DNA from: a virus
Taxonomy: Duplodnaviria > Caudoviricetes
Virus record (IMG/VR): IMGVR_UViG_3300036859_000729
Span: 1 to 51,082 of that record
Reading direction: 5' to 3' (one strand)
Length of the DNA: 51,082 bases
The position numbers and the translations under genes were made by a program. Shown here piece after piece: positions 1 to 51,082 of the stretch. A model generated the notes under the pieces. It was not told where the DNA came from. It saw only the letters and a list, made by a program, of their open reading frames with translations, and searched no databases. Within the stretch, counting starts at the first letter, position 1. The number at the start of each line of letters is the position of its first letter.

Positions 1-179
1 GGCGATCCAGCGAATGATGCCACCCCACGCGTTGAGGCCGAGGTTGAGGCGGGCATCGGTGGTGACAGCGCTCCGCTGCCCACCCGTCGCAGCGGCAACG
101 AAGGTTACGGGGGCGGCTGCCAGCGCCGCCGTCGAGGGGTGCATCGGGCCGTCGCTGTTCGGGGCGGCCAGGGCCGTCG
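1..179. repeat. Terminal direct repeat / assembly overlap, copy 1 (circular genome)
   Basis: 1-179 matches 50904-51082 except G111 vs C51014. Confidence 0.95.
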
Positions 180-387
180 GCGTCGTCGCAACGGTGGAGT
201 GGCGGGCGAATTGGAGGATCGTCGGCGCCGAGGTGTTGGCGAAGCCGCTTACCTGAATCTCCTTCACGTCGATCAGTTGGGTGGACGAGCCGCCCTTGAC
301 CGCCATGTAGGTTGCATTCGTCAGCGCCGTCGTGTCGGCCGTCGCCGTGGGCGTCCAGTTCACTGCTTGGAAGGACCGGTAAGCCAT
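1..387 (-). CDS. Putative virion protein, 5' part (169 aa gene spanning the circular join; continues 50903->50781)
   Basis: ATG at 387 with AAAGGAG SD; MAYRSFQAVNWTPTATADTT... reads in frame into the ...HIIYEPK* ORF at the other end. Confidence 0.8.
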   Translation of the reverse strand, partial: MAYRSFQAVNWTPTATADTTALTNATYMAVKGGSSTQLIDVKEIQVSGFANTSAPTILQFARHSTVATTPTALAAPNSDGPMHPSTAALAAAPVTFVAAATGGQRSAVTTDARLNLGLNAWGGIIRWIA

Positions 388-400
388 GGTTGGCTCCTTT

Positions 401-748
401 TCAGGTTGGGGTCAGGATCAGGGCGCTGGGATCACCGCTGACGGTGAAGCGCCCGCTTCTCACCTTGTCAGCAAGTTCGGAGAAAGAACGGTGGATGTAA
501 CCGGAGGCGAGGGTGGCAGCCTTGCACGCGTCGCAGATGTAATCGCCGCACTTCATGCAGGAGTAGCGCTCCCGCGAGCGCTCCGGGTTGAGAACGGAGA
601 CGCCGCCGCAGTGGCGACACTTCTTCGTCTTGAGTTCGAGGAACGCGCCCTCGCGGAGACCGCCGGCGGGGAGACCACCCCGCCAGGCGAGGGCCTCGGG
701 GATTCCCGGGCTCGCCCGGTGATCGATCATGAGGTAACCTTCAGACAT
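401..748 (-). CDS. Cys-rich Zn-finger hypothetical protein
   Basis: AAGGAG SD then MSEGYL; CxxC motifs CRHC, CMKC, CDAC. Confidence 0.7.
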   Translation of the reverse strand: MSEGYLMIDHRASPGIPEALAWRGGLPAGGLREGAFLELKTKKCRHCGGVSVLNPERSRERYSCMKCGDYICDACKAATLASGYIHRSFSELADKVRSGRFTVSGDPSALILTPT

Positions 749-761
749 GCGAGTCTCCTTC

Positions 762-1451
762 CTACAAACAAGCTTGACCGAGGAGGACGGGGGTGTCAGT
801 GTCCGCCTCCGAGCGATACCACGCGAAGGCCCAGGCGCCATCCGCGGCGGTCGGGAGGGTGAAGGTCTTCGCGGCGTTGTTCCCCGACGCGGCCTGGACT
901 TGGTCGTGGCGGGAGAGGCCGGAGGCGGAATCGTCTTCCCTCTCCGTCATCTGATTCGGGGTGATGGTTTGGGCTACGCCCTGCGTGATGTGGGCCATCA
1001 ACATGCAGTTGGCCTCATCCGTCGTGACGGTGTTTGCAGGGATGGTTATCGTCGTGCTAGAAGCGGCGTCATCGAACGCAACCGCACCGAAGAAGCCCGT
1101 TGCCTTCGGATTATCGTAAGTGGCGTTCGTGTAGTTCAGCCCGGCGTTCACTCCACCCGTCGTCGAGATCGTGACGGTTGCCGGCTCGGAGCCGTTGGAG
1201 ATCTTGTCGAACCAGAACAAAGCCGCATTCACCGCTCCGCCGACGATAGAGAAGGGGCCGAAGGAACCCCTTACGGTGTAGCCGGAGGGAGTGTCCAAGT
1301 CGGGCGGGGTGGCCGGCGCGATGGAGAACACCCCGGCACAGATCGTGATGAGGTCTCCATTGACGTTCGTTGGGAGGGTTGCAGCGATGCTGTTGTTGGC
1401 GAAGGAAGAATCCGCGCCAACGGTGGAATCGCGGTAGGCTAGGGTTGCCAT
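762..1451 (-). CDS. Putative virion-associated beta-sandwich / fibre protein
   Basis: A/T/S/G-rich beta-strand pattern; late cluster downstream of the major capsid gene. Confidence 0.6.
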   Translation of the reverse strand: MATLAYRDSTVGADSSFANNSIAATLPTNVNGDLITICAGVFSIAPATPPDLDTPSGYTVRGSFGPFSIVGGAVNAALFWFDKISNGSEPATVTISTTGGVNAGLNYTNATYDNPKATGFFGAVAFDDAASSTTITIPANTVTTDEANCMLMAHITQGVAQTITPNQMTEREDDSASGLSRHDQVQAASGNNAAKTFTLPTAADGAWAFAWYRSEADTDTPVLLGQACL

Positions 1452-1455
1452 AGAG

Positions 1456-2337
1456 TCAGGGCGTCCACAGGGTTGGGCGATTCGCATTCGCCCAGGAGGG
1501 GTTGTGCCCGGCGGAGGACTTGTCTGAAATGTCGGTAGGCGTGGGGCTGATGTTGGAGTACCAAATCGAGGCAGCTCCCGCCGCCGTCACCGTCGCGTTG
1601 TTGACCACCGAGGCCTCAGCGACGAGATCGTCTGGCCCCGCTGCGTCGAGGGCGGCGGAGAAGAGACGGAAGAACCGCATCATGTAACCGGGGCACTCGT
1701 CATTCCTCCCCGCGGAGGGCTGGTTTGCTCGCCAGTCAGAGGCGCCGAAGTAGAAGGCAGGGGTGGCGCCGGCCGCAGCGAGGTCGGCAGTGAGAATGGT
1801 CCGCTCGATGTAGTCTCCTGGCGTGTTGATGATGTCGGGGTAGACCCGGTGGATGAGGTTCGCACCGGAGATTCGAACCGTCCGCGCCGAGCGATAGATG
1901 GTTCCTCCACTCGGGTTCGCCTCGTCCACCAGGAACGCCGGCGTCATCGGCTCGGCAATTCCATCCTGTCCCCCGGGCACGCCGGCGAGTTCCATGTACC
2001 TGACCGCGCCAGTCCCGCCAGTTCCTCCCGTTGCATTCCCATTCCCGTCAAACGCCCCGTCACAAGGGAATGGGTGGCCGCCGAACTCGTAGGAATCGAA
2101 GTGGAATGTCCCGTCGTTGTGGGAGGACCACGTCTGGGCCCTGTACCCGTCTGCGCCGGGGAGGGAGTTCCACTCCCAAATCACTGTCTGGGCAGTACGG
2201 GAAAGGAGGTTCGCCCCGTCGAACACGATGCGGATGTCGCTCCCCGGCGCGCCATTCGACGGGAAGATGAGCCCCGTTTCGGGGAGAGCTATGATGGAGG
2301 TCCGAGCCGGTGAGGCGACGGTGAAACCGACTATCAT
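1456..2337 (-). CDS. Putative virion-associated protein, possibly lectin/LamG-like
   Basis: 293 aa; late cluster; aromatic/Gly-rich with ending DISDKSSAGHN. Confidence 0.55.
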   Translation of the reverse strand: MIVGFTVASPARTSIIALPETGLIFPSNGAPGSDIRIVFDGANLLSRTAQTVIWEWNSLPGADGYRAQTWSSHNDGTFHFDSYEFGGHPFPCDGAFDGNGNATGGTGGTGAVRYMELAGVPGGQDGIAEPMTPAFLVDEANPSGGTIYRSARTVRISGANLIHRVYPDIINTPGDYIERTILTADLAAAGATPAFYFGASDWRANQPSAGRNDECPGYMMRFFRLFSAALDAAGPDDLVAEASVVNNATVTAAGAASIWYSNISPTPTDISDKSSAGHNPSWANANRPTLWTP

Positions 2338-2669
2338 GGCATGAAGAAGTATTCAGCCGACCACGCCACGGTCATGCCGCCGGGACTCAGGGCGAGATTA
2401 AGGGGCTCGGTCAGCTCACCCTGCTGGTAGAACTTCCCGGCGCCAATGTTCCTGGCCCAGATTGCCCCCGGCACGAGGTTGATGGTGTAGATGGGCGCCT
2501 GGGCCCCGAAGCGAACCTGGACCAAGACTTCGTCGGAGTTCGTGCCCAGGGCGCCGAGGCAAAGGTAAAAGAGGCGGACCCTTTCCGCCACCGGGTCGAG
2601 CACAGCCGTGGTTGCGGCAATTGTGCCCGAGGCTCCGTTGATCAGGTGAGGGTCCTGGGGAGGCGGCAC
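2334..2669 (-). CDS. Hypothetical virion protein
   Basis: GTG start; ATGA overlap with the next gene. Confidence 0.6.
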   Translation of the reverse strand: MPPPQDPHLINGASGTIAATTAVLDPVAERVRLFYLCLGALGTNSDEVLVQVRFGAQAPIYTINLVPGAIWARNIGAGKFYQQGELTEPLNLALSPGGMTVAWSAEYFFMP

Positions 2670-2670
2670 G

Positions 2671-3078
2671 TCAGTACCCCGGGATCTTGATCAGGTCGAC
2701 TTCCATGTCGATGGCGTAGGTGCCGGCCGTCCACCCAGTTGTGCCGATCTGGATCTTCCCCGTCACGCCGGCCCCCGCGTTGTTGTGGAGGCCGCCGTCG
2801 CAACGGTAGTCCACCTTCCCGCGCCCGGAGAGGCCAGCAAAGGCGACGTCTGCTGTCGCATCCCAGTAGAGTTCGACGACCAGCCCGTCGGTGATGGAGT
2901 ATCGGATCTTGTCCACGCGGAACGTAGTGGGAGTTGCCTGGGACCCGGCGCAGTTGTAGTTTGCCGGATCGAACAGGTCCTGGACGGCGAGGTTGCTCGT
3001 GTCGAGGAGGGCCACCACGTGAGCGCGGATGTTCCGAACCCCCTCCTCGAGCGTTTGCACTGTGAGGGAGTTGGCCAT
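2671..3078 (-). CDS. Hypothetical virion protein
   Basis: 135 aa; tightly packed in the late operon. Confidence 0.7.
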   Translation of the reverse strand: MANSLTVQTLEEGVRNIRAHVVALLDTSNLAVQDLFDPANYNCAGSQATPTTFRVDKIRYSITDGLVVELYWDATADVAFAGLSGRGKVDYRCDGGLHNNAGAGVTGKIQIGTTGWTAGTYAIDMEVDLIKIPGY

Positions 3079-3079
3079 G

Positions 3080-3862
3080 TTAACGCTCCACTGCGCCGAA
3101 CCAGAAATCGACGGTCATCGTGCTTGAGGCGGCGGTGCCGCTCTGCACCGCGAGGCCCATGTTCATCGCGGCGGCGGGAAGGGTGATTGCGTTCGAGGCC
3201 ACGGCAGGGCCGCGGGCAGGAGGGCTTGAACCCACACCGGATTGGGGGAGCCAGCCGAAGAGCTGCGCGCCGATGAAGCCGTAGAGGTTCGCGTTGCGAT
3301 CGAGATACCACGCCAGGTCGATGTAGGTGGCGTTGGCGAGGGTGTAGGCGTTCGTGGGGACCGCCGTCGTCACCGCCGTGCCGCCACTCACGTTGACGAG
3401 GTTGATGTTGGTGAGGGAACCGGTTGCCTTGTCGAAGTAGAGGGCGTTGGTCTGGTTGCCGGTGAAGGGGGTTGTCCCGGTGGGGAACATGCCCACCCTG
3501 AACGCCGCGTTCGTCGCGCTGGAGAGCTTGAGGCGCGTGCCGAAGAACGCCTTCTTCCCCGCCTGGAGAAGCCACGGGGCCGCGGCGAGCTGGAGGGAGA
3601 CGAGATCCGAACCCGCCGGGGTGGAGCTGTTTGTCGTGAACAGCAACTCACCCATCGCGTTTGCGTTGGTGTTTGCTGTGATCGCCGCCGTACCGTTCCC
3701 CGTCGCCGTGGTGGTGTAGGTGGATTCCTTGACGAAGAAGTCATCGAACCAGGTGCCGTAACCACTCGGGTCCGGCAGGCCGTAGTTGGCGAAAGGTTGG
3801 TAGGGGAAGTCCGTCGAGACTCCGTTGGGGAATCTGGTCGGAGATTGGGATGGGGTTGCCAT
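3080..3862 (-). CDS. Putative capsid decoration/accessory protein
   Basis: AAGGA SD + ATG at 3862 (MATPSQSPTRFPNGVST); first gene after the major capsid gene. Confidence 0.65.
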   Translation of the reverse strand: MATPSQSPTRFPNGVSTDFPYQPFANYGLPDPSGYGTWFDDFFVKESTYTTTATGNGTAAITANTNANAMGELLFTTNSSTPAGSDLVSLQLAAAPWLLQAGKKAFFGTRLKLSSATNAAFRVGMFPTGTTPFTGNQTNALYFDKATGSLTNINLVNVSGGTAVTTAVPTNAYTLANATYIDLAWYLDRNANLYGFIGAQLFGWLPQSGVGSSPPARGPAVASNAITLPAAAMNMGLAVQSGTAASSTMTVDFWFGAVER

Positions 3863-3884
3863 GGAGAAGTCCTTTGCGGTTGGC

Positions 3885-3910
3885 AAAAACCGGGGAGCCG
3901 AAGCCCCCCG
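3885..3910 (-). terminator. Rho-independent terminator after the major capsid gene
   Basis: Minus strand: GC stem GGGGGC/GCTCCC closing a TTCG loop, then CGGTTTTT. Confidence 0.7.
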
Positions 3911-3930
3911 CGAAGGAGATCGAACCGGCT

Positions 3931-4851
3931 TTACGGTCCGTTCGAGCCGTAGACGCCACGGGGATCCGTGGCACCGACGGTGAAGCGCATGTAGGCCAGC
4001 GCCTTGGCGTTCTTCGTGTCGAAGTCGTTGTCTCGCTGCAGGCCCGCACGCTCGCGCCAGAAGAACCGCATGCCGTTGGGGCAGTTGGTCCGCACGAACC
4101 ACGCGTGAGGGGCGCTGAAGTAGTGGTTCACCTTCGCCCCGCCGGGGAACATGCTCAGGGAACGCAGTGCGTTCACGTCGTTGTTCGCCGTGCCGGATTG
4201 CTGGGCCGACTTCAGGATCCGCGTCGCGTTAAAGAGCTCCTGACGCGGGACGTGCAGGCTCACCGGCATCAGGGAGATGAGCAGGCCCGAATCCATCGTC
4301 GCGCCCATGATCTGGATGCACATGTCTTCGAGTGCCGCCTCCGAGAGGTCAGCCGCGGGCACGAGCGCGTTGGAGTACGTTCCCCCCGTGGCTTGGAGGT
4401 GGCTGGCCGAAACCAGAGCCGCGCCGTCTGCCGTGGTGAAGTAGGTCGTGACGAAGGCGTTGTTGTAGAGGAACGCACCCACCTGCTCCGCCGTCTGGCT
4501 CATCGAGTACGCGTTGGCGCGTGCGCGACGCTTCGAGACGATGTCGTACTGGTTGTCGTTCAGTTCCTCGTACGACACGATGTAACCCAGGGAGTAGGCG
4601 ATCGGAACGTAGCGAGTCACTCCACCTTGAACCTCCCCGGCGTAGGTGCCCGGGGAACCCTCCGGCTTGACGGGGGCGAGGCCGAAGCCGGTCACCTGAA
4701 CGTCTTCCTCATACGCACGGTCGGTGTCGTCCATGTCGTAGAGGTCGGTGTACTCGGTGGGGTATTGGGTGTAGGTTTGCCCCCACACCGCATTGACGCC
4801 CGGCCAGAGTAGTTTCGGGTGGGCGCCGGTAGTGATGATGCCGCCTGGCAT
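3931..4851 (-). CDS. Major capsid protein (HK97 fold, Mu gpT-like)
   Basis: 306 aa; strong AAAGGAG SD; follows scaffold; MCP-like segments FGLAPVKPEG, ADLSEAALE, RFTVGATDPRG; followed by a terminator. Confidence 0.85.
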   Translation of the reverse strand: MPGGIITTGAHPKLLWPGVNAVWGQTYTQYPTEYTDLYDMDDTDRAYEEDVQVTGFGLAPVKPEGSPGTYAGEVQGGVTRYVPIAYSLGYIVSYEELNDNQYDIVSKRRARANAYSMSQTAEQVGAFLYNNAFVTTYFTTADGAALVSASHLQATGGTYSNALVPAADLSEAALEDMCIQIMGATMDSGLLISLMPVSLHVPRQELFNATRILKSAQQSGTANNDVNALRSLSMFPGGAKVNHYFSAPHAWFVRTNCPNGMRFFWRERAGLQRDNDFDTKNAKALAYMRFTVGATDPRGVYGSNGP

Positions 4852-4877
4852 GGTGTTCTCCTTTCAGTTGAGGACGA

Positions 4878-5510
4878 TCACGGCGACGTGGTGCCGGTCG
4901 AAAACTCGTGGTTGTTGATCGAGACCCACCACTTTTGCAGCGCGGTGAAGGGCGTGTTGTCGATGCGAAGGGCCGCCGACAGGATCTTCAGGTTCAGCGT
5001 CGACGTGGTGTTCACCGTGTTGTTGTCGAGGAACGCGGGAGACACGACGATCGAGCTGTTCGGGCGGGTGCCGGTGGAGAAGTTGACGTTCCGGTTCACC
5101 GAGGTTGCGGTGAGGACCGCCCCGACGCCGCCTTCTTGGATCTCGAAGATGATGTTCGGGTCGTCGGCCACGGCCACCCAGTAGTTCTTCGTCTGCGCAC
5201 CCGTCGGCCGGACGATGGTGTTCAGGTTGTCGAAGTTGGCATAGGGGCCGCCGGGTTGGAGCTGGCCGGACTGGGAGATCCCGATCGCGACCACGACGCC
5301 TCGGACGGCGGCGCCGGCAGTGGCGAGCTTGACGGCGGGAACGCCGAAGGAATCGGCGTTGGCCGAAGCGACGGTGGTGACTGGGTCACCGACCCAGAGT
5401 TGCGCGGTCTCCGCGGCGAGGTACGAGTACAGGTTTGCCTGACCGTTCCACGGGGAGCCATCGCGGTACTTCACGGGCACTAGGCCCGCGATGGCGCTGA
5501 CGTTTGGCAT
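4878..5510 (-). CDS. Putative capsid cement/decoration protein
   Basis: Immediately upstream of the MCP gene; 210 aa with VADDP motif. Confidence 0.55.
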   Translation of the reverse strand: MPNVSAIAGLVPVKYRDGSPWNGQANLYSYLAAETAQLWVGDPVTTVASANADSFGVPAVKLATAGAAVRGVVVAIGISQSGQLQPGGPYANFDNLNTIVRPTGAQTKNYWVAVADDPNIIFEIQEGGVGAVLTATSVNRNVNFSTGTRPNSSIVVSPAFLDNNTVNTTSTLNLKILSAALRIDNTPFTALQKWWVSINNHEFSTGTTSP

Positions 5511-5519
5511 TTACGCCTC

Positions 5520-6044
5520 CTAACGTTTGGGTTGAAAAAGGTTCCGATTCCCAGCGTCCTTGGGCACGTAGCGATTCTTCGTGTCCACGTCACCGGAGAT
5601 ACCTTCGGTGAAGCCTTGGTCGCCGCGGAGTGTAGCTGCAACACGTTCGTTTCTTTGGGCCAGGGTCGCCTGATCCTGCTCCCACAACTCGAGAGGGAGC
5701 TTCATGAGGTAGAGGCGGCCGGCTTCCTTCCCGTCCTCCGAGAGGCCGGAAATTTGACTGATCCGACTCCCCAGGTCGGTGTTGCCGTTGGAATCTTCGC
5801 CGTTCGCGAGGCCCCAGGTGTTGAGATCGACCTCCCCTTGATTGACGAAGGAGTACCCGGCACGCATCGCCTGTGCAATACGGTCGGGGCGGCCTAGCAT
5901 CCAGTGGAGGTGATACCCGGGGATCTCGGGCACGGCGAGTTTCTGTTGCGGCACCGACATGGGGATACGGGTGCGCTCGGGCTTCGCCGTCGCCGGCGCG
6001 TTCGAGGGGTTGGCTTGGGCAAGGCGTTCTTGAATGGTGGTCAT
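5520..6044 (-). CDS. Hypothetical head-module protein
   Basis: ATGA overlap with the scaffold stop; starts MTTIQERL. Confidence 0.7.
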   Translation of the reverse strand: MTTIQERLAQANPSNAPATAKPERTRIPMSVPQQKLAVPEIPGYHLHWMLGRPDRIAQAMRAGYSFVNQGEVDLNTWGLANGEDSNGNTDLGSRISQISGLSEDGKEAGRLYLMKLPLELWEQDQATLAQRNERVAATLRGDQGFTEGISGDVDTKNRYVPKDAGNRNLFQPKR

Positions 6045-6883
6045 GCTGCTTCTCCGGCGAAGTACTGCTCGACGAAGTGGGCTTCCCATTCCGCCTTGGT
6101 TTTGAAGGCCCGGTTGGGGCCGACCATTTGTTTGGCTTCCTTGTCGATCTGGGCCCGGGCCTCGGCGGGGAGGTCGGCCACGCCGCGCTTCCCGTCCCTG
6201 TGTCCATCCCCCGCGCCACCGCGAGAGGGTTCGACTTTGCCCGGACCACGGGGGCGGGCCTTCATGTTGAAGGTTTCCTCAGCCGCCTCGGTGATCTTGT
6301 CGAAGAAGGCGCGGCCGGTCGAAGTGTCGCCGTCCTTGCGCAGCTTCTCCGCGATCGCCACTGCAGCGGCGGCCTTGACGGGGTCCTGAAGCCACGGGTT
6401 GTCCACGATCCAGGCTTGGTACGTCGGATCCTGAACGGGGTCGGCAGCTTTCTTCGTCGGCCCATCCTTCTTTGCCGGAGCAGGAGCCTCGGCCGCGTCG
6501 AGCGTCTTGTCGATCTGGCGGAGGTCGTCTTCCAGATCCACTGCCGCGTCGTGGTCGCCATCCTTGCGGGCCTTCTTCAGCTGCTCTAGGACGCGGACTC
6601 GCTCGGCCTTCACCTGCCGTTTCGTCTCTTCGATGGAGGAGGACTTGAGGGTCTCGACCGACTCGCGGAGTTCGTTCAAGCTGGTCTCGAGACCCTGGCG
6701 TTGGCGGCGCTCGCCTTCCAGCTCCTGTTGCAGCCGGCGGTTGTTTGCCTTGAGAAGCGGCATGACCGTCTCCCCGCGGCTCACGTACTCGGCGGCATCG
6801 ACCCACTTCTCAGGGTCGCCCTTGAATTGTTCCTTCGGCGCCCAGCCCATCGAGCGGGCGGTGGCTTCGACATCTTCACTCAT
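6041..6883 (-). CDS. Putative scaffolding protein
   Basis: Charged coiled-coil; ARSMGWAPKEQF...W N-terminus; lies between portal and MCP. Confidence 0.7.
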   Translation of the reverse strand: MSEDVEATARSMGWAPKEQFKGDPEKWVDAAEYVSRGETVMPLLKANNRRLQQELEGERRQRQGLETSLNELRESVETLKSSSIEETKRQVKAERVRVLEQLKKARKDGDHDAAVDLEDDLRQIDKTLDAAEAPAPAKKDGPTKKAADPVQDPTYQAWIVDNPWLQDPVKAAAAVAIAEKLRKDGDTSTGRAFFDKITEAAEETFNMKARPRGPGKVEPSRGGAGDGHRDGKRGVADLPAEARAQIDKEAKQMVGPNRAFKTKAEWEAHFVEQYFAGEAA

Positions 6884-7227
6884 TTCTGGTCTCCAGTTGT
6901 CTTGAACCCTTCGTCGTGGGTGATGCGGGCAAAGACGTCCGCGTCATTGACGATGCGATACCTTCGCCCGTCGGCAGGGCCGGTGAGGGCATAGCCGCTG
7001 AACTTCGCGATGAGGACGCGGTCGCCAGGGACGGCGCGGGGCGGCTCGTTCGGCCAAGCAACCGGGCCCACGGCGATCACCGTGGCGCGCTGCTCGACCA
7101 GAACCGTCCGATCCTTCACATTCTCGGGAATGATGATGCGGGAGGTTTTCACCTCCGGCTCATAGTATTCCACGAGGACCGCTCTTCCCAGGGGTTCCAC
7201 GCCCGAGTGGTTCTGCACTTCATTCAT
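6880..7227 (-). CDS. groES: GroES-like co-chaperonin
   Basis: EPLGRAVLV, KTSRIIIP (mobile loop), VIAVG, GDRVL..KFSG, YRIVNDADV match the Cpn10 pattern. Confidence 0.85.
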   Translation of the reverse strand: MNEVQNHSGVEPLGRAVLVEYYEPEVKTSRIIIPENVKDRTVLVEQRATVIAVGPVAWPNEPPRAVPGDRVLIAKFSGYALTGPADGRRYRIVNDADVFARITHDEGFKTTGDQK

Positions 7228-7468
7228 CCGATTCCTGCGCTTTCTGAATGTCTGTCCAGTTGATTTGAGCGATGTCCATGTAGGCAACGCACTTCCCAAT
7301 CGCCTGGGCGTTGAGTTGGGCGGTGCCGTCTGCGGACTCGCTCGTTTGCCCACCCGTCGCCCAACTCTCCATCAACCGCATCCGCTCGGTGGCGGCGTAG
7401 AGGCGGAGGAGCTTTGTGACGGGGTCTTCAAGCCAGAGCTTGAATTCTTCTTCAGTGACTTGTGCCAT
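7220..7468 (-). CDS. Hypothetical protein following portal
   Basis: 82 aa; overlaps the portal stop. Confidence 0.7.
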   Translation of the reverse strand: MAQVTEEEFKLWLEDPVTKLLRLYAATERMRLMESWATGGQTSESADGTAQLNAQAIGKCVAYMDIAQINWTDIQKAQESDE

Positions 7469-9527
7469 TGGGTTTCGCCTTTGCTGCGGCGACTTGGGCC
7501 GAGGCCTCGGTCTGGGCGATGTGGACGTCAGCCTGGATGCGGAGGGCTTCGAGGCCCAGTTTCACCCGCTCGTTGAGCGCGGCGGTGCGTTCCTTCGTCG
7601 CGTTGAGCATGGCGTTGATGAGTTCGACCTGCTGCCACCCCGACTCGCTCTGCGCATCCGCGGCGAACTTCTCTGCCTGGGCCTGGAGTTGGAGAATCGT
7701 CGCGTCGTTGACCCGAATCTGCTCCTGCATCTCAACGATGAATTGGAGTTGGGCTTGCTGAGCCTTCGCCTGCTCTGTCTGCGCCTTCAGCTCCGCCACG
7801 GTGATTTGGTAAGGCTTGGGCTGCGGGGTGTTGGCGGCGCCGATGTAGAGTTGCTGATACCCCTCCACGCGGAGGGACTTGAGGAAGTGCACCTCCGCGG
7901 CGTCGACGTTGTAACCGGGATAGGCACGGGCACGGTCCGCAATCGCGAAGGCTTGCTGCACCCGTGTGTGCTCCGAGACAACGTTGGGGTCGGCGACGGG
8001 GCAGATCCGATCCGGGTTCATCCGATAGTCCTCTCGCCCCACCTTGTACCCATCCCCGAAGCTCAGCTTGTCCGGCATGAACATAGAGTTGAGGACGTAA
8101 AGCTTCTTGAACTCTTCCTTCATCGAGCGCCAGATCCGCTTGAAAATTGCGGCGTAGACCTTCGAGCCCTGCTCTACCATCCCCTCGTAGGTTCCGACCT
8201 TCGTGTTCTGGCCCGGGTTCTCCCCCGTGATTGCCTCGGTGGACCCGGAGACCCGGTCGGTGTACTGGATGAGAAGGGTGAGGAGGTTAAAGAGAACGGC
8301 GGAGGGCTCGGGGAGTTCGAGGGGGACGAGGTTCTTCCTCACGTCATCCCCTGTCGAGTCGAGGCGTTTCCACTCCCCGGGACGGAAGGAGTATGCCCCA
8401 CCCCGAATCTTCGCCCCGCGGCCGAGGAACCCGCCGCCGAGGTTCTTCATCGTCCCGGCATCGATCAACTGATTGATGTTCGTGTTGACGGCGTGGTTGA
8501 GGCTGCCGATGAGGACGCCGAAGCCCATGTCGTAGATGGAACCGTCGGGGGAGGGAATGAAACCGTACTTGGTGAAGTACTCCGTCGCGCGGATGGAGAT
8601 GATCTCGCTGGAGCTGTTCCTCTCGATGTCCTCCAACCGTTCGAAGCGCAGGGCAATGCGGAGGAGGAATTTCGAGGTGCGCTCGAAAGTGAGAATGGCG
8701 GGTTCGGCATACCCGTCTCCGTCGAGGTCGAGGTAGGTATGTTGCTCGCAGATTTGGAAGGGGGCGAGACTGGAGGGAGTTGCCGGCGGCACTGTGCGAT
8801 CGCGCCGGGCCTCGTCCTCGCCGTCCTCGGGTTGGGGGAGTTGGGGCTCGGCGTACCATGTCTCCTTCAAGCAATCCCGATACGCGCCGGACTTGACGAG
8901 GGAGTAAATGTCATTCCTCGACTTCGGGATGACGTGAGTCTTTCTCCCGCAGGTCTCCACAGACTTGGCGTAGTAGTCCATCACGAGGTCGCGAGCGAGG
9001 ACAAGCTCGGAAACGTTTTGCCCCTTGATGCCGTCGTAGTATGACTTCTTGAACGCACACCCCACTATTGGAATGTTGATGAGCATGCGGTCGTGTTGCT
9101 CTTCCCAGGCTTGATCTTCCTCCATCACCTGGTAAGACATGTGGCAACCGATCCGGGCCGCAGCTTCGCCGAGGGTCCCCGTTGGGTCCTCTCCCACCAC
9201 GCGATACCTCACCACCTCGGGGCCCTGAATGATCGCGGGGTAGGCGCGGGAGTGGAACTGGAGCGTCGCAATCGTGATGAGGGGGAACTGGACGTTCGAG
9301 GCGTCGGGCCAGGGGAAGGTCTTCGCCTGGGTGACCTGCATCGCCAGGTCCATCGCCGCGCGGTTGAGATCCTCCCACCCGAGACGGGACCGGCGATCCT
9401 CTTCGTAGCCGTCCCACGCCCAGTTGCCGATCGAAGTGAGGTCGTCGGGGGAGAATGAGCCCGTGAGGTTGGGAGACTTAACCGTCTCCTTGTCCAACTT
9501 GATCTTCCGCGTGATGGTGGGAAGCAT
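7452..9527 (-). CDS. Portal protein (P22-like, with C-terminal coiled-coil barrel)
   Basis: 691 aa directly after TerL; FPWPDASN motif; long Q/A/E helical C-terminus. Confidence 0.85.
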   Translation of the reverse strand: MLPTITRKIKLDKETVKSPNLTGSFSPDDLTSIGNWAWDGYEEDRRSRLGWEDLNRAAMDLAMQVTQAKTFPWPDASNVQFPLITIATLQFHSRAYPAIIQGPEVVRYRVVGEDPTGTLGEAAARIGCHMSYQVMEEDQAWEEQHDRMLINIPIVGCAFKKSYYDGIKGQNVSELVLARDLVMDYYAKSVETCGRKTHVIPKSRNDIYSLVKSGAYRDCLKETWYAEPQLPQPEDGEDEARRDRTVPPATPSSLAPFQICEQHTYLDLDGDGYAEPAILTFERTSKFLLRIALRFERLEDIERNSSSEIISIRATEYFTKYGFIPSPDGSIYDMGFGVLIGSLNHAVNTNINQLIDAGTMKNLGGGFLGRGAKIRGGAYSFRPGEWKRLDSTGDDVRKNLVPLELPEPSAVLFNLLTLLIQYTDRVSGSTEAITGENPGQNTKVGTYEGMVEQGSKVYAAIFKRIWRSMKEEFKKLYVLNSMFMPDKLSFGDGYKVGREDYRMNPDRICPVADPNVVSEHTRVQQAFAIADRARAYPGYNVDAAEVHFLKSLRVEGYQQLYIGAANTPQPKPYQITVAELKAQTEQAKAQQAQLQFIVEMQEQIRVNDATILQLQAQAEKFAADAQSESGWQQVELINAMLNATKERTAALNERVKLGLEALRIQADVHIAQTEASAQVAAAKAKPNGTSH

Positions 9528-9528
9528 T

Positions 9529-11037
9529 TCAGTACCCAGTCACTTTGTTGCGGCCAGAGGCCCTGCGTGGGTCGTTGTGACGCATTTCGCGGTCCTCTTC
9601 GTCCTCGAAGTCCTCCTCTTCAATGTCCCCCATCTGATTCAGCCCTTTCATGAGAGTCGCCGCGGAGTCGAATTGGTCATCGAGACTTGCCTCGCTCATG
9701 CCAGTGAAGCGGAGTTGCTCGTGCTCGAAGCCCTCGTACCACTCCGCGTCCTTATCATACCGGCACTTGCCCATCCGGTGGGCCTTCTGGTAGTCACGGC
9801 CCCGCGTCGCCTTGTCCTTCACGGGGAGGAGAGGCTGGAAGTTGATCCACTCACCTCGCGGGCGACGGAGCATTTCCTTGTAGATGAAGGGGGAAACGGA
9901 CTTCCAAATCACGCCGTCCTCGACGAAGAAGACGGAGGGTTTCCACTTCACCTGAATGTCGAAGAGAAGCTCGAGCCACTCCCGGGTGTCCCACCTTCCG
10001 ACGAACTGGTCCACGAAGTGAGTTGTTTGGGCGGCGTCCACCCCAGCGATGGTGAAGGAGGTGCGGTTTGCCTTGTCCGCTTTCGACACGGCGAAGTCGG
10101 CTCCGGCCACAATCGTCTTGGGCTCGAGGTAGTCGTCCTGATCGTCCTTCCCCCGGGCGTGGCGCATGGGGAGGAAGTCATCCTTCCTCAGATACGCATC
10201 TTCGTTGTCGAAGGGGTCGTTGAGGTACTCTTGGGAGTAACCGCCCGGGTCCTGGTCGTCGATGTACTCTTGCCGCTTATCCCGCAGCCACGCCTCGTTG
10301 AAGCGCTCAGGCCAGAGGATGTCCGAGAAGTCGTCGAACCCGGCGTGGGCTTTGAAGAAGAGAGTCTTCCACCTCTTCCCACGCATGATGCGGTTGAGGG
10401 CTGAGTCCTCGTGGATGATCGTGCCGTGGAAACGGATCTTTCCCGTCGGCTTGAGGCAGGGGATGAGGGCGCGGTAGAACCACCGGCGGAACTTTGTCCG
10501 GCGATCCTTGTTCTCCACCTGCTCATCATCCTCAAGGTCGTCGCAGAGGATGAGGCCGGGGCGTTTCCCTCTCCACTTCATCCCGCGCATCTTCTGCCCG
10601 GAGCCCTTCGCCACGAAGCGACACTGGTGGCCGTCCTCGAAGTCCACCACGATGTCGGTCTTGGCGTCGGTGGAGAGGCCCTTGATCTTGAAGTCCCGGA
10701 TCAAGTCCTCGTTCGAGCGGAATTCCGCGGCGATGTCGCCGAGGTGCTCGATCGCAAGGGTCTCTGTGCTCGATACGACGATGATGTAATCTTCGGCGCG
10801 GAAGCACGCGGCGGCGAGGCCGTAGTTGTGAGTGAGGGCAGTGGACTTGGCGTGCCCCCGGGGTGCGGCTACGGCGGCGAGACCCGTGTCGCTGCAATAA
10901 AGGGTCCAGCACTCTCTGTGGAATTGGGGCGTCGGGGCAACAGCGTCATAAATCGGGCTGAGATAGAGGCCGGCAAAGGCCTCCACCAACTCCGGCGTGA
11001 GCCGGTCAACCCGATTCAGGGCGCCGTTGCGCATCAC
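9529..11037 (-). CDS. terL: Terminase large subunit
   Basis: Walker A APRGHAKST; Walker B LILCDDLED; RNase H-type nuclease motifs AGADFA and DDQFDS. Confidence 0.93.
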   Translation of the reverse strand: MMRNGALNRVDRLTPELVEAFAGLYLSPIYDAVAPTPQFHRECWTLYCSDTGLAAVAAPRGHAKSTALTHNYGLAAACFRAEDYIIVVSSTETLAIEHLGDIAAEFRSNEDLIRDFKIKGLSTDAKTDIVVDFEDGHQCRFVAKGSGQKMRGMKWRGKRPGLILCDDLEDDEQVENKDRRTKFRRWFYRALIPCLKPTGKIRFHGTIIHEDSALNRIMRGKRWKTLFFKAHAGFDDFSDILWPERFNEAWLRDKRQEYIDDQDPGGYSQEYLNDPFDNEDAYLRKDDFLPMRHARGKDDQDDYLEPKTIVAGADFAVSKADKANRTSFTIAGVDAAQTTHFVDQFVGRWDTREWLELLFDIQVKWKPSVFFVEDGVIWKSVSPFIYKEMLRRPRGEWINFQPLLPVKDKATRGRDYQKAHRMGKCRYDKDAEWYEGFEHEQLRFTGMSEASLDDQFDSAATLMKGLNQMGDIEEEDFEDEEDREMRHNDPRRASGRNKVTGY

Positions 11038-11210
11038 TCCTCGATTCGGTCGGGTATTGCCCAGGAAACGAGGAAGGCGAAGAGGCCCTGGAAGGCCCCG
11101 GCAATCTCCGCCGTGATCTCGGCGTGGGCGTACTTGTTCAGGGCCCAGACCACGATGATGGCAAGGGCAGATGCGCCGGCCCCTGCACTCACTTTTCGCG
11201 TCGGCGTCAT
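11034..11210 (-). CDS. Putative holin
   Basis: 58 aa with two hydrophobic segments; ATGA-coupled to the endolysin. Confidence 0.6.
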   Translation of the reverse strand: MTPTRKVSAGAGASALAIIVVWALNKYAHAEITAEIAGAFQGLFAFLVSWAIPDRIEE

Positions 11211-11632
11211 GTTTGCCACTCCCCAGTCATCATTTGCCGCGCGAGGATGGCGCAGCGACGTGGAGTTTGCTCATGCCATGTGGAATCGAGCATCTCCGCT
11301 TCGGCGGTTTCCCACCTCTCATCCTCCATCGCGCGGAGGGCGTTCTTGAAGCCCAGGAGACCGGCGAGCCCGAGCTGAAACCACATGTTGACCAGGACCG
11401 AGATCCGCGGCTCGTTGAGGCGGGAGGTCCAAGGCAGATGCTCGCCGATCTCGCGGAGGGCAATCTTCACCCGATTGTTGAGGATGAAATCGATTTCCTC
11501 GTCACGTAACCCTCCACCCTTCCTCTTATCCACAAGGAAGCCCACGCCGATGGTCCACCAGCCCAGGCTGTCCTGGTAAACATGAGGAACCCGGTCCTCG
11601 AACCCTTCAACCTGGGCGGCGATCCGACTCAT
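11207..11632 (-). CDS. Endolysin, T4-type lysozyme (GH24)
   Basis: Catalytic E...D....T pattern in FEDRVPHVYQDSLGWWTIGVG; VNMWFQLG; EMLDSTW..QTPRR. Confidence 0.9.
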   Translation of the reverse strand: MSRIAAQVEGFEDRVPHVYQDSLGWWTIGVGFLVDKRKGGGLRDEEIDFILNNRVKIALREIGEHLPWTSRLNEPRISVLVNMWFQLGLAGLLGFKNALRAMEDERWETAEAEMLDSTWHEQTPRRCAILARQMMTGEWQT

Positions 11633-11943
11633 GACGGCTCCGGCACGACGGCAAGGTACCCGCCGATCGTAATGCTGTTGAAGAGGGTGGTGGCAACGCG
11701 GACGGTGAGGTAGTAAATCACGCCGGCCACGCCCCCAACCGCCTTCGCATTCACGGTGGTGCCGGAGATTGAACTCGAGGCGGCGACGAGAGCGGGGTTT
11801 GGGTCTGCGCCGGAGTAAACCGTCGCGGTGTACGCGGTAACGGAGGAAATCGTCTCTCCCGCTCCGAGCTCTGAGGCGAAGTCGAAGGGGATGGTGATGG
11901 TCTCACTCACTCCCTTGGGCTGGATGATGACGCGGGAGGTCAT
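11629..11943 (-). CDS. Small beta-sandwich virion/fibre adaptor protein
   Basis: K..SE..TIPFDFASEL..GETISS...GGVAG..Y pattern typical of small phage adaptor proteins. Confidence 0.55.
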   Translation of the reverse strand: MTSRVIIQPKGVSETITIPFDFASELGAGETISSVTAYTATVYSGADPNPALVAASSSISGTTVNAKAVGGVAGVIYYLTVRVATTLFNSITIGGYLAVVPEPS

Positions 11944-12140
11944 GCGAGGAGCCCCCGAGCTTCAGCAATTACCACAGCCTCATCGTAATCGCGCTGCCAG
12001 GACTCCTCCAGAGCCTTCCAGGCGAGGGCATGAGCGAGATGGATGCGGTCCTCGATGTGGCGGAGGATCACATTCGCCCCGGCCCGTGAGGGCGTTCGCT
12101 GCATCATCACCGGGCCGCGGGAGCCGAGGAGATCCATCAC
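11940..12140 (-). CDS. Hypothetical protein
   Basis: 66 aa; 4-nt overlaps at both ends. Confidence 0.55.
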   Translation of the reverse strand: MMDLLGSRGPVMMQRTPSRAGANVILRHIEDRIHLAHALAWKALEESWQRDYDEAVVIAEARGLLA

Positions 12141-12250
12141 TTCTTCTTTGCCGGCGCCTTGGCAAGGGCGGCAATCTTCGCCAGGGCCTTGCGGGGGGCA
12201 GGGTTACTCGTCGCCGTCTTGGGGCGAAACAACACGGGCGTCTTGCGCAT
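12137..12250 (-). CDS. Small basic peptide (37 aa), below the ORF-track cutoff
   Basis: GAGGA SD + ATG at 12250; MRKTPVLFRPKTATSNPAPRKALAKIAALAKAPAKKK*; stop overlaps the next start. Confidence 0.5.
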   Translation of the reverse strand: MRKTPVLFRPKTATSNPAPRKALAKIAALAKAPAKKK

Positions 12251-12818
12251 CGATGGTCCTCACACGGTTGAGGGTTTGGGACTGGAGGGCGACGAGACGC
12301 TCCGCCAGCTCGTTGAGGTGATTCGGGTTGATTGGGGCGGGGGGCGGGGCAGCCGAGGGAATGCCGAAGCCGAGACTCTTCGCACCCAGTTCCGCGGCCC
12401 GGAGGGCGAGATTGTCCGGGATCTGGTTCACGTCGGGGCGGGAGAGCTTCTCTTGCAGCACGCGGAGGGACTGGTGGAGAACCGCTTGAAACCGCTCCTT
12501 GATCGTCGCACGCAGCTCCGGATCGATGAGGGTCTCTCGCCTCTCCGCGAGAAGAGCCTGAAAGGCATCGGAGTGCATGACCGTAGAGATCCATGCCGGC
12601 GTCTTCCCGAAGAAGGTGGCGAGCTGGTTCTGGTGAACCCAGGGATTCGCAACGATGCAATCCACCATCGCTTCGTGGGAGTAGCGGAGTTTCGCCGGCC
12701 CGACCTCCGCGCGGATTGCCGCCGTCGAGGGCCCGCGGGGGGCGTACCCCAGGGCCTCATCCCGCTGGGCCACGGGCGTCTGGGTCAGCTCGGTGAGAAG
12801 GGTGTCGGCGTCTGGCAT
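12204..12818 (-). CDS. Putative terminase small subunit / HTH protein
   Basis: First gene behind the late promoter; HTH-like HQNQLATFFGKTPAWISTV followed by helical segments. Confidence 0.6.
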   Translation of the reverse strand: MPDADTLLTELTQTPVAQRDEALGYAPRGPSTAAIRAEVGPAKLRYSHEAMVDCIVANPWVHQNQLATFFGKTPAWISTVMHSDAFQALLAERRETLIDPELRATIKERFQAVLHQSLRVLQEKLSRPDVNQIPDNLALRAAELGAKSLGFGIPSAAPPPAPINPNHLNELAERLVALQSQTLNRVRTIDAQDARVVSPQDGDE

Positions 12819-12861
12819 GGCTGGCTCTGGTTGCGGGGCCGAGGCCCCGGGCTTCCCCGCG

Positions 12862-12890
12862 ATTGTATGCGGGGAAGCGGCGGATGTCAA
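12862..12890 (-). promoter_or_regulatory. Sigma70-type promoter for the late operon
   Basis: TTGACA(12890-12885)-17 nt-TACAAT(12867-12862). Confidence 0.8.
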
Positions 12891-13298
12891 GGGGCGGCGC
12901 GGAACGGGCGATTCCCGCGTGGGATATCCACCGGTATCTTACGTGCAAATAGCGGCACTGGGCGAATTCTCACGTGGGAAATGGGCCACTGGGCGCAAAA
13001 TGTAGGGGTGGGTTGCCTGTAACAAAAAGTAACTGGATTTACCCCCGGGGGTCTCTCGCCGCGATACCGGCGCCACGGGCTGCAGGGCGGGGTATCGGGT
13101 GGCGATACCGGAGGCGAATGCGAATCGTTCTCATGCACAGGTGCAGGATGCAATGCCCGTGCCAGGGGCGGGGTGTCCAATGAATCTTCACTATCGCGTC
13201 GGCCATCCCCATAGCTACAATTCATTGGCCAGGACGCGGGCGGGCGACGATAATTCAGTCACCGGGGCAATGGTGCCCCGGATGAAAGGAACCTCGCA

Positions 13299-13868
13299 AT
13301 GAATGAAAAACGGAAGGTGAATACCACGATCACTCACCGGGTGATTGAAGGGAAGATGGAGTTCACGGTGCATGGCGGGGTGAACCTCGCCCCCATCGTG
13401 TTCGATCCGGGGAAGGCCAGCGCCACGAACCGCGCCCGTGCCATGCTGCACGGGTGGATCCAACGGGTGAGCGATGGCGGGGCCATCGAACGGGCGGATA
13501 AGGAGGGAAATCTCCGCTCGAAGGAAGAACTCGCCGCGATGCGCCACGCCCGGATGCTCGCCATCGTGAACCACTACGAGGCGGGGACGGATGACTGGAC
13601 GATTCGACCCGTCGCCCAGGGCGTGGATGCCGGGATGACGATTCAGGGGATCATCCGGGCGGGGCTGGCGACGGATGTAGACGGCGCGAACGGGCTGGTG
13701 GAACGTCTCGCCACGAAGCGGGGCATCGACCGCACCGCGTCCCTCCGGCTCTGGGCGGCGAGCGACAAGGTGGCCCGGGCGATTGCCGAAATCCGGGCGG
13801 AACGGGCAAGCGGGAATGCCGAAGAACTCCTCGCCGAAATCGAGGAGGGCCCGGGCGAAGAGGAGTGA
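13299..13868 (+). CDS. Early hypothetical protein (paralog of 23974..24606)
   Basis: Hairpin + AAAGGA SD; shares HG..Q...D..A and ..W..R segments and a C-terminal xLLxE motif with 23974..24606. Confidence 0.8.
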   Translation: MNEKRKVNTTITHRVIEGKMEFTVHGGVNLAPIVFDPGKASATNRARAMLHGWIQRVSDGGAIERADKEGNLRSKEELAAMRHARMLAIVNHYEAGTDDWTIRPVAQGVDAGMTIQGIIRAGLATDVDGANGLVERLATKRGIDRTASLRLWAASDKVARAIAEIRAERASGNAEELLAEIEEGPGEEE

Positions 13869-13901
13869 GGAGGCGGGATGGGGGGACCACCCCCACCCCC
13901 A

Positions 13902-14102
13902 CCACCCCTCCTACGCGTCCACCATGGGTCCCCATCCATCCTCATGGTCCAGTTTCCTTTTCAGTCCAGTTTCCTTTTAGCCGTATTTCTTCTACTATAT
14001 TTTTTTTGTAACAAGAAGTAACAGGAATACAGGCTCGGGAACCTGAGCCCTCGGGATGACGCGGGGGGCATGGTGGACGCGGGGGAGGGGTGGGACGCGG
14101 GG
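13902..14102. repeat. Inverted repeats, direct repeats and AT-rich core (origin-like element)
   Basis: IR 13902-13926 / 14069-14093 (23/25); GTCCAGTTTCCTTTT x2; T-run; GACGCGGGG x3 at 14058, 14076, 14094. Confidence 0.75.
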
Positions 14103-14125
14103 TGACGTGTCGGCGCACATCTTAC

Positions 14126-14154
14126 TTGCAACCACGCCGCGGGTGTGGTATCAT
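14126..14154 (+). promoter_or_regulatory. Sigma70 early promoter with extended -10
   Basis: TTGCAA-17 nt-TATCAT with TGn before the -10; preceded by CACATCTTAC, also found at the 23874 promoter. Confidence 0.75.
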
Positions 14155-14177
14155 GCGGGGGTTGGAGGTAATGTGGT

Positions 14178-14591
14178 ATGGCACGGAATCGGGCAGTGGA
14201 AATTTGGCCAGGCAAGCCGGGGAGTAGGAAGCTCAGCGATGACGACGTGAGACGGGTGAGGAGGCTGTGCCTGGGGGAGGGGTGGACGTACGGGCAGGTG
14301 CAGAAGGCGTACTACCCGAATGTAGCGAGAGAGACGATTGCAAGGGCGGTGAGGAGGGAGACGCACTTCAATGTGTTGGATGTGGTGAGTTCGCAGGAGA
14401 TGGAGCCGGATGTTGAGGAGGCACTGGTGAGGATGAGGGCGGAAGGGCAGGCGATTCTCGATGCCGCGCATCGGGGGAATGCGATGCTGGACGAGCTTGC
14501 GGGGATGTCGCCGGAGGTGAGGGAAAGGGCCCGGGCGCTGGGTGGGTTGCCGCCGAAGTCGCCGCTCGACGAGCAAGGAGAAGGGGAATGA
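14178..14591 (+). CDS. HTH DNA-binding protein
   Basis: GGAGG SD; KLSDDDVRRVR...TYGQV...VARETIARAVRRETH HTH-like pattern. Confidence 0.65.
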   Translation: MARNRAVEIWPGKPGSRKLSDDDVRRVRRLCLGEGWTYGQVQKAYYPNVARETIARAVRRETHFNVLDVVSSQEMEPDVEEALVRMRAEGQAILDAAHRGNAMLDELAGMSPEVRERARALGGLPPKSPLDEQGEGE

Positions 14592-14677
14592 TTGAGCTGG
14601 TGGATGTGATTTGGGCGCTGGGGATCATCCTCGCCGTTGGGGTCCTGGTGCCCGAGGGGTGGTTTGGGGAGGAGTGA
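14588..14677 (+). CDS. Small membrane peptide (29 aa)
   Basis: ATGA overlap; AAGGAG/GGGG SD; MIELVDVIWALGIILAVGVLVPEGWFGEE*. Confidence 0.5.
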   Translation: MIELVDVIWALGIILAVGVLVPEGWFGEE

Positions 14678-14748
14678 AGCACTCAGCCGAGGAGGACGCG
14701 GGTCGTCCTCCTGGGGTGCGTGTTGCGCCAAGAAAGGACCTCGCAATC

Positions 14749-15000
14749 ATGACTACAAAGAAGGGAACCTCGCGTCCCTACACCACGGACTATGGGCTGA
14801 CGAAGGGGCACTGTGAGACGCCACGAGGCGCAATTCGCTCAGCCATCCGGCACCTCCTCGAATCGGGGCGCAAGCACTGCGTCATCGAGCAGAAGGCTGG
14901 CGGACCTCCCATCGACGTCTGGTACAATGGGTACTGGGGCGTGCATGTCGAACCGAGGAAGGATCGCACGAACGTCGTCCCTCTACGGAGGAAGGCATGA
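14749..15000 (+). CDS. Early hypothetical protein
   Basis: Hairpin + AAAGGA SD; starts MTTKKG. Confidence 0.7.
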   Translation: MTTKKGTSRPYTTDYGLTKGHCETPRGAIRSAIRHLLESGRKHCVIEQKAGGPPIDVWYNGYWGVHVEPRKDRTNVVPLRRKA

Positions 15001-15257
15001 GAACAGGCGTGCTTCGCATGATTGTCTACTCGCCTGAGGGAGCCACCGTCACGATGCAGTCGCCGCGGACCCTTCGCGACAACACCCGAGTCGTTCCCGG
15101 GTTGACGCAGGCGCAATACGAAGATTGGCTCAAGGGGCGTGGCCTGGTTCAAAACATCATGCCCCACGTCAGTGCAGAGGATCGCGAGTTCCTCATGACG
15201 GGGTATACGCCGGAGGACTGGGCGGCGATCTTCCCTCCCGAGGAGGATGAAGGATGA
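14997..15257 (+). CDS. Hypothetical phage protein
   Basis: ATGA overlap; W...G.LVQNIMPH.S.EDREFLMTG.TP..W pattern common in small phage proteins. Confidence 0.75.
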   Translation: MRTGVLRMIVYSPEGATVTMQSPRTLRDNTRVVPGLTQAQYEDWLKGRGLVQNIMPHVSAEDREFLMTGYTPEDWAAIFPPEEDEG

Positions 15258-15475
15258 ACACCCTCGTCGTGACCTACCACGTAACGAACCTGGATGGAGA
15301 GTTCCTCTTCCTCGTAACGGGGCAGAAGAGGAAGCCAGTTCCCACCTGGGGGAGCTTCCGCGCCGGAGCGAGGTACACGAAGGAAGGCGCGCGGGAGATC
15401 CGCGACATACTCACCGCGGCGGGGCATCAGTGTGAGATCCTCCGCGCAACGACGCGGCTTGAATTGGTGGAGTAA
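15254..15475 (+). CDS. Hypothetical protein
   Basis: ATGA overlap; 73 aa. Confidence 0.65.
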   Translation: MNTLVVTYHVTNLDGEFLFLVTGQKRKPVPTWGSFRAGARYTKEGAREIRDILTAAGHQCEILRATTRLELVE

Positions 15476-15479
15476 AACG

Positions 15480-15743
15480 ATGCAAGCCTTCATTCATGTC
15501 AGAAAAGATGGGTCGGTGGAGATGCGGGGAGGGGTGTGCTTCCACGCACATCCGACCACCTTCAATATCGATAGACAAGAAGACGGAGCTAAAGGCGTGC
15601 ACGAGTTTGAGGGGCTGACGTTCATTTCTATTCTGCCGCGGTGGTGGCAGGTCGGGAAGTGGCTGTGGCTCCTGCGCTTGCTGAGGAGAAATACGCTCCC
15701 GCCAGGATTCGTCTTCAACCAGATCACGCCGGTTGAGGAATGA
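15480..15743 (+). CDS. Hypothetical protein
   Basis: GGAG SD + ATG at 15480. Confidence 0.55.
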   Translation: MQAFIHVRKDGSVEMRGGVCFHAHPTTFNIDRQEDGAKGVHEFEGLTFISILPRWWQVGKWLWLLRLLRRNTLPPGFVFNQITPVEE

Positions 15744-15813
15744 CTCTCCCCGCCAGCGAGGGAAGCCGCCGCTGGCGGGGCAAGTTGCCCGAAAGAAAGG
15801 AAACCTCGTGGAG

Positions 15814-16173
15814 ATGACAAGGCAGGAAATGTTTGAGACGGCCGTAAGGGGGCTGCACAAGCAGGGCAGGAAGTCGACAACGGATAGGCACGACTTCTGC
15901 CTCTACCGCGGCCTAGGAGGATCGAAATGCGCCGTGGGTTTTCTCATCCCGGACGGAATCTATACGCCGGCGATGGAAGGTAGGTCAGTCGAGAGACTAG
16001 GGATCTTCCCGAGGGAGGAATACACCTTCCTCGATGAGATGCAACTGCGTCTTCATGACAGGCTGCGTGAAAAAGAGTTCCGCAGCGACCTGCTTCCTGC
16101 CGCACGCCGGTTCGCGGTCGAGTGGGGCCTCAAACCCACCTTCCTCGACGAACTCGAAGGAGCTGCCTCGTGA
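15814..16173 (+). CDS. Hypothetical phage protein
   Basis: MTRQEMF...QG.KS...CLYRG...KCAVG.LIPD..Y...MEG pattern. Confidence 0.75.
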   Translation: MTRQEMFETAVRGLHKQGRKSTTDRHDFCLYRGLGGSKCAVGFLIPDGIYTPAMEGRSVERLGIFPREEYTFLDEMQLRLHDRLREKEFRSDLLPAARRFAVEWGLKPTFLDELEGAAS

Positions 16174-17030
16174 AGAACCCGACCATCTCGGAACTCTCCA
16201 CCCTCGCCACCACGCTGACCCGTTGCTTCGGCCGGGCGTGGATCGCCGGGGGGTGTCTCCGCGACATCATTCACAACAAGCCGGTGAAGGACATTGATGT
16301 GTTCCTGCCGGACTATCCCACCTACGCGCAGAGGGAGAAGCTCTATGAGGCGTTGACGGGCTACCCGCCGATTTCGGTTAAGGGGCCGGGGCGACTTCCC
16401 TACGATACGCCGGCGCTCCCGGGGCTTTGGAACAACTTCGAGCACGAGGTGGATTACGACGCGGAGCAAATCCTCAACGTCTACAGCGGCGGGCCGACGT
16501 GGCACGGGCTTTCCCTTCAACTCATTCAGGTGTTCGACGAGGACGTCACTCCTCTCTCTATCGTGCGCAAGTTCGACATCGACTTGTGCAAGATCTACCT
16601 GCACGGGGCCAGGGTAGTGGGGCTGCCGGAGTTCCATCGCGACTCGACGGAGAGACGGATCACGGTCCACCAAGACCTCGCCAGGACGGAGGATCACCTC
16701 GATCGACTCGTGGAGAAGTACCCGGCGCGGGAAGGGTGGAGAGTGAGGAAGGTGGGGGAGGGCGCGATACTCAAAATCACCGCCCTGAAGGGCGTCCTGA
16801 ATAGAGGGAAGGCCTCGCTTGGGAACTTGGTGATCCCACGTGCGGAACCCACCGATACCCCACGTGCCAAATCGCCGCCTCCCTTCCGGACCTGCAGGGA
16901 GTGGCTTGCCATCATCCGCCTGAAACGCGGCCAAGATCGCCTCGACGAGTGGGTGGAGTACGCTGAAGGCAGCTACACTTGGGACTTCTGTTCTTCCGTC
17001 ATCCCCGTGCCGGTGGGAGAGGCGCCGTGA
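16170..17030 (+). CDS. Class II nucleotidyltransferase (CCA-adding/poly(A) polymerase head domain)
   Basis: AWIAGGCLRDII...KDIDVF = GG.xRD...DxD signature; FDIDLC resembles the RDF motif region. Confidence 0.75.
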   Translation: MKNPTISELSTLATTLTRCFGRAWIAGGCLRDIIHNKPVKDIDVFLPDYPTYAQREKLYEALTGYPPISVKGPGRLPYDTPALPGLWNNFEHEVDYDAEQILNVYSGGPTWHGLSLQLIQVFDEDVTPLSIVRKFDIDLCKIYLHGARVVGLPEFHRDSTERRITVHQDLARTEDHLDRLVEKYPAREGWRVRKVGEGAILKITALKGVLNRGKASLGNLVIPRAEPTDTPRAKSPPPFRTCREWLAIIRLKRGQDRLDEWVEYAEGSYTWDFCSSVIPVPVGEAP

Positions 17031-17215
17031 CCGCCGCAAGAATCTTCACCATCCTCCTTTCCATCGGCTTCATCGTCGCGGTCTGCCTCACCGCGGTGTA
17101 CTACCTGGGGGAGTTGCAAGCCAGCTGGCGCAGGGTCCGGGCAGAGATGAGGTGGCAGGCGTGGAAGCGCAACCACCTCGTCACCATTCAGACGAAGCCT
17201 TGGTGGAGGTTCTGA
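17027..17215 (+). CDS. Small membrane protein
   Basis: GTGA overlap; N-terminal TM helix; ends KPWWRF. Confidence 0.6.
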   Translation: MTAARIFTILLSIGFIVAVCLTAVYYLGELQASWRRVRAEMRWQAWKRNHLVTIQTKPWWRF

Positions 17216-17282
17216 CCCGCCGCGCGACTCCAGCGACATGCCCCCTCCCGGGCATGTCAGTGTGGTCGAGAAGGAGAACAAT

Positions 17283-17495
17283 GTGACGGTGATAAGGCAG
17301 GCAGTGGATGACGCAGCGTTCTGGAGGCAGTACATCTGCCTCGACTGCGGAGCCACGGAAGATGATGAGGATGAGGGGATTGAGGAAGCTCTCGAACTCA
17401 CGCAGCTGTGTGAGTGCGGGGGGACGCTCCGCCGCTCCCTCACCGTCCTCGAAATCCTGGATAAGGTGGAACCAAATGAACCTTCCTCCAATTAA
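17283..17495 (+). CDS. Small Zn-ribbon protein
   Basis: Hairpin + AAGGAG SD; CLDC...CEC; start position uncertain. Confidence 0.5.
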   Translation: MTVIRQAVDDAAFWRQYICLDCGATEDDEDEGIEEALELTQLCECGGTLRRSLTVLEILDKVEPNEPSSN

Positions 17496-18540
17496 GCTGA
17501 GCAAGTACTTCGGCGCCGCCCTTGACGGGAAGACGGATGACACGAAGGCACTCCAACTGGCCCTCGCGGTGGGAGGGGACCTAGGGCAAGATGTCGTCAT
17601 CCCGGCCGGGGTCACGGTGGCTTACAGCTCGGCTCTCGACATCACAGGGATCGAGCTGGTCGGCGGGATCGGAGCGACTCTCCACGCCCTCGCCGCGGAC
17701 AACATTGCGCTCATCCTCAATGGGACGGAGCCTGCCGTCCGCAATCTGCGCCTGACGGGGATCAAGCCTCCGGGGCGACTGAGGAGTGGAGTGAGCGCCC
17801 GTGTCTTCGTGCGCGGGGCGAGCGATTTCACCGTCAGCGGAATGAGGATTGAGTCAGGGGCCAGCTCTGGCATCTTGATGGAAGAAGCAAGCAGTGGCAC
17901 TGTCTCCGAGAATTCGATCGGCGGCCAGCTTGCCGACTTCATCCACATCTCGAATCGAAGCCACGATATTCTCGTCGAGGAGAACACCTGCGACGGGGCC
18001 ACCAATGACCCCGGGACAGGAGATGATGGCATCGCGGTGGTGAGCTATCGTCGCCAGGGCGCCGTCTGTTACAGCATCGTGGCGAGGCGGAATACGATTC
18101 GCAACCTCAAGGGCGGCCGGGCGATGTCCATCGTGGGTGGGAGCCACGTCACCTACGAGAACAACATGCTGACGAACAACCCGCACGCAGCTGGGCTGTA
18201 CATCTGCCGCGAGAAGGGCTACGACACGTTCGGAGTGACAAGTGTGACGGCGTTCCGAAATACCCTCGTCGACTGCGGGAACTCCGCAGAGCGCGATCAC
18301 CCCGCCATCATGCTTTTCACGGATGATGTGGAGCCGAACCGTGATGTAAGCATCGTGGGGAATCTCGTCCTCTTCACGGAGAAGCTCGCGTCGCGGGACG
18401 GAGTGTTTCTCTACGGCCAGCGACAGACCGAGGTCCGCGTCGAGGGAAACCTCGTGGTCGGAGCGAGGAAAGACTATCGCATTGGGACCCCAGGGGTGTC
18501 TGTTGTGGCGTATTCCTCTGGGGCTGTGGGGGTGATATGA
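17476..18540 (+). CDS. Right-handed parallel beta-helix protein (pectin lyase-like), no virion anchor
   Basis: FGA..DGKTDDTKALQ.A N-cap; repeated ..N.I.. rungs; TGDDGIAV. Confidence 0.8.
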   Translation: MNLPPIKLSKYFGAALDGKTDDTKALQLALAVGGDLGQDVVIPAGVTVAYSSALDITGIELVGGIGATLHALAADNIALILNGTEPAVRNLRLTGIKPPGRLRSGVSARVFVRGASDFTVSGMRIESGASSGILMEEASSGTVSENSIGGQLADFIHISNRSHDILVEENTCDGATNDPGTGDDGIAVVSYRRQGAVCYSIVARRNTIRNLKGGRAMSIVGGSHVTYENNMLTNNPHAAGLYICREKGYDTFGVTSVTAFRNTLVDCGNSAERDHPAIMLFTDDVEPNRDVSIVGNLVLFTEKLASRDGVFLYGQRQTEVRVEGNLVVGARKDYRIGTPGVSVVAYSSGAVGVI

Positions 18541-18755
18541 GCAAGCAGATATACGTTCCCGCCGGTAGTGTGCACGCTTGGGTGGTGATCAGTCTGTGGG
18601 TTGTGGCCCTGCTCTGCGTGCTGGTGGGCGGTCCAATAGCGTGGTTCGTGTACGGCTCACAGGCGTTCGCTGGCTGGGCTTTCCTTGGATTGATGATCTC
18701 TGCGGCAGCAGGCCCAGTCACGATCGTCGATCCGGATGACGAGCGGCTCGGATAA
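18537..18755 (+). CDS. Two-TM membrane protein
   Basis: Two hydrophobic helices; ATGA overlap. Confidence 0.65.
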   Translation: MSKQIYVPAGSVHAWVVISLWVVALLCVLVGGPIAWFVYGSQAFAGWAFLGLMISAAAGPVTIVDPDDERLG

Positions 18756-18772
18756 CCAAACAAGGATCCCCC

Positions 18773-19345
18773 ATGACCACGCAGGAAGTGCCCGAGCTGC
18801 CGCCTTTGCCGGGCGGGTTCTTTCACGCAATCGGCATGCTCACAAAAGAGCAGTGCGATGCGCTCACCCACGTCCAAATGGTCGAAGTGCTGCGTAGGCG
18901 TGGCGATCACCTGAGCAATGCCGCGGCAGATTCAATCGCGTATCTCTCGGCGCAGGACGGGTTGATTGAGCGGGCCCAAGGCGAGGCTGAGAAGCTGTCG
19001 GCTGAGTTGGCAGAGGTCAAGCGCCCCCTCGATGAGCAGATGGCGCGCCTAAACGCGCGCGTGGTCGAACTGAACCAAGCCCTCACACAAGCAGTAGCAG
19101 ATGCGCAGCGGTGGTTTCCGATGCAGCACGGCCCATCAATCCCGTGGAAGCTGGCCGAGGCCATCTATGCCGGCTATTCCGCCCAGTACGGCACGCAGCA
19201 GTCGCTGGAGCGGCTAGCCGATCGGGGCGGGTTCTCATGGGGAGAGGTTGAAGTCCTCTACAAAGACCGGCACAACGACTACCAGATGCGTCGTGCGATG
19301 GACGCTGCTATCGAAGCAATGCGACAAGGAGCACAGCATAAGTGA
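18773..19345 (+). CDS. Mosaic hypothetical protein (coiled-coil + SLERLADRGG module)
   Basis: AAGGA SD; first gene of the accessory island. Confidence 0.7.
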   Translation: MTTQEVPELPPLPGGFFHAIGMLTKEQCDALTHVQMVEVLRRRGDHLSNAAADSIAYLSAQDGLIERAQGEAEKLSAELAEVKRPLDEQMARLNARVVELNQALTQAVADAQRWFPMQHGPSIPWKLAEAIYAGYSAQYGTQQSLERLADRGGFSWGEVEVLYKDRHNDYQMRRAMDAAIEAMRQGAQHK

Positions 19346-19716
19346 GGGCATTCAAAGCGATTCTGCTTGCGGGCGCTTTAGCCGGGTGCAGCGATGCAGA
19401 CGTAGCGTCAAGCAACCTATCCAAGGCAGCAGACCAGTTCGAGATCACACGCCGCATCGTGTTCTACAACGGCATCACGGGCGATTACATGCTGACCATC
19501 ACTGGTCTCTGCTCGCTCGGGAACAACGACCAAGCCCGCAAGTTGTCGGTCACATGCAAGACCGGACCGAACGCCTTCAAGAAGCATTTCCTCGGCTTGT
19601 CGGACAACGTGACTTTCTTTGTCGAGCAGATCGAGCCAAGCGCCGCGAGTCCATACCAGTACCGCGTGGTGTTCAAGCCGTTGGCGATCATCCCCGATGT
19701 CGAGATTCGGAAATAA
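19342..19716 (+). CDS. Phage lipoprotein
   Basis: Lipobox LAG-C after a hydrophobic signal; ADVAS.NLS..AD.FEI.RRIVFYNGIT pattern. Confidence 0.8.
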   Translation: MRAFKAILLAGALAGCSDADVASSNLSKAADQFEITRRIVFYNGITGDYMLTITGLCSLGNNDQARKLSVTCKTGPNAFKKHFLGLSDNVTFFVEQIEPSAASPYQYRVVFKPLAIIPDVEIRK

Positions 19717-19718
19717 CC

Positions 19719-20321
19719 ATGGATAACCGCGATCCCGTCCGAGCCGAGGTTGGGCCAGAAGGAGACAACCAACCGTCATGCACACCTGAAGGGTTGGTGA
19801 GGCGACTTGGATCGCTGCATGCACTGCTGCGTGACCAATCGGATTGGGCGCCGTTTGTCAAACTGCAAGCGGTCAGAACAGTTGCGGACGCAATCGATGT
19901 GCTCAAAATGGCCGCTGCTCGGGCTGCTATCTCTACACCAGCCCCTTCTTTGGGAAATGAGACCGAGCGCGCTGGCGAAGGCGTGCAGCGGCCACTTCCA
20001 CCACCAGACGGCTCTGGACACAGCAGTCGATGGACATACGGCAATCCAGGATCGAAGCACTTGCCGCCAACTGCTGAAGCTCTCTACACCAGCGCTTCGC
20101 TTCTACGGTACGTCGGGCACCTCCAGGCGAAGATCGACGCCTTGATGCTTGAATACTGCCCGTCAGAAATGACGCAAAGCCAGATTGCAGAGTGGCAAGC
20201 GCACCAGCGCCCGTGTAGCGCTGAGACGCAGCAAGCCGTAGCCGAAGCGCTCCGCTCAGATGAACAAGAAACAAGGGCCGGTCCTCCAAAGGAGCCGCCG
20301 CCAATTAAGGAGACGCGATGA
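19719..20321 (+). CDS. Mosaic hypothetical protein
   Basis: Modules joined by a TERAGEGVQRP linker; C-terminal LQAKIDALMLEYCP module. Confidence 0.65.
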   Translation: MDNRDPVRAEVGPEGDNQPSCTPEGLVRRLGSLHALLRDQSDWAPFVKLQAVRTVADAIDVLKMAAARAAISTPAPSLGNETERAGEGVQRPLPPPDGSGHSSRWTYGNPGSKHLPPTAEALYTSASLLRYVGHLQAKIDALMLEYCPSEMTQSQIAEWQAHQRPCSAETQQAVAEALRSDEQETRAGPPKEPPPIKETR

Positions 20322-20644
20322 GCCGCCACTTCAACAAACTCACCCCGGCCGAAGCCGAACTGCTGGCACTACTTGCTGAGGAATGCGGCGAGGTCGTGCA
20401 GGTCATTGGCAAGATCCTACGGCACGGCCTGGAGAGTACGCACCCGAACGCGGCGCCAATCGAGACGAACCGCTACCTCTTGCAAAAGGAGTGCGGCGAC
20501 CTGTGGGCTGCGATGGATCTGTTGGCGGCAAACGGCGTGATCGACAGCAAGGCGGTGGCACAACACAGCACGTACAAGCTGCGCCGCGTGTTCCAGTACC
20601 TGCACCACAACAAGCAGCTTCAGTCTGCCGAGGAGACGCGATGA
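20318..20644 (+). CDS. MazG-like NTP pyrophosphohydrolase
   Basis: LAEECGEVVQ..K..R.G...KECGDL = EExxE...ExxD motif. Confidence 0.75.
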   Translation: MSRHFNKLTPAEAELLALLAEECGEVVQVIGKILRHGLESTHPNAAPIETNRYLLQKECGDLWAAMDLLAANGVIDSKAVAQHSTYKLRRVFQYLHHNKQLQSAEETR

Positions 20645-21342
20645 GCGCAGAACAAAGAGAAGCACACACGCACGCAACCGCGACGATCACGCTGCCTCGC
20701 CCGGCCGAAGGGTGGCGATACATGCTGACGCGAGATGCACCCCTCCCAGGGGTGCAGGCCGATCCCACAGAGGGCAATTGGATCGCGGCTGATGACTACT
20801 ACCGGAACGTCAAGGAACTGGACGAAGCCCTAAACGGCCCAGGCGGCGCCACACGTCCGCTGTTGATCGATGTCCTGTCTCAGGTGCAGGCGATCGTGAG
20901 GAAAACGGGCAAGCCGCTTCTCGCGCATACAGCAGAGCCTCCCATCAATGCAGCAGCGCAGGAAGGGGACGAAAGTCCAGAACGCTGTTTCCGTTCTCCT
21001 GCCAGCCTTCCTGCTGCTGCTGCACCCAATGAGCTTGTAGCGCCTCTGCCGTCTGCCGACATTGCCATGCTTCGCTCAATGTTCCCTGTGACCGCGGCTG
21101 GCAAGCTGAAGTTGCATCTAGACCGTGAGGCAATCGATAACATGCACGCCCTCATTGATCGCCTTGAGCTGGCAGTGCGCGCATCGCCTGTGCCCAAGTT
21201 GGATGTGCAGCCGTGCGCTCTGTGCCATACGAACGAGACCGGCTACGTCTGCACTGGCGCTTGCAATGAATGGTCGGAGCCATCGCCGCAGAAGGCCGGC
21301 GGTACTGTGCACTGCCCTATCTGCGGGAAGGTCTGGAAATGA
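20641..21342 (+). CDS. Mosaic hypothetical protein with C-terminal Cys cluster
   Basis: ATGA overlap; CALC...C...C...CPIC. Confidence 0.65.
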   Translation: MSAEQREAHTHATATITLPRPAEGWRYMLTRDAPLPGVQADPTEGNWIAADDYYRNVKELDEALNGPGGATRPLLIDVLSQVQAIVRKTGKPLLAHTAEPPINAAAQEGDESPERCFRSPASLPAAAAPNELVAPLPSADIAMLRSMFPVTAAGKLKLHLDREAIDNMHALIDRLELAVRASPVPKLDVQPCALCHTNETGYVCTGACNEWSEPSPQKAGGTVHCPICGKVWK

Positions 21343-21806
21343 CGCTCAAGCCAGACTCGCGCGCCGTGTTGCCTTCGCCGCAGTCGCTGAAGCCGTGCGC
21401 CCACTGCGGATCACCGGCCTACATGCTCAAGGGCGATGTTGACTTCAATGTCAAGTGCACGAACGGCGACTGTCAGATGGCCTCACCGCGCACGATCATG
21501 AGTCGGATGGCTGCTGAAATCTGGAACGCGCGCGCACCTCAGGCTGTGGATGCGCCCGAAGAAATTCACTCGTGCAGCTACTTCTGCGAACGGCCGGCTT
21601 GCATCAAAGCGCAGAGGGACGAACTGCGGGATAGGGCTGTGGATGCACCTGTGGCCTTGCGTGAAATCACGGACGAAGAGCGCCAGTTCCTGTCCTACAA
21701 CCCGAACACGGATGACCTAGTTGTATGGATTCAGGACTACGCAAGCGAGGCGGTACGGTCTGCGCTATCCCAAGAGCGGCCCAATGAAGGGGGAGCAGAT
21801 GTCTGA
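21339..21806 (+). CDS. Lar (restriction alleviation)-like Zn-ribbon mosaic protein
   Basis: LKPCAHCG...VKC...C...AAEIWNAR matches the Lar-family pattern. Confidence 0.65.
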   Translation: MTLKPDSRAVLPSPQSLKPCAHCGSPAYMLKGDVDFNVKCTNGDCQMASPRTIMSRMAAEIWNARAPQAVDAPEEIHSCSYFCERPACIKAQRDELRDRAVDAPVALREITDEERQFLSYNPNTDDLVVWIQDYASEAVRSALSQERPNEGGADV

Positions 21807-22254
21807 ATGCGCCAAATGCGAGGAACTGAAGGCGAAGGCAACTGAGGTCATTAGGCAGTGTCACCTTGCCGGCTTGAATGGCCACACCAACGCCTGCAAC
21901 AAGGACCCGCGAGGGTGCTGGAATGTTCGGTGCCAACTCGGGAAGCAATGCATTCAGGAAGATTTGACCGAGCGCGCCGGCGAAGCGGTTCAGCGGCCTG
22001 TGCCTGCGCCTTTTTCGTTCGATGTTTGGACTGATGCGGTCTGGGCGGCGATGCGCGATCTAGCCCAAGAAGACACGGCTGTGAAGATGCTGAACGCTCA
22101 CACCGTGCGCGAATTCTGCAAGGCGTCATGGGTTGCGCTGTCGAAGGCCGGCGGTCTGCCATCCGATCCGAGGGCTTCGGATCATTTGACCGAGCAACAG
22201 CGGCAGGCAATCACGGACGCAAACGCTGGCCGCATGGACATCGATGATGATTAG
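21799..22254 (+). CDS. Mosaic hypothetical protein
   Basis: Cys-rich N-terminal module, TERAGEAVQRP linker, helical module. Confidence 0.6.
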   Translation: MSECAKCEELKAKATEVIRQCHLAGLNGHTNACNKDPRGCWNVRCQLGKQCIQEDLTERAGEAVQRPVPAPFSFDVWTDAVWAAMRDLAQEDTAVKMLNAHTVREFCKASWVALSKAGGLPSDPRASDHLTEQQRQAITDANAGRMDIDDD

Positions 22255-22651
22255 CCCTCTGTGCAAGTGCCAACCACCGAGTTGGGACGATCCGCACGAC
22301 TACCTGTGCAGTTGGTGCCAAGAGCAGGCCGACCGCGAGCACACCGGTGCCGACCAGATCGAGGCGCAGCAGGACATCGAAGCCGATAGCGCTCGGTCAG
22401 ATAACAAAGGTCAAAAATCTGTTCTACCCGAAGCGCCGAAGGCCCCTGAGTGGATTCCAGTGTCAGAGCGGTTGCCTGAGCCAGGCCAGCATGTCTTGGC
22501 GTTCTGGCCTGGGATCGAGGGCGATGACGATGTGTTGATGGTTGACTGGCGCAGCAAGGTCACAAGCGAGTGGGTCGAGACAGAGCCAACGCATTGGATG
22601 CATTTACCCGCTGCACCAATTACAGAGGAAGCGCCAAAGGAGACAGAGTGA
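22244..22651 (+). CDS. DUF551-domain mosaic protein
   Basis: WIPVSERLPE....VL...PTHWMHLP.AP. Confidence 0.75.
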   Translation: MMISPLCKCQPPSWDDPHDYLCSWCQEQADREHTGADQIEAQQDIEADSARSDNKGQKSVLPEAPKAPEWIPVSERLPEPGQHVLAFWPGIEGDDDVLMVDWRSKVTSEWVETEPTHWMHLPAAPITEEAPKETE

Positions 22652-22896
22652 ACCTCGCAGAACGAATTCGCAAGGCAGCGTTAGGGCCAACGCCGAGAGA
22701 TTCGCAATGGCTGCATGGGTGGGTTGGCATTCACACTGCAGAGCACAAGGCGCTGATTGAACACATCGGATTCAAAACCCCGGGGGTAACGGCATTCACT
22801 AATCGCGGCATCAACGAAAACGTGCGCCGAATGTTCCTGCTGTTCGTCGCTGAAGCAATCGGGGAATCAGGCGAAGCGCCGAAGGAGAGAGAGTGA
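22648..22896 (+). CDS. Hypothetical protein
   Basis: AAGGAG SD; GTGA overlap inside a junction repeat. Confidence 0.6.
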   Translation: MNLAERIRKAALGPTPRDSQWLHGWVGIHTAEHKALIEHIGFKTPGVTAFTNRGINENVRRMFLLFVAEAIGESGEAPKERE

Positions 22897-23162
22897 CCGG
22901 CTGTCCAATTTACTGCGCTTACTGTCAGCGCCCAATCGGTGGGTCGGCTGTGTGGTGCGGCTCGTTTCCGTACCACGAGGAATGCACGCGCGGGCCTGCT
23001 TATCAGCCGCGCTACTACACCCCGGTCGGAGCGGGCGACGGCAACACGTTCATCCCGCGACAACTTACCGAAGCCGAAGTGCGCCGCATCGTTCGCGAAG
23101 AACTTGCACGCATGGAATCAGGCGAGAGCGCACCTACTGCCCAACCAACGGAGAAATCATGA
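22893..23162 (+). CDS. Hypothetical Zn-finger protein
   Basis: CAYC...H..C; LTEAEVRRIVREEL. Confidence 0.65.
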   Translation: MTGCPIYCAYCQRPIGGSAVWCGSFPYHEECTRGPAYQPRYYTPVGAGDGNTFIPRQLTEAEVRRIVREELARMESGESAPTAQPTEKS

Positions 23163-23368
23163 GCGTCCGAATCAAGGCAGAGCAAGTCGTCAGGATCATC
23201 GAGCAAGGCTTGTCAGGTGGCTGGCAGTACGAAGCCAGCTACCGACACACGCTGCAGTCGATGATCCACGATCTTGCTGGTGCAAACCTGCCACCCGAGT
23301 GCAGCCTATCAGCGGCCACGAACTACCTGCTCATGTTGTGGCTTGCTCGCGGCAGCTACGCCGAGTGA
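23159..23368 (+). CDS. Hypothetical protein
   Basis: GGAG SD; ATGA overlap. Confidence 0.55.
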   Translation: MSVRIKAEQVVRIIEQGLSGGWQYEASYRHTLQSMIHDLAGANLPPECSLSAATNYLLMLWLARGSYAE

Positions 23369-23401
23369 TGGGCGAGAGCGCACCTACTGGTAGCCAGACC
23401 A

Positions 23402-23605
23402 ATGGTTGAACGCATTGACCCGGATCGCATTGAAGTGCTCGGCGGCGAGCCCGGCGACAAGGAGCGCTTTCTGCGCAGCGACTACCTGATCCGCAGCGGC
23501 ATGTGCCCCAACGGCCACGGGTTGATGACTCTTGGCGGCTGGGGGCAGGAGTGCCCGACGTGCGGCTTTACGTGCAACACGCTACCTGAGTTGGACGCGC
23601 AATGA
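23402..23605 (+). CDS. Small Zn-ribbon protein
   Basis: CPNGH...CPTC. Confidence 0.6.
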   Translation: MVERIDPDRIEVLGGEPGDKERFLRSDYLIRSGMCPNGHGLMTLGGWGQECPTCGFTCNTLPELDAQ

Positions 23606-23838
23606 ACCACATCACCGTTGTCGCACACGGGGCGCCCGGCTCATTCGTCAGGCGCGTGCAGGAGAACCCAAGCATTGCCGTTGATCTGCTGGACGCATTG
23701 ATGCACGTCCACGCATACGACAGCGCAAGTCTGGGCGCTATCGGCGAAGCGCTTGTGCGCCGTGCCATCCAGCAGGCAACCGAAGGCAAACCGTACTACG
23801 GGCCCGAATCGGGCGCACCTACTGGGGACAAGGGCTGA
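23602..23838 (+). CDS. Hypothetical protein
   Basis: ATGA overlap; ends in junction repeat ESGAPTG. Confidence 0.6.
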   Translation: MNHITVVAHGAPGSFVRRVQENPSIAVDLLDALMHVHAYDSASLGAIGEALVRRAIQQATEGKPYYGPESGAPTGDKG

Positions 23839-23873
23839 CGCGTCAAACCCACCCGGGCGGGATCACATCTTAC

Positions 23874-23902
23874 TTGACGCACACCCCCACCCATGCCACA
23901 AT
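23874..23902 (+). promoter_or_regulatory. Sigma70 promoter with extended -10
   Basis: TTGACG-17 nt-CACAAT with TGn before the -10; upstream CACATCTTAC shared with the 14126 promoter. Confidence 0.65.
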
Positions 23903-23973
23903 TCGATTCGCGGCTCCATCGCGGGCATGCCGCAACCCAAATGCCCGCATCAACTGACTGAAGGAAAAGCAAC

Positions 23974-24606
23974 ATGGCAAGCGAAGATAACACCGCAACG
24001 GCCCCTGCGAAGGCCAAGACGGAGTACGAGAAGGTCGTGATGGCGGATGGCCGGGAGGTCGAGTTCCCGGGCAAACGCCAGATCTTGAAAACCGTGACGA
24101 TCGATGAGGCCGCTGCGACGGTCGCCGTCCGCTTCGACTTCCGCAACGGCAAGGTGCTGAGCCTCGGCTCCACCGAACTGGGCGCAGTCACGCAGCTGCA
24201 ATCGCTGGGGCACGGCCTGGCGCAGAAGTGCGGCGACGAGGCCGCGGGAGAGAAGAAGATCGACGACATCGTCGCCGCGGTCGAAGACATGATGGGTCGC
24301 CTCCGCAAGGGCGAGTGGAACGTGCCTCGCCAGCCGGGCGACTCGTTCTCCGGCACCAGCGTGGTCATCCGCGCCGTGGCCGAGGTGACGGGCAAGTCGG
24401 CCGAGGACGTGAAGGCGTTCCTGCAGGGCAAGCTGGACAAGGCGAAGGCCGAGGGCAAGGCGCTCTCGCGTCAGGAACTCTACGCCTCGTTCCGCAAGCC
24501 GGGTACGCGGACGGCCGAGGTCATTCGCCGGATCGAGGAAGAGGACGCGGCCGGCAAGACCACCAAGGTCTCGGCAGACGATCTCCTGGGCGAACTCACG
24601 GCGTAG
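23974..24606 (+). CDS. Hypothetical protein, probably highly expressed (paralog of 13299..13868)
   Basis: Own promoter, leader hairpin, AAGGA SD, strongly biased codons; ends SADDLLGELTA. Confidence 0.85.
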   Translation: MASEDNTATAPAKAKTEYEKVVMADGREVEFPGKRQILKTVTIDEAAATVAVRFDFRNGKVLSLGSTELGAVTQLQSLGHGLAQKCGDEAAGEKKIDDIVAAVEDMMGRLRKGEWNVPRQPGDSFSGTSVVIRAVAEVTGKSAEDVKAFLQGKLDKAKAEGKALSRQELYASFRKPGTRTAEVIRRIEEEDAAGKTTKVSADDLLGELTA

Positions 24607-24610
24607 GCTC

Positions 24611-24810
24611 GGAGTCTGCGGAAAGGGGAGGGCCCGAGGCGCCCCTTTTCGGAGGCTCTCGCAGCTCAGTGCTAGCAACCACAGGCTGATGCCGCCGGTT
24701 GCAGGCGACTGCGGAGTCCTCAAGTCAGCCGGGCTTTGGTTCGCGAGGCCTTTCTCCCGGCTGGCGGTCGCCGCCCCGAGGGTCGCTCCCTCGGTGGCCG
24801 GTGGCTTGGG
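24611..24810 (+). ncRNA. Candidate structured RNA (four consecutive hairpins)
   Basis: Stems at 24611-24659, 24675-24702, 24724-24765, 24767-24805; no convincing ORF. Confidence 0.35.
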
Positions 24811-24864
24811 CGGGGGTGGTTACAAAGAAAGGTAAGGATTGCCGCAAATTCGGAGACCTCTTAG

Positions 24865-24893
24865 TTGACACCGCGGTAATTCACGTGTAATAT
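24865..24893 (+). promoter_or_regulatory. Sigma70 promoter for the replication/recombination operon
   Basis: TTGACA-17 nt-TAATAT. Confidence 0.75.
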
Positions 24894-24937
24894 CGGCGGA
24901 TATTAGACGTGCATTTCCCCCAAGAAAGGGCCTCGCC

Positions 24938-25174
24938 ATGCCACTCTCCCCCCTCCGTAAGGAGGAACTCCGCCTTCAGAATGAAGAGGCGCGAGAGGCG
25001 ATAGAGAAGGTGCTCCAACTCCTCCGCGCGTCGGGGGTTGCGGAGATAAGCCTCGCCATCACCCTCGCGGGAGTTGCGGCGGCCTACACGAAGGCTCTCC
25101 CTCCTTCCCAACGCATCCCCGTCGCGAGGGCAACGCTCCTTTCCTTCTACAACGCCGCGCGAGGAGACATCTGA
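24938..25174 (+). CDS. Hypothetical protein
   Basis: AAAGGG SD; first gene after the promoter. Confidence 0.7.
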   Translation: MPLSPLRKEELRLQNEEAREAIEKVLQLLRASGVAEISLAITLAGVAAAYTKALPPSQRIPVARATLLSFYNAARGDI

Positions 25175-25467
25175 TGCCTCGCCGCCCCGCTATCACCCCG
25201 AGCGAGAAGCTCACCCTCATGCTCCCCCAGGACGTGCGGGTCCGGCTCGATCTCTTCCTCCACTCCGATCTCCAAGGCCGCGTCCCGGTCGGAGCGTACC
25301 AGCGCTTCTTCACCGCACGCATCCTCGAGTTCTTCGGCGACAAACCCCTCGACCTCGCGCCCTTCCTCGGCTCGCCTCCCGGCGAGTTCGTCGTCCGCGC
25401 TCCGATCGACACGATCGCGAGGCTGCAGGACTATCTCCTCCGCTCCCGCGTCGAGGCCGGCGAATGA
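25174..25467 (+). CDS. Putative ribbon-helix-helix DNA-binding protein
   Basis: MPRRP...KLTLMLPQDV..RLD..L N-terminal pattern. Confidence 0.5.
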   Translation: MPRRPAITPSEKLTLMLPQDVRVRLDLFLHSDLQGRVPVGAYQRFFTARILEFFGDKPLDLAPFLGSPPGEFVVRAPIDTIARLQDYLLRSRVEAGE

Positions 25468-25661
25468 AGTGCAAGTGCGGGGGCACGACCCGCAACCTCG
25501 CGACGCGGGCCACGGCTTACTACATCTCACGTCGACGTGAGTGCAAGCGCTGCCGCATCCGTTTCTCCACCCGTGAGGTGCGAACGGAGGAACTCCTCCT
25601 CCTCCGCGCGGCGATGGAGCAGGTCCGCAAACTTACCACCATGAAAGGACTTGGCAGATGA
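25464..25661 (+). CDS. NrdR-like Zn-ribbon protein
   Basis: MKC.CG...TR...SRRRECKRC..RFSTRE matches the NrdR N-terminal Zn ribbon; no ATP cone. Confidence 0.7.
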   Translation: MKCKCGGTTRNLATRATAYYISRRRECKRCRIRFSTREVRTEELLLLRAAMEQVRKLTTMKGLGR

Positions 25662-25816
25662 TTTGCTTCGGGCTTTCCCTTCTCTCCTTTGCCCTCTCCC
25701 TCCTCTCCCTCTACTCCGCAATTCGCGCGTGGAGGATGGCGACGGTGGCGAAGCGCCTCTCGCTCGAGGCCCTCGAAACCCTGAAATATTGGAGACCCAC
25801 CCATGCAGATGAGTAG
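25658..25816 (+). CDS. Small membrane protein (52 aa)
   Basis: ATGA overlap; MICFGLSLLSFALSLLSLYSAIRAW TM segment. Confidence 0.5.
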   Translation: MICFGLSLLSFALSLLSLYSAIRAWRMATVAKRLSLEALETLKYWRPTHADE

Positions 25817-26021
25817 TGAAATTCAGGCGAAGGTTGCCATGTGGCGACGGAAGTCGATCGAGGGAACCCTCTCCCCCGAAGAGATGCGCGAGGCGGTCGA
25901 TCTCCTTCGGGCGGGGAGGACCTCCGCCGCGATGACGGCCGCCGCCGCGAAGAAGAGAACGAAGGCCGCCAAGGCGATTGTCTCGGCGGATGACTTGCTT
26001 GACGAACTGGGAGGCCTCTAA
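25803..26021 (+). CDS. Hypothetical protein
   Basis: GGAG SD; ends VSADDLLDELGGL. Confidence 0.75.
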   Translation: MQMSSEIQAKVAMWRRKSIEGTLSPEEMREAVDLLRAGRTSAAMTAAAAKKRTKAAKAIVSADDLLDELGGL

Positions 26022-26022
26022 C

Positions 26023-26268
26023 ATGATGCAATCGATTTGCGGGAACTGCAAGTGGTACAACCACACCGAGGAGATGCCGGATGGCTTCGGCCACTGCCAC
26101 CTCAACCCCCCGCAACTTTCCCACGTCCTCGTCCCCGTGCAGCAGCAGAACATCGCGATGGCACAGCAGAGCCGCGGCCTCACCCTCCAGGACTTCACCG
26201 GCTGGCCTGTCGTGAAGTTCCGTGACTTCTGCGGCCAGTATGGACCCAAAATCACCCTGGTGCAATAG
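26023..26268 (+). CDS. Cys-rich hypothetical protein
   Basis: CGNCKWY...G.C..NPP...WP.V....FCG pattern. Confidence 0.7.
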   Translation: MMQSICGNCKWYNHTEEMPDGFGHCHLNPPQLSHVLVPVQQQNIAMAQQSRGLTLQDFTGWPVVKFRDFCGQYGPKITLVQ

Positions 26269-26270
26269 CC

Positions 26271-27188
26271 ATGAACCAAGACATCGTACCTTTCCCCGAG
26301 GTGGTTGACTCCACCATGATTGCGGAATTCCGCGCTTGCCCGTGGAAGTTCTTCACCACCTACCTCCAACACTGGAAGACGCGGAACCTCTCCGTCCATC
26401 TCCACGCAGGGGCGGCATTCGCCCGAGGCCTGGAGGTGGGGAGGAAGGCGTTCTGGGACCAGGGGTTCCCGGAGCAAGAGGCCATCGCCCTCGGGATGGG
26501 GGCACTCCTCACCGCCTACGGTGACTTCGAATGCCCGGAGGACTCTCCCAAGAGCGCCGACCGGATGGCCGCGGCCTACGAATACTCCATGTCGATGTAC
26601 CCCATGTCGCAGGAGAGGATGCCCCCGATCCGCCTCGGCGACAAGCATGCCATCGAGTTCTCGTTCGTCGAGCCCCTCGACTTCCTCCACCCCACGACCG
26701 GCCAGCCCGTCCTCTACTCCGGCCGCTACGACCAGATTGTGGAGTACGCGGGCCAGCCCTTCGGGTTCGATGACAAGACAACCGGGTCGATGGGCGCAGC
26801 GTGGCCGAAGCAGTGGGACCTCCGCTCCCAATTCACCGCCTATTGTTGGGGAGCCAGACGCGCCAAGATCCCCGTCGCCGGCTTCATCGTTCGGGGGACG
26901 GGCATCCTCAAGACCAAGTTCGACACGCAGCAAGCCATCACCTATCGCGCTGAGTGGCAAATCGAACAGTGGATGGAAACCCTCCTCCAAGATCTCCGCG
27001 ACATGCAGACGTATTGGGAAAGAGGGTTCTGGAAACGAAACCTCTCCGAGTCCTGCAACGCGTATGGCGGGTGCGGGTATAAGAAGGTTTGCCAGAGCCA
27101 AGACCCAGGGCCGTGGCTCGCCGTGGACTTCGCGCGGAGGGTTTGGAACCCGATCCTCAGGGAGGAGAGGGAATGGGTGGAGGTGTGA
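26271..27188 (+). CDS. PD-(D/E)XK exonuclease (Cas4/RecB-like)
   Basis: S.I..FRACP N-terminus; H.G; E...GRYD...DDKT; Q..AY; C-terminal C....GC.Y...C. Confidence 0.85.
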   Translation: MNQDIVPFPEVVDSTMIAEFRACPWKFFTTYLQHWKTRNLSVHLHAGAAFARGLEVGRKAFWDQGFPEQEAIALGMGALLTAYGDFECPEDSPKSADRMAAAYEYSMSMYPMSQERMPPIRLGDKHAIEFSFVEPLDFLHPTTGQPVLYSGRYDQIVEYAGQPFGFDDKTTGSMGAAWPKQWDLRSQFTAYCWGARRAKIPVAGFIVRGTGILKTKFDTQQAITYRAEWQIEQWMETLLQDLRDMQTYWERGFWKRNLSESCNAYGGCGYKKVCQSQDPGPWLAVDFARRVWNPILREEREWVEV

Positions 27189-27631
27189 GCCGGGCATTCG
27201 AGGATGCGTTCAATCTGCTGTGTGATCGGCAGGTAGGCAACGGAATGAGTCGCAAGGTGTTCACAAGTGTCTTGCTGCCGGAGTGCGTAATTAAAGTCGA
27301 AGACGACGCACACCGATTCCAGAATGTTGTGGAATGGGAAACTTGGAATCGCATCAAGTACACGCCGGCGAGCCGCTGGTTTGCTGAATGCAAGTGGATC
27401 AGCCCCAACGGCATCGTGCTGATCATGGAACGCACTTTGCCGCCGCGTGCCGAGGACTTTCCGAAACGAATGCCAGTGTTCCTGAGTGACTTCAAGCGCA
27501 CGAACTATGGTATGGCGAAGTCCAAGGGGAAGAAACAGTGGCTCGTGTGCCACGATTACGGCACCCACCTCCTGTGGCAAGAAGGCTGCCACACCAAGCG
27601 AACCAAAAACGCAGACTGGTGGGATGAGTGA
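27185..27631 (+). CDS. Minimal protein kinase-like enzyme
   Basis: G-loop GNGMSRKV; VIK; helix-C E; LIMER hinge; catalytic loop DFKRTN; DYG. Confidence 0.7.
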   Translation: MSRAFEDAFNLLCDRQVGNGMSRKVFTSVLLPECVIKVEDDAHRFQNVVEWETWNRIKYTPASRWFAECKWISPNGIVLIMERTLPPRAEDFPKRMPVFLSDFKRTNYGMAKSKGKKQWLVCHDYGTHLLWQEGCHTKRTKNADWWDE

Positions 27632-28011
27632 TGGCTCGCTGGCCCGTCACCTACTTCCTCTTCGACCGCGTCTTCGACACCGGGGAGATTGAATCCGACT
27701 CTCCCCCGGATTCCCTCGCCTATTTCTGCGCCTCGTGCGGGCGGGTCTGGGGCCGGGCCTACATCGAAGGCACGACGTGGCACCAACGCACGACGCCCTG
27801 CGAGCGGCACTGGAAAACCGGGGTAGCTGACTGGGCGACGGTGCCCGGCTCCTTCCTCCCCTTCTCCATCGGGTGGTGGAGTGTGGAAGTCTCGACCATG
27901 TTCTGGGCAGCCACACTCGACTACCTTCCTCCCAAAGTTCTTAGCCGCGAGCTTCGGCTCGCATTACTTGAGGTAGAACGAAGTGAGCACACTGAAATTA
28001 GCGGGACCTAA
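27628..28011 (+). CDS. Hypothetical Zn-binding protein
   Basis: YFCASCGRVW...CERH. Confidence 0.65.
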   Translation: MMARWPVTYFLFDRVFDTGEIESDSPPDSLAYFCASCGRVWGRAYIEGTTWHQRTTPCERHWKTGVADWATVPGSFLPFSIGWWSVEVSTMFWAATLDYLPPKVLSRELRLALLEVERSEHTEISGT

Positions 28012-28822
28012 GGTCCTTCTCCTCGGCGCCGCCGGGACGGGGAAGTCCTATTCCATCGGAACCCTCGTCGACTGGGCGGAGAAGAATGGATTCCACTGCC
28101 ACGTCATCTACACGGAGAACTCGCTGGAGACTCTCCTCGGTTACTGGCTCGACCGGGGGAAAGAGGTGCCGAAGTCCCTCGCTTGGCACGTAAACATCGT
28201 CCCTGCCCTCCCTCTCGACTCCCTCATCAAGGGGGCGAAGGACTCCGGCATGATGTCGTACAAGCAGCTCACCGAGATGACGGACCCCGACCGGATGAAG
28301 AACAATCCGTGGGAGAAGTTCCTCCGCCTCCTCACCGACGTGCCAGATGACAGGACGGGGGCGAAGTTCGGGAGTATCGACACGTGGGACAACCGCAAGA
28401 TCCTCGTCATCGACTCCCTTACCGAGGCGGCGAATGCGGCGTTCAGGATGCAGACGGGGAACAAACCTACCGCCTCGCCGCCTGAGTACCAGGTTGCCCA
28501 GAACAACTTCTACAACTGGCTCCGCTACATGGCGCAGAGTCTCAGGTGTACCTTCGTCATGACGGGCCACCCGCAGCGGCAGATGAACGAACTCACCGGT
28601 GCGCAGAACGTCACGACCTCGGCGATCGGGAAGGCGTTGGGGGAGGATATCCCCCGCCAGTTCTCCGAGGTGGTGTGGTGCCGCCGGGAGGGTGTCTCGT
28701 GGGTTTGGGACAACATGACTTCGGGCATCGACACGAAGAAGAGGTATCTCCCTCTCTCCGCGAAGATTCTCCCCGACTTCGCTCAGATCATGGACCCGTG
28801 GATGAAGAGGGCGGTGGTATGA
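27983..28822 (+). CDS. AAA_24 / Sak4-like ATPase
   Basis: Walker A GAAGTGKS; Walker B LVIDSLT; TGH; lies between the nuclease and SSB-like genes. Confidence 0.8.
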   Translation: MSTLKLAGPKVLLLGAAGTGKSYSIGTLVDWAEKNGFHCHVIYTENSLETLLGYWLDRGKEVPKSLAWHVNIVPALPLDSLIKGAKDSGMMSYKQLTEMTDPDRMKNNPWEKFLRLLTDVPDDRTGAKFGSIDTWDNRKILVIDSLTEAANAAFRMQTGNKPTASPPEYQVAQNNFYNWLRYMAQSLRCTFVMTGHPQRQMNELTGAQNVTTSAIGKALGEDIPRQFSEVVWCRREGVSWVWDNMTSGIDTKKRYLPLSAKILPDFAQIMDPWMKRAVV

Positions 28823-29079
28823 GCAAGATCAAACTCGGCGACGCGATGGCGTACCTCGGGCCGGGGAACTATGTGAAGGTCGGCGCCCTCTTCGCCGAGT
28901 CGGATAACCCCGACCGAATGACACTGAAGCTCGACGCCGTCCCTCTCCCCAACGTGAAGTGGGACGGGTGGATCAACATTTGGACGGAAAAGCCGAAGCC
29001 GGCGGCTCGTGTGGAATCGGCTCCAAAAGTACCGATTGACCCTTCTGACACCCCTCTCGACGACGACACCCCCTTTTGA
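28819..29079 (+). CDS. Small SSB-like protein with acidic DDTPF tail
   Basis: KVG..F....TLKLDAVP....DGW beta pattern; C-terminus DDDTPF resembles the SSB tail DDDIPF. Confidence 0.6.
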   Translation: MSKIKLGDAMAYLGPGNYVKVGALFAESDNPDRMTLKLDAVPLPNVKWDGWINIWTEKPKPAARVESAPKVPIDPSDTPLDDDTPF

Positions 29080-29146
29080 CTGAACCTAGGCCGCAGGCAG
29101 AGGCCCAGGTCCTCATCGACCAACCTGCCAATTCAAGGAAGACACT

Positions 29147-29605
29147 ATGCAATTCGATCCCATGCAGTACATGGACATGGAAACCACGGAGGAGGCGAAG
29201 AAGCGCCCGCCGCTCCCTGTCCGCGACTATCCCGCCATCATCAGTGACCTCGTCGTCAAGCCCTGGGCGAATGACGAGGGGAAGAGCGGCATGCAGGCGC
29301 TCGTGACCCTGGACGTCGAGGTCCCCCTCGAAGTGCAGGAAGCCATCGGCTACAAGCCGAAGGACAACACGATGCGCTTCACCGATCGTCCCTTCATCGA
29401 CATCAATGAGGGCGGCGCGATCGACTGGTCGCCGGGCGCCAACCGCCGCCTCCGCCAGTACCGCGTCGCCGCGGACATGAACAAGGCAGGCGAGTCCTTT
29501 TCCCTCCGCCGCCTCGTCGGCCGTCCCGTCCTCGTCAAGATCACCCACGAGATGTATCAGGGCGAGACGCAAGAGCGGATCGGCGGCGTGGCACCGCGGG
29601 GCTGA
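29147..29605 (+). CDS. DUF669-like putative ssDNA-binding protein
   Basis: PLP..DY.A.I...L.G.PV.VKI.HE.YQG OB-like pattern; follows the Sak4-like gene. Confidence 0.6.
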   Translation: MQFDPMQYMDMETTEEAKKRPPLPVRDYPAIISDLVVKPWANDEGKSGMQALVTLDVEVPLEVQEAIGYKPKDNTMRFTDRPFIDINEGGAIDWSPGANRRLRQYRVAADMNKAGESFSLRRLVGRPVLVKITHEMYQGETQERIGGVAPRG

Positions 29606-29618
29606 GACAACGAAACCT

Positions 29619-29646
29619 GGGGCACCTTCGCGGTGCCTCTCTTTCT
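29619..29646 (+). terminator. Hairpin / possible intrinsic terminator
   Basis: GGGGCACC-TTCGC-GGTGCCTC-TCTTTCT. Confidence 0.5.
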
Positions 29647-29656
29647 GGAGAACCGA

Positions 29657-29872
29657 ATGACAACCTACATCATCGTGACGGAGGACGGCGACGTCTTCAA
29701 ATCCTCGGACGAGGACCAACTGAATAAGTGGTTGGAAAGTAATTCCCTCGTCATCAACCCGGCGACGCTGCAGTGTGTCGAGGGCGACGCGGCAGATATG
29801 GACGGGCCCTGGGAAGACATCGACGACGCGCCGAGCATCGAGGATCCGGCCGACGAGGAAGAGGGGAACTGA
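29657..29872 (+). CDS. Small acidic protein
   Basis: GGAG SD; very D/E-rich. Confidence 0.7.
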   Translation: MTTYIIVTEDGDVFKSSDEDQLNKWLESNSLVINPATLQCVEGDAADMDGPWEDIDDAPSIEDPADEEEGN

Positions 29873-29873
29873 G

Positions 29874-30374
29874 ATGCGGCCTCCCTATGCAGAATTCGTC
29901 CAACAGCGTTTCACCAAGCGGGCGGAAGGTGGGGAGGCCCTTCTCCACTCCGCGATCGGGATGGCAGGAGAACTCGTCGAACTCCTCGATGCGAAGTCAC
30001 GAGAGAACGTGATTGAGGAACTCGGGGACTTCGAGTTCTATTACGAAGCGGCGCGGGCGATCCTCGGGGTTGACCCTGCCATTCAGCACCATGGCGGGGT
30101 CACCACCAATCTGGTCTCTACCCTCAACCAGGCCCTGGTCGCCGCCAACGACTTCCTGGACCAGGCAAAGAAGGTTTGGGTTTACGGGAAGGAGGTTGAT
30201 GCGCAGATTTTCCGATTCTGCCTCATTCAAACCCGCCTCGCCGTGAATGAGGTTGAGTGTCTCCTCGCCGTCACCTCCACCCAGGCGCAAGACGCCAACA
30301 TGGAAAAGCTGTTCAAGCGCTACCCCACCGGGTATACAGACGCCCTCGCCCTGGCGCGGAAGGACAAGGAATGA
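29874..30374 (+). CDS. MazG-like NTP pyrophosphohydrolase
   Basis: LLHSAIGMAGELVEL...IEELGD..FY...N.EKL.KRYP motif. Confidence 0.8.
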   Translation: MRPPYAEFVQQRFTKRAEGGEALLHSAIGMAGELVELLDAKSRENVIEELGDFEFYYEAARAILGVDPAIQHHGGVTTNLVSTLNQALVAANDFLDQAKKVWVYGKEVDAQIFRFCLIQTRLAVNEVECLLAVTSTQAQDANMEKLFKRYPTGYTDALALARKDKE

Positions 30375-31705
30375 GAATTCAGAACTTCGCCGACATCAAG
30401 GCGATCAAAATTCCTCCAAATCGCCAGCGAACCGAGTTCGATGAGGGAGAGCTGAGAGAGCTGAGCGAGTCGATTCAAGCCCGCGGCCTCCTCCACGCAA
30501 TCGTGCTACGGGAGGACGCCGGCAACCTCTTCCTCGTGTCGGGAGAGAGACGGCTCCGCGCAATCGAGGATCTCTGGGCGTTGGGGGGCCAGTTCAAGTA
30601 CGATGGCTTCTACGTACCCGAAGGCACCGTCCCCTTCAACAACCTCCGCGAACTCTCGCCTCTCGAAGCGATGGAGGCGGAGTTCGAGGAGAACGTTCGC
30701 CGGACGGACCTCTCGTGGCAGGACCGCGCGAAGGCGACGAAGGCCCTCGAGACCTTGCGGGGGGAGCAAGCGAAGGCAAAAGGTCTTCCTCCTCCCTCCC
30801 TCGCCTCAATCGCGAAGGAGGTTCGCGGCGCGACCTCCGGCAGTCCCATCGGCGACACGAAGATGGAACTCATCCTCGCCGGCCACCTCAACGACCCGGA
30901 CATCGCGAAGGCGCCGACGCTCCGCGAAGCGTTTAAGGTGGCGCAGCGGAAGGAGGTCGCCCGTCAGAACGCCGAACTCGGGGAACTCGTTGGCCGGGCC
31001 TTCACCTCCGCGGTCCACAAGATCTACAACGAGGATGTAACCGAGTGGGTGAAGGAGCAAGCGGATGAGCAGTTTGACGTGATTCTCACCGACCCCCCTT
31101 ACGGGATGGGGGCGGATGAGTTTGGGGATTCCGGAGGGATGGCGGCGGGCGGGCATGGCTACGGCGACGATCCGGTCACTTTCTATGAACTCTTCTACAC
31201 GGCAGCAGCTGACGGCCACGGCATGCTCGAACACTTCTTCCGCCTCGCCAAGCCGGAGGCCCACCTCTACCTCTTCTGCGACGTCGACAAGTTCGGGTTT
31301 CTGAAGGGCCAAGCGGAGGAGGCGGGGTGGAAGGTCTTCCGCACGCCGCTGATCTGGCACAAGCCCACCGCCGCTCGGGCGCCGTGGCCCGAGCAAGGAC
31401 CGCAGAGGAAATACGAGACGATCCTCTACGCCGTGAAGGGTGGCATGAAGGTGAACAAGATGGCAGGGGATGTCCTTACCTACATGCCGGACGAGAACCT
31501 GGGAAATGCGGCGCAGAAACCCGTTTCCCTCTTCACCGACCTCCTCTCCCGCTCCGTCCGTCCAGGGGGACGGGTGTTGGATGCGTTCTGCGGCTCGGGG
31601 CCGATCTTCCCGGCTGCGCACCTCCTCAAGGTGGCTGCGGTGGGGGTGGAAAAGGATGTGGCGAGCTATGGGATTGCACTGAAGAGGTTGGAGGGGTTAA
31701 AATGA
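30371..31705 (+). CDS. ParB/Srx-domain - DNA N6A/N4C methyltransferase fusion
   Basis: N-terminal RQR..F....L.EL..SI...GLLH.I...LVSGERRLRA; C-terminal ILTDPPYG, QKP, VLDAFCGSG (beta-class motif order). Confidence 0.88.
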   Translation: MRIQNFADIKAIKIPPNRQRTEFDEGELRELSESIQARGLLHAIVLREDAGNLFLVSGERRLRAIEDLWALGGQFKYDGFYVPEGTVPFNNLRELSPLEAMEAEFEENVRRTDLSWQDRAKATKALETLRGEQAKAKGLPPPSLASIAKEVRGATSGSPIGDTKMELILAGHLNDPDIAKAPTLREAFKVAQRKEVARQNAELGELVGRAFTSAVHKIYNEDVTEWVKEQADEQFDVILTDPPYGMGADEFGDSGGMAAGGHGYGDDPVTFYELFYTAAADGHGMLEHFFRLAKPEAHLYLFCDVDKFGFLKGQAEEAGWKVFRTPLIWHKPTAARAPWPEQGPQRKYETILYAVKGGMKVNKMAGDVLTYMPDENLGNAAQKPVSLFTDLLSRSVRPGGRVLDAFCGSGPIFPAAHLLKVAAVGVEKDVASYGIALKRLEGLK

Positions 31706-31968
31706 ACGACCCTCTTCACCGCCGGGTGTGGGTTTCCGCGCAACTTCTCTCCGACTACAGGGCCGCGGGCGGGGAGACCTTCTTCCGCCGAGACAACCTC
31801 GTTGAGGAATTCGCCCGGCGCTTTCCACCAGAAGGGCCGCTAACCGGCGGACCGATAACGTACCTGCAGATCCGCTGCCTCTACGCCCCCACGCGTCACC
31901 AAGTCGAGAGCGTCCTCGTGTTCCTCACGAAGCAAGCCAGGACGTGGCGTGCCCAACAGCCATCTTGA
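31702..31968 (+). CDS. Hypothetical protein
   Basis: GGAGG SD; ATGA overlap. Confidence 0.6.
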   Translation: MNDPLHRRVWVSAQLLSDYRAAGGETFFRRDNLVEEFARRFPPEGPLTGGPITYLQIRCLYAPTRHQVESVLVFLTKQARTWRAQQPS

Positions 31969-32114
31969 ATCCTCGATCGAGCTGAGCCGCGAGGCGATGC
32001 AGATCTTCATCTCAGGGCCAATCACCATCGCCCTGAGAGAAGGAGACGAAGCCCTCCTTCGCACTCATCTAACTCTCTGCCTCCGGCTCGTGGAGGTGGC
32101 GATTAAGCTAAGGA

Positions 32115-32537
32115 ATGAACGTGAGCAACGAAAGCGCGCAAGTCGAGTGGCCCCGGATGGCTCTCCTCCGCGAGGCCCTGGCGATCACCTCGAAGGACAG
32201 GCACACAGCGTACGGCCAGCCGGAGGACAACTTCCAGAACATCGCCGACAACTGGAATGTCTACTTGCGACAGAGATTTGGGGGGTCAGCGCCCTCGCTC
32301 AACTCGATGGACGTGGCATATCTGATGATTCTGATGAAGATGGCCCGGCTGGCGACGAACCAGACACATCGGGATAGCCTCGTGGATGTCGCAGGGTATG
32401 CGGCCTGCGGGGCGGACTGTCAGGAGAAAGCCGGGAGGCAAGCAGCAGTTGGCCAGGAATCGAGACTGACTCCTGGGTCCTGGGTCACAGTGTCGGCGGG
32501 ATCAGAACTCGGTCAGGCACTCGGGACGCTTCGGTGA
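32115..32537 (+). CDS. DUF6378-family protein
   Basis: L.EA......DR...YG.P..NF..IA..W..YL...DVA..M...K.AR......DS.VD.AGYA. Confidence 0.8.
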   Translation: MNVSNESAQVEWPRMALLREALAITSKDRHTAYGQPEDNFQNIADNWNVYLRQRFGGSAPSLNSMDVAYLMILMKMARLATNQTHRDSLVDVAGYAACGADCQEKAGRQAAVGQESRLTPGSWVTVSAGSELGQALGTLR

Positions 32538-33568
32538 TCGATGTCACTCGCTCCGGGGAAGGCCCCTCCCCTGCCCAGATCATGCTCGTTGGAGAGTATT
32601 GGGGTGAAGACGAGCGCCGTCATCAAGCCCCCTTCATGGGCGCCTCGGGAATGGAACTCAACCGCATGCTCCACGACGCCGGCGTCATGCGGAGCGAGTG
32701 CTACGCCACCAACCTCTTCAACGCGGTGCCGCCCTGGGGGTTTAAAGGAGTAGCGACGACGAAGAAGGAACTCACCGCCGCCCATCAAGCCTTCGGCCCG
32801 AAGATGGTCCTGCCGGAGTTCACCGCGGCCCTCATCCGGCTCAACCGCGAGATTTCCCTCGTCCAGCCCAACGTCATCATCACCTTGGGCACCGAGCCCA
32901 CCCTCGCCCTGACTCAGAAGTGGGGCATCGCCCGGTGGCGGGGGAGTCAACTTACCTCCTCCCTCGGCGTCAAAGTCATCCCCACCTATAACCCGGCGGC
33001 GGTCCTTCGCGAATTCTCTCTCCGCCCTACCGTGGTCCACGATCTCCGCCGTGCGGCTCGCGAACGCGCGACGAAGGAGTACACGAATGTCCCACAATGG
33101 CGCTTCAACATCCGTCCTTCCGCCGAAGGGTCACTCAAGGTCCTGGGAGACCTTCTGGCTCAAGTCGATTCAGGCGCACTATCCTGGATCGATTTTGATC
33201 TGGAAACCGCATACGGTCACATTACTTGTGCCGGCCTTTCCTGGAGCCGCACCGAGGCCATCTCAATTCCCTTCACCACCGGCTTCCTCGGGTACTTCAA
33301 TGCGGAAGAGGAAGCGGCGGTGGTGTATGCGCTGTATCGTCTCCTGACCCACCCCCGAGTGAAGGTGAGGGGACAAAACCTCCTCTACGACGCGCAATAT
33401 ACCTGGCGGCATTGGCACTTCGTCCCCAGGGTGGCGCAGGACACGATGATTACTTTCCACACGTGTTACGCGGGGATGAGGAAGAGTCTCGATTTCCAGG
33501 CCAGCCTGCTCTGCGACCACTACGTTCAGTGGAAACCGGATCGCGAGAATTGGAAGGAGGGAGGATGA
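32534..33568 (+). CDS. UDG family 4-like domain + N-terminal part of the 3'-5' exonuclease (first part of split PolA)
   Basis: GEG...A.IMLVGE..G..E....PF.G.SG..L; PTYNPAAVLR; ExoI FDLET; ExoII GQNLLYD; DTM. Confidence 0.85.
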   Translation: MIDVTRSGEGPSPAQIMLVGEYWGEDERRHQAPFMGASGMELNRMLHDAGVMRSECYATNLFNAVPPWGFKGVATTKKELTAAHQAFGPKMVLPEFTAALIRLNREISLVQPNVIITLGTEPTLALTQKWGIARWRGSQLTSSLGVKVIPTYNPAAVLREFSLRPTVVHDLRRAARERATKEYTNVPQWRFNIRPSAEGSLKVLGDLLAQVDSGALSWIDFDLETAYGHITCAGLSWSRTEAISIPFTTGFLGYFNAEEEAAVVYALYRLLTHPRVKVRGQNLLYDAQYTWRHWHFVPRVAQDTMITFHTCYAGMRKSLDFQASLLCDHYVQWKPDRENWKEGG

Positions 33569-34944
33569 GCCGCCACGAAACAGAAGACGATCTCTGGGCA
33601 TACAACGCTCAGGATTGCGTCCGCACGCGGGAGGTCGGGGAGGTCTCCGCCGCCGCCGTCACCTCTCTGGGGCTCGAGGGTCCCGAGGCGTTCCAACAAG
33701 CTCTCTTCTGGCCCGTCCTCTGGGCCATGCAACGGGGCGTGCGGGTGGACGAGAAAGCCCGGGCGAGGTTCTCTGGCCAGCTCCTAGAGGAGATGGACGA
33801 GCGGATGGGGTGGCTCACCGCGGTCCTCGGCCACTCCCTCAACCCCGGGTCGCCGAAGCAGATGTGCACCCTGTTCTACGACGACTTGGGGCAGAAGAAG
33901 AATTTCAAGAAGTCGACGAAGCCCGGCATCCCTGGCGGTCTCTCGTGCGACAAGGAAGCCCTCCTCAAGATCGGGAACCGCGAGCCTCTCCTCCAACCCC
34001 TCATCCAGAAGATCGAGGAGTATCGCTCCCTCGGCGTCCTCCTCAAAACCTTCGTCCTCGCCCCCGCCGACATAGATGGACGGATGCGATGCTCCTACAA
34101 CATCTGCGGCGCGGAGACCTTCCGCTTCTCCTCCTCCAAGAACGCCTTCGGCTCCGGCGGGAATATGCAGAATATTCCGAAGGGCGGGGAAGATGACGAA
34201 GGCCTTGTCCTCCCCAACATCCGGGAGATGTATATCCCCGACGAAGGCTTCACCTTCTTCGACACCGATCTCTCGAAGGCGGATCTCCGCATCGTGACGT
34301 GGGAGTCGGGGGAGGGGGAAATGAAGGCCCTCCTCCGCGCCGGAAAGGACCCCTATGTGGAAGCAGCCCGCGAGTTCTACAAGGACCCGTCTCTCAAGAA
34401 AACCCGCGACGACGGATCCGAGCATCCTCGCTATCGAACGTTCAAATCCTTCGCCCACGGTAGCCATTACCTCGGCACGCCGCACGGCCTCTCCCGGCGC
34501 CTGGGTCTTACAGTCCATGAGGTTGATCGAGTACAAAAATGGTACTTTGGTCGTTTCCCTGCGATTCCGAAGTGGCAGCAAGATTTCAAAGCTCAACTTC
34601 GTGCTAGGAGATACGTTCAAAATATCTTCGGATATCGCCGATACTACTTTGATCGAATTGATGAGAGTACTGAGCGAGAGGCCATTGCCTGGCTTCCACA
34701 AAGTACGGTGGCCTGTTACATCAACCGGATCTGGATGAATCTGTGGGAGCAGACAGATCGAGCCCTGATGCAGGTCCTGATGCAGGTGCACGATTCGCTG
34801 GCCGGCCAGTTCCCCACGCATAGGAAGGCCGAGGCGCAGGCGGCGTTGAAGCAAGCGGGGGAGATTGTGCTTCCCTACGCGGACCCTCTCGTCATCCCGG
34901 TGGGGGTGAAGACAAGTGAGGTAAGTTGGGGGCACTGCGGGTGA
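33565..34944 (+). CDS. polA: Family A DNA polymerase (ExoIII + polymerase domain)
   Basis: ExoIII YNAQD; motif A DLSKADLR; motif B KSFAHGSHY; motif C QVHDS; AAGGAGG SD and ATGA overlap. Confidence 0.9.
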   Translation: MSRHETEDDLWAYNAQDCVRTREVGEVSAAAVTSLGLEGPEAFQQALFWPVLWAMQRGVRVDEKARARFSGQLLEEMDERMGWLTAVLGHSLNPGSPKQMCTLFYDDLGQKKNFKKSTKPGIPGGLSCDKEALLKIGNREPLLQPLIQKIEEYRSLGVLLKTFVLAPADIDGRMRCSYNICGAETFRFSSSKNAFGSGGNMQNIPKGGEDDEGLVLPNIREMYIPDEGFTFFDTDLSKADLRIVTWESGEGEMKALLRAGKDPYVEAAREFYKDPSLKKTRDDGSEHPRYRTFKSFAHGSHYLGTPHGLSRRLGLTVHEVDRVQKWYFGRFPAIPKWQQDFKAQLRARRYVQNIFGYRRYYFDRIDESTEREAIAWLPQSTVACYINRIWMNLWEQTDRALMQVLMQVHDSLAGQFPTHRKAEAQAALKQAGEIVLPYADPLVIPVGVKTSEVSWGHCG

Positions 34945-36149
34945 CACGCCGTCTCCCTGACTGGCTCTCTGCCTACGTCCGCTTCGCCGGCGTCACCGAG
35001 GCGCCCAAACTGATGCACTTCTTCGCCGGCGTCTCCGCGATCGCCGGCGCCCTGCGCCGCAAGGTGTGGATTGACATGAAGAGGTTTCAATGGACCCCAA
35101 GCTTCTATATCGTGTTCGTGGCCCCGCCTGGGATTGTTGCCAAGTCGACGACGGCCGACATTGCGATGGACCTGCTGAAGCACATCCCTGGTGTGAAGTT
35201 CGGTCCGGATGTGATAACGTGGCCTGCGCTTGTGTCTGCGTTCGCGTCGGCGGGAGAGAGCTTTCAGTTTGGCGACGAGTGGTTCCCGATGAGTGCCCTG
35301 ACACTTGTTGCTTCGGAACTCGGCAACCTAATCAACCCGCAGGATCGAGACATGGTGAACCTCTACATCACGCTCTGGGATGGAAGGAAGTCGCTTGAGA
35401 AGGTGACAAAAACGTCGGGGAATGACTCGGTTGAGGCGCCGTGGATCAACATGCTTGGATGTACGACGCCGCACTGGATTGCAGACAACATGCCGCCGGC
35501 AACGGTGGGAGGGGGATTCACTTCCCGCTGCGTCTTCGTCTACGCGGAGAAGAAGGAACAATTCGTCGCCTACGTGGATGAGGTGGTGAGAGATGGGGAT
35601 GAGGAGGAGCGACTTGCTCTCATCCACGACCTTGAACACATTGCCCTCAACCTCACCGGGCCCTACACCATCCTCCCCGAGGCCCGAGCGTGGGGGCGGG
35701 AGTGGTACGAAGATGTCTGGACGAACCGCCCACCCGAGTTGGAGGATGACCGCCTCGACGGCTACCTAGCGAGGAAGCAAACCCACCTCCACAAACTCGC
35801 GATGGTGATGGCGGCTTCGGCGCGAGATGAAATGGTCGTGACGAAGGAGGATCTGATGATGGCCAATCAGATGCTACGGTCGGCGGAGGGCGACCTGGTG
35901 AAGGTGTTCTCGCGGATTGGGCGGTCAGAAGACGCCGCGCAGGTCGACCGCTTCGTCAGCTACATTCGCCGGCGGGGCGAGTGCCCTTACTCCGAGGCCC
36001 TTCGCGCCGTCCAGGATCATTTCATCGACCTGCGTGACTTCGAAGGCATGCTCAATGGGCTGCTGCGGAGCGGCGTCCTCAAGCTCGTCGGGAATGGGGC
36101 AGGGATACTGCTGAAGTATGCCGGGGAAGAGAACCCGAAACCCACGTGA
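34941..36149 (+). CDS. DUF3987-like ATPase (putative helicase)
   Basis: WL..Y.....TEAP..H; variant P-loop APPGIVAKST; SELG; LWDG; GGFTSR; C-terminal winged-helix-like region. Confidence 0.7.
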   Translation: MTRRLPDWLSAYVRFAGVTEAPKLMHFFAGVSAIAGALRRKVWIDMKRFQWTPSFYIVFVAPPGIVAKSTTADIAMDLLKHIPGVKFGPDVITWPALVSAFASAGESFQFGDEWFPMSALTLVASELGNLINPQDRDMVNLYITLWDGRKSLEKVTKTSGNDSVEAPWINMLGCTTPHWIADNMPPATVGGGFTSRCVFVYAEKKEQFVAYVDEVVRDGDEEERLALIHDLEHIALNLTGPYTILPEARAWGREWYEDVWTNRPPELEDDRLDGYLARKQTHLHKLAMVMAASARDEMVVTKEDLMMANQMLRSAEGDLVKVFSRIGRSEDAAQVDRFVSYIRRRGECPYSEALRAVQDHFIDLRDFEGMLNGLLRSGVLKLVGNGAGILLKYAGEENPKPT

Positions 36150-36156
36150 GGTATCA

Positions 36157-36375
36157 ATGGGTAAGCCACGTGCGAAACGAATCACTATCCACACCCTCAT
36201 CTGCGACAAGGAGATGGGGTTGGGGTATTGCTGCGAGTGGATATTCTTCCGCCTCTACAAAGACACAGCCCTCATCGCCACCCGGCTAGGAGTGACGAAA
36301 AGGGCAGTGAGGTATCACAAGGCGGCGGATCGGGCGTGCGCGGCGTCGCCGGCGTGCCTGAAGGGGCGGGTTTAG
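36157..36375 (+). CDS. Small HTH protein, candidate late regulator
   Basis: GAGG SD; TALIATRLGVTKRAVR HTH; last gene of the replication operon. Confidence 0.55.
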   Translation: MGKPRAKRITIHTLICDKEMGLGYCCEWIFFRLYKDTALIATRLGVTKRAVRYHKAADRACAASPACLKGRV

Positions 36376-36581
36376 GCCACCCGCTTGAGCTCCACCGGCT
36401 CCGGAGGCGTGTGGACCAAGCCGTCGGTGTAGATCAGCCCGCACTGCTCGCACAACTCCGCGATCGTCCTCTTCTGACCCTTGAACGGCATGAGCGATGG
36501 CTTGCGAAGTGGGTGCGGCTGCGGCTCCTGGCTCGCAGCAGCCTGGAGGGCGAACCAGTCTTTCACTTTATCTCGCGACAC
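36372..36581 (-). CDS. Hypothetical protein
   Basis: 69 aa; last late gene; converges with the + strand operon. Confidence 0.5.
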   Translation of the reverse strand: MSRDKVKDWFALQAAASQEPQPHPLRKPSLMPFKGQKRTIAELCEQCGLIYTDGLVHTPPEPVELKRVA

Positions 36582-37177
36582 AGCGTCACCCTCACCGGCT
36601 CCTGAGGATCGAAACTCGCCTTTGCTGTCGGCCAGGTCCCGTAGATGCTCGAAGTCGTTTCAACCGACCGGATCCACGGGTAGCACGACATCTGGCCTCC
36701 CTCGAACACGGTCGGCGCCTGTCCACACACCGCTCCTCGCTTCTTGGTCACCGGGTCGAGACAGTAGGCCGGGCGGAAGCCGTCAGCGTCGGGAGCCACA
36801 ACCCAGGTCTTTGGCGGGGGCTGGAGCTTGTCCATGCACGGCTGCATCGCGGGGTCGTCGTTCACCGGGAACTGGTCCCGCAGCGAGATCGTCCGCATCG
36901 AGGCCAACAGGGCGAGGTTCTGCGTGGAGATCCCCGCGGTGATCTGCTGCAACTGTTGGCCGACCAGTCTCGAGACATCGACCGCAGCTTGTTGGAGGTA
37001 GTAGGGTTCGAACCGGTCTTTCGTTCCTCTCTTCCAACCCGCAACACAGCCGCCCATCGTTGTGACGTGGATCACAGTCCCGGTCCATTCGGTAGGCCAG
37101 ACAGTGATCGGGCGATCGGGGACCTGGGCCCAACTCGGCGCGCAGGCTAGCAAAACGATAAGCAAAAAGCGTTTCAT
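36563..37177 (-). CDS. Secreted Cys-containing protein
   Basis: AAAGGA SD; signal peptide MKRFLLIVLLACAPSWA; six Cys in the mature part. Confidence 0.7.
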   Translation of the reverse strand: MKRFLLIVLLACAPSWAQVPDRPITVWPTEWTGTVIHVTTMGGCVAGWKRGTKDRFEPYYLQQAAVDVSRLVGQQLQQITAGISTQNLALLASMRTISLRDQFPVNDDPAMQPCMDKLQPPPKTWVVAPDADGFRPAYCLDPVTKKRGAVCGQAPTVFEGGQMSCYPWIRSVETTSSIYGTWPTAKASFDPQEPVRVTLCREIK

Positions 37178-37186
37178 GGTATCCTT

Positions 37187-37753
37187 TCAGTTCGGCACAT
37201 CGACGCCAGTCTGGCTCGCTTGCACCCAGTTGGTTCCGTTGTAGAGGAAGGTGATCGAGCGGTTGAATCCGGTGGCCGGCTGCGTCCATGCCGACATGCG
37301 GAAAGTGGCGTCCCAGGTCACCGCGCCGAGGGCGCCGGCAGATTCGTTTCGAAGATTGATTGTGATGGGCTGGCCCTCCGAGGGATTCGTCGGTGCGTTG
37401 ATGGTGAAGGCGACGGCGTCGACCGCGGCGATGTGGAAGTAGTTTCCCAGACCCGCATTGATCGTCATGCTGGGGGAGTAAGTGACCGTCGTCCGCTTGT
37501 AGACGATGCGAGCAAGGGAGATGAGGCCGGCGTTGACGACAGGGGAGTTGAGGGAAGCGGAGTTGAGGATCTTGTTCGAAACCGTCTGCGAGTCGGAGAG
37601 GGTGACGAGGGCAAGGTTGGTGATGATGTCCGCGGCCGTCGCCGGCGCCACTCCTGCCGCCCCGAGCGCCGTGTAGATTGCGACGTTGACGTCGTTCAGC
37701 CAGGCCGCGCTGACCGGCGGATCCTGGAAATCCGTGTAAACTGTGCTAGCCAA
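37187..37753 (-). CDS. Short tail fibre / second receptor-binding protein
   Basis: TTG start with GGAG SD; N-terminal V.AAWLNDV anchor shared with the tailspike. Confidence 0.7.
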   Translation of the reverse strand: MASTVYTDFQDPPVSAAWLNDVNVAIYTALGAAGVAPATAADIITNLALVTLSDSQTVSNKILNSASLNSPVVNAGLISLARIVYKRTTVTYSPSMTINAGLGNYFHIAAVDAVAFTINAPTNPSEGQPITINLRNESAGALGAVTWDATFRMSAWTQPATGFNRSITFLYNGTNWVQASQTGVDVPN

Positions 37754-37766
37754 GTTGGTCTCCCGA

Positions 37767-39329
37767 TTAAACCGCTTTGAAGAAGCCGTGGATCGTGAAC
37801 GTCACCGGATCCGAACACTCGGCGAGGGTGAGCTGCGCGTTTCCTGCGCCGGCTGCATGGCACTTGATGGGAGCCAGGGTGGCTCCGCTGATCCGCCCCA
37901 CCATGGTGAAGACGTTCGCCGTAAAGGTGATGCCGGCCCAGTTCATCGTCATGACCTGGAACGCAGGCCCGGCCCAGTCCGAATCCGCGATGAAAGGCAT
38001 GCCGGCGACGCTGAGGCTCCCCGCCCCGAGCGTTCCCTTCGCGGCGCTGATCTGGCAGGTGAAGTGCACGATCTTCCCGTTGAGCCAGACGCGCCCTATT
38101 GAGGTTGCGGCGCCCTGCGCTCCACCTCCCGTCGAGTTGAGGATGGGAGTCCAGCTCCGAGGGGTTGAGATTCCGTCATCGTAGGCTGACACGAACGAGC
38201 GCCACGGGACGTCGGATCCTCCCCCGGGATGGTACCCGTTCGAGAATACGTTGTCCGCGAAGGCGTCAACGGCGAGCGTGCAGCCCTCGGCAAGGCCGCC
38301 GACGAACTGGATGCGGGAGCAATCGATGCCGACGTAGCGGGCAGTGGGAGTGACTAGAGGCGTCACGCCGTTGGCGATCAGGTTCTCGTTGCAGCCGATG
38401 AGGCTGATTTCCGAACCGCACTCGAAGTGATAGCCGACGTTCCCTCGATTGAGGCGCTGTCCGATGAAGTTCGACCGCGTCATGCGGTTGCCGTCAGTGC
38501 CGAACGTGATGCCCTTCGCGACGTGGACGTGCCGGCCACCGCTGACGAAGTTGGAGAAGCCGCCGATGATGTTGTGGAAGAAGCCACCGGAGTCAGCGCC
38601 ACCGACGTGCGGGCCGCACTGGAACATCAGGCCAGTGACGCCCGGGCCGCCGATGCGGTCGACGTTCTCGATCGTGCAGTCGGAGTTGGAAACGAGTGTG
38701 GTAGTCTGGGTGAGGGATTCCGGGACCACGCCGAGTAGGATCACGTTCGTGTGGCCGTTGGAGTCGAGGCAGATATCCCTGAACGTCACGTTGTTCCGCG
38801 AGTTGCGAATCAGGAACATGTTGTCCGATCCGCACTTGAACCTCGTGAGGCCGGCATCGCCGTGGACGAGGAGGGAGTCGCTCGGATCGGCGTTCACCGT
38901 GCCGAAGGGAATGAGCAACCCGTTAGCGAAGGTGTCGGAGCCGGCAACCCCGTTGAGGAGATAGTTACCACCGGGGCAGTAAAGAGAACGCTTCTGCGCG
39001 AGCGCGGAGGTGGCGGCAGCCTGCAGCGCGGCGGTGTCGTCCGTCACTCCATTGGCAGCACACCCGCCGTCAGTGATGGCGTTGAAGGGCTGGCCCTCGT
39101 GCCACGCATGTTCCGTCGTCGCGATGCCACTCGTCCGCTGCACCCCCACCAACGCGTCACCGAGTCCCACACTCGCCGTGTTCGCGAGGTCGGCAAGGGA
39201 AACCGCGCCGAGGGAAGCCATCCACGCGATCTTCCCCATTGGGGGAAGGGCCTCGTAGACCAGAGCGTCAACGTCGTTGAGCCAGCTTGGCGGGACGATG
39301 GTCCCGTTGATGAAGTCGATTGTTGCCAT
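37767..39329 (-). CDS. Tailspike with pectate-lyase-like beta-helix
   Basis: N-terminal anchor WLNDVD; GDALVG linker; GVTDDTAALQAA...LYCPGGNY; C-terminal WTP...G domain. Confidence 0.85.
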   Translation of the reverse strand: MATIDFINGTIVPPSWLNDVDALVYEALPPMGKIAWMASLGAVSLADLANTASVGLGDALVGVQRTSGIATTEHAWHEGQPFNAITDGGCAANGVTDDTAALQAAATSALAQKRSLYCPGGNYLLNGVAGSDTFANGLLIPFGTVNADPSDSLLVHGDAGLTRFKCGSDNMFLIRNSRNNVTFRDICLDSNGHTNVILLGVVPESLTQTTTLVSNSDCTIENVDRIGGPGVTGLMFQCGPHVGGADSGGFFHNIIGGFSNFVSGGRHVHVAKGITFGTDGNRMTRSNFIGQRLNRGNVGYHFECGSEISLIGCNENLIANGVTPLVTPTARYVGIDCSRIQFVGGLAEGCTLAVDAFADNVFSNGYHPGGGSDVPWRSFVSAYDDGISTPRSWTPILNSTGGGAQGAATSIGRVWLNGKIVHFTCQISAAKGTLGAGSLSVAGMPFIADSDWAGPAFQVMTMNWAGITFTANVFTMVGRISGATLAPIKCHAAGAGNAQLTLAECSDPVTFTIHGFFKAV

Positions 39330-39724
39330 TACTGAGTCACTCCTACGGTCCAGCACCCGGCGCCAGCAAAGCCGGCACGTGAGTACACGCTTGTGATTGT
39401 GCAGAAGGGGAAGTTGGCCGGCGTGAGGTGGTCGTTCCGGCCAGGGATCATGCAGCCGGGGGTGCCGAGGCCGGGGATGGCCTGGCTGTCCGCCGGAGTA
39501 CACATGGGGGCGAAATCGGGAGGGAGATCGGGTTGGGCCCAAGGCGGCGCCATCTTGTCCGGGATGGCGCGGACGAAGTCTTGAGGCTGCCGCGGCTCCC
39601 AGTCCCGGAGGCAGGTGTAGAAGCCCTGCCAGTTCTTCCGCATGAGGGAGGCTTTGAACTTCCTCCCGCACCGAAAGCAAAGGGCATTCCAATCGCCCAG
39701 GGCGAGACGGTCGGCATCACTCAT
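39329..39724 (-). CDS. Zn-finger virion-module protein
   Basis: WNALCFRCG.K.K...W.G..TC..DWEPRQPQDF. Confidence 0.7.
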   Translation of the reverse strand: MSDADRLALGDWNALCFRCGRKFKASLMRKNWQGFYTCLRDWEPRQPQDFVRAIPDKMAPPWAQPDLPPDFAPMCTPADSQAIPGLGTPGCMIPGRNDHLTPANFPFCTITSVYSRAGFAGAGCWTVGVTQ

Positions 39725-42700
39725 CGACTTCCCCTATATTCCTGCGCCTTGAGCTGGTCGAGGAGGCGGCGGCGTTCCTCCCTCCGTCGCTTCCTCTCAG
39801 CCTTCTCGTCGGGGGAGAGGCCGGCTTCACGCGCCTCGCGCTCTTCCCTCCGGCGTGCTCCTGCCTTCCACCTCTCCGCTCCACCCATCCCGTGAGCGTA
39901 GTAGAGTTTCCCGACCAGTGGAATGTATTGAACGGAACGCTCCCTCCCATTCACCACATCATCGAGCATGGAGACAGGAGGGAGGGTTGCCCCGACGAGG
40001 GCTTCCTTAAGCTTCCCCTGCTTCAGTTTGTCGCCGAGGTAAGGGGAAAGCCCCATCGTCTGAAGGAGGCCGGCGGGGAGGTCGGTTGCCTTCGGGTCGA
40101 AGCCGCGGCCGAGGAGCCAATCGCGGATCCAGTCCTGACTCGCCCCCGCAGCCATGAAGGCGGCACTGAGGCGGGCGAGATTTCCGAGACCCTCCGCCGT
40201 CTTCCCCTCCTTAATCTTGTTGTACGCATCCCGGCGGAAGAGGTCGGCTTGCTTGATGGCGTAGGTTTTCAGCATCCACAGCACCCGGCCGTTGGGATGG
40301 TTGAGGTAGGCTTCGGGGAGTTCGAACCGGGAGACAGGTTGAGAACGAGAGAGTTCGGAGAAAATCACCGAGCGCACGAGGTCGCTCTTCGTCCCGGAGT
40401 TGAGGTCGGAGATGAGTTGGGCGGCGTCGCCGGCGCCGAGGGACTTGTCGAATCGGCTCGCGAGGGCCTGGGGGTTCTTCTTCGCAAGGTTCCTAAGCTC
40501 TGCGAAGGCCGAATTCACCACGACGTTCTTGGAGAAGGTGTCCATCGCCGTGAAGAGGCCGAGTTGGAAGGCCTTCTTCATCGCCCGGGTGGAGGTACGC
40601 TCGCCGGCATACTCTTCTGCGATGTGGTTCATCAAGCCCATCTCGCGGATGGAGAAGTTTTTCTTTCCGGTGAGGGTCCGGGCTACGCCTTCGAGAGTGG
40701 GGCCAAGGCCGCGGACGGCAATCTGGATGGGAACGTCGGTGAGCTGTACGGTCGCGGAGACGGGGTTGGCGAGGAGGGCTGTGTAGGTGGCGTTCTTCAC
40801 GTCTTGGAGGAGCTTGTTGCCTCCACGCTCCCCAGGGCCGAACCGCGCGGTGAGCATGTCGCCGAGTTCCCGCGCCTGCTCCGCTGAAATCCCATAGGTC
40901 GCTTGCGCGTCCTGCGTGAACTGGGCGATGGAGCGGCGGAGGTTGAGACTCGTCCCCTGCTTATTCGGCTTGGCAGAGGAACCGAAGAAGTCGGCCTTTT
41001 GCACCTCGGCAGTGGCGGAGCGAATGAAGGTGGCAAGGGTCTCGGCCGGGGAGGCCTTCGGATCGGTGCCGAACTGGGGGAAGGCGCCGTGCTGGTACGC
41101 CGAATGCATCCCTCGGCTCGCGAGTTCGAGGTTCTGCACCTGTATGACGTTGGCCGTCCGCGGCCACTCCTTCGCCACGTCGGGGTGGGACTGGAGAAAG
41201 GCTTGCCACCCTGCCACGTCGCTGGCTTGCCAGAGGGCCCGGGCGCGGGAGCGCTCCGCCCGCGGCAGCTTGTTCATCGCGTTGATGAAGGGATGGACGG
41301 CCTCGAGCGCCTGGTAAGCGTTCGCGATGGTGTGGTATTCGAGGTCGCTCCATGCTCGGGCGAGCCGGGGACTCATGTTCAGGACGCGGGTGGAGATGAG
41401 GCCGAGAGTCTTGTCGGCGACGTTGAGGGTGGAAGCGGCGGCGTTGCGGACGGCGGGGGACTTAGCGGCGAGGAGGGCTCCCCCTGCGGCAAGGGACGCA
41501 CCGATGAGGGCACCGGTGGGCTTGTCGGAGGCGAAATAGGAACCGGCCAGGGCGCCGACAGAGATGCCGGCGAGGGTTGCGAGGGCTCGCTCGGTTGCCC
41601 CACCGAACATCTGGGCACGGCGCGCCGCGGCACTCTCTCCCGCACGGGTGGGAACCTCGAGCCACGTGTGGCCGGCCGAGTCGGTGTGGGGCTGGGCGCC
41701 GAGCTGACGAAGGAACTTCTCGATGTCGCCGCGGTAACGGTCGTAGATGGATTGGTGCTCGGGCTTGAACCTCGCTTTCGGCGGGGATACCAAGCCAGCA
41801 CGCTCTTCTCCGCTCCCGCGATAGGTACGTTCGTAAGCTGCTTGCTGATCCGGCCACCCTTCCACCTTCGCCATAGTATCTGCCGTGGCGAAGCGCACCG
41901 TCGGCTCCCCCCTCGCCGCTGCCGCCGCAAGTTCCTCCCGCACGAGCCGCTTCGGCCAATTCTTCAGCATCGGGGAGAGGCCTTCGACCTTCGTGTTCTC
42001 GGCGAGCTTGATCTTGTGCTCGGCGATCCGGGCCTTGATACGGGAGAGGGCGGTGGCGGCAGACCATTCGTTGACGCCAGAGACGTGCTTCTTGGCGATC
42101 TTGACTGCTTCGGGATTTGATGACCAGTCGCCACTCGTCCAGGCTTTTTCCAAGTACGCGTAATCCGCTTCGAGCCCTGCCTGCTCTCCACGGAGAACAC
42201 GTGTCTCCTCCACCGAAAGCGGCTTCCTCGCCTTCTGCGCATAGTCACTCTGCACCTCCACCACGTGCCGCACACCGCCTTCGTCAAAGCTCCGCGTGTG
42301 GCCGAAGTACTGCGGGTCGTTGAAGTGGTTGGCCTTGCCGAGGTCAAGGCGCTCGGGCACGCGGTAGAGGACGGTGCGGGCTGGCATGCCGCCGACGCGT
42401 CGCAGCTCTGCGACGTCTGCCCCCTCCATCTCTGCGGCACGGACCTCGGCGGGGTCAGCTTCAAGCCGGTCGATGTTCTCGAGGCCGTAGTCGGCGTAGG
42501 TCTGAGTCTCCTTCCTCCTCAGCTCAAAATCCCCCGTCGCCTTCTTGAACCCCAAGACAAGGTCCTTCGCGGAGATCTTCCCGCCCTGGGGAACCTCCGC
42601 AAGCACCGCGGCGAGGGCTTCCTTCTCGGCCTTCGTCACGTCGGGTCGGCGGAGTTGTTCCTCAACCATCTGCCGCGGGAACTCGATTCGGTTCTGGGGG

Positions 42701-44037
42701 AGGCGTTCGAGAGTTTTCAGAGTCGTGCCGGACTCGGCCAGCATGGCAGCGAGGCTTGAGGAAGCGGGGCGCTCGGCCATCCGCCGCAGATCCCCCGTGA
42801 GAATCGCGCCGCCGGCTAGGGAGGCGAGGGCGGCGTCCTGGGCCTCTTCGGGATAGGCGAGGGCGAGGGCGGCACCCGCCCCTCCAACTGCGAGGACGTT
42901 GAGGAGGTCACGGTCCACCGCACCACCCTGACGCGCCTTCTCCTGCCCCCAGCCACGGAGAGCTGCCTTCTCTTCCATCGTGAGATCGAAGCCGCGGCCG
43001 GCGGCCGTCTTTTCGAGAGCGGAGACGAGGGCGGCGTTGGGTTTCACCCCACTCCCCCGTGTGGCAATCCGTTCTTCAGGGGTGAGGTCGAAGGCCCGGC
43101 CCTCACGGATTTTCACCTCCCCAGTCACCTTGGCCGGGGAAACCACCTCGGTGGGAGGGACGTCAGGACTGGGCGGCGGGGCGCCTTCCTCCTTCGGCGG
43201 CTCGACACGAGGGGCTTCCTCAACTACTGGTCCTCGGACCCCACCCGCCTGCTTCTCAAGCTGCCGCTGCGTCGCCGTCTGCGTCTGCCTCGCAACCTCA
43301 CCCTTCGGCTTCAGTGGGGCCGCCGCCCCGCGCAGCCCTCCCAACGCCATTATCTGACTCACCACGGAGTCGAAGTCGGCGGACTTGATCTTCCCGCCAG
43401 TCCTCTTCTCTATCCACCCACCACCCTTTTCCACTCCCTCGGTAATCAGGGCCATTCCCTTCTCGACGGAAGTGGGATCGACTTCCTGGTCATCCGGGCT
43501 CACCGCGGAGATGGCCTTCTCGACAAGGCCGCGGATGAGGGGGATGCCGGAGGGGAGGTGAGGGGAGTATTGCTGCGTGAGGTCGCGGCGCGTGGTTTGG
43601 GCGAGCTGGCCAGTCTCCGCGGGACTCCGGCCACGAAGGAGGGAATCGATCCGCACGCCGAAGTCCCCCACCGTTCCCACAGCCATGCCGGGGATGGAGA
43701 GAATCATGTCGCCGAAGTCCGCCACCTCGCGGGCCAGGGAACGGGTTGCCGCCTTCGCACCGCCGGCACGGATGTCAGTCTCCGATCGCGGCCCGTACGC
43801 TTCCTCGAGAGAAAAGGTTGTGCGTGGCGGCTCTGGCACTTTCCCCGTCGCCCGAATCCTCTGCAGATCTTTCCCAATCGCGATCTTGTCCTCGTGAGAG
43901 ATCTTGGGGTCGGCAAGTTCCCTCTCCCGGATGCGGATCTGATCCGAGTTTTGCATGGCGAGGCGAGCAGCCTCTTGCGCCCCGGGGTCGCCGCGAGAGC
44001 CATAGGCGTCTTCGAGGGAGAAAGTGACTTCGGGCAT
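39721..44037 (-). CDS. Large internal virion / DNA ejection protein
   Basis: 1438 aa; third of three ejection-type genes; hydrophobic Ala/Gly segments; internal HF...HTR...EVQSD domain. Confidence 0.75.
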   Translation of the reverse strand: MPEVTFSLEDAYGSRGDPGAQEAARLAMQNSDQIRIRERELADPKISHEDKIAIGKDLQRIRATGKVPEPPRTTFSLEEAYGPRSETDIRAGGAKAATRSLAREVADFGDMILSIPGMAVGTVGDFGVRIDSLLRGRSPAETGQLAQTTRRDLTQQYSPHLPSGIPLIRGLVEKAISAVSPDDQEVDPTSVEKGMALITEGVEKGGGWIEKRTGGKIKSADFDSVVSQIMALGGLRGAAAPLKPKGEVARQTQTATQRQLEKQAGGVRGPVVEEAPRVEPPKEEGAPPPSPDVPPTEVVSPAKVTGEVKIREGRAFDLTPEERIATRGSGVKPNAALVSALEKTAAGRGFDLTMEEKAALRGWGQEKARQGGAVDRDLLNVLAVGGAGAALALAYPEEAQDAALASLAGGAILTGDLRRMAERPASSSLAAMLAESGTTLKTLERLPQNRIEFPRQMVEEQLRRPDVTKAEKEALAAVLAEVPQGGKISAKDLVLGFKKATGDFELRRKETQTYADYGLENIDRLEADPAEVRAAEMEGADVAELRRVGGMPARTVLYRVPERLDLGKANHFNDPQYFGHTRSFDEGGVRHVVEVQSDYAQKARKPLSVEETRVLRGEQAGLEADYAYLEKAWTSGDWSSNPEAVKIAKKHVSGVNEWSAATALSRIKARIAEHKIKLAENTKVEGLSPMLKNWPKRLVREELAAAAARGEPTVRFATADTMAKVEGWPDQQAAYERTYRGSGEERAGLVSPPKARFKPEHQSIYDRYRGDIEKFLRQLGAQPHTDSAGHTWLEVPTRAGESAAARRAQMFGGATERALATLAGISVGALAGSYFASDKPTGALIGASLAAGGALLAAKSPAVRNAAASTLNVADKTLGLISTRVLNMSPRLARAWSDLEYHTIANAYQALEAVHPFINAMNKLPRAERSRARALWQASDVAGWQAFLQSHPDVAKEWPRTANVIQVQNLELASRGMHSAYQHGAFPQFGTDPKASPAETLATFIRSATAEVQKADFFGSSAKPNKQGTSLNLRRSIAQFTQDAQATYGISAEQARELGDMLTARFGPGERGGNKLLQDVKNATYTALLANPVSATVQLTDVPIQIAVRGLGPTLEGVARTLTGKKNFSIREMGLMNHIAEEYAGERTSTRAMKKAFQLGLFTAMDTFSKNVVVNSAFAELRNLAKKNPQALASRFDKSLGAGDAAQLISDLNSGTKSDLVRSVIFSELSRSQPVSRFELPEAYLNHPNGRVLWMLKTYAIKQADLFRRDAYNKIKEGKTAEGLGNLARLSAAFMAAGASQDWIRDWLLGRGFDPKATDLPAGLLQTMGLSPYLGDKLKQGKLKEALVGATLPPVSMLDDVVNGRERSVQYIPLVGKLYYAHGMGGAERWKAGARRREEREAREAGLSPDEKAERKRRREERRRLLDQLKAQEYRGSR

Positions 44038-45224
44038 CAGTCTTCCTCCTCGCCTTCCTCATTGTCATCCTCGTTGTCTTCGGGGAGGGGGGCAGCGCGG
44101 GACGCCGGAGAGGCCGCCACGAAGTTTTGCCCTGTCCACTTCGCCGGCCCCTTCGCCGTATTATAAACCTGCCCCACGACGAGACTCTTGCGGTCTGGGG
44201 GAAGGGCCACGGGCTTGTCAGCCGTCTTCGGCTGGCGATACCTCGCCTCCTTCCCCCGCTCGAAACCGAGGAAAGTCTTCGCCACGGTCTCAAAATCGCC
44301 GCGGGCTTCCTCGAGCGCCTGCCGCATCGCCTCCCCGGCATCGAGACCGGCGTGAGCCTTCCGCAGCTGCCTTGCCCGGCTTGCCACGTTGAAGGCGGCT
44401 TCGGAGAGCTCCTCGGGCGGGAGGGAATCTCCGCCCTCGATCTCCTTCCGGATCAGGTTCCGAGCTTGCGAAACCTCGCTCCCCACCGGGCTCCCCGGGT
44501 CCTTCACCTTGTCCCCCGCAGCTTTCGCGCGATTTGCCTCCCTCTCCCGGCGGAGGCGAAGAACCTCCTGCATATACCCTGCGCGGGTCTTGCGGAACTC
44601 GGCCTGGCTCTCCCGCGCCGCCACCTTGGACCCGACATCCTCGGCCCGCAGCTCGACCTCGATCCGCTTCAGCCCCTCCGCCGTCGAGGCAACGAGCTGA
44701 TCCACGGCGGCCTGATCGTAGCGTTGGAAGACTGGGGGGAGGGCTCTGGCCTCCGGGTGGTTCGCCATGAAGTTCATACGGGCGCGGTTGAACGAAGCCT
44801 CATCCGTGATGCCGGAGGCGAGGGCGTTCACCTCGGAGAGAGTTTGCTTGGCAACCTGGGCCTCGAGGTATCTCTTCCTCGCCGCGGAGGTTTCCTCTTG
44901 CTGCCCTTTCAACGTGATGTCGGCGGCGCCCTTCGCGACCTTCGCCGCCTCGTTTGGGAGGCCGGCCGCGGCCAGGGCCTGAGCCTGCTTGTTGAGGATG
45001 GAGACCGTATCGGGGACCTCGGGCGGGCCCATGAAACTAGGATCCTGCCCCGAGCCGAGCCGCGCGAGGAGGGCCTGGGCTTGCTTCCCTTGCGCGGCCT
45101 TATCCTCGGCCGCCCCGGCCTGGGCGTTGTAGAGCCGGGTGTGGGCGGCGCGGAGAGCAAGGTCCGCTTGATCCTCGTCGTAGAGACGGGACCCTGCCGC
45201 AAAGCCGAAGAGTTCACCGGCCAT
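44037..45224 (-). CDS. Internal virion / DNA transfer protein
   Basis: A/Q/E/R helical, 395 aa; position equivalent to P22 gp20. Confidence 0.65.
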   Translation of the reverse strand: MAGELFGFAAGSRLYDEDQADLALRAAHTRLYNAQAGAAEDKAAQGKQAQALLARLGSGQDPSFMGPPEVPDTVSILNKQAQALAAAGLPNEAAKVAKGAADITLKGQQEETSAARKRYLEAQVAKQTLSEVNALASGITDEASFNRARMNFMANHPEARALPPVFQRYDQAAVDQLVASTAEGLKRIEVELRAEDVGSKVAARESQAEFRKTRAGYMQEVLRLRREREANRAKAAGDKVKDPGSPVGSEVSQARNLIRKEIEGGDSLPPEELSEAAFNVASRARQLRKAHAGLDAGEAMRQALEEARGDFETVAKTFLGFERGKEARYRQPKTADKPVALPPDRKSLVVGQVYNTAKGPAKWTGQNFVAASPASRAAPLPEDNEDDNEEGEEED

Positions 45225-45225
45225 A

Positions 45226-46488
45226 TCACCCTCCGATGCGCTTCAGGAACGGAGAGGCGCCGTAACCGATTGAGGCGAGGGAACGGCCAAGGAGGGCAGC
45301 GTAGAGGTCCGAACCCGCTCCGGGTGCGGCGCCAGCCCCTGCAAGCTGTGCCAGCCTCGCCGTTTCGTTGTTGAAGAAATTGCCGCCATACTGTGCCAGG
45401 GCGGCCAGCTCATTCCCCGAGCCGAGATAACCACTTGCCGCTTGCCCGCGCTGGACTGCCTTGAGTCCCGCTTGGAACCCTGGCGTGGAGGTGATGGAAC
45501 CGGGGTTGCGCTCGAGTTCCTGGAGGCGGCGGCCATACTCCTCTCGGTACTGGTCGAAGGGAGACATACGCTTCCGCGCTTTCCTCGCTTCGCTCATGCC
45601 GTAGAGGCCAGAGCCGACGTTGAAGATGTCGCGGATGGAGCCGCCGCCACTCCCGCCCCCGCCGAAGCCGAAGCCTTGGAGGGCCTGAGTGAGGATGTCC
45701 CCGATCGTCGTTCCTGTTGACATCGAACCGCCGAGGGAACCGAGGTCGATGGAGGAGGGCACTCCCGTGGCAGAGGCGTCGAGGGCAAGAGCACGGTTGG
45801 CGGATTCGCTGTCCTTCGCCGCGCCGAGATACTCGCCCGCACCGGCCCCTCCGCCACCAGCCGCAACGATCTCGGGCGCCGTCATGTTGAAGCTCGCCGC
45901 GGAGTTGATCGCCTCGGCAGCTCCGGGGCTCAACCCTCCCTGGGCTTGAAGAGCGTAGCTAGAAGCGGTGGGAGAGCCAGCTGCCGCTCCGCCCACACCC
46001 CCCACGCCGCCAGCCGCACCGCCGCCCCCCTCTGCCGCGAGAGCTGATTCGATGGCGGTTTGCTCGGCCGCACTGGCCCCGGCCGTCCCGCCAACGCCGC
46101 CCTCCACGCCGCCGAAGGCGCCACCCGCACCAGCCCCGATCGCCGCCAGGGTTGCCATCACCACCGGGGCAATCCAGCCGCCCGAGTTGGAAAACCCCTG
46201 GGAGGTTGAATTGAGGAGGTCGCCGCCCTGCCCGAAGAGACCGTAAATCAGCTCGCCGCCCTGCGGGCCATATGCCTGCCGGAACGACATACCCTGATCG
46301 CTGAGCCATTGCGACAGCTCATCCGACATGCCGCGCTCGAGGTAGGGCGTCTGGCCATTCACGCCTTCCCCAAACATCTGTGTGTCTTTCGTCACCGGGC
46401 CGGAGAAACCGGCGCCGCGAAGATAGTCTTCCATCAGCCCAATGTTTGCCGTCGGGCCTTCGAACCAGTTGAGGGAAGTGTCTGGCAT
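45226..46488 (-). CDS. DNA transfer (pilot) protein, P22 gp7-like
   Basis: G/A-rich with a hydrophobic segment; TPGFQ.G..AVQR..AA.G.LGSG.EL.AL.QYG motif. Confidence 0.7.
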   Translation of the reverse strand: MPDTSLNWFEGPTANIGLMEDYLRGAGFSGPVTKDTQMFGEGVNGQTPYLERGMSDELSQWLSDQGMSFRQAYGPQGGELIYGLFGQGGDLLNSTSQGFSNSGGWIAPVVMATLAAIGAGAGGAFGGVEGGVGGTAGASAAEQTAIESALAAEGGGGAAGGVGGVGGAAAGSPTASSYALQAQGGLSPGAAEAINSAASFNMTAPEIVAAGGGGAGAGEYLGAAKDSESANRALALDASATGVPSSIDLGSLGGSMSTGTTIGDILTQALQGFGFGGGGSGGGSIRDIFNVGSGLYGMSEARKARKRMSPFDQYREEYGRRLQELERNPGSITSTPGFQAGLKAVQRGQAASGYLGSGNELAALAQYGGNFFNNETARLAQLAGAGAAPGAGSDLYAALLGRSLASIGYGASPFLKRIGG

Positions 46489-46497
46489 GGTGTTCTC

Positions 46498-46839
46498 CTA
46501 GGTTGGAGGCGTGAAGGCAATGATGATGCCGTCAGCGAAGGTGAGGGAGCCGGTGGCGCCAAGGCCGGTGAGAGCGGCGAGAGTGACTGTCCCGGTGACG
46601 CCGTTGCCGGCTTGGAAGGAAGAAAGTTCCGAGGCGGTGAAGTGATAGTGACCCCCCGCATCCCCGCCAAGGAGGTTGGTAAGCGCCTCGTGATTCGCCG
46701 CCGTGCCGCCGGCTTGGGTGAGGAAGGCAGCGACCTTCAGGAACCAGTTGAGCCAGATCGGGTTGAAGGTGGGCCGACCCGTCTGTGGGTCAACCTGAAT
46801 CACCTCGGCGTAGGTCGGGGCAGGTTCGAAGTTTGCCAT
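46498..46839 (-). CDS. Small tail protein (needle/plug position)
   Basis: P..G..NP.W..WF motif; H..L..L.GG....YH.T. Confidence 0.55.
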   Translation of the reverse strand: MANFEPAPTYAEVIQVDPQTGRPTFNPIWLNWFLKVAAFLTQAGGTAANHEALTNLLGGDAGGHYHFTASELSSFQAGNGVTGTVTLAALTGLGATGSLTFADGIIIAFTPPT

Positions 46840-48440
46840 CAGATCGTCCCCAGGTCGATGTCGACCTCGAGGCTACGGATTCGCATCCTCACCGGGGAGG
46901 TGCACTTGATATGATAGGCGCGGCGGTTGAACGTGCCGCAGTTGGAGAGGCGCGGCCTCTTCAGCCCCATGTCCACCCGGCGGAAGTTCGTCCACTTGAG
47001 GGGATCGTAGTCGTAGTCGTTGCAACGGACGTAGAGGACTTGGCCGGGTTGCTGATCCCCTACGAAGTAGAGGTTGTTGATGGTTTTCCTCTTCGTCGTG
47101 CCGCCGTCCCAAGAGGGGAGATAAGCCTCCACCGGAATTGTCTGGCCGGCGTCCGTCGTGAAGGAGCCGTCGAGCTGGAAGATCCGCCCGTCGACGTGTT
47201 GGAGGAGGACGAGGCCATCCCCATCGAGACTCGCTCCGATGAAGGGGAAGTAGTTGCCGCTCTGGTCCGTCCACCGATACCACAGGTTTGTTGTGAAGTC
47301 GAATACGAGGGTGAGGTTGGCCTCGACGAGGGAGACGCCATAGAGGCGGTGGCCGTCCACCTTCACATTCCAGGAATGAACGGTTTGGTTCGCCGGCTGC
47401 TGGACGAGACGGTCGATGGAGGGGTAGGAAATTGAGCCAACCTTCAACCCCTCCATCTTGAGGACGGTAGCCTCGCCACTCCGCGTCCCCGCGATCCAGA
47501 CGAGGACACCCTCGGAGTCCTGAACCGAGCGGGCGTGGCGGCAGCCATAGTTTGCCTTGGCCCCCTGTACTCGGGCGAGGGGCGAACCCACCGGGTTCCC
47601 GGCGTCGTAGAATACCTCCGTCGACCACTCCTTGAACGCGATGACCTGAACGAGTTGCTTCGCCAACGCGACGCCCTGGTCCGGCTCGATGTATGCGGTG
47701 AGGAAGTTGAGGCCGTCCCAGGACGTTGGGTCGTTGAGGTCAGACCCGTTGATCTTCGCGTTGGGGCGCATGACGTAGAGAGTGCCGTCGAGATACGCCG
47801 AGCCGGGGACGGGGTCCACGGGGAAGCCGGGGTTGGAGAAGGTCAGAGCAACTCCTGTTGCCGTGATCGTCGCGTTCGTGTTGATGGTGACCTGGACGCC
47901 GGAGTCAACCGACACGACGTAGGAACCGTCGGGGATTCCCGCTCCCGTCACTCCCGCATTCGCCACAATGCCGGCGGTGGAGGGAATTCCGTTGATGATC
48001 GTGTTGCTGTTGAGGTTCCCCGTCGTGTCTACGGTGGTGGCGTAGGCGACCTCAACCACCCCGCCGGCCACGGTGTAGGTGTAAGCCTTCGCCCCGTTGT
48101 GGAAGAAGAGGCGGTGGGTCGCGCCGAGGGTTTGGTTGAGGGAGTAAAACCCGGCGCTCTGCACCGAACCGACGGAGACGAAGTTGCGATAGAGGGTGCC
48201 GTCGGTGATGTGGTAGAGGCCACCTTCCCAGAGGTAGATCCCCCTTCCCACGCCGGCGACGCCGCCGCCGCTGTAGAGCCCGACTCCCGGCCGGCTTACC
48301 ACGTGGTAGTCGCCTTCCCGCGGCCCCTTCTCGGCGATGCAGTTCACCAGCCTCGCGTCGATGTTCGCCGAGGTGAAGCGATTCTCCGGCAACACCACGA
48401 AGGGGATGCGGGGGGCGTCGCTGGGTTGCTGCTCTTTCAT
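46839..48440 (-). CDS. Tail nozzle / DNA stabilization protein, P22 gp10-like
   Basis: Beta-propeller-like repeats; YLDG..YV; W..LNF.TA...PD; STEVFY..G. Confidence 0.8.
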   Translation of the reverse strand: MKEQQPSDAPRIPFVVLPENRFTSANIDARLVNCIAEKGPREGDYHVVSRPGVGLYSGGGVAGVGRGIYLWEGGLYHITDGTLYRNFVSVGSVQSAGFYSLNQTLGATHRLFFHNGAKAYTYTVAGGVVEVAYATTVDTTGNLNSNTIINGIPSTAGIVANAGVTGAGIPDGSYVVSVDSGVQVTINTNATITATGVALTFSNPGFPVDPVPGSAYLDGTLYVMRPNAKINGSDLNDPTSWDGLNFLTAYIEPDQGVALAKQLVQVIAFKEWSTEVFYDAGNPVGSPLARVQGAKANYGCRHARSVQDSEGVLVWIAGTRSGEATVLKMEGLKVGSISYPSIDRLVQQPANQTVHSWNVKVDGHRLYGVSLVEANLTLVFDFTTNLWYRWTDQSGNYFPFIGASLDGDGLVLLQHVDGRIFQLDGSFTTDAGQTIPVEAYLPSWDGGTTKRKTINNLYFVGDQQPGQVLYVRCNDYDYDPLKWTNFRRVDMGLKRPRLSNCGTFNRRAYHIKCTSPVRMRIRSLEVDIDLGTI

Positions 48441-48459
48441 TACGTGGGGTATCCGTGGG

Positions 48460-48744
48460 TTATTTACGTGTGAAATATTGCAGGAGCGGCAGCACCATCT
48501 GGCTCAGCGTGAGGATCGTCGTGAGCGTCCCGGCGATTCCGAGGACGAACCAGAAATACTGGCTCAGCCGACCACTCAGCACAGCGTGATCCTTTTCCAG
48601 GCCGCCCACTCTCTCCTCCAAAATGCCCATCCTCTTACCCTGCTCAATCTGCCGCTCATCGATCAAGATAAGGCGCTGGACCGCCCTCGTCAGCTCAGCC
48701 AACTGGTTCTCAATCCTCTGTGCCCGGTCGTCCGTAACCTGCAT
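48460..48744 (-). CDS. Coiled-coil protein with C-terminal TM helix
   Basis: AAGG SD; RI...LE.. heptads followed by a hydrophobic helix. Confidence 0.6.
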   Translation of the reverse strand: MQVTDDRAQRIENQLAELTRAVQRLILIDERQIEQGKRMGILEERVGGLEKDHAVLSGRLSQYFWFVLGIAGTLTTILTLSQMVLPLLQYFTRK

Positions 48745-48748
48745 GCGA

Positions 48749-49465
48749 CTACCTTGTGAAGGGATTTCGCCCCTGTCCATAGGAGTCGGGTTGGAAGTTG
48801 GTTGGAGCATCTTCGACGTCCCAGTCCTCGAGCGCCTGTTTGAACATCGAGGCCTTTTGAGCGCACCTCGACATGATTGCTTCGCTTTGCCCGCCGCAGA
48901 TGTCGTCAGCGAGACCCCAGCGAAGGGCTTGGTACCACTCCACCGGGAAGGAAACCGTGTCGTTCAGCTGAATCATCTGCGTGACTTGCTGCTGGACGAG
49001 GAGGTCGACGCTGCCCGTCGCGGCCTCGGAATCGGGGACGAGCCAGAACTTCACCACGTTGTTGAGAAGCTGCTTGTCCTGGAAGTACCCCACGATTGCG
49101 CCTTGCTGCGTCGGGTTGGGCAGCATGTTGTAGGTGTTCCACGAGTAGGGCTCGAGGGGGCGAGAAACATCCTCCGCCGTCATGTAGTACCCCTCCAGGA
49201 CTCGCATGGGCCGGGTGGCGAGGATGGAGCCGGCAGGGCCGAGGGTGTAGGTGCCCGTCCCTGCGGTCAGCGTCACGGGGACGATGGAGTTGGTCCAAAG
49301 TTTCAACCCCTGCGTCTGCCACGCATTCACCAAGTCGTTGAGGCGGACGAGGTATTGGGCCAGCTGGTCGCTGTCGGGAACCTCCCCCTCTTGCAAGAGC
49401 CCCGCATCCTTCATCGCGAAGGAGATGATTCGGCTCGGGTTGTTGAAGTTGGAGGGCCCGGGCAT
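48749..49465 (-). CDS. Head-tail adaptor / tail tubular protein, P22 gp4-like
   Basis: II..AM...G.L..GE.P......L..LN.LV..W; FP.EW..AL.W.LA. Confidence 0.8.
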   Translation of the reverse strand: MPGPSNFNNPSRIISFAMKDAGLLQEGEVPDSDQLAQYLVRLNDLVNAWQTQGLKLWTNSIVPVTLTAGTGTYTLGPAGSILATRPMRVLEGYYMTAEDVSRPLEPYSWNTYNMLPNPTQQGAIVGYFQDKQLLNNVVKFWLVPDSEAATGSVDLLVQQQVTQMIQLNDTVSFPVEWYQALRWGLADDICGGQSEAIMSRCAQKASMFKQALEDWDVEDAPTNFQPDSYGQGRNPFTR

Positions 49466-49466
49466 G

Positions 49467-49982
49467 TCAGGCTCCCACCGCCTTCGCCATCGCGGCGATG
49501 CGATCCTTCAGGGCCTGCTCGCCGGCGCGGAGTTTGTTCTCGCGATCGACGAGGCGTTGCTGGCGCTCATCTTGTTCCGCCGTCACCTTCCTTTTCATCG
49601 CGTTGAAGGTTTCGATGTCGGCGGCCAGCTTGGACTCGCCGGAGACGACGAGGGCCTCGCGGGAGGTCAGCTCGCTCACCTTCCCTTCATGCGCGGCCAT
49701 GTTCGCGGCGAGGTTCTCGGCCGCCTCCTTCACCGTGGCGATGCGAGTGGCCAGCTCGGCCTCGACCGCCGCCACCTTCCTTTCTCTCGCCTCAAGCTCC
49801 CCGGCGATTTCAACCCGGCGCGCCTCGACCTGCTCGACCGTCTTCACCACGCCGAGCTTCTTGTCCAACTCGGCCGAGGCCGCAGCGATTTCGTCGAGTT
49901 CCTTCTTGAAGGCGCCCTGGCCAATCAGGGTTGCCGCAGCCATGATCTTGCGAACCTCGATCAGGTCCTGTGCGTTCAGCAT
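49467..49982 (-). CDS. Coiled-coil protein
   Basis: Long heptad-rich helix; GAGGA SD. Confidence 0.7.
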   Translation of the reverse strand: MLNAQDLIEVRKIMAAATLIGQGAFKKELDEIAAASAELDKKLGVVKTVEQVEARRVEIAGELEARERKVAAVEAELATRIATVKEAAENLAANMAAHEGKVSELTSREALVVSGESKLAADIETFNAMKRKVTAEQDERQQRLVDRENKLRAGEQALKDRIAAMAKAVGA

Positions 49983-49989
49983 GATGTCC

Positions 49990-50751
49990 TCACTCGTTGA
50001 TGATGAAAATCCGGTAGGTCGCTACGGGCCTGTCGGGGGGTGGGAAATGGGTTACCGAGATGCCTCGAATGTTGACGTTCCAGATGGGGCGCCACGGCGG
50101 CGGGTTGAGCTGCACGCCGGCAGGAAGGGGCTCGGCGGGGGCGAAGAATCCTGGGTAGAGGCCGCGACTCTCCGCCGTGATTGCGACGGAGCGGGGAGGG
50201 GCGAGGGGAAGGACCTGACTCGTCTCCCCACGGGGCGGCTCCTCGAACTGGCCGAGAAACTGGGCCCGCGACGCAGCCGAGGCGGAGCGTGGGGTGGCTG
50301 GCCGGAAGGCGACACTCGCCGCCCCAACCGGCCTCTCCTCCACCGGCACCATGCCAAGGAAGCGAAACGCGGGGGCTCCCGGTCGAAGGGAGGTAGGGGC
50401 AAATGGCTTCCCGAGGCTCGCCATCCCTCGCGGCTTCTCCTCCGTCGACACGAAGCCAGGGAAGCGGCCCCTCGACGGCGAGGTGAGCGGGACGAAGGCC
50501 GTGCCCTGCGGCATCAGCCCATAGATGGTGGAGGGCGGTTTGGGCTCTTCCTGCGTGAGCCCTCGATTGATGTAGGTGAGTTTCCACGCAGGAACGCCAC
50601 CTGTAAAGAGCGCTCGGGTGCTGGCCTCTCCCGGAGGAGGCGTCGCCGCGGCGACTTCCCGAATCCCTTGCTGCTGCGGCCGGAAGGGGGCGAAGGAACG
50701 GGCGAAGGGCCGCTGAGCGTAGGTAGGTCTGCGCGCGGTTACGTCTGCCAT
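49990..50751 (-). CDS. Pro-rich protein with ~34-aa degenerate repeats
   Basis: Repeated G....EE.P.G.AS units. Confidence 0.65.
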   Translation of the reverse strand: MADVTARRPTYAQRPFARSFAPFRPQQQGIREVAAATPPPGEASTRALFTGGVPAWKLTYINRGLTQEEPKPPSTIYGLMPQGTAFVPLTSPSRGRFPGFVSTEEKPRGMASLGKPFAPTSLRPGAPAFRFLGMVPVEERPVGAASVAFRPATPRSASAASRAQFLGQFEEPPRGETSQVLPLAPPRSVAITAESRGLYPGFFAPAEPLPAGVQLNPPPWRPIWNVNIRGISVTHFPPPDRPVATYRIFIINE

Positions 50752-50780
50752 TTAGAGGCCCTTCAAGCCCGTCCACGGTC

Positions 50781-51082
50781 TTACTTCGGCTCGTAGATGA
50801 TGTGAGCCGAGATCGCCCCGACCGTGCCGCCGGTGAACGCGGAGAGGGAGGATTCCCCAAGGGCCGCGGTGTTGCCGAGGATGCTGAACTGTTCGTTCAT
50901 GTCGGCGATCCAGCGAATGATGCCACCCCACGCGTTGAGGCCGAGGTTGAGGCGGGCATCGGTGGTGACAGCGCTCCGCTGCCCACCCGTCGCAGCGGCA
51001 ACGAAGGTTACGGCGGCGGCTGCCAGCGCCGCCGTCGAGGGGTGCATCGGGCCGTCGCTGTTCGGGGCGGCCAGGGCCGTCG
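50781..51082 (-). CDS. Putative virion protein, 3' part of the join-spanning gene
   Basis: In frame with the ORF starting at 387; stop at 50781. Confidence 0.8.
   Translation of the reverse strand, partial: TALAAPNSDGPMHPSTAALAAAAVTFVAAATGGQRSAVTTDARLNLGLNAWGGIIRWIADMNEQFSILGNTAALGESSLSAFTGGTVGAISAHIIYEPK
50904..51082. repeat. Terminal direct repeat / assembly overlap, copy 2
   Basis: Same sequence as 1-179 with one mismatch. Confidence 0.95.

Follow-up and report, generated by a model that had tools for sequence, protein, structure and literature searches.

Organisation of the polymerase locus

The window, i.e. the whole stretch of 51,082 nucleotides analysed here, is an entire phage genome of 51 kb assembled from a soil metagenome, with a GC content of 62.6%. 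It carries its replicative family A DNA polymerase in two adjacent open reading frames, the features of which are listed in Table 1. The ORF1 product ends in the residues NWKEGG, and ORF2 lies in the -1 frame relative to ORF1. The frame of ORF2 is open from position 33226 and the ATG at 33565 gives a protein beginning with MSRHETEDDLWAYNAQD, 12 residues ahead of the ExoIII motif. The junction reads gaaggagggaggATGAgcc and combines a Shine-Dalgarno-like sequence with an overlap of the stop and start codons. Such an ATGA overlap is an arrangement typical of translational coupling, and its presence in the sequence suggests coupling here as well. The original prediction had placed a UDG domain with ExoI and ExoII in ORF1, and ExoIII with the polymerase in a -1 frame ORF2, and had pointed to both junction elements; the sequence, Pfam and PHROG agree with the gene contents, and both elements are in place.

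Table 1. Features of the split polymerase locus (positions are those of the window).
Feature	Position	Strand	Description
Upstream neighbour, DUF6378 protein	32115..32537	+	PF19905, E 7e-28; stop overlaps the GTG of ORF1 (32534-32537)
ORF1, N-terminal subunit	32534..33568	+	GTG start, 344 aa; UDG-like domain and first two thirds of the 3'-5' exonuclease domain; ends ...QWKPDRENWKEGG*
UDG-superfamily domain (ORF1 aa 8-162)	32555..33019	+	Pfam PF03167, E 7.4e-18; N-terminal to the exonuclease domain
ExoI FDLET (ORF1 aa 221-225; D222, E224)	33194..33208	+	within WIDFDLET; D222/E224 in the predicted interface
ExoII QNLLYD (ORF1 aa 281-286; N282, D286)	33374..33391	+	within GQNLLYD
Shine-Dalgarno-like AAGGAGGGAGG	33554..33564	+	within the final ORF1 codons (K-E-G-G), immediately 5' of the ORF2 start
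ATGA overlap, ORF2 start on ORF1 stop	33565..33568	+	ATG 33565-33567, TGA 33566-33568; 4 nt
ORF2, C-terminal subunit	33565..34944	+	459 aa; ExoIII helix and thumb, palm and fingers of family A polymerase
ExoIII WAYNAQD (ORF2 aa 11-17; Y13, D17)	33595..33615	+	contacts with ORF1 through ORF2 residues 10-25 in the co-fold
Family A polymerase catalytic domain (ORF2 aa 68-432)	33766..34860	+	Pfam PF00476 DNA_pol_A, E 1.2e-41
Downstream neighbour, DUF3987 protein	34926..36149	+	PF13148, E 5e-13

The database gene caller chose a later ATG for ORF1, giving a protein of 328 aa (P0121), whereas homologues of 344-350 aa span all 344 aa. A DUF3987 neighbour also lies 3' of the fused polymerase in Microcystis phage Mel-JY34. 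The 4-nt overlap had been described as a device used throughout this genome. Other ATGA or GTGA overlaps occur at 18537, 19342, 23602 and 34941, besides the one at the start of ORF1; as a genome-wide statement the claim was checked only roughly, the crude whole-window gene chain having over-called minus-strand ORFs at this GC content and serving for a few example overlaps only.

The polymerase is encoded as two genes

The genome is a metagenome assembly and a single-base indel would give exactly such a picture, so that a mistake in sequencing or assembly, or a gene inactivated only recently in this one genome, has to be weighed. However, Logan contigs of two runs, built by an independent assembler (50,933 nt at depth 53.7 and 50,931 nt at depth 26.4), showed 0 differences and 0 gaps against window positions 32400-35100, an agreement at contig level only, where rare variants and raw-read indels are invisible and where both runs may be the window's own source samples. 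The same stop/start layout and terminal peptides were present in dozens of clusters at 50-80% identity and from different sources, and catalytic residues are invariant in both halves. An error or a pseudogene is thus barely credible, and the 1-nt assembly error that the original prediction had listed as an alternative can be set aside.

About 71 of the 120 nearest ORF2 homologue clusters begin at the split point of the window. Among these, 69 are at most 500 aa long with ExoIII within the first 47 residues (60 within 16), and 2 more start alike with a variant ExoIII motif, while 38 of the 120 are fused forms of 756-804 aa carrying PF03167 and PF00476. On the other side, 102 of the 120 nearest ORF1 homologues (189-602 aa) stop at the split point, 82 of them with the WKP..WKxGG type of the window, in which the C-terminal WK-E/x-GG recurs, and 20 with a second type, ..SNKxGA. 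When 160 loci were fetched, 29 were split at the exonuclease-domain loop, 126 were fused and 5 were cut off; both halves were adjacent in 29/29 split loci. The polymerase is contiguous in the annotated phages MW202489.1 and Mel-JY34. The alignment of homologues proposed earlier as a check therefore shows a split that recurs at the same loop in many relatives, with others fused, and the polymerase of the window is truly encoded as two genes. Polymerases that are split in nature point to positions at which a complex enzyme can be interrupted; in this case the interruption separates catalytic motifs of the proofreading site, yet it appears to have stayed under selection in many lineages.

A programmed -1 ribosomal frameshift near the end of ORF1, also raised in the original prediction, would yield a single fused polymerase of ~800 aa and make the two ORFs only apparent. 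The -1 frame of ORF2, open for ~340 nt 5' of its ATG, would permit it, a strong internal Shine-Dalgarno sequence lies close by, and a G-GGA single-tRNA slip is conceivable from the sequence. Internal Shine-Dalgarno sequences can stimulate frameshifting. However, no X-XXY-YYZ heptamer was found on reading the ORF1 frame before its stop, and no stable RNA structure was found at the window junction (z +1.19; 184/200 shuffles folded as well), which leaves the site with neither a slippery heptamer nor a stable downstream structure. Among 30 split rows including the window, the halves abut in 13 (7 at -1, 5 at +1 and 1 in frame with a stop) and are separated by inserts in 17, the inserts in relatives measuring 109-531 nt. 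The same junction peptides are thus found in relatives at +1, 0 or -1, or well apart with other genes between them. Two relatives (L045 and L154) share the ATGA arrangement of the window, and the junctions of others read TGAtATG, TAAcATG, TAATG or TAAcccATG. In other relatives with abutting halves, a GGAGG-like run of purines lies ahead of the ORF2 start, and the ORF2 homologues have kept their own start codon and a purine-rich ribosome-binding site. Because all three frame relations between the halves occur among relatives, as do halves with DNA between them, a conserved frameshift is unlikely, and for the window we consider frameshifting highly improbable.

A predicted composite proofreading site

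ORF2 scored 143.4 bits against the DNA_pol_A profile (gathering cut-off 34.3), which places it in family A, and a profile of 54 ORF2 homologues matched the Klentaq and Klenow chains at about E 1e-33 to 1e-37. One PHROG DNA polymerase profile was matched contiguously by the two products, ORF1 at 480-788 and ORF2 at 804-1233. The Pfam exonuclease model PF01612 stayed below threshold on ORF1 and is listed for a few relatives. The DEDDy 3'-5' exonuclease of Pol I is characterised by ExoI DxE, ExoII NxxxD and ExoIII YxxxD. All three motifs are present, spread over two chains, with ExoI and ExoII in ORF1 and ExoIII in ORF2. Residues D222, E224, Q281, N282, L284 and D286 were invariant in 61/61 stand-alone ORF1 homologues; Y13, N14 and D17 were invariant in 54/54 stand-alone ORF2 homologues and also in 60/60 mixed split and fused forms.

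Co-folding of ORF1 with ORF2, one of the checks put forward earlier, gave an ipSAE of 0.92 (0.91, 0.92 and 0.92 in the runs) as against 0.01 for the best control, on a mark that was reached by 58/80 solved complexes and 2/110 mismatched pairs and that halves of one fold can pass through likeness to solved single-chain polymerases. The models had ~200 contacts, at least 91% of them common to the runs, with a partner pLDDT of 91, and the predicted interface brings ORF2 residues 7-56 against ORF1 residues 218-335. In the AlphaFold2 model of a fused homologue, P0017 (pLDDT 90.8), the equivalent of the junction is a coil (343-351) with the ExoIII helix (352-379) directly after it, and block 341-350 has a pLDDT of 72. 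The best PDB match of this model was E. coli Pol I 8oo6_A (Klenow), at about E 4e-31 and a TM of 0.80 on target; a Klenow-like fold with exonuclease, thumb, palm and fingers is thus predicted for P0017, as distinct from the window's own chains.

Because the split recurs in many independent assemblies, the catalytic residues are invariant in both halves and the co-fold is confident, sequences and models together support a real two-gene polymerase in which the DEDDy exonuclease site would have to be built from both chains, in line with the heterodimer and trans-assembled proofreading site first proposed for this locus. We infer separate translation of the two chains, with a Shine-Dalgarno sequence within the last four ORF1 codons and an overlap suggestive of coupling, as well as a heterodimer and its exonuclease activity. 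The break would fall in a surface coil of the 3'-5' exonuclease domain, the chains would reassemble non-covalently into a Klenow-like fold, and the N-terminal ExoIII helix of ORF2 would dock onto the ExoI/ExoII core of ORF1 to form the composite site. Such an arrangement offers a natural design for two-piece family A polymerases, in which proofreading might be controlled in vitro by adding or omitting a subunit.

The halves might instead no longer cooperate, leaving ORF2 as an exonuclease-deficient polymerase and ORF1 as a stand-alone UDG-like or degenerate protein. Exonuclease-less family A polymerases do exist, such as those of T7-like pol-only genes and CCPol (PMC10201439). At its UDG motifs the window reads GEYWG and YNPAA, against GEA(W/P)G and IHPAA in most relatives; of 61 relatives, 53 have His at the position of Asn153, and Asn occurs in 7, the window among them. 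However, the invariance of ExoI/ExoII and of ExoIII in their respective sets of homologues would be unexpected for a dead site, and both the extensive contacts of the confident co-fold and the constant adjacency of the genes in the 29 split loci argue for cooperation. We regard non-cooperating halves as very unlikely.

Putative mobile genes at the junction in relatives

The inserts of relatives L012, L016, L029, L142 and L151 matched the PHROG HNH endonuclease phrog_3377 (E 9e-28 to 5e-38) and were mutually 39-55% identical. An HNH gene lies between the halves in L012/L090, L016, L029/L030/L148, L142 and L151, and the HNH ORFs occupy nearly the entire insert. The HNH label is the PHROG annotation of a predicted endonuclease; Pfam gave no HNH match on these inserts, only weak HTH matches. 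The same junction holds a 47-aa decayed remnant in L161, a YAcAr/SLOG gene in L025 and other small ORFs in some relatives. Pairs of loci that differ by an insert (L133/L142 by 413 nt, L107/L108 by 215 nt, L143/L161 by 109 nt and L035/L151 by 394 nt) have it placed exactly from the stop of the first half to the start of the second.

In the window there is no endonuclease gene between the pieces, as the ORFs overlap, and tblastn with the relatives' HNH genes against the whole window gave no match (best E 0.18). Rfam likewise gave no match for the window, and none at gathering score in 12 loci (90,205 nt), 11 of them insert-bearing relatives. The earlier description of the junction as free of an intron, intein or HNH insert was thus borne out. 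A group I intron with an endonuclease ORF was rejected on the same grounds, with no intervening sequence in the window, no Rfam match and inserts nearly filled by HNH ORFs. A split intein would be expected to leave halves of roughly 100 and 35 aa at the new termini. Trans-splicing of this kind was also rejected, since both ORFs run colinear with the fused forms and add only ~5-10 residues altogether, and Pfam gave no Hint/intein match. The junction types of L051 and L074 resemble simple indel fissions without an endonuclease.

Probable spread of the split by recombination

Mapped onto a tree of the polymerase part, the split and fused states require 15 changes, of which at least 12 are forced by well-supported branches. 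The junction type of the window, ...QWKP[DE][KR]xxWKxGG* / M..HETE[ED]D.W.YN, is scattered over many polymerase lineages that do not group together as nearest relatives. A single clade for the 15 window-type alleles was rejected by the AU test (delta lnL 935, p 7e-51), the group having been defined by motif, though after an earlier tree was seen. The window-type signature was found in 0 of 94 distinct fused junctions, and at the DNA level the junctions of split alleles depart from the sequence conserved in fused ones.

Comparison of L029 (split, with HNH) and L046 (fused) revealed 100% identity over ~1,300 nt, from ~160 nt past the junction to the end of the alignment, and, further upstream (~600-1,100 nt from the junction, the first ~480 columns of the alignment), 78-100% identity, with most values at 92-100%. 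In contrast, the ~600 nt leading up to the junction were only 48-83% identical, and the ~100 nt that follow it ~45-65%. The split allele of L029 is a recombinant mosaic patch around the junction in an otherwise near-identical fused gene. In a tree of the 140 aa before the junction, split alleles formed nearly one clade (5 changes); once the final 26 residues, the columns that make up the trait itself, were dropped, the count rose to 8-15 changes and the grouping was largely gone. Because the grouping fades in this way, long co-conversion tracts are claimed for this one pair, the only relatives in which a tract was found, with indirect support from the AU test. The nearest DNA relative of the window is only 69% identical at the protein level.

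Origin and persistence of the split

Our main reading, to which we give a probability of about 0.8, is a two-gene, UDG-fused family A polymerase with a composite proofreading site, a 'gene in pieces' whose junction in the window is free of an endonuclease. In relatives the same loop appears to be taken by free-standing HNH homing-endonuclease genes, a decayed remnant or small ORFs, and the window would represent the endonuclease-free state, its link to homing being drawn by analogy with those relatives. Two orders of events are possible, in that insertion of the endonuclease made the split or the endonuclease invaded a gene already split. In relatives the junction carries HNH genes or remnants, and recombination transfers the junction type from one polymerase lineage to another; a history driven by a selfish element accounts for the split better than adaptation does. 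The family offers a comparative system for the life cycle of a free-standing homing endonuclease, with fused, occupied, decaying and empty split alleles and a recombinant pair.

A bolder version of this history, possible but in our estimate somewhat short of even odds, is that the junction as a whole, stop/[HNH gene]/start, acts as a mobile cassette. By intronless homing it would enter fused UDG-PolA genes of unrelated phages and turn one chain into two, and after decay and deletion of the endonuclease the split would stay as a lasting, perhaps cleavage-immune, scar. If so, a selfish element would determine the quaternary structure of an enzyme essential for replication throughout a large group of environmental phages, and every stage of the cycle could be seen in nature, from fused alleles through split alleles with an HNH gene and those with a remnant to abutting split alleles such as that of the window.

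The split could also have been kept for its usefulness, either through a variable exonuclease:polymerase ratio, i.e. tunable fidelity, or as protection from re-cleavage by a homing endonuclease. It has outlasted loss of the endonuclease gene in many lineages, as seen in abutting junctions without inserts, and the altered junction DNA of split alleles could destroy a target site. However, the start codon overlaps the stop (ATGA) and the ribosome-binding site is embedded in ORF1, which favours coupled synthesis in near-equimolar amounts over independent control. In the co-fold, ORF2 supplies an integral helix of the exonuclease fold, and ORF2 free of ORF1 would probably be unstable; family A polymerases need the exonuclease domain for stability, according to PMC10201439. 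Persistence may also be neutral, because re-fusion needs a precise event. Retention for usefulness is therefore unlikely in our view, and nothing in the data speaks for the tunable fidelity that the original prediction had suggested.

Comparison with known split polymerases

A family A polymerase split into exo and pol genes was described in S-SBP1-like T7-like cyanophages (Czernecki et al. 2023, PMC10201439), where it was called the first split seen in PolAs. There too, gene fission has left a phage family A polymerase in two adjacent genes, with neither intein nor intron; comparison with relatives led the authors to dismiss a constitutive frameshift, and their AlphaFold co-fold superposed on the uninterrupted relative with the new termini exposed. 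No mobile gene was reported there, whereas the family of the window has several junction types with HNH genes or other ORFs in the gap of relatives, and its UDG-fused PolA is cut within the exonuclease domain, between ExoII and ExoIII.

T4-like genes in pieces with free-standing homing endonucleases include Aeh1 nrdA with mobE, T4 gene 60/39 with mobA, and gene 43 of Aeromonas phage 25 with a seg gene, compared with 43A/43B of phage 44RR (Edgell et al. 2010, PMC2988022; PMC3045599). In these cases a gene essential for replication or nucleotide metabolism is divided into two ORFs whose products have to come together again. Some of the phages have a free-standing HNH or GIY-YIG gene between the two parts and others lack it, flanking co-conversion occurs, and, as here, the endonuclease may either have caused the split or have entered a gene already divided. 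The enzymes there are a family B polymerase or ribonucleotide reductase, as against family A here, where the cut runs through a catalytic domain and would give a composite DEDDy site. The present family is wide among uncultured phages, has several junction types and is known from sequences and models.

PhiKZ gp82 and gp50 form a two-subunit family B DNA polymerase (bioRxiv preprint, PMC13648687). The preprint describes a natural phage polymerase heterodimer with one active site from both chains, in this case the polymerase site, with D562 of one chain and D426 of the other. There, structure and assays established a stable 1:1 complex with both activities, whereas the complex of the window family is predicted. 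The PhiKZ split lies in a palm insertion, with non-adjacent genes and no homing endonuclease.

UDG-fused family A polymerases, a class with a family-4 UDG domain at the N-terminus, are known from N4-like cluster 17 and from SPO1/SP15-like groups, as recorded in excerpts of PMC10201439 and PMC13697223. The searched text of these two papers makes no mention of a split form of UDG-fused PolA ('split' occurs 0 times in that of PMC13697223), and the consulted part of the Caulobacter phage Kuura paper (PMC9959647) does not describe a window-type split. The papers on OM43 phages (PMC10580990) and HMO-2011-type phages (PMC9038755) present other polymerase architectures and make no mention of the window-type split. 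Our literature search thus returned split PolAs only at other positions, with none in the UDG-PolA family and none between ExoII and ExoIII. In public annotation, N-terminal halves commonly go by the name 'uracil-DNA glycosylase' and C-terminal ones by 'DNA polymerase I'; such separate labels hide a single enzyme and can mislead polymerase-based phage surveys.

The window encodes its polymerase in two overlapping genes

The polymerase lies in a window that is the entire virus record (51,082 bp), with a completeness estimate of complete. The original prediction placed the uracil-DNA glycosylase (UDG) domain and the proofreading motifs ExoI and ExoII in one ORF, and ExoIII with the polymerase domain in a second ORF starting in the -1 frame at an ATGA stop/start overlap. 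Our ORF, Pfam and PHROG reading matched this layout exactly, and the two-gene polymerase is thereby confirmed. The junction reads AAGGAGGGAGG-ATGA, with ORF2 in the -1 frame. A UDG-superfamily domain was found at aa 8-162 of ORF1 (Pfam, E 7.4e-18) and a DNA_pol_A domain in ORF2 (Pfam, E 1.2e-41), while a single PHROG polymerase profile was covered contiguously by ORF1 (480-788) and ORF2 (804-1233).

Positions of the polymerase ORFs and of related sites in the window
Feature	Position	Strand	Length	Remarks
ORF1	32534-33568	+	344 aa	WIDFDLET and GQNLLYD inside; C-terminus NWKEGG, then stop
ORF2	ATG 33565 to 34944		459 aa	N-terminus MSRHETEDDLWAYNAQD
ORF1, candidate starts	GTG 32534; 32582			GTGA at 32534 overlaps the upstream stop
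ORF1 aa 153	32990-32992			Asn (YNPAA)
Equivalent of second break	about 34160-34190			ORF2 aa ~200-209, inside the polymerase domain

ORF1 has two candidate starts, and the database gene call (P0121, 328 aa) begins at an ATG 16 codons after the GTG. The longer ORF1 is favoured because homologues of 344-350 aa span all of its 344 aa. The neighbours of the polymerase genes encode a ParB-methyltransferase, a DUF6378 protein and a DUF3987 protein. A DUF3987 protein likewise lies 3' of the fused, one-gene polymerase of Microcystis phage Mel-JY34, and an adenine methyltransferase gene is close to the fused polymerase of MW202489.1.

The split recurs in homologues

A 1-nt assembly error had been considered, which would have broken a single ORF. 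Logan contigs from two public soil-metagenome runs, possibly the source samples themselves (50,933 nt at depth 53.7 and 50,931 nt at depth 26.4), agreed with positions 32400-35100 at contig level with zero differences and zero gaps. Recurrence across homologues is the stronger argument against error. The best 120 ORF2 homologue clusters, one of which is the window's own, have 55-100% identity. Of these, 69 were of 500 aa or less with the ExoIII motif inside the first 47 residues, and in 60 of the 69 the motif was at most 16 residues from the N-terminus. Another 38 were fused with UDG (756-804 aa); the others had the same start with a variant motif (2), were truncated (3) or were of other lengths (8). 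Similarly, of the best 120 ORF1 homologues with lengths of 189-602 aa, 82 ended like the window in ...WKP(D/E)(K/R)xxWKxGG and 20 in ...SNKxGA, the remainder being cut elsewhere inside the polymerase domain (11) or otherwise (7). The split homologues stem from many independent assemblies and sources. Thus, the split recurs at the same place, alongside fused forms, and a sequencing or assembly error is very unlikely.

We fetched 80 related loci from IMG/VR and 80 metagenome contigs, some contigs being common to both collections; 126 loci were fused, 29 were split at this loop and 5 were without the N-terminal part. With the window included, the halves abutted in 13 of 30 split rows and were separated by 109-531 nt in 17. 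The other alternative raised was a programmed -1 frameshift, and ORF2 does lie in the -1 frame in 7 of the abutting rows, but it is in the +1 frame in 5 and shares the ORF1 frame, after a stop, in 1. Their junctions took the forms ATGA, TGAtATG, TAAcATG, TAATG and TAAcccATG, mostly with a GGAGG-like run upstream. Reading of the window's junction sequence revealed no slippery heptamer ahead of the ORF1 stop, and no RNA structure was evident at the junction (folding z +1.19; 184 of 200 shuffles folded as well). Since frames and inserts vary and both heptamer and structure are absent, a conserved programmed frameshift is very unlikely. An intein was ruled out because the split halves are colinear with the fused forms, with only about 5-10 extra residues, and a group I intron because Rfam gave zero matches in 12 loci (90,205 nt).

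HNH-like genes occupy the junction in some relatives

The locus is best explained as a gene in pieces whose junction is a hot spot for homing-endonuclease genes, the window being the endonuclease-free state of that junction. The gap ORFs of the split loci L012/L090 (184 aa), L016 (145 aa), L029/L030/L148 (122 aa), L142 (137 aa) and L151 (139 aa) encode proteins matching PHROG HNH endonuclease families (phrog_3377, E 9e-28 to 5e-38), with mutual identity of 39-55%; the HNH label is that of PHROG, as Pfam found no HNH in these ORFs. The gap of L161 holds just a 47-aa C-terminal remnant of an HNH-like gene, and that of L025/L138 a YAcAr/SLOG gene. Small ORFs are present in the gaps of L023/L134, L101, L108, L140 and L160, those scanned (L023, L101 and L108) giving no family matches, and two small ORFs separate the polymerase halves of Caulobacter phage Kuura. 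Related pairs of loci differ by an insert exactly between the half-1 stop and the half-2 start (L133/L142, 413 nt; L107/L108, 215 nt; L143/L161, 109 nt; L035/L151, 394 nt), L133/L142 and L107/L108 being close relatives. The absence of an HNH insert from the window's junction, as originally noted, was borne out for the whole window, where tblastn with the relatives' HNH genes found none (best E 0.18).

The 115-aa YAcAr/SLOG gene stands in place of an endonuclease at L025:3643-3987, with an identical copy in L138 (PF10686, E 5.6e-07; phrog_289, E 2.7e-25). An AATGAA repeat borders the L108 insert and is present in single copy in L107, which fits exact gain or loss of a small ORF via a short direct repeat spanning the stop/start overlap.

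History of the junction

Essentially all of the 94 distinct fused junctions share the loop consensus ...YWKDDGKTWxxxxGEDQLWxYN, and none of the 94 carries the window-type signature, QWKP..WKxGG ending half 1 and ..HETE.. opening half 2. The 23 distinct split junctions fall into at least 6 types, and some of them, those of L051 and L074 for instance, resemble plain fissions of the fused sequence by an indel. On a FastTree phylogeny of the polymerase part (136 distinct rows, of which 111 were fused, 13 abutting and 12 insert-bearing), the split/fused state needed 15 changes, at least 12 of them being forced by well-supported branches. The 15 window-type alleles needed 9 changes, and their placement in one clade was rejected by an AU test (delta lnL 935, p 7e-51) on 63 rows (all 25 split and 38 hand-picked fused; columns from residue 61 onward), the group having been defined by motif, though after the first tree had been viewed.

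L029 (split, HNH) and L046 (fused) are identical from about 160 nt past the junction to the alignment end, a stretch of about 1,300 nt. Identity was about 45-65% in the roughly 100 nt after the junction and 48-83% in the roughly 600 nt before it. Farther upstream (about 600-1,100 nt from the junction), across the first ~480 alignment columns, it was 78-100%, and for the most part 92-100%. Judged from this pattern, L029 contains a recombinant patch that includes the stop, the HNH gene and the start. Co-conversion during homing of free-standing endonucleases yields such a pattern (PMC2988022). Homing-endonuclease genes at recombination boundaries are reportedly the topic of another study (PMC10448857). 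In a tree of the 140 aa ahead of the junction the split alleles seemed to cluster, with 5 changes; without the last 26 residues the counts were 8-15, the clustering being mostly due to those residues. Therefore, long shared tracts are shown for one pair and not generally.

The halves are predicted to form one enzyme

Residues D222 and E224 (ExoI) and N282 and D286 (ExoII) were invariant across 61 stand-alone ORF1 homologues, as were Y13, N14 and D17 (ExoIII) across 54 stand-alone ORF2 homologues. Co-folding of ORF1 with ORF2, with an alignment per chain, gave an ipSAE of 0.92 (runs 0.91, 0.92 and 0.92; best control 0.01), about 200 contacts, at least 91% of them common to the runs, and a partner pLDDT of 91. 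In the tool's calibration, 58 of 80 solved complexes reached the ipSAE mark, as did 2 of 110 mismatched pairs; these counts are only rough here because custom alignments were supplied. Many single-chain structures of this fold have been solved, and ORF1 and ORF2 are its two halves; a pass therefore signifies likeness to a known fold and not binding. The predicted interface joins ORF2 residues 7-56 to ORF1 residues 218-335, both motif regions included.

For the fused relative P0017 (801 aa), AlphaFold2 gave a model (pLDDT 90.8) that matched the Klenow fragment 8oo6_A (E 4.4e-31). Its junction equivalent is a coil (343-351; pLDDT 72 in block 341-350, flanks above 90) directly followed by the long ExoIII helix (352-379). 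In this model the cut would therefore fall in a surface loop, and the fold need not suffer from new termini. A heterodimer with a shared proofreading site, as proposed, is well supported as a prediction by the conserved motifs in both halves and the confident co-fold; the accompanying idea that the split makes fidelity tunable is unsupported.

Comparison with other split polymerases

In S-SBP1-like T7-type cyanophages, exonuclease and polymerase are on separate genes, which Czernecki et al. 2023 (PMC10201439) reported as the first split of this kind among PolAs. There, a single +1-frameshift fission separated the domains, and no mobile gene is reported. Aeh1 nrdA/mobE, T4 gene 60/39 with mobA, and gene 43 of phages 25 and 44RR are comparable events that struck other enzymes (PMC2988022), and the two-chain family B polymerase of PhiKZ shows that a composite active site can function (PMC13648687). 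Other published split PolAs have their breaks at different places, as in the OM43 phages, where the break falls within the pol domain and is accompanied by a small ORF (PMC10580990). Our literature search found no account of an ExoII-ExoIII cut or of a split UDG-PolA, although the papers' supplements might list such genes.

A second recurrent break was seen in 11 of the best 120 ORF1-side homologues (P0130, P0132, P0133, P0135, P0142, P0147, P0208, P0221, P0232, P0237 and P0238; 538-556 aa), which end in ...NLQN(L/I)PKGD(E/D)(A). The polymerase domain of Vibrio phage vB_VspS_VS-ABTNL-3 is also cut, with a 184-aa ORF between the pieces. Some split-form ORF2 homologues are enlarged to 757-777 aa by an in-frame insertion of about 285-300 aa, which lies at ORF2 aa ~199-200 (P0006, P0048), coinciding with the second break, or at aa ~300-308 (P0040, P0065). 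These insertions are probably inteins; that of P0040 has a weak LAGLIDADG_3 match (E 0.008), below the cut-off.

Public records call the N-terminal half either 'uracil-DNA glycosylase (family 4)' or simply 'DNA polymerase'; for the C-terminal half the labels are 'DNA polymerase I' and 'DNA polymerase-1'. The two-gene enzyme has therefore gone unrecognised as a single unit. At the position of the window's Asn153, His (IHPAA) occurs in 53 of 61 split-form relatives and Asn in 7, and the first UDG motif in the window is GEYWG, the usual form being GEA(W/P)G. Given the role usually ascribed to the replaced His, the UDG-like glycosylase of the window phage may be inactive.
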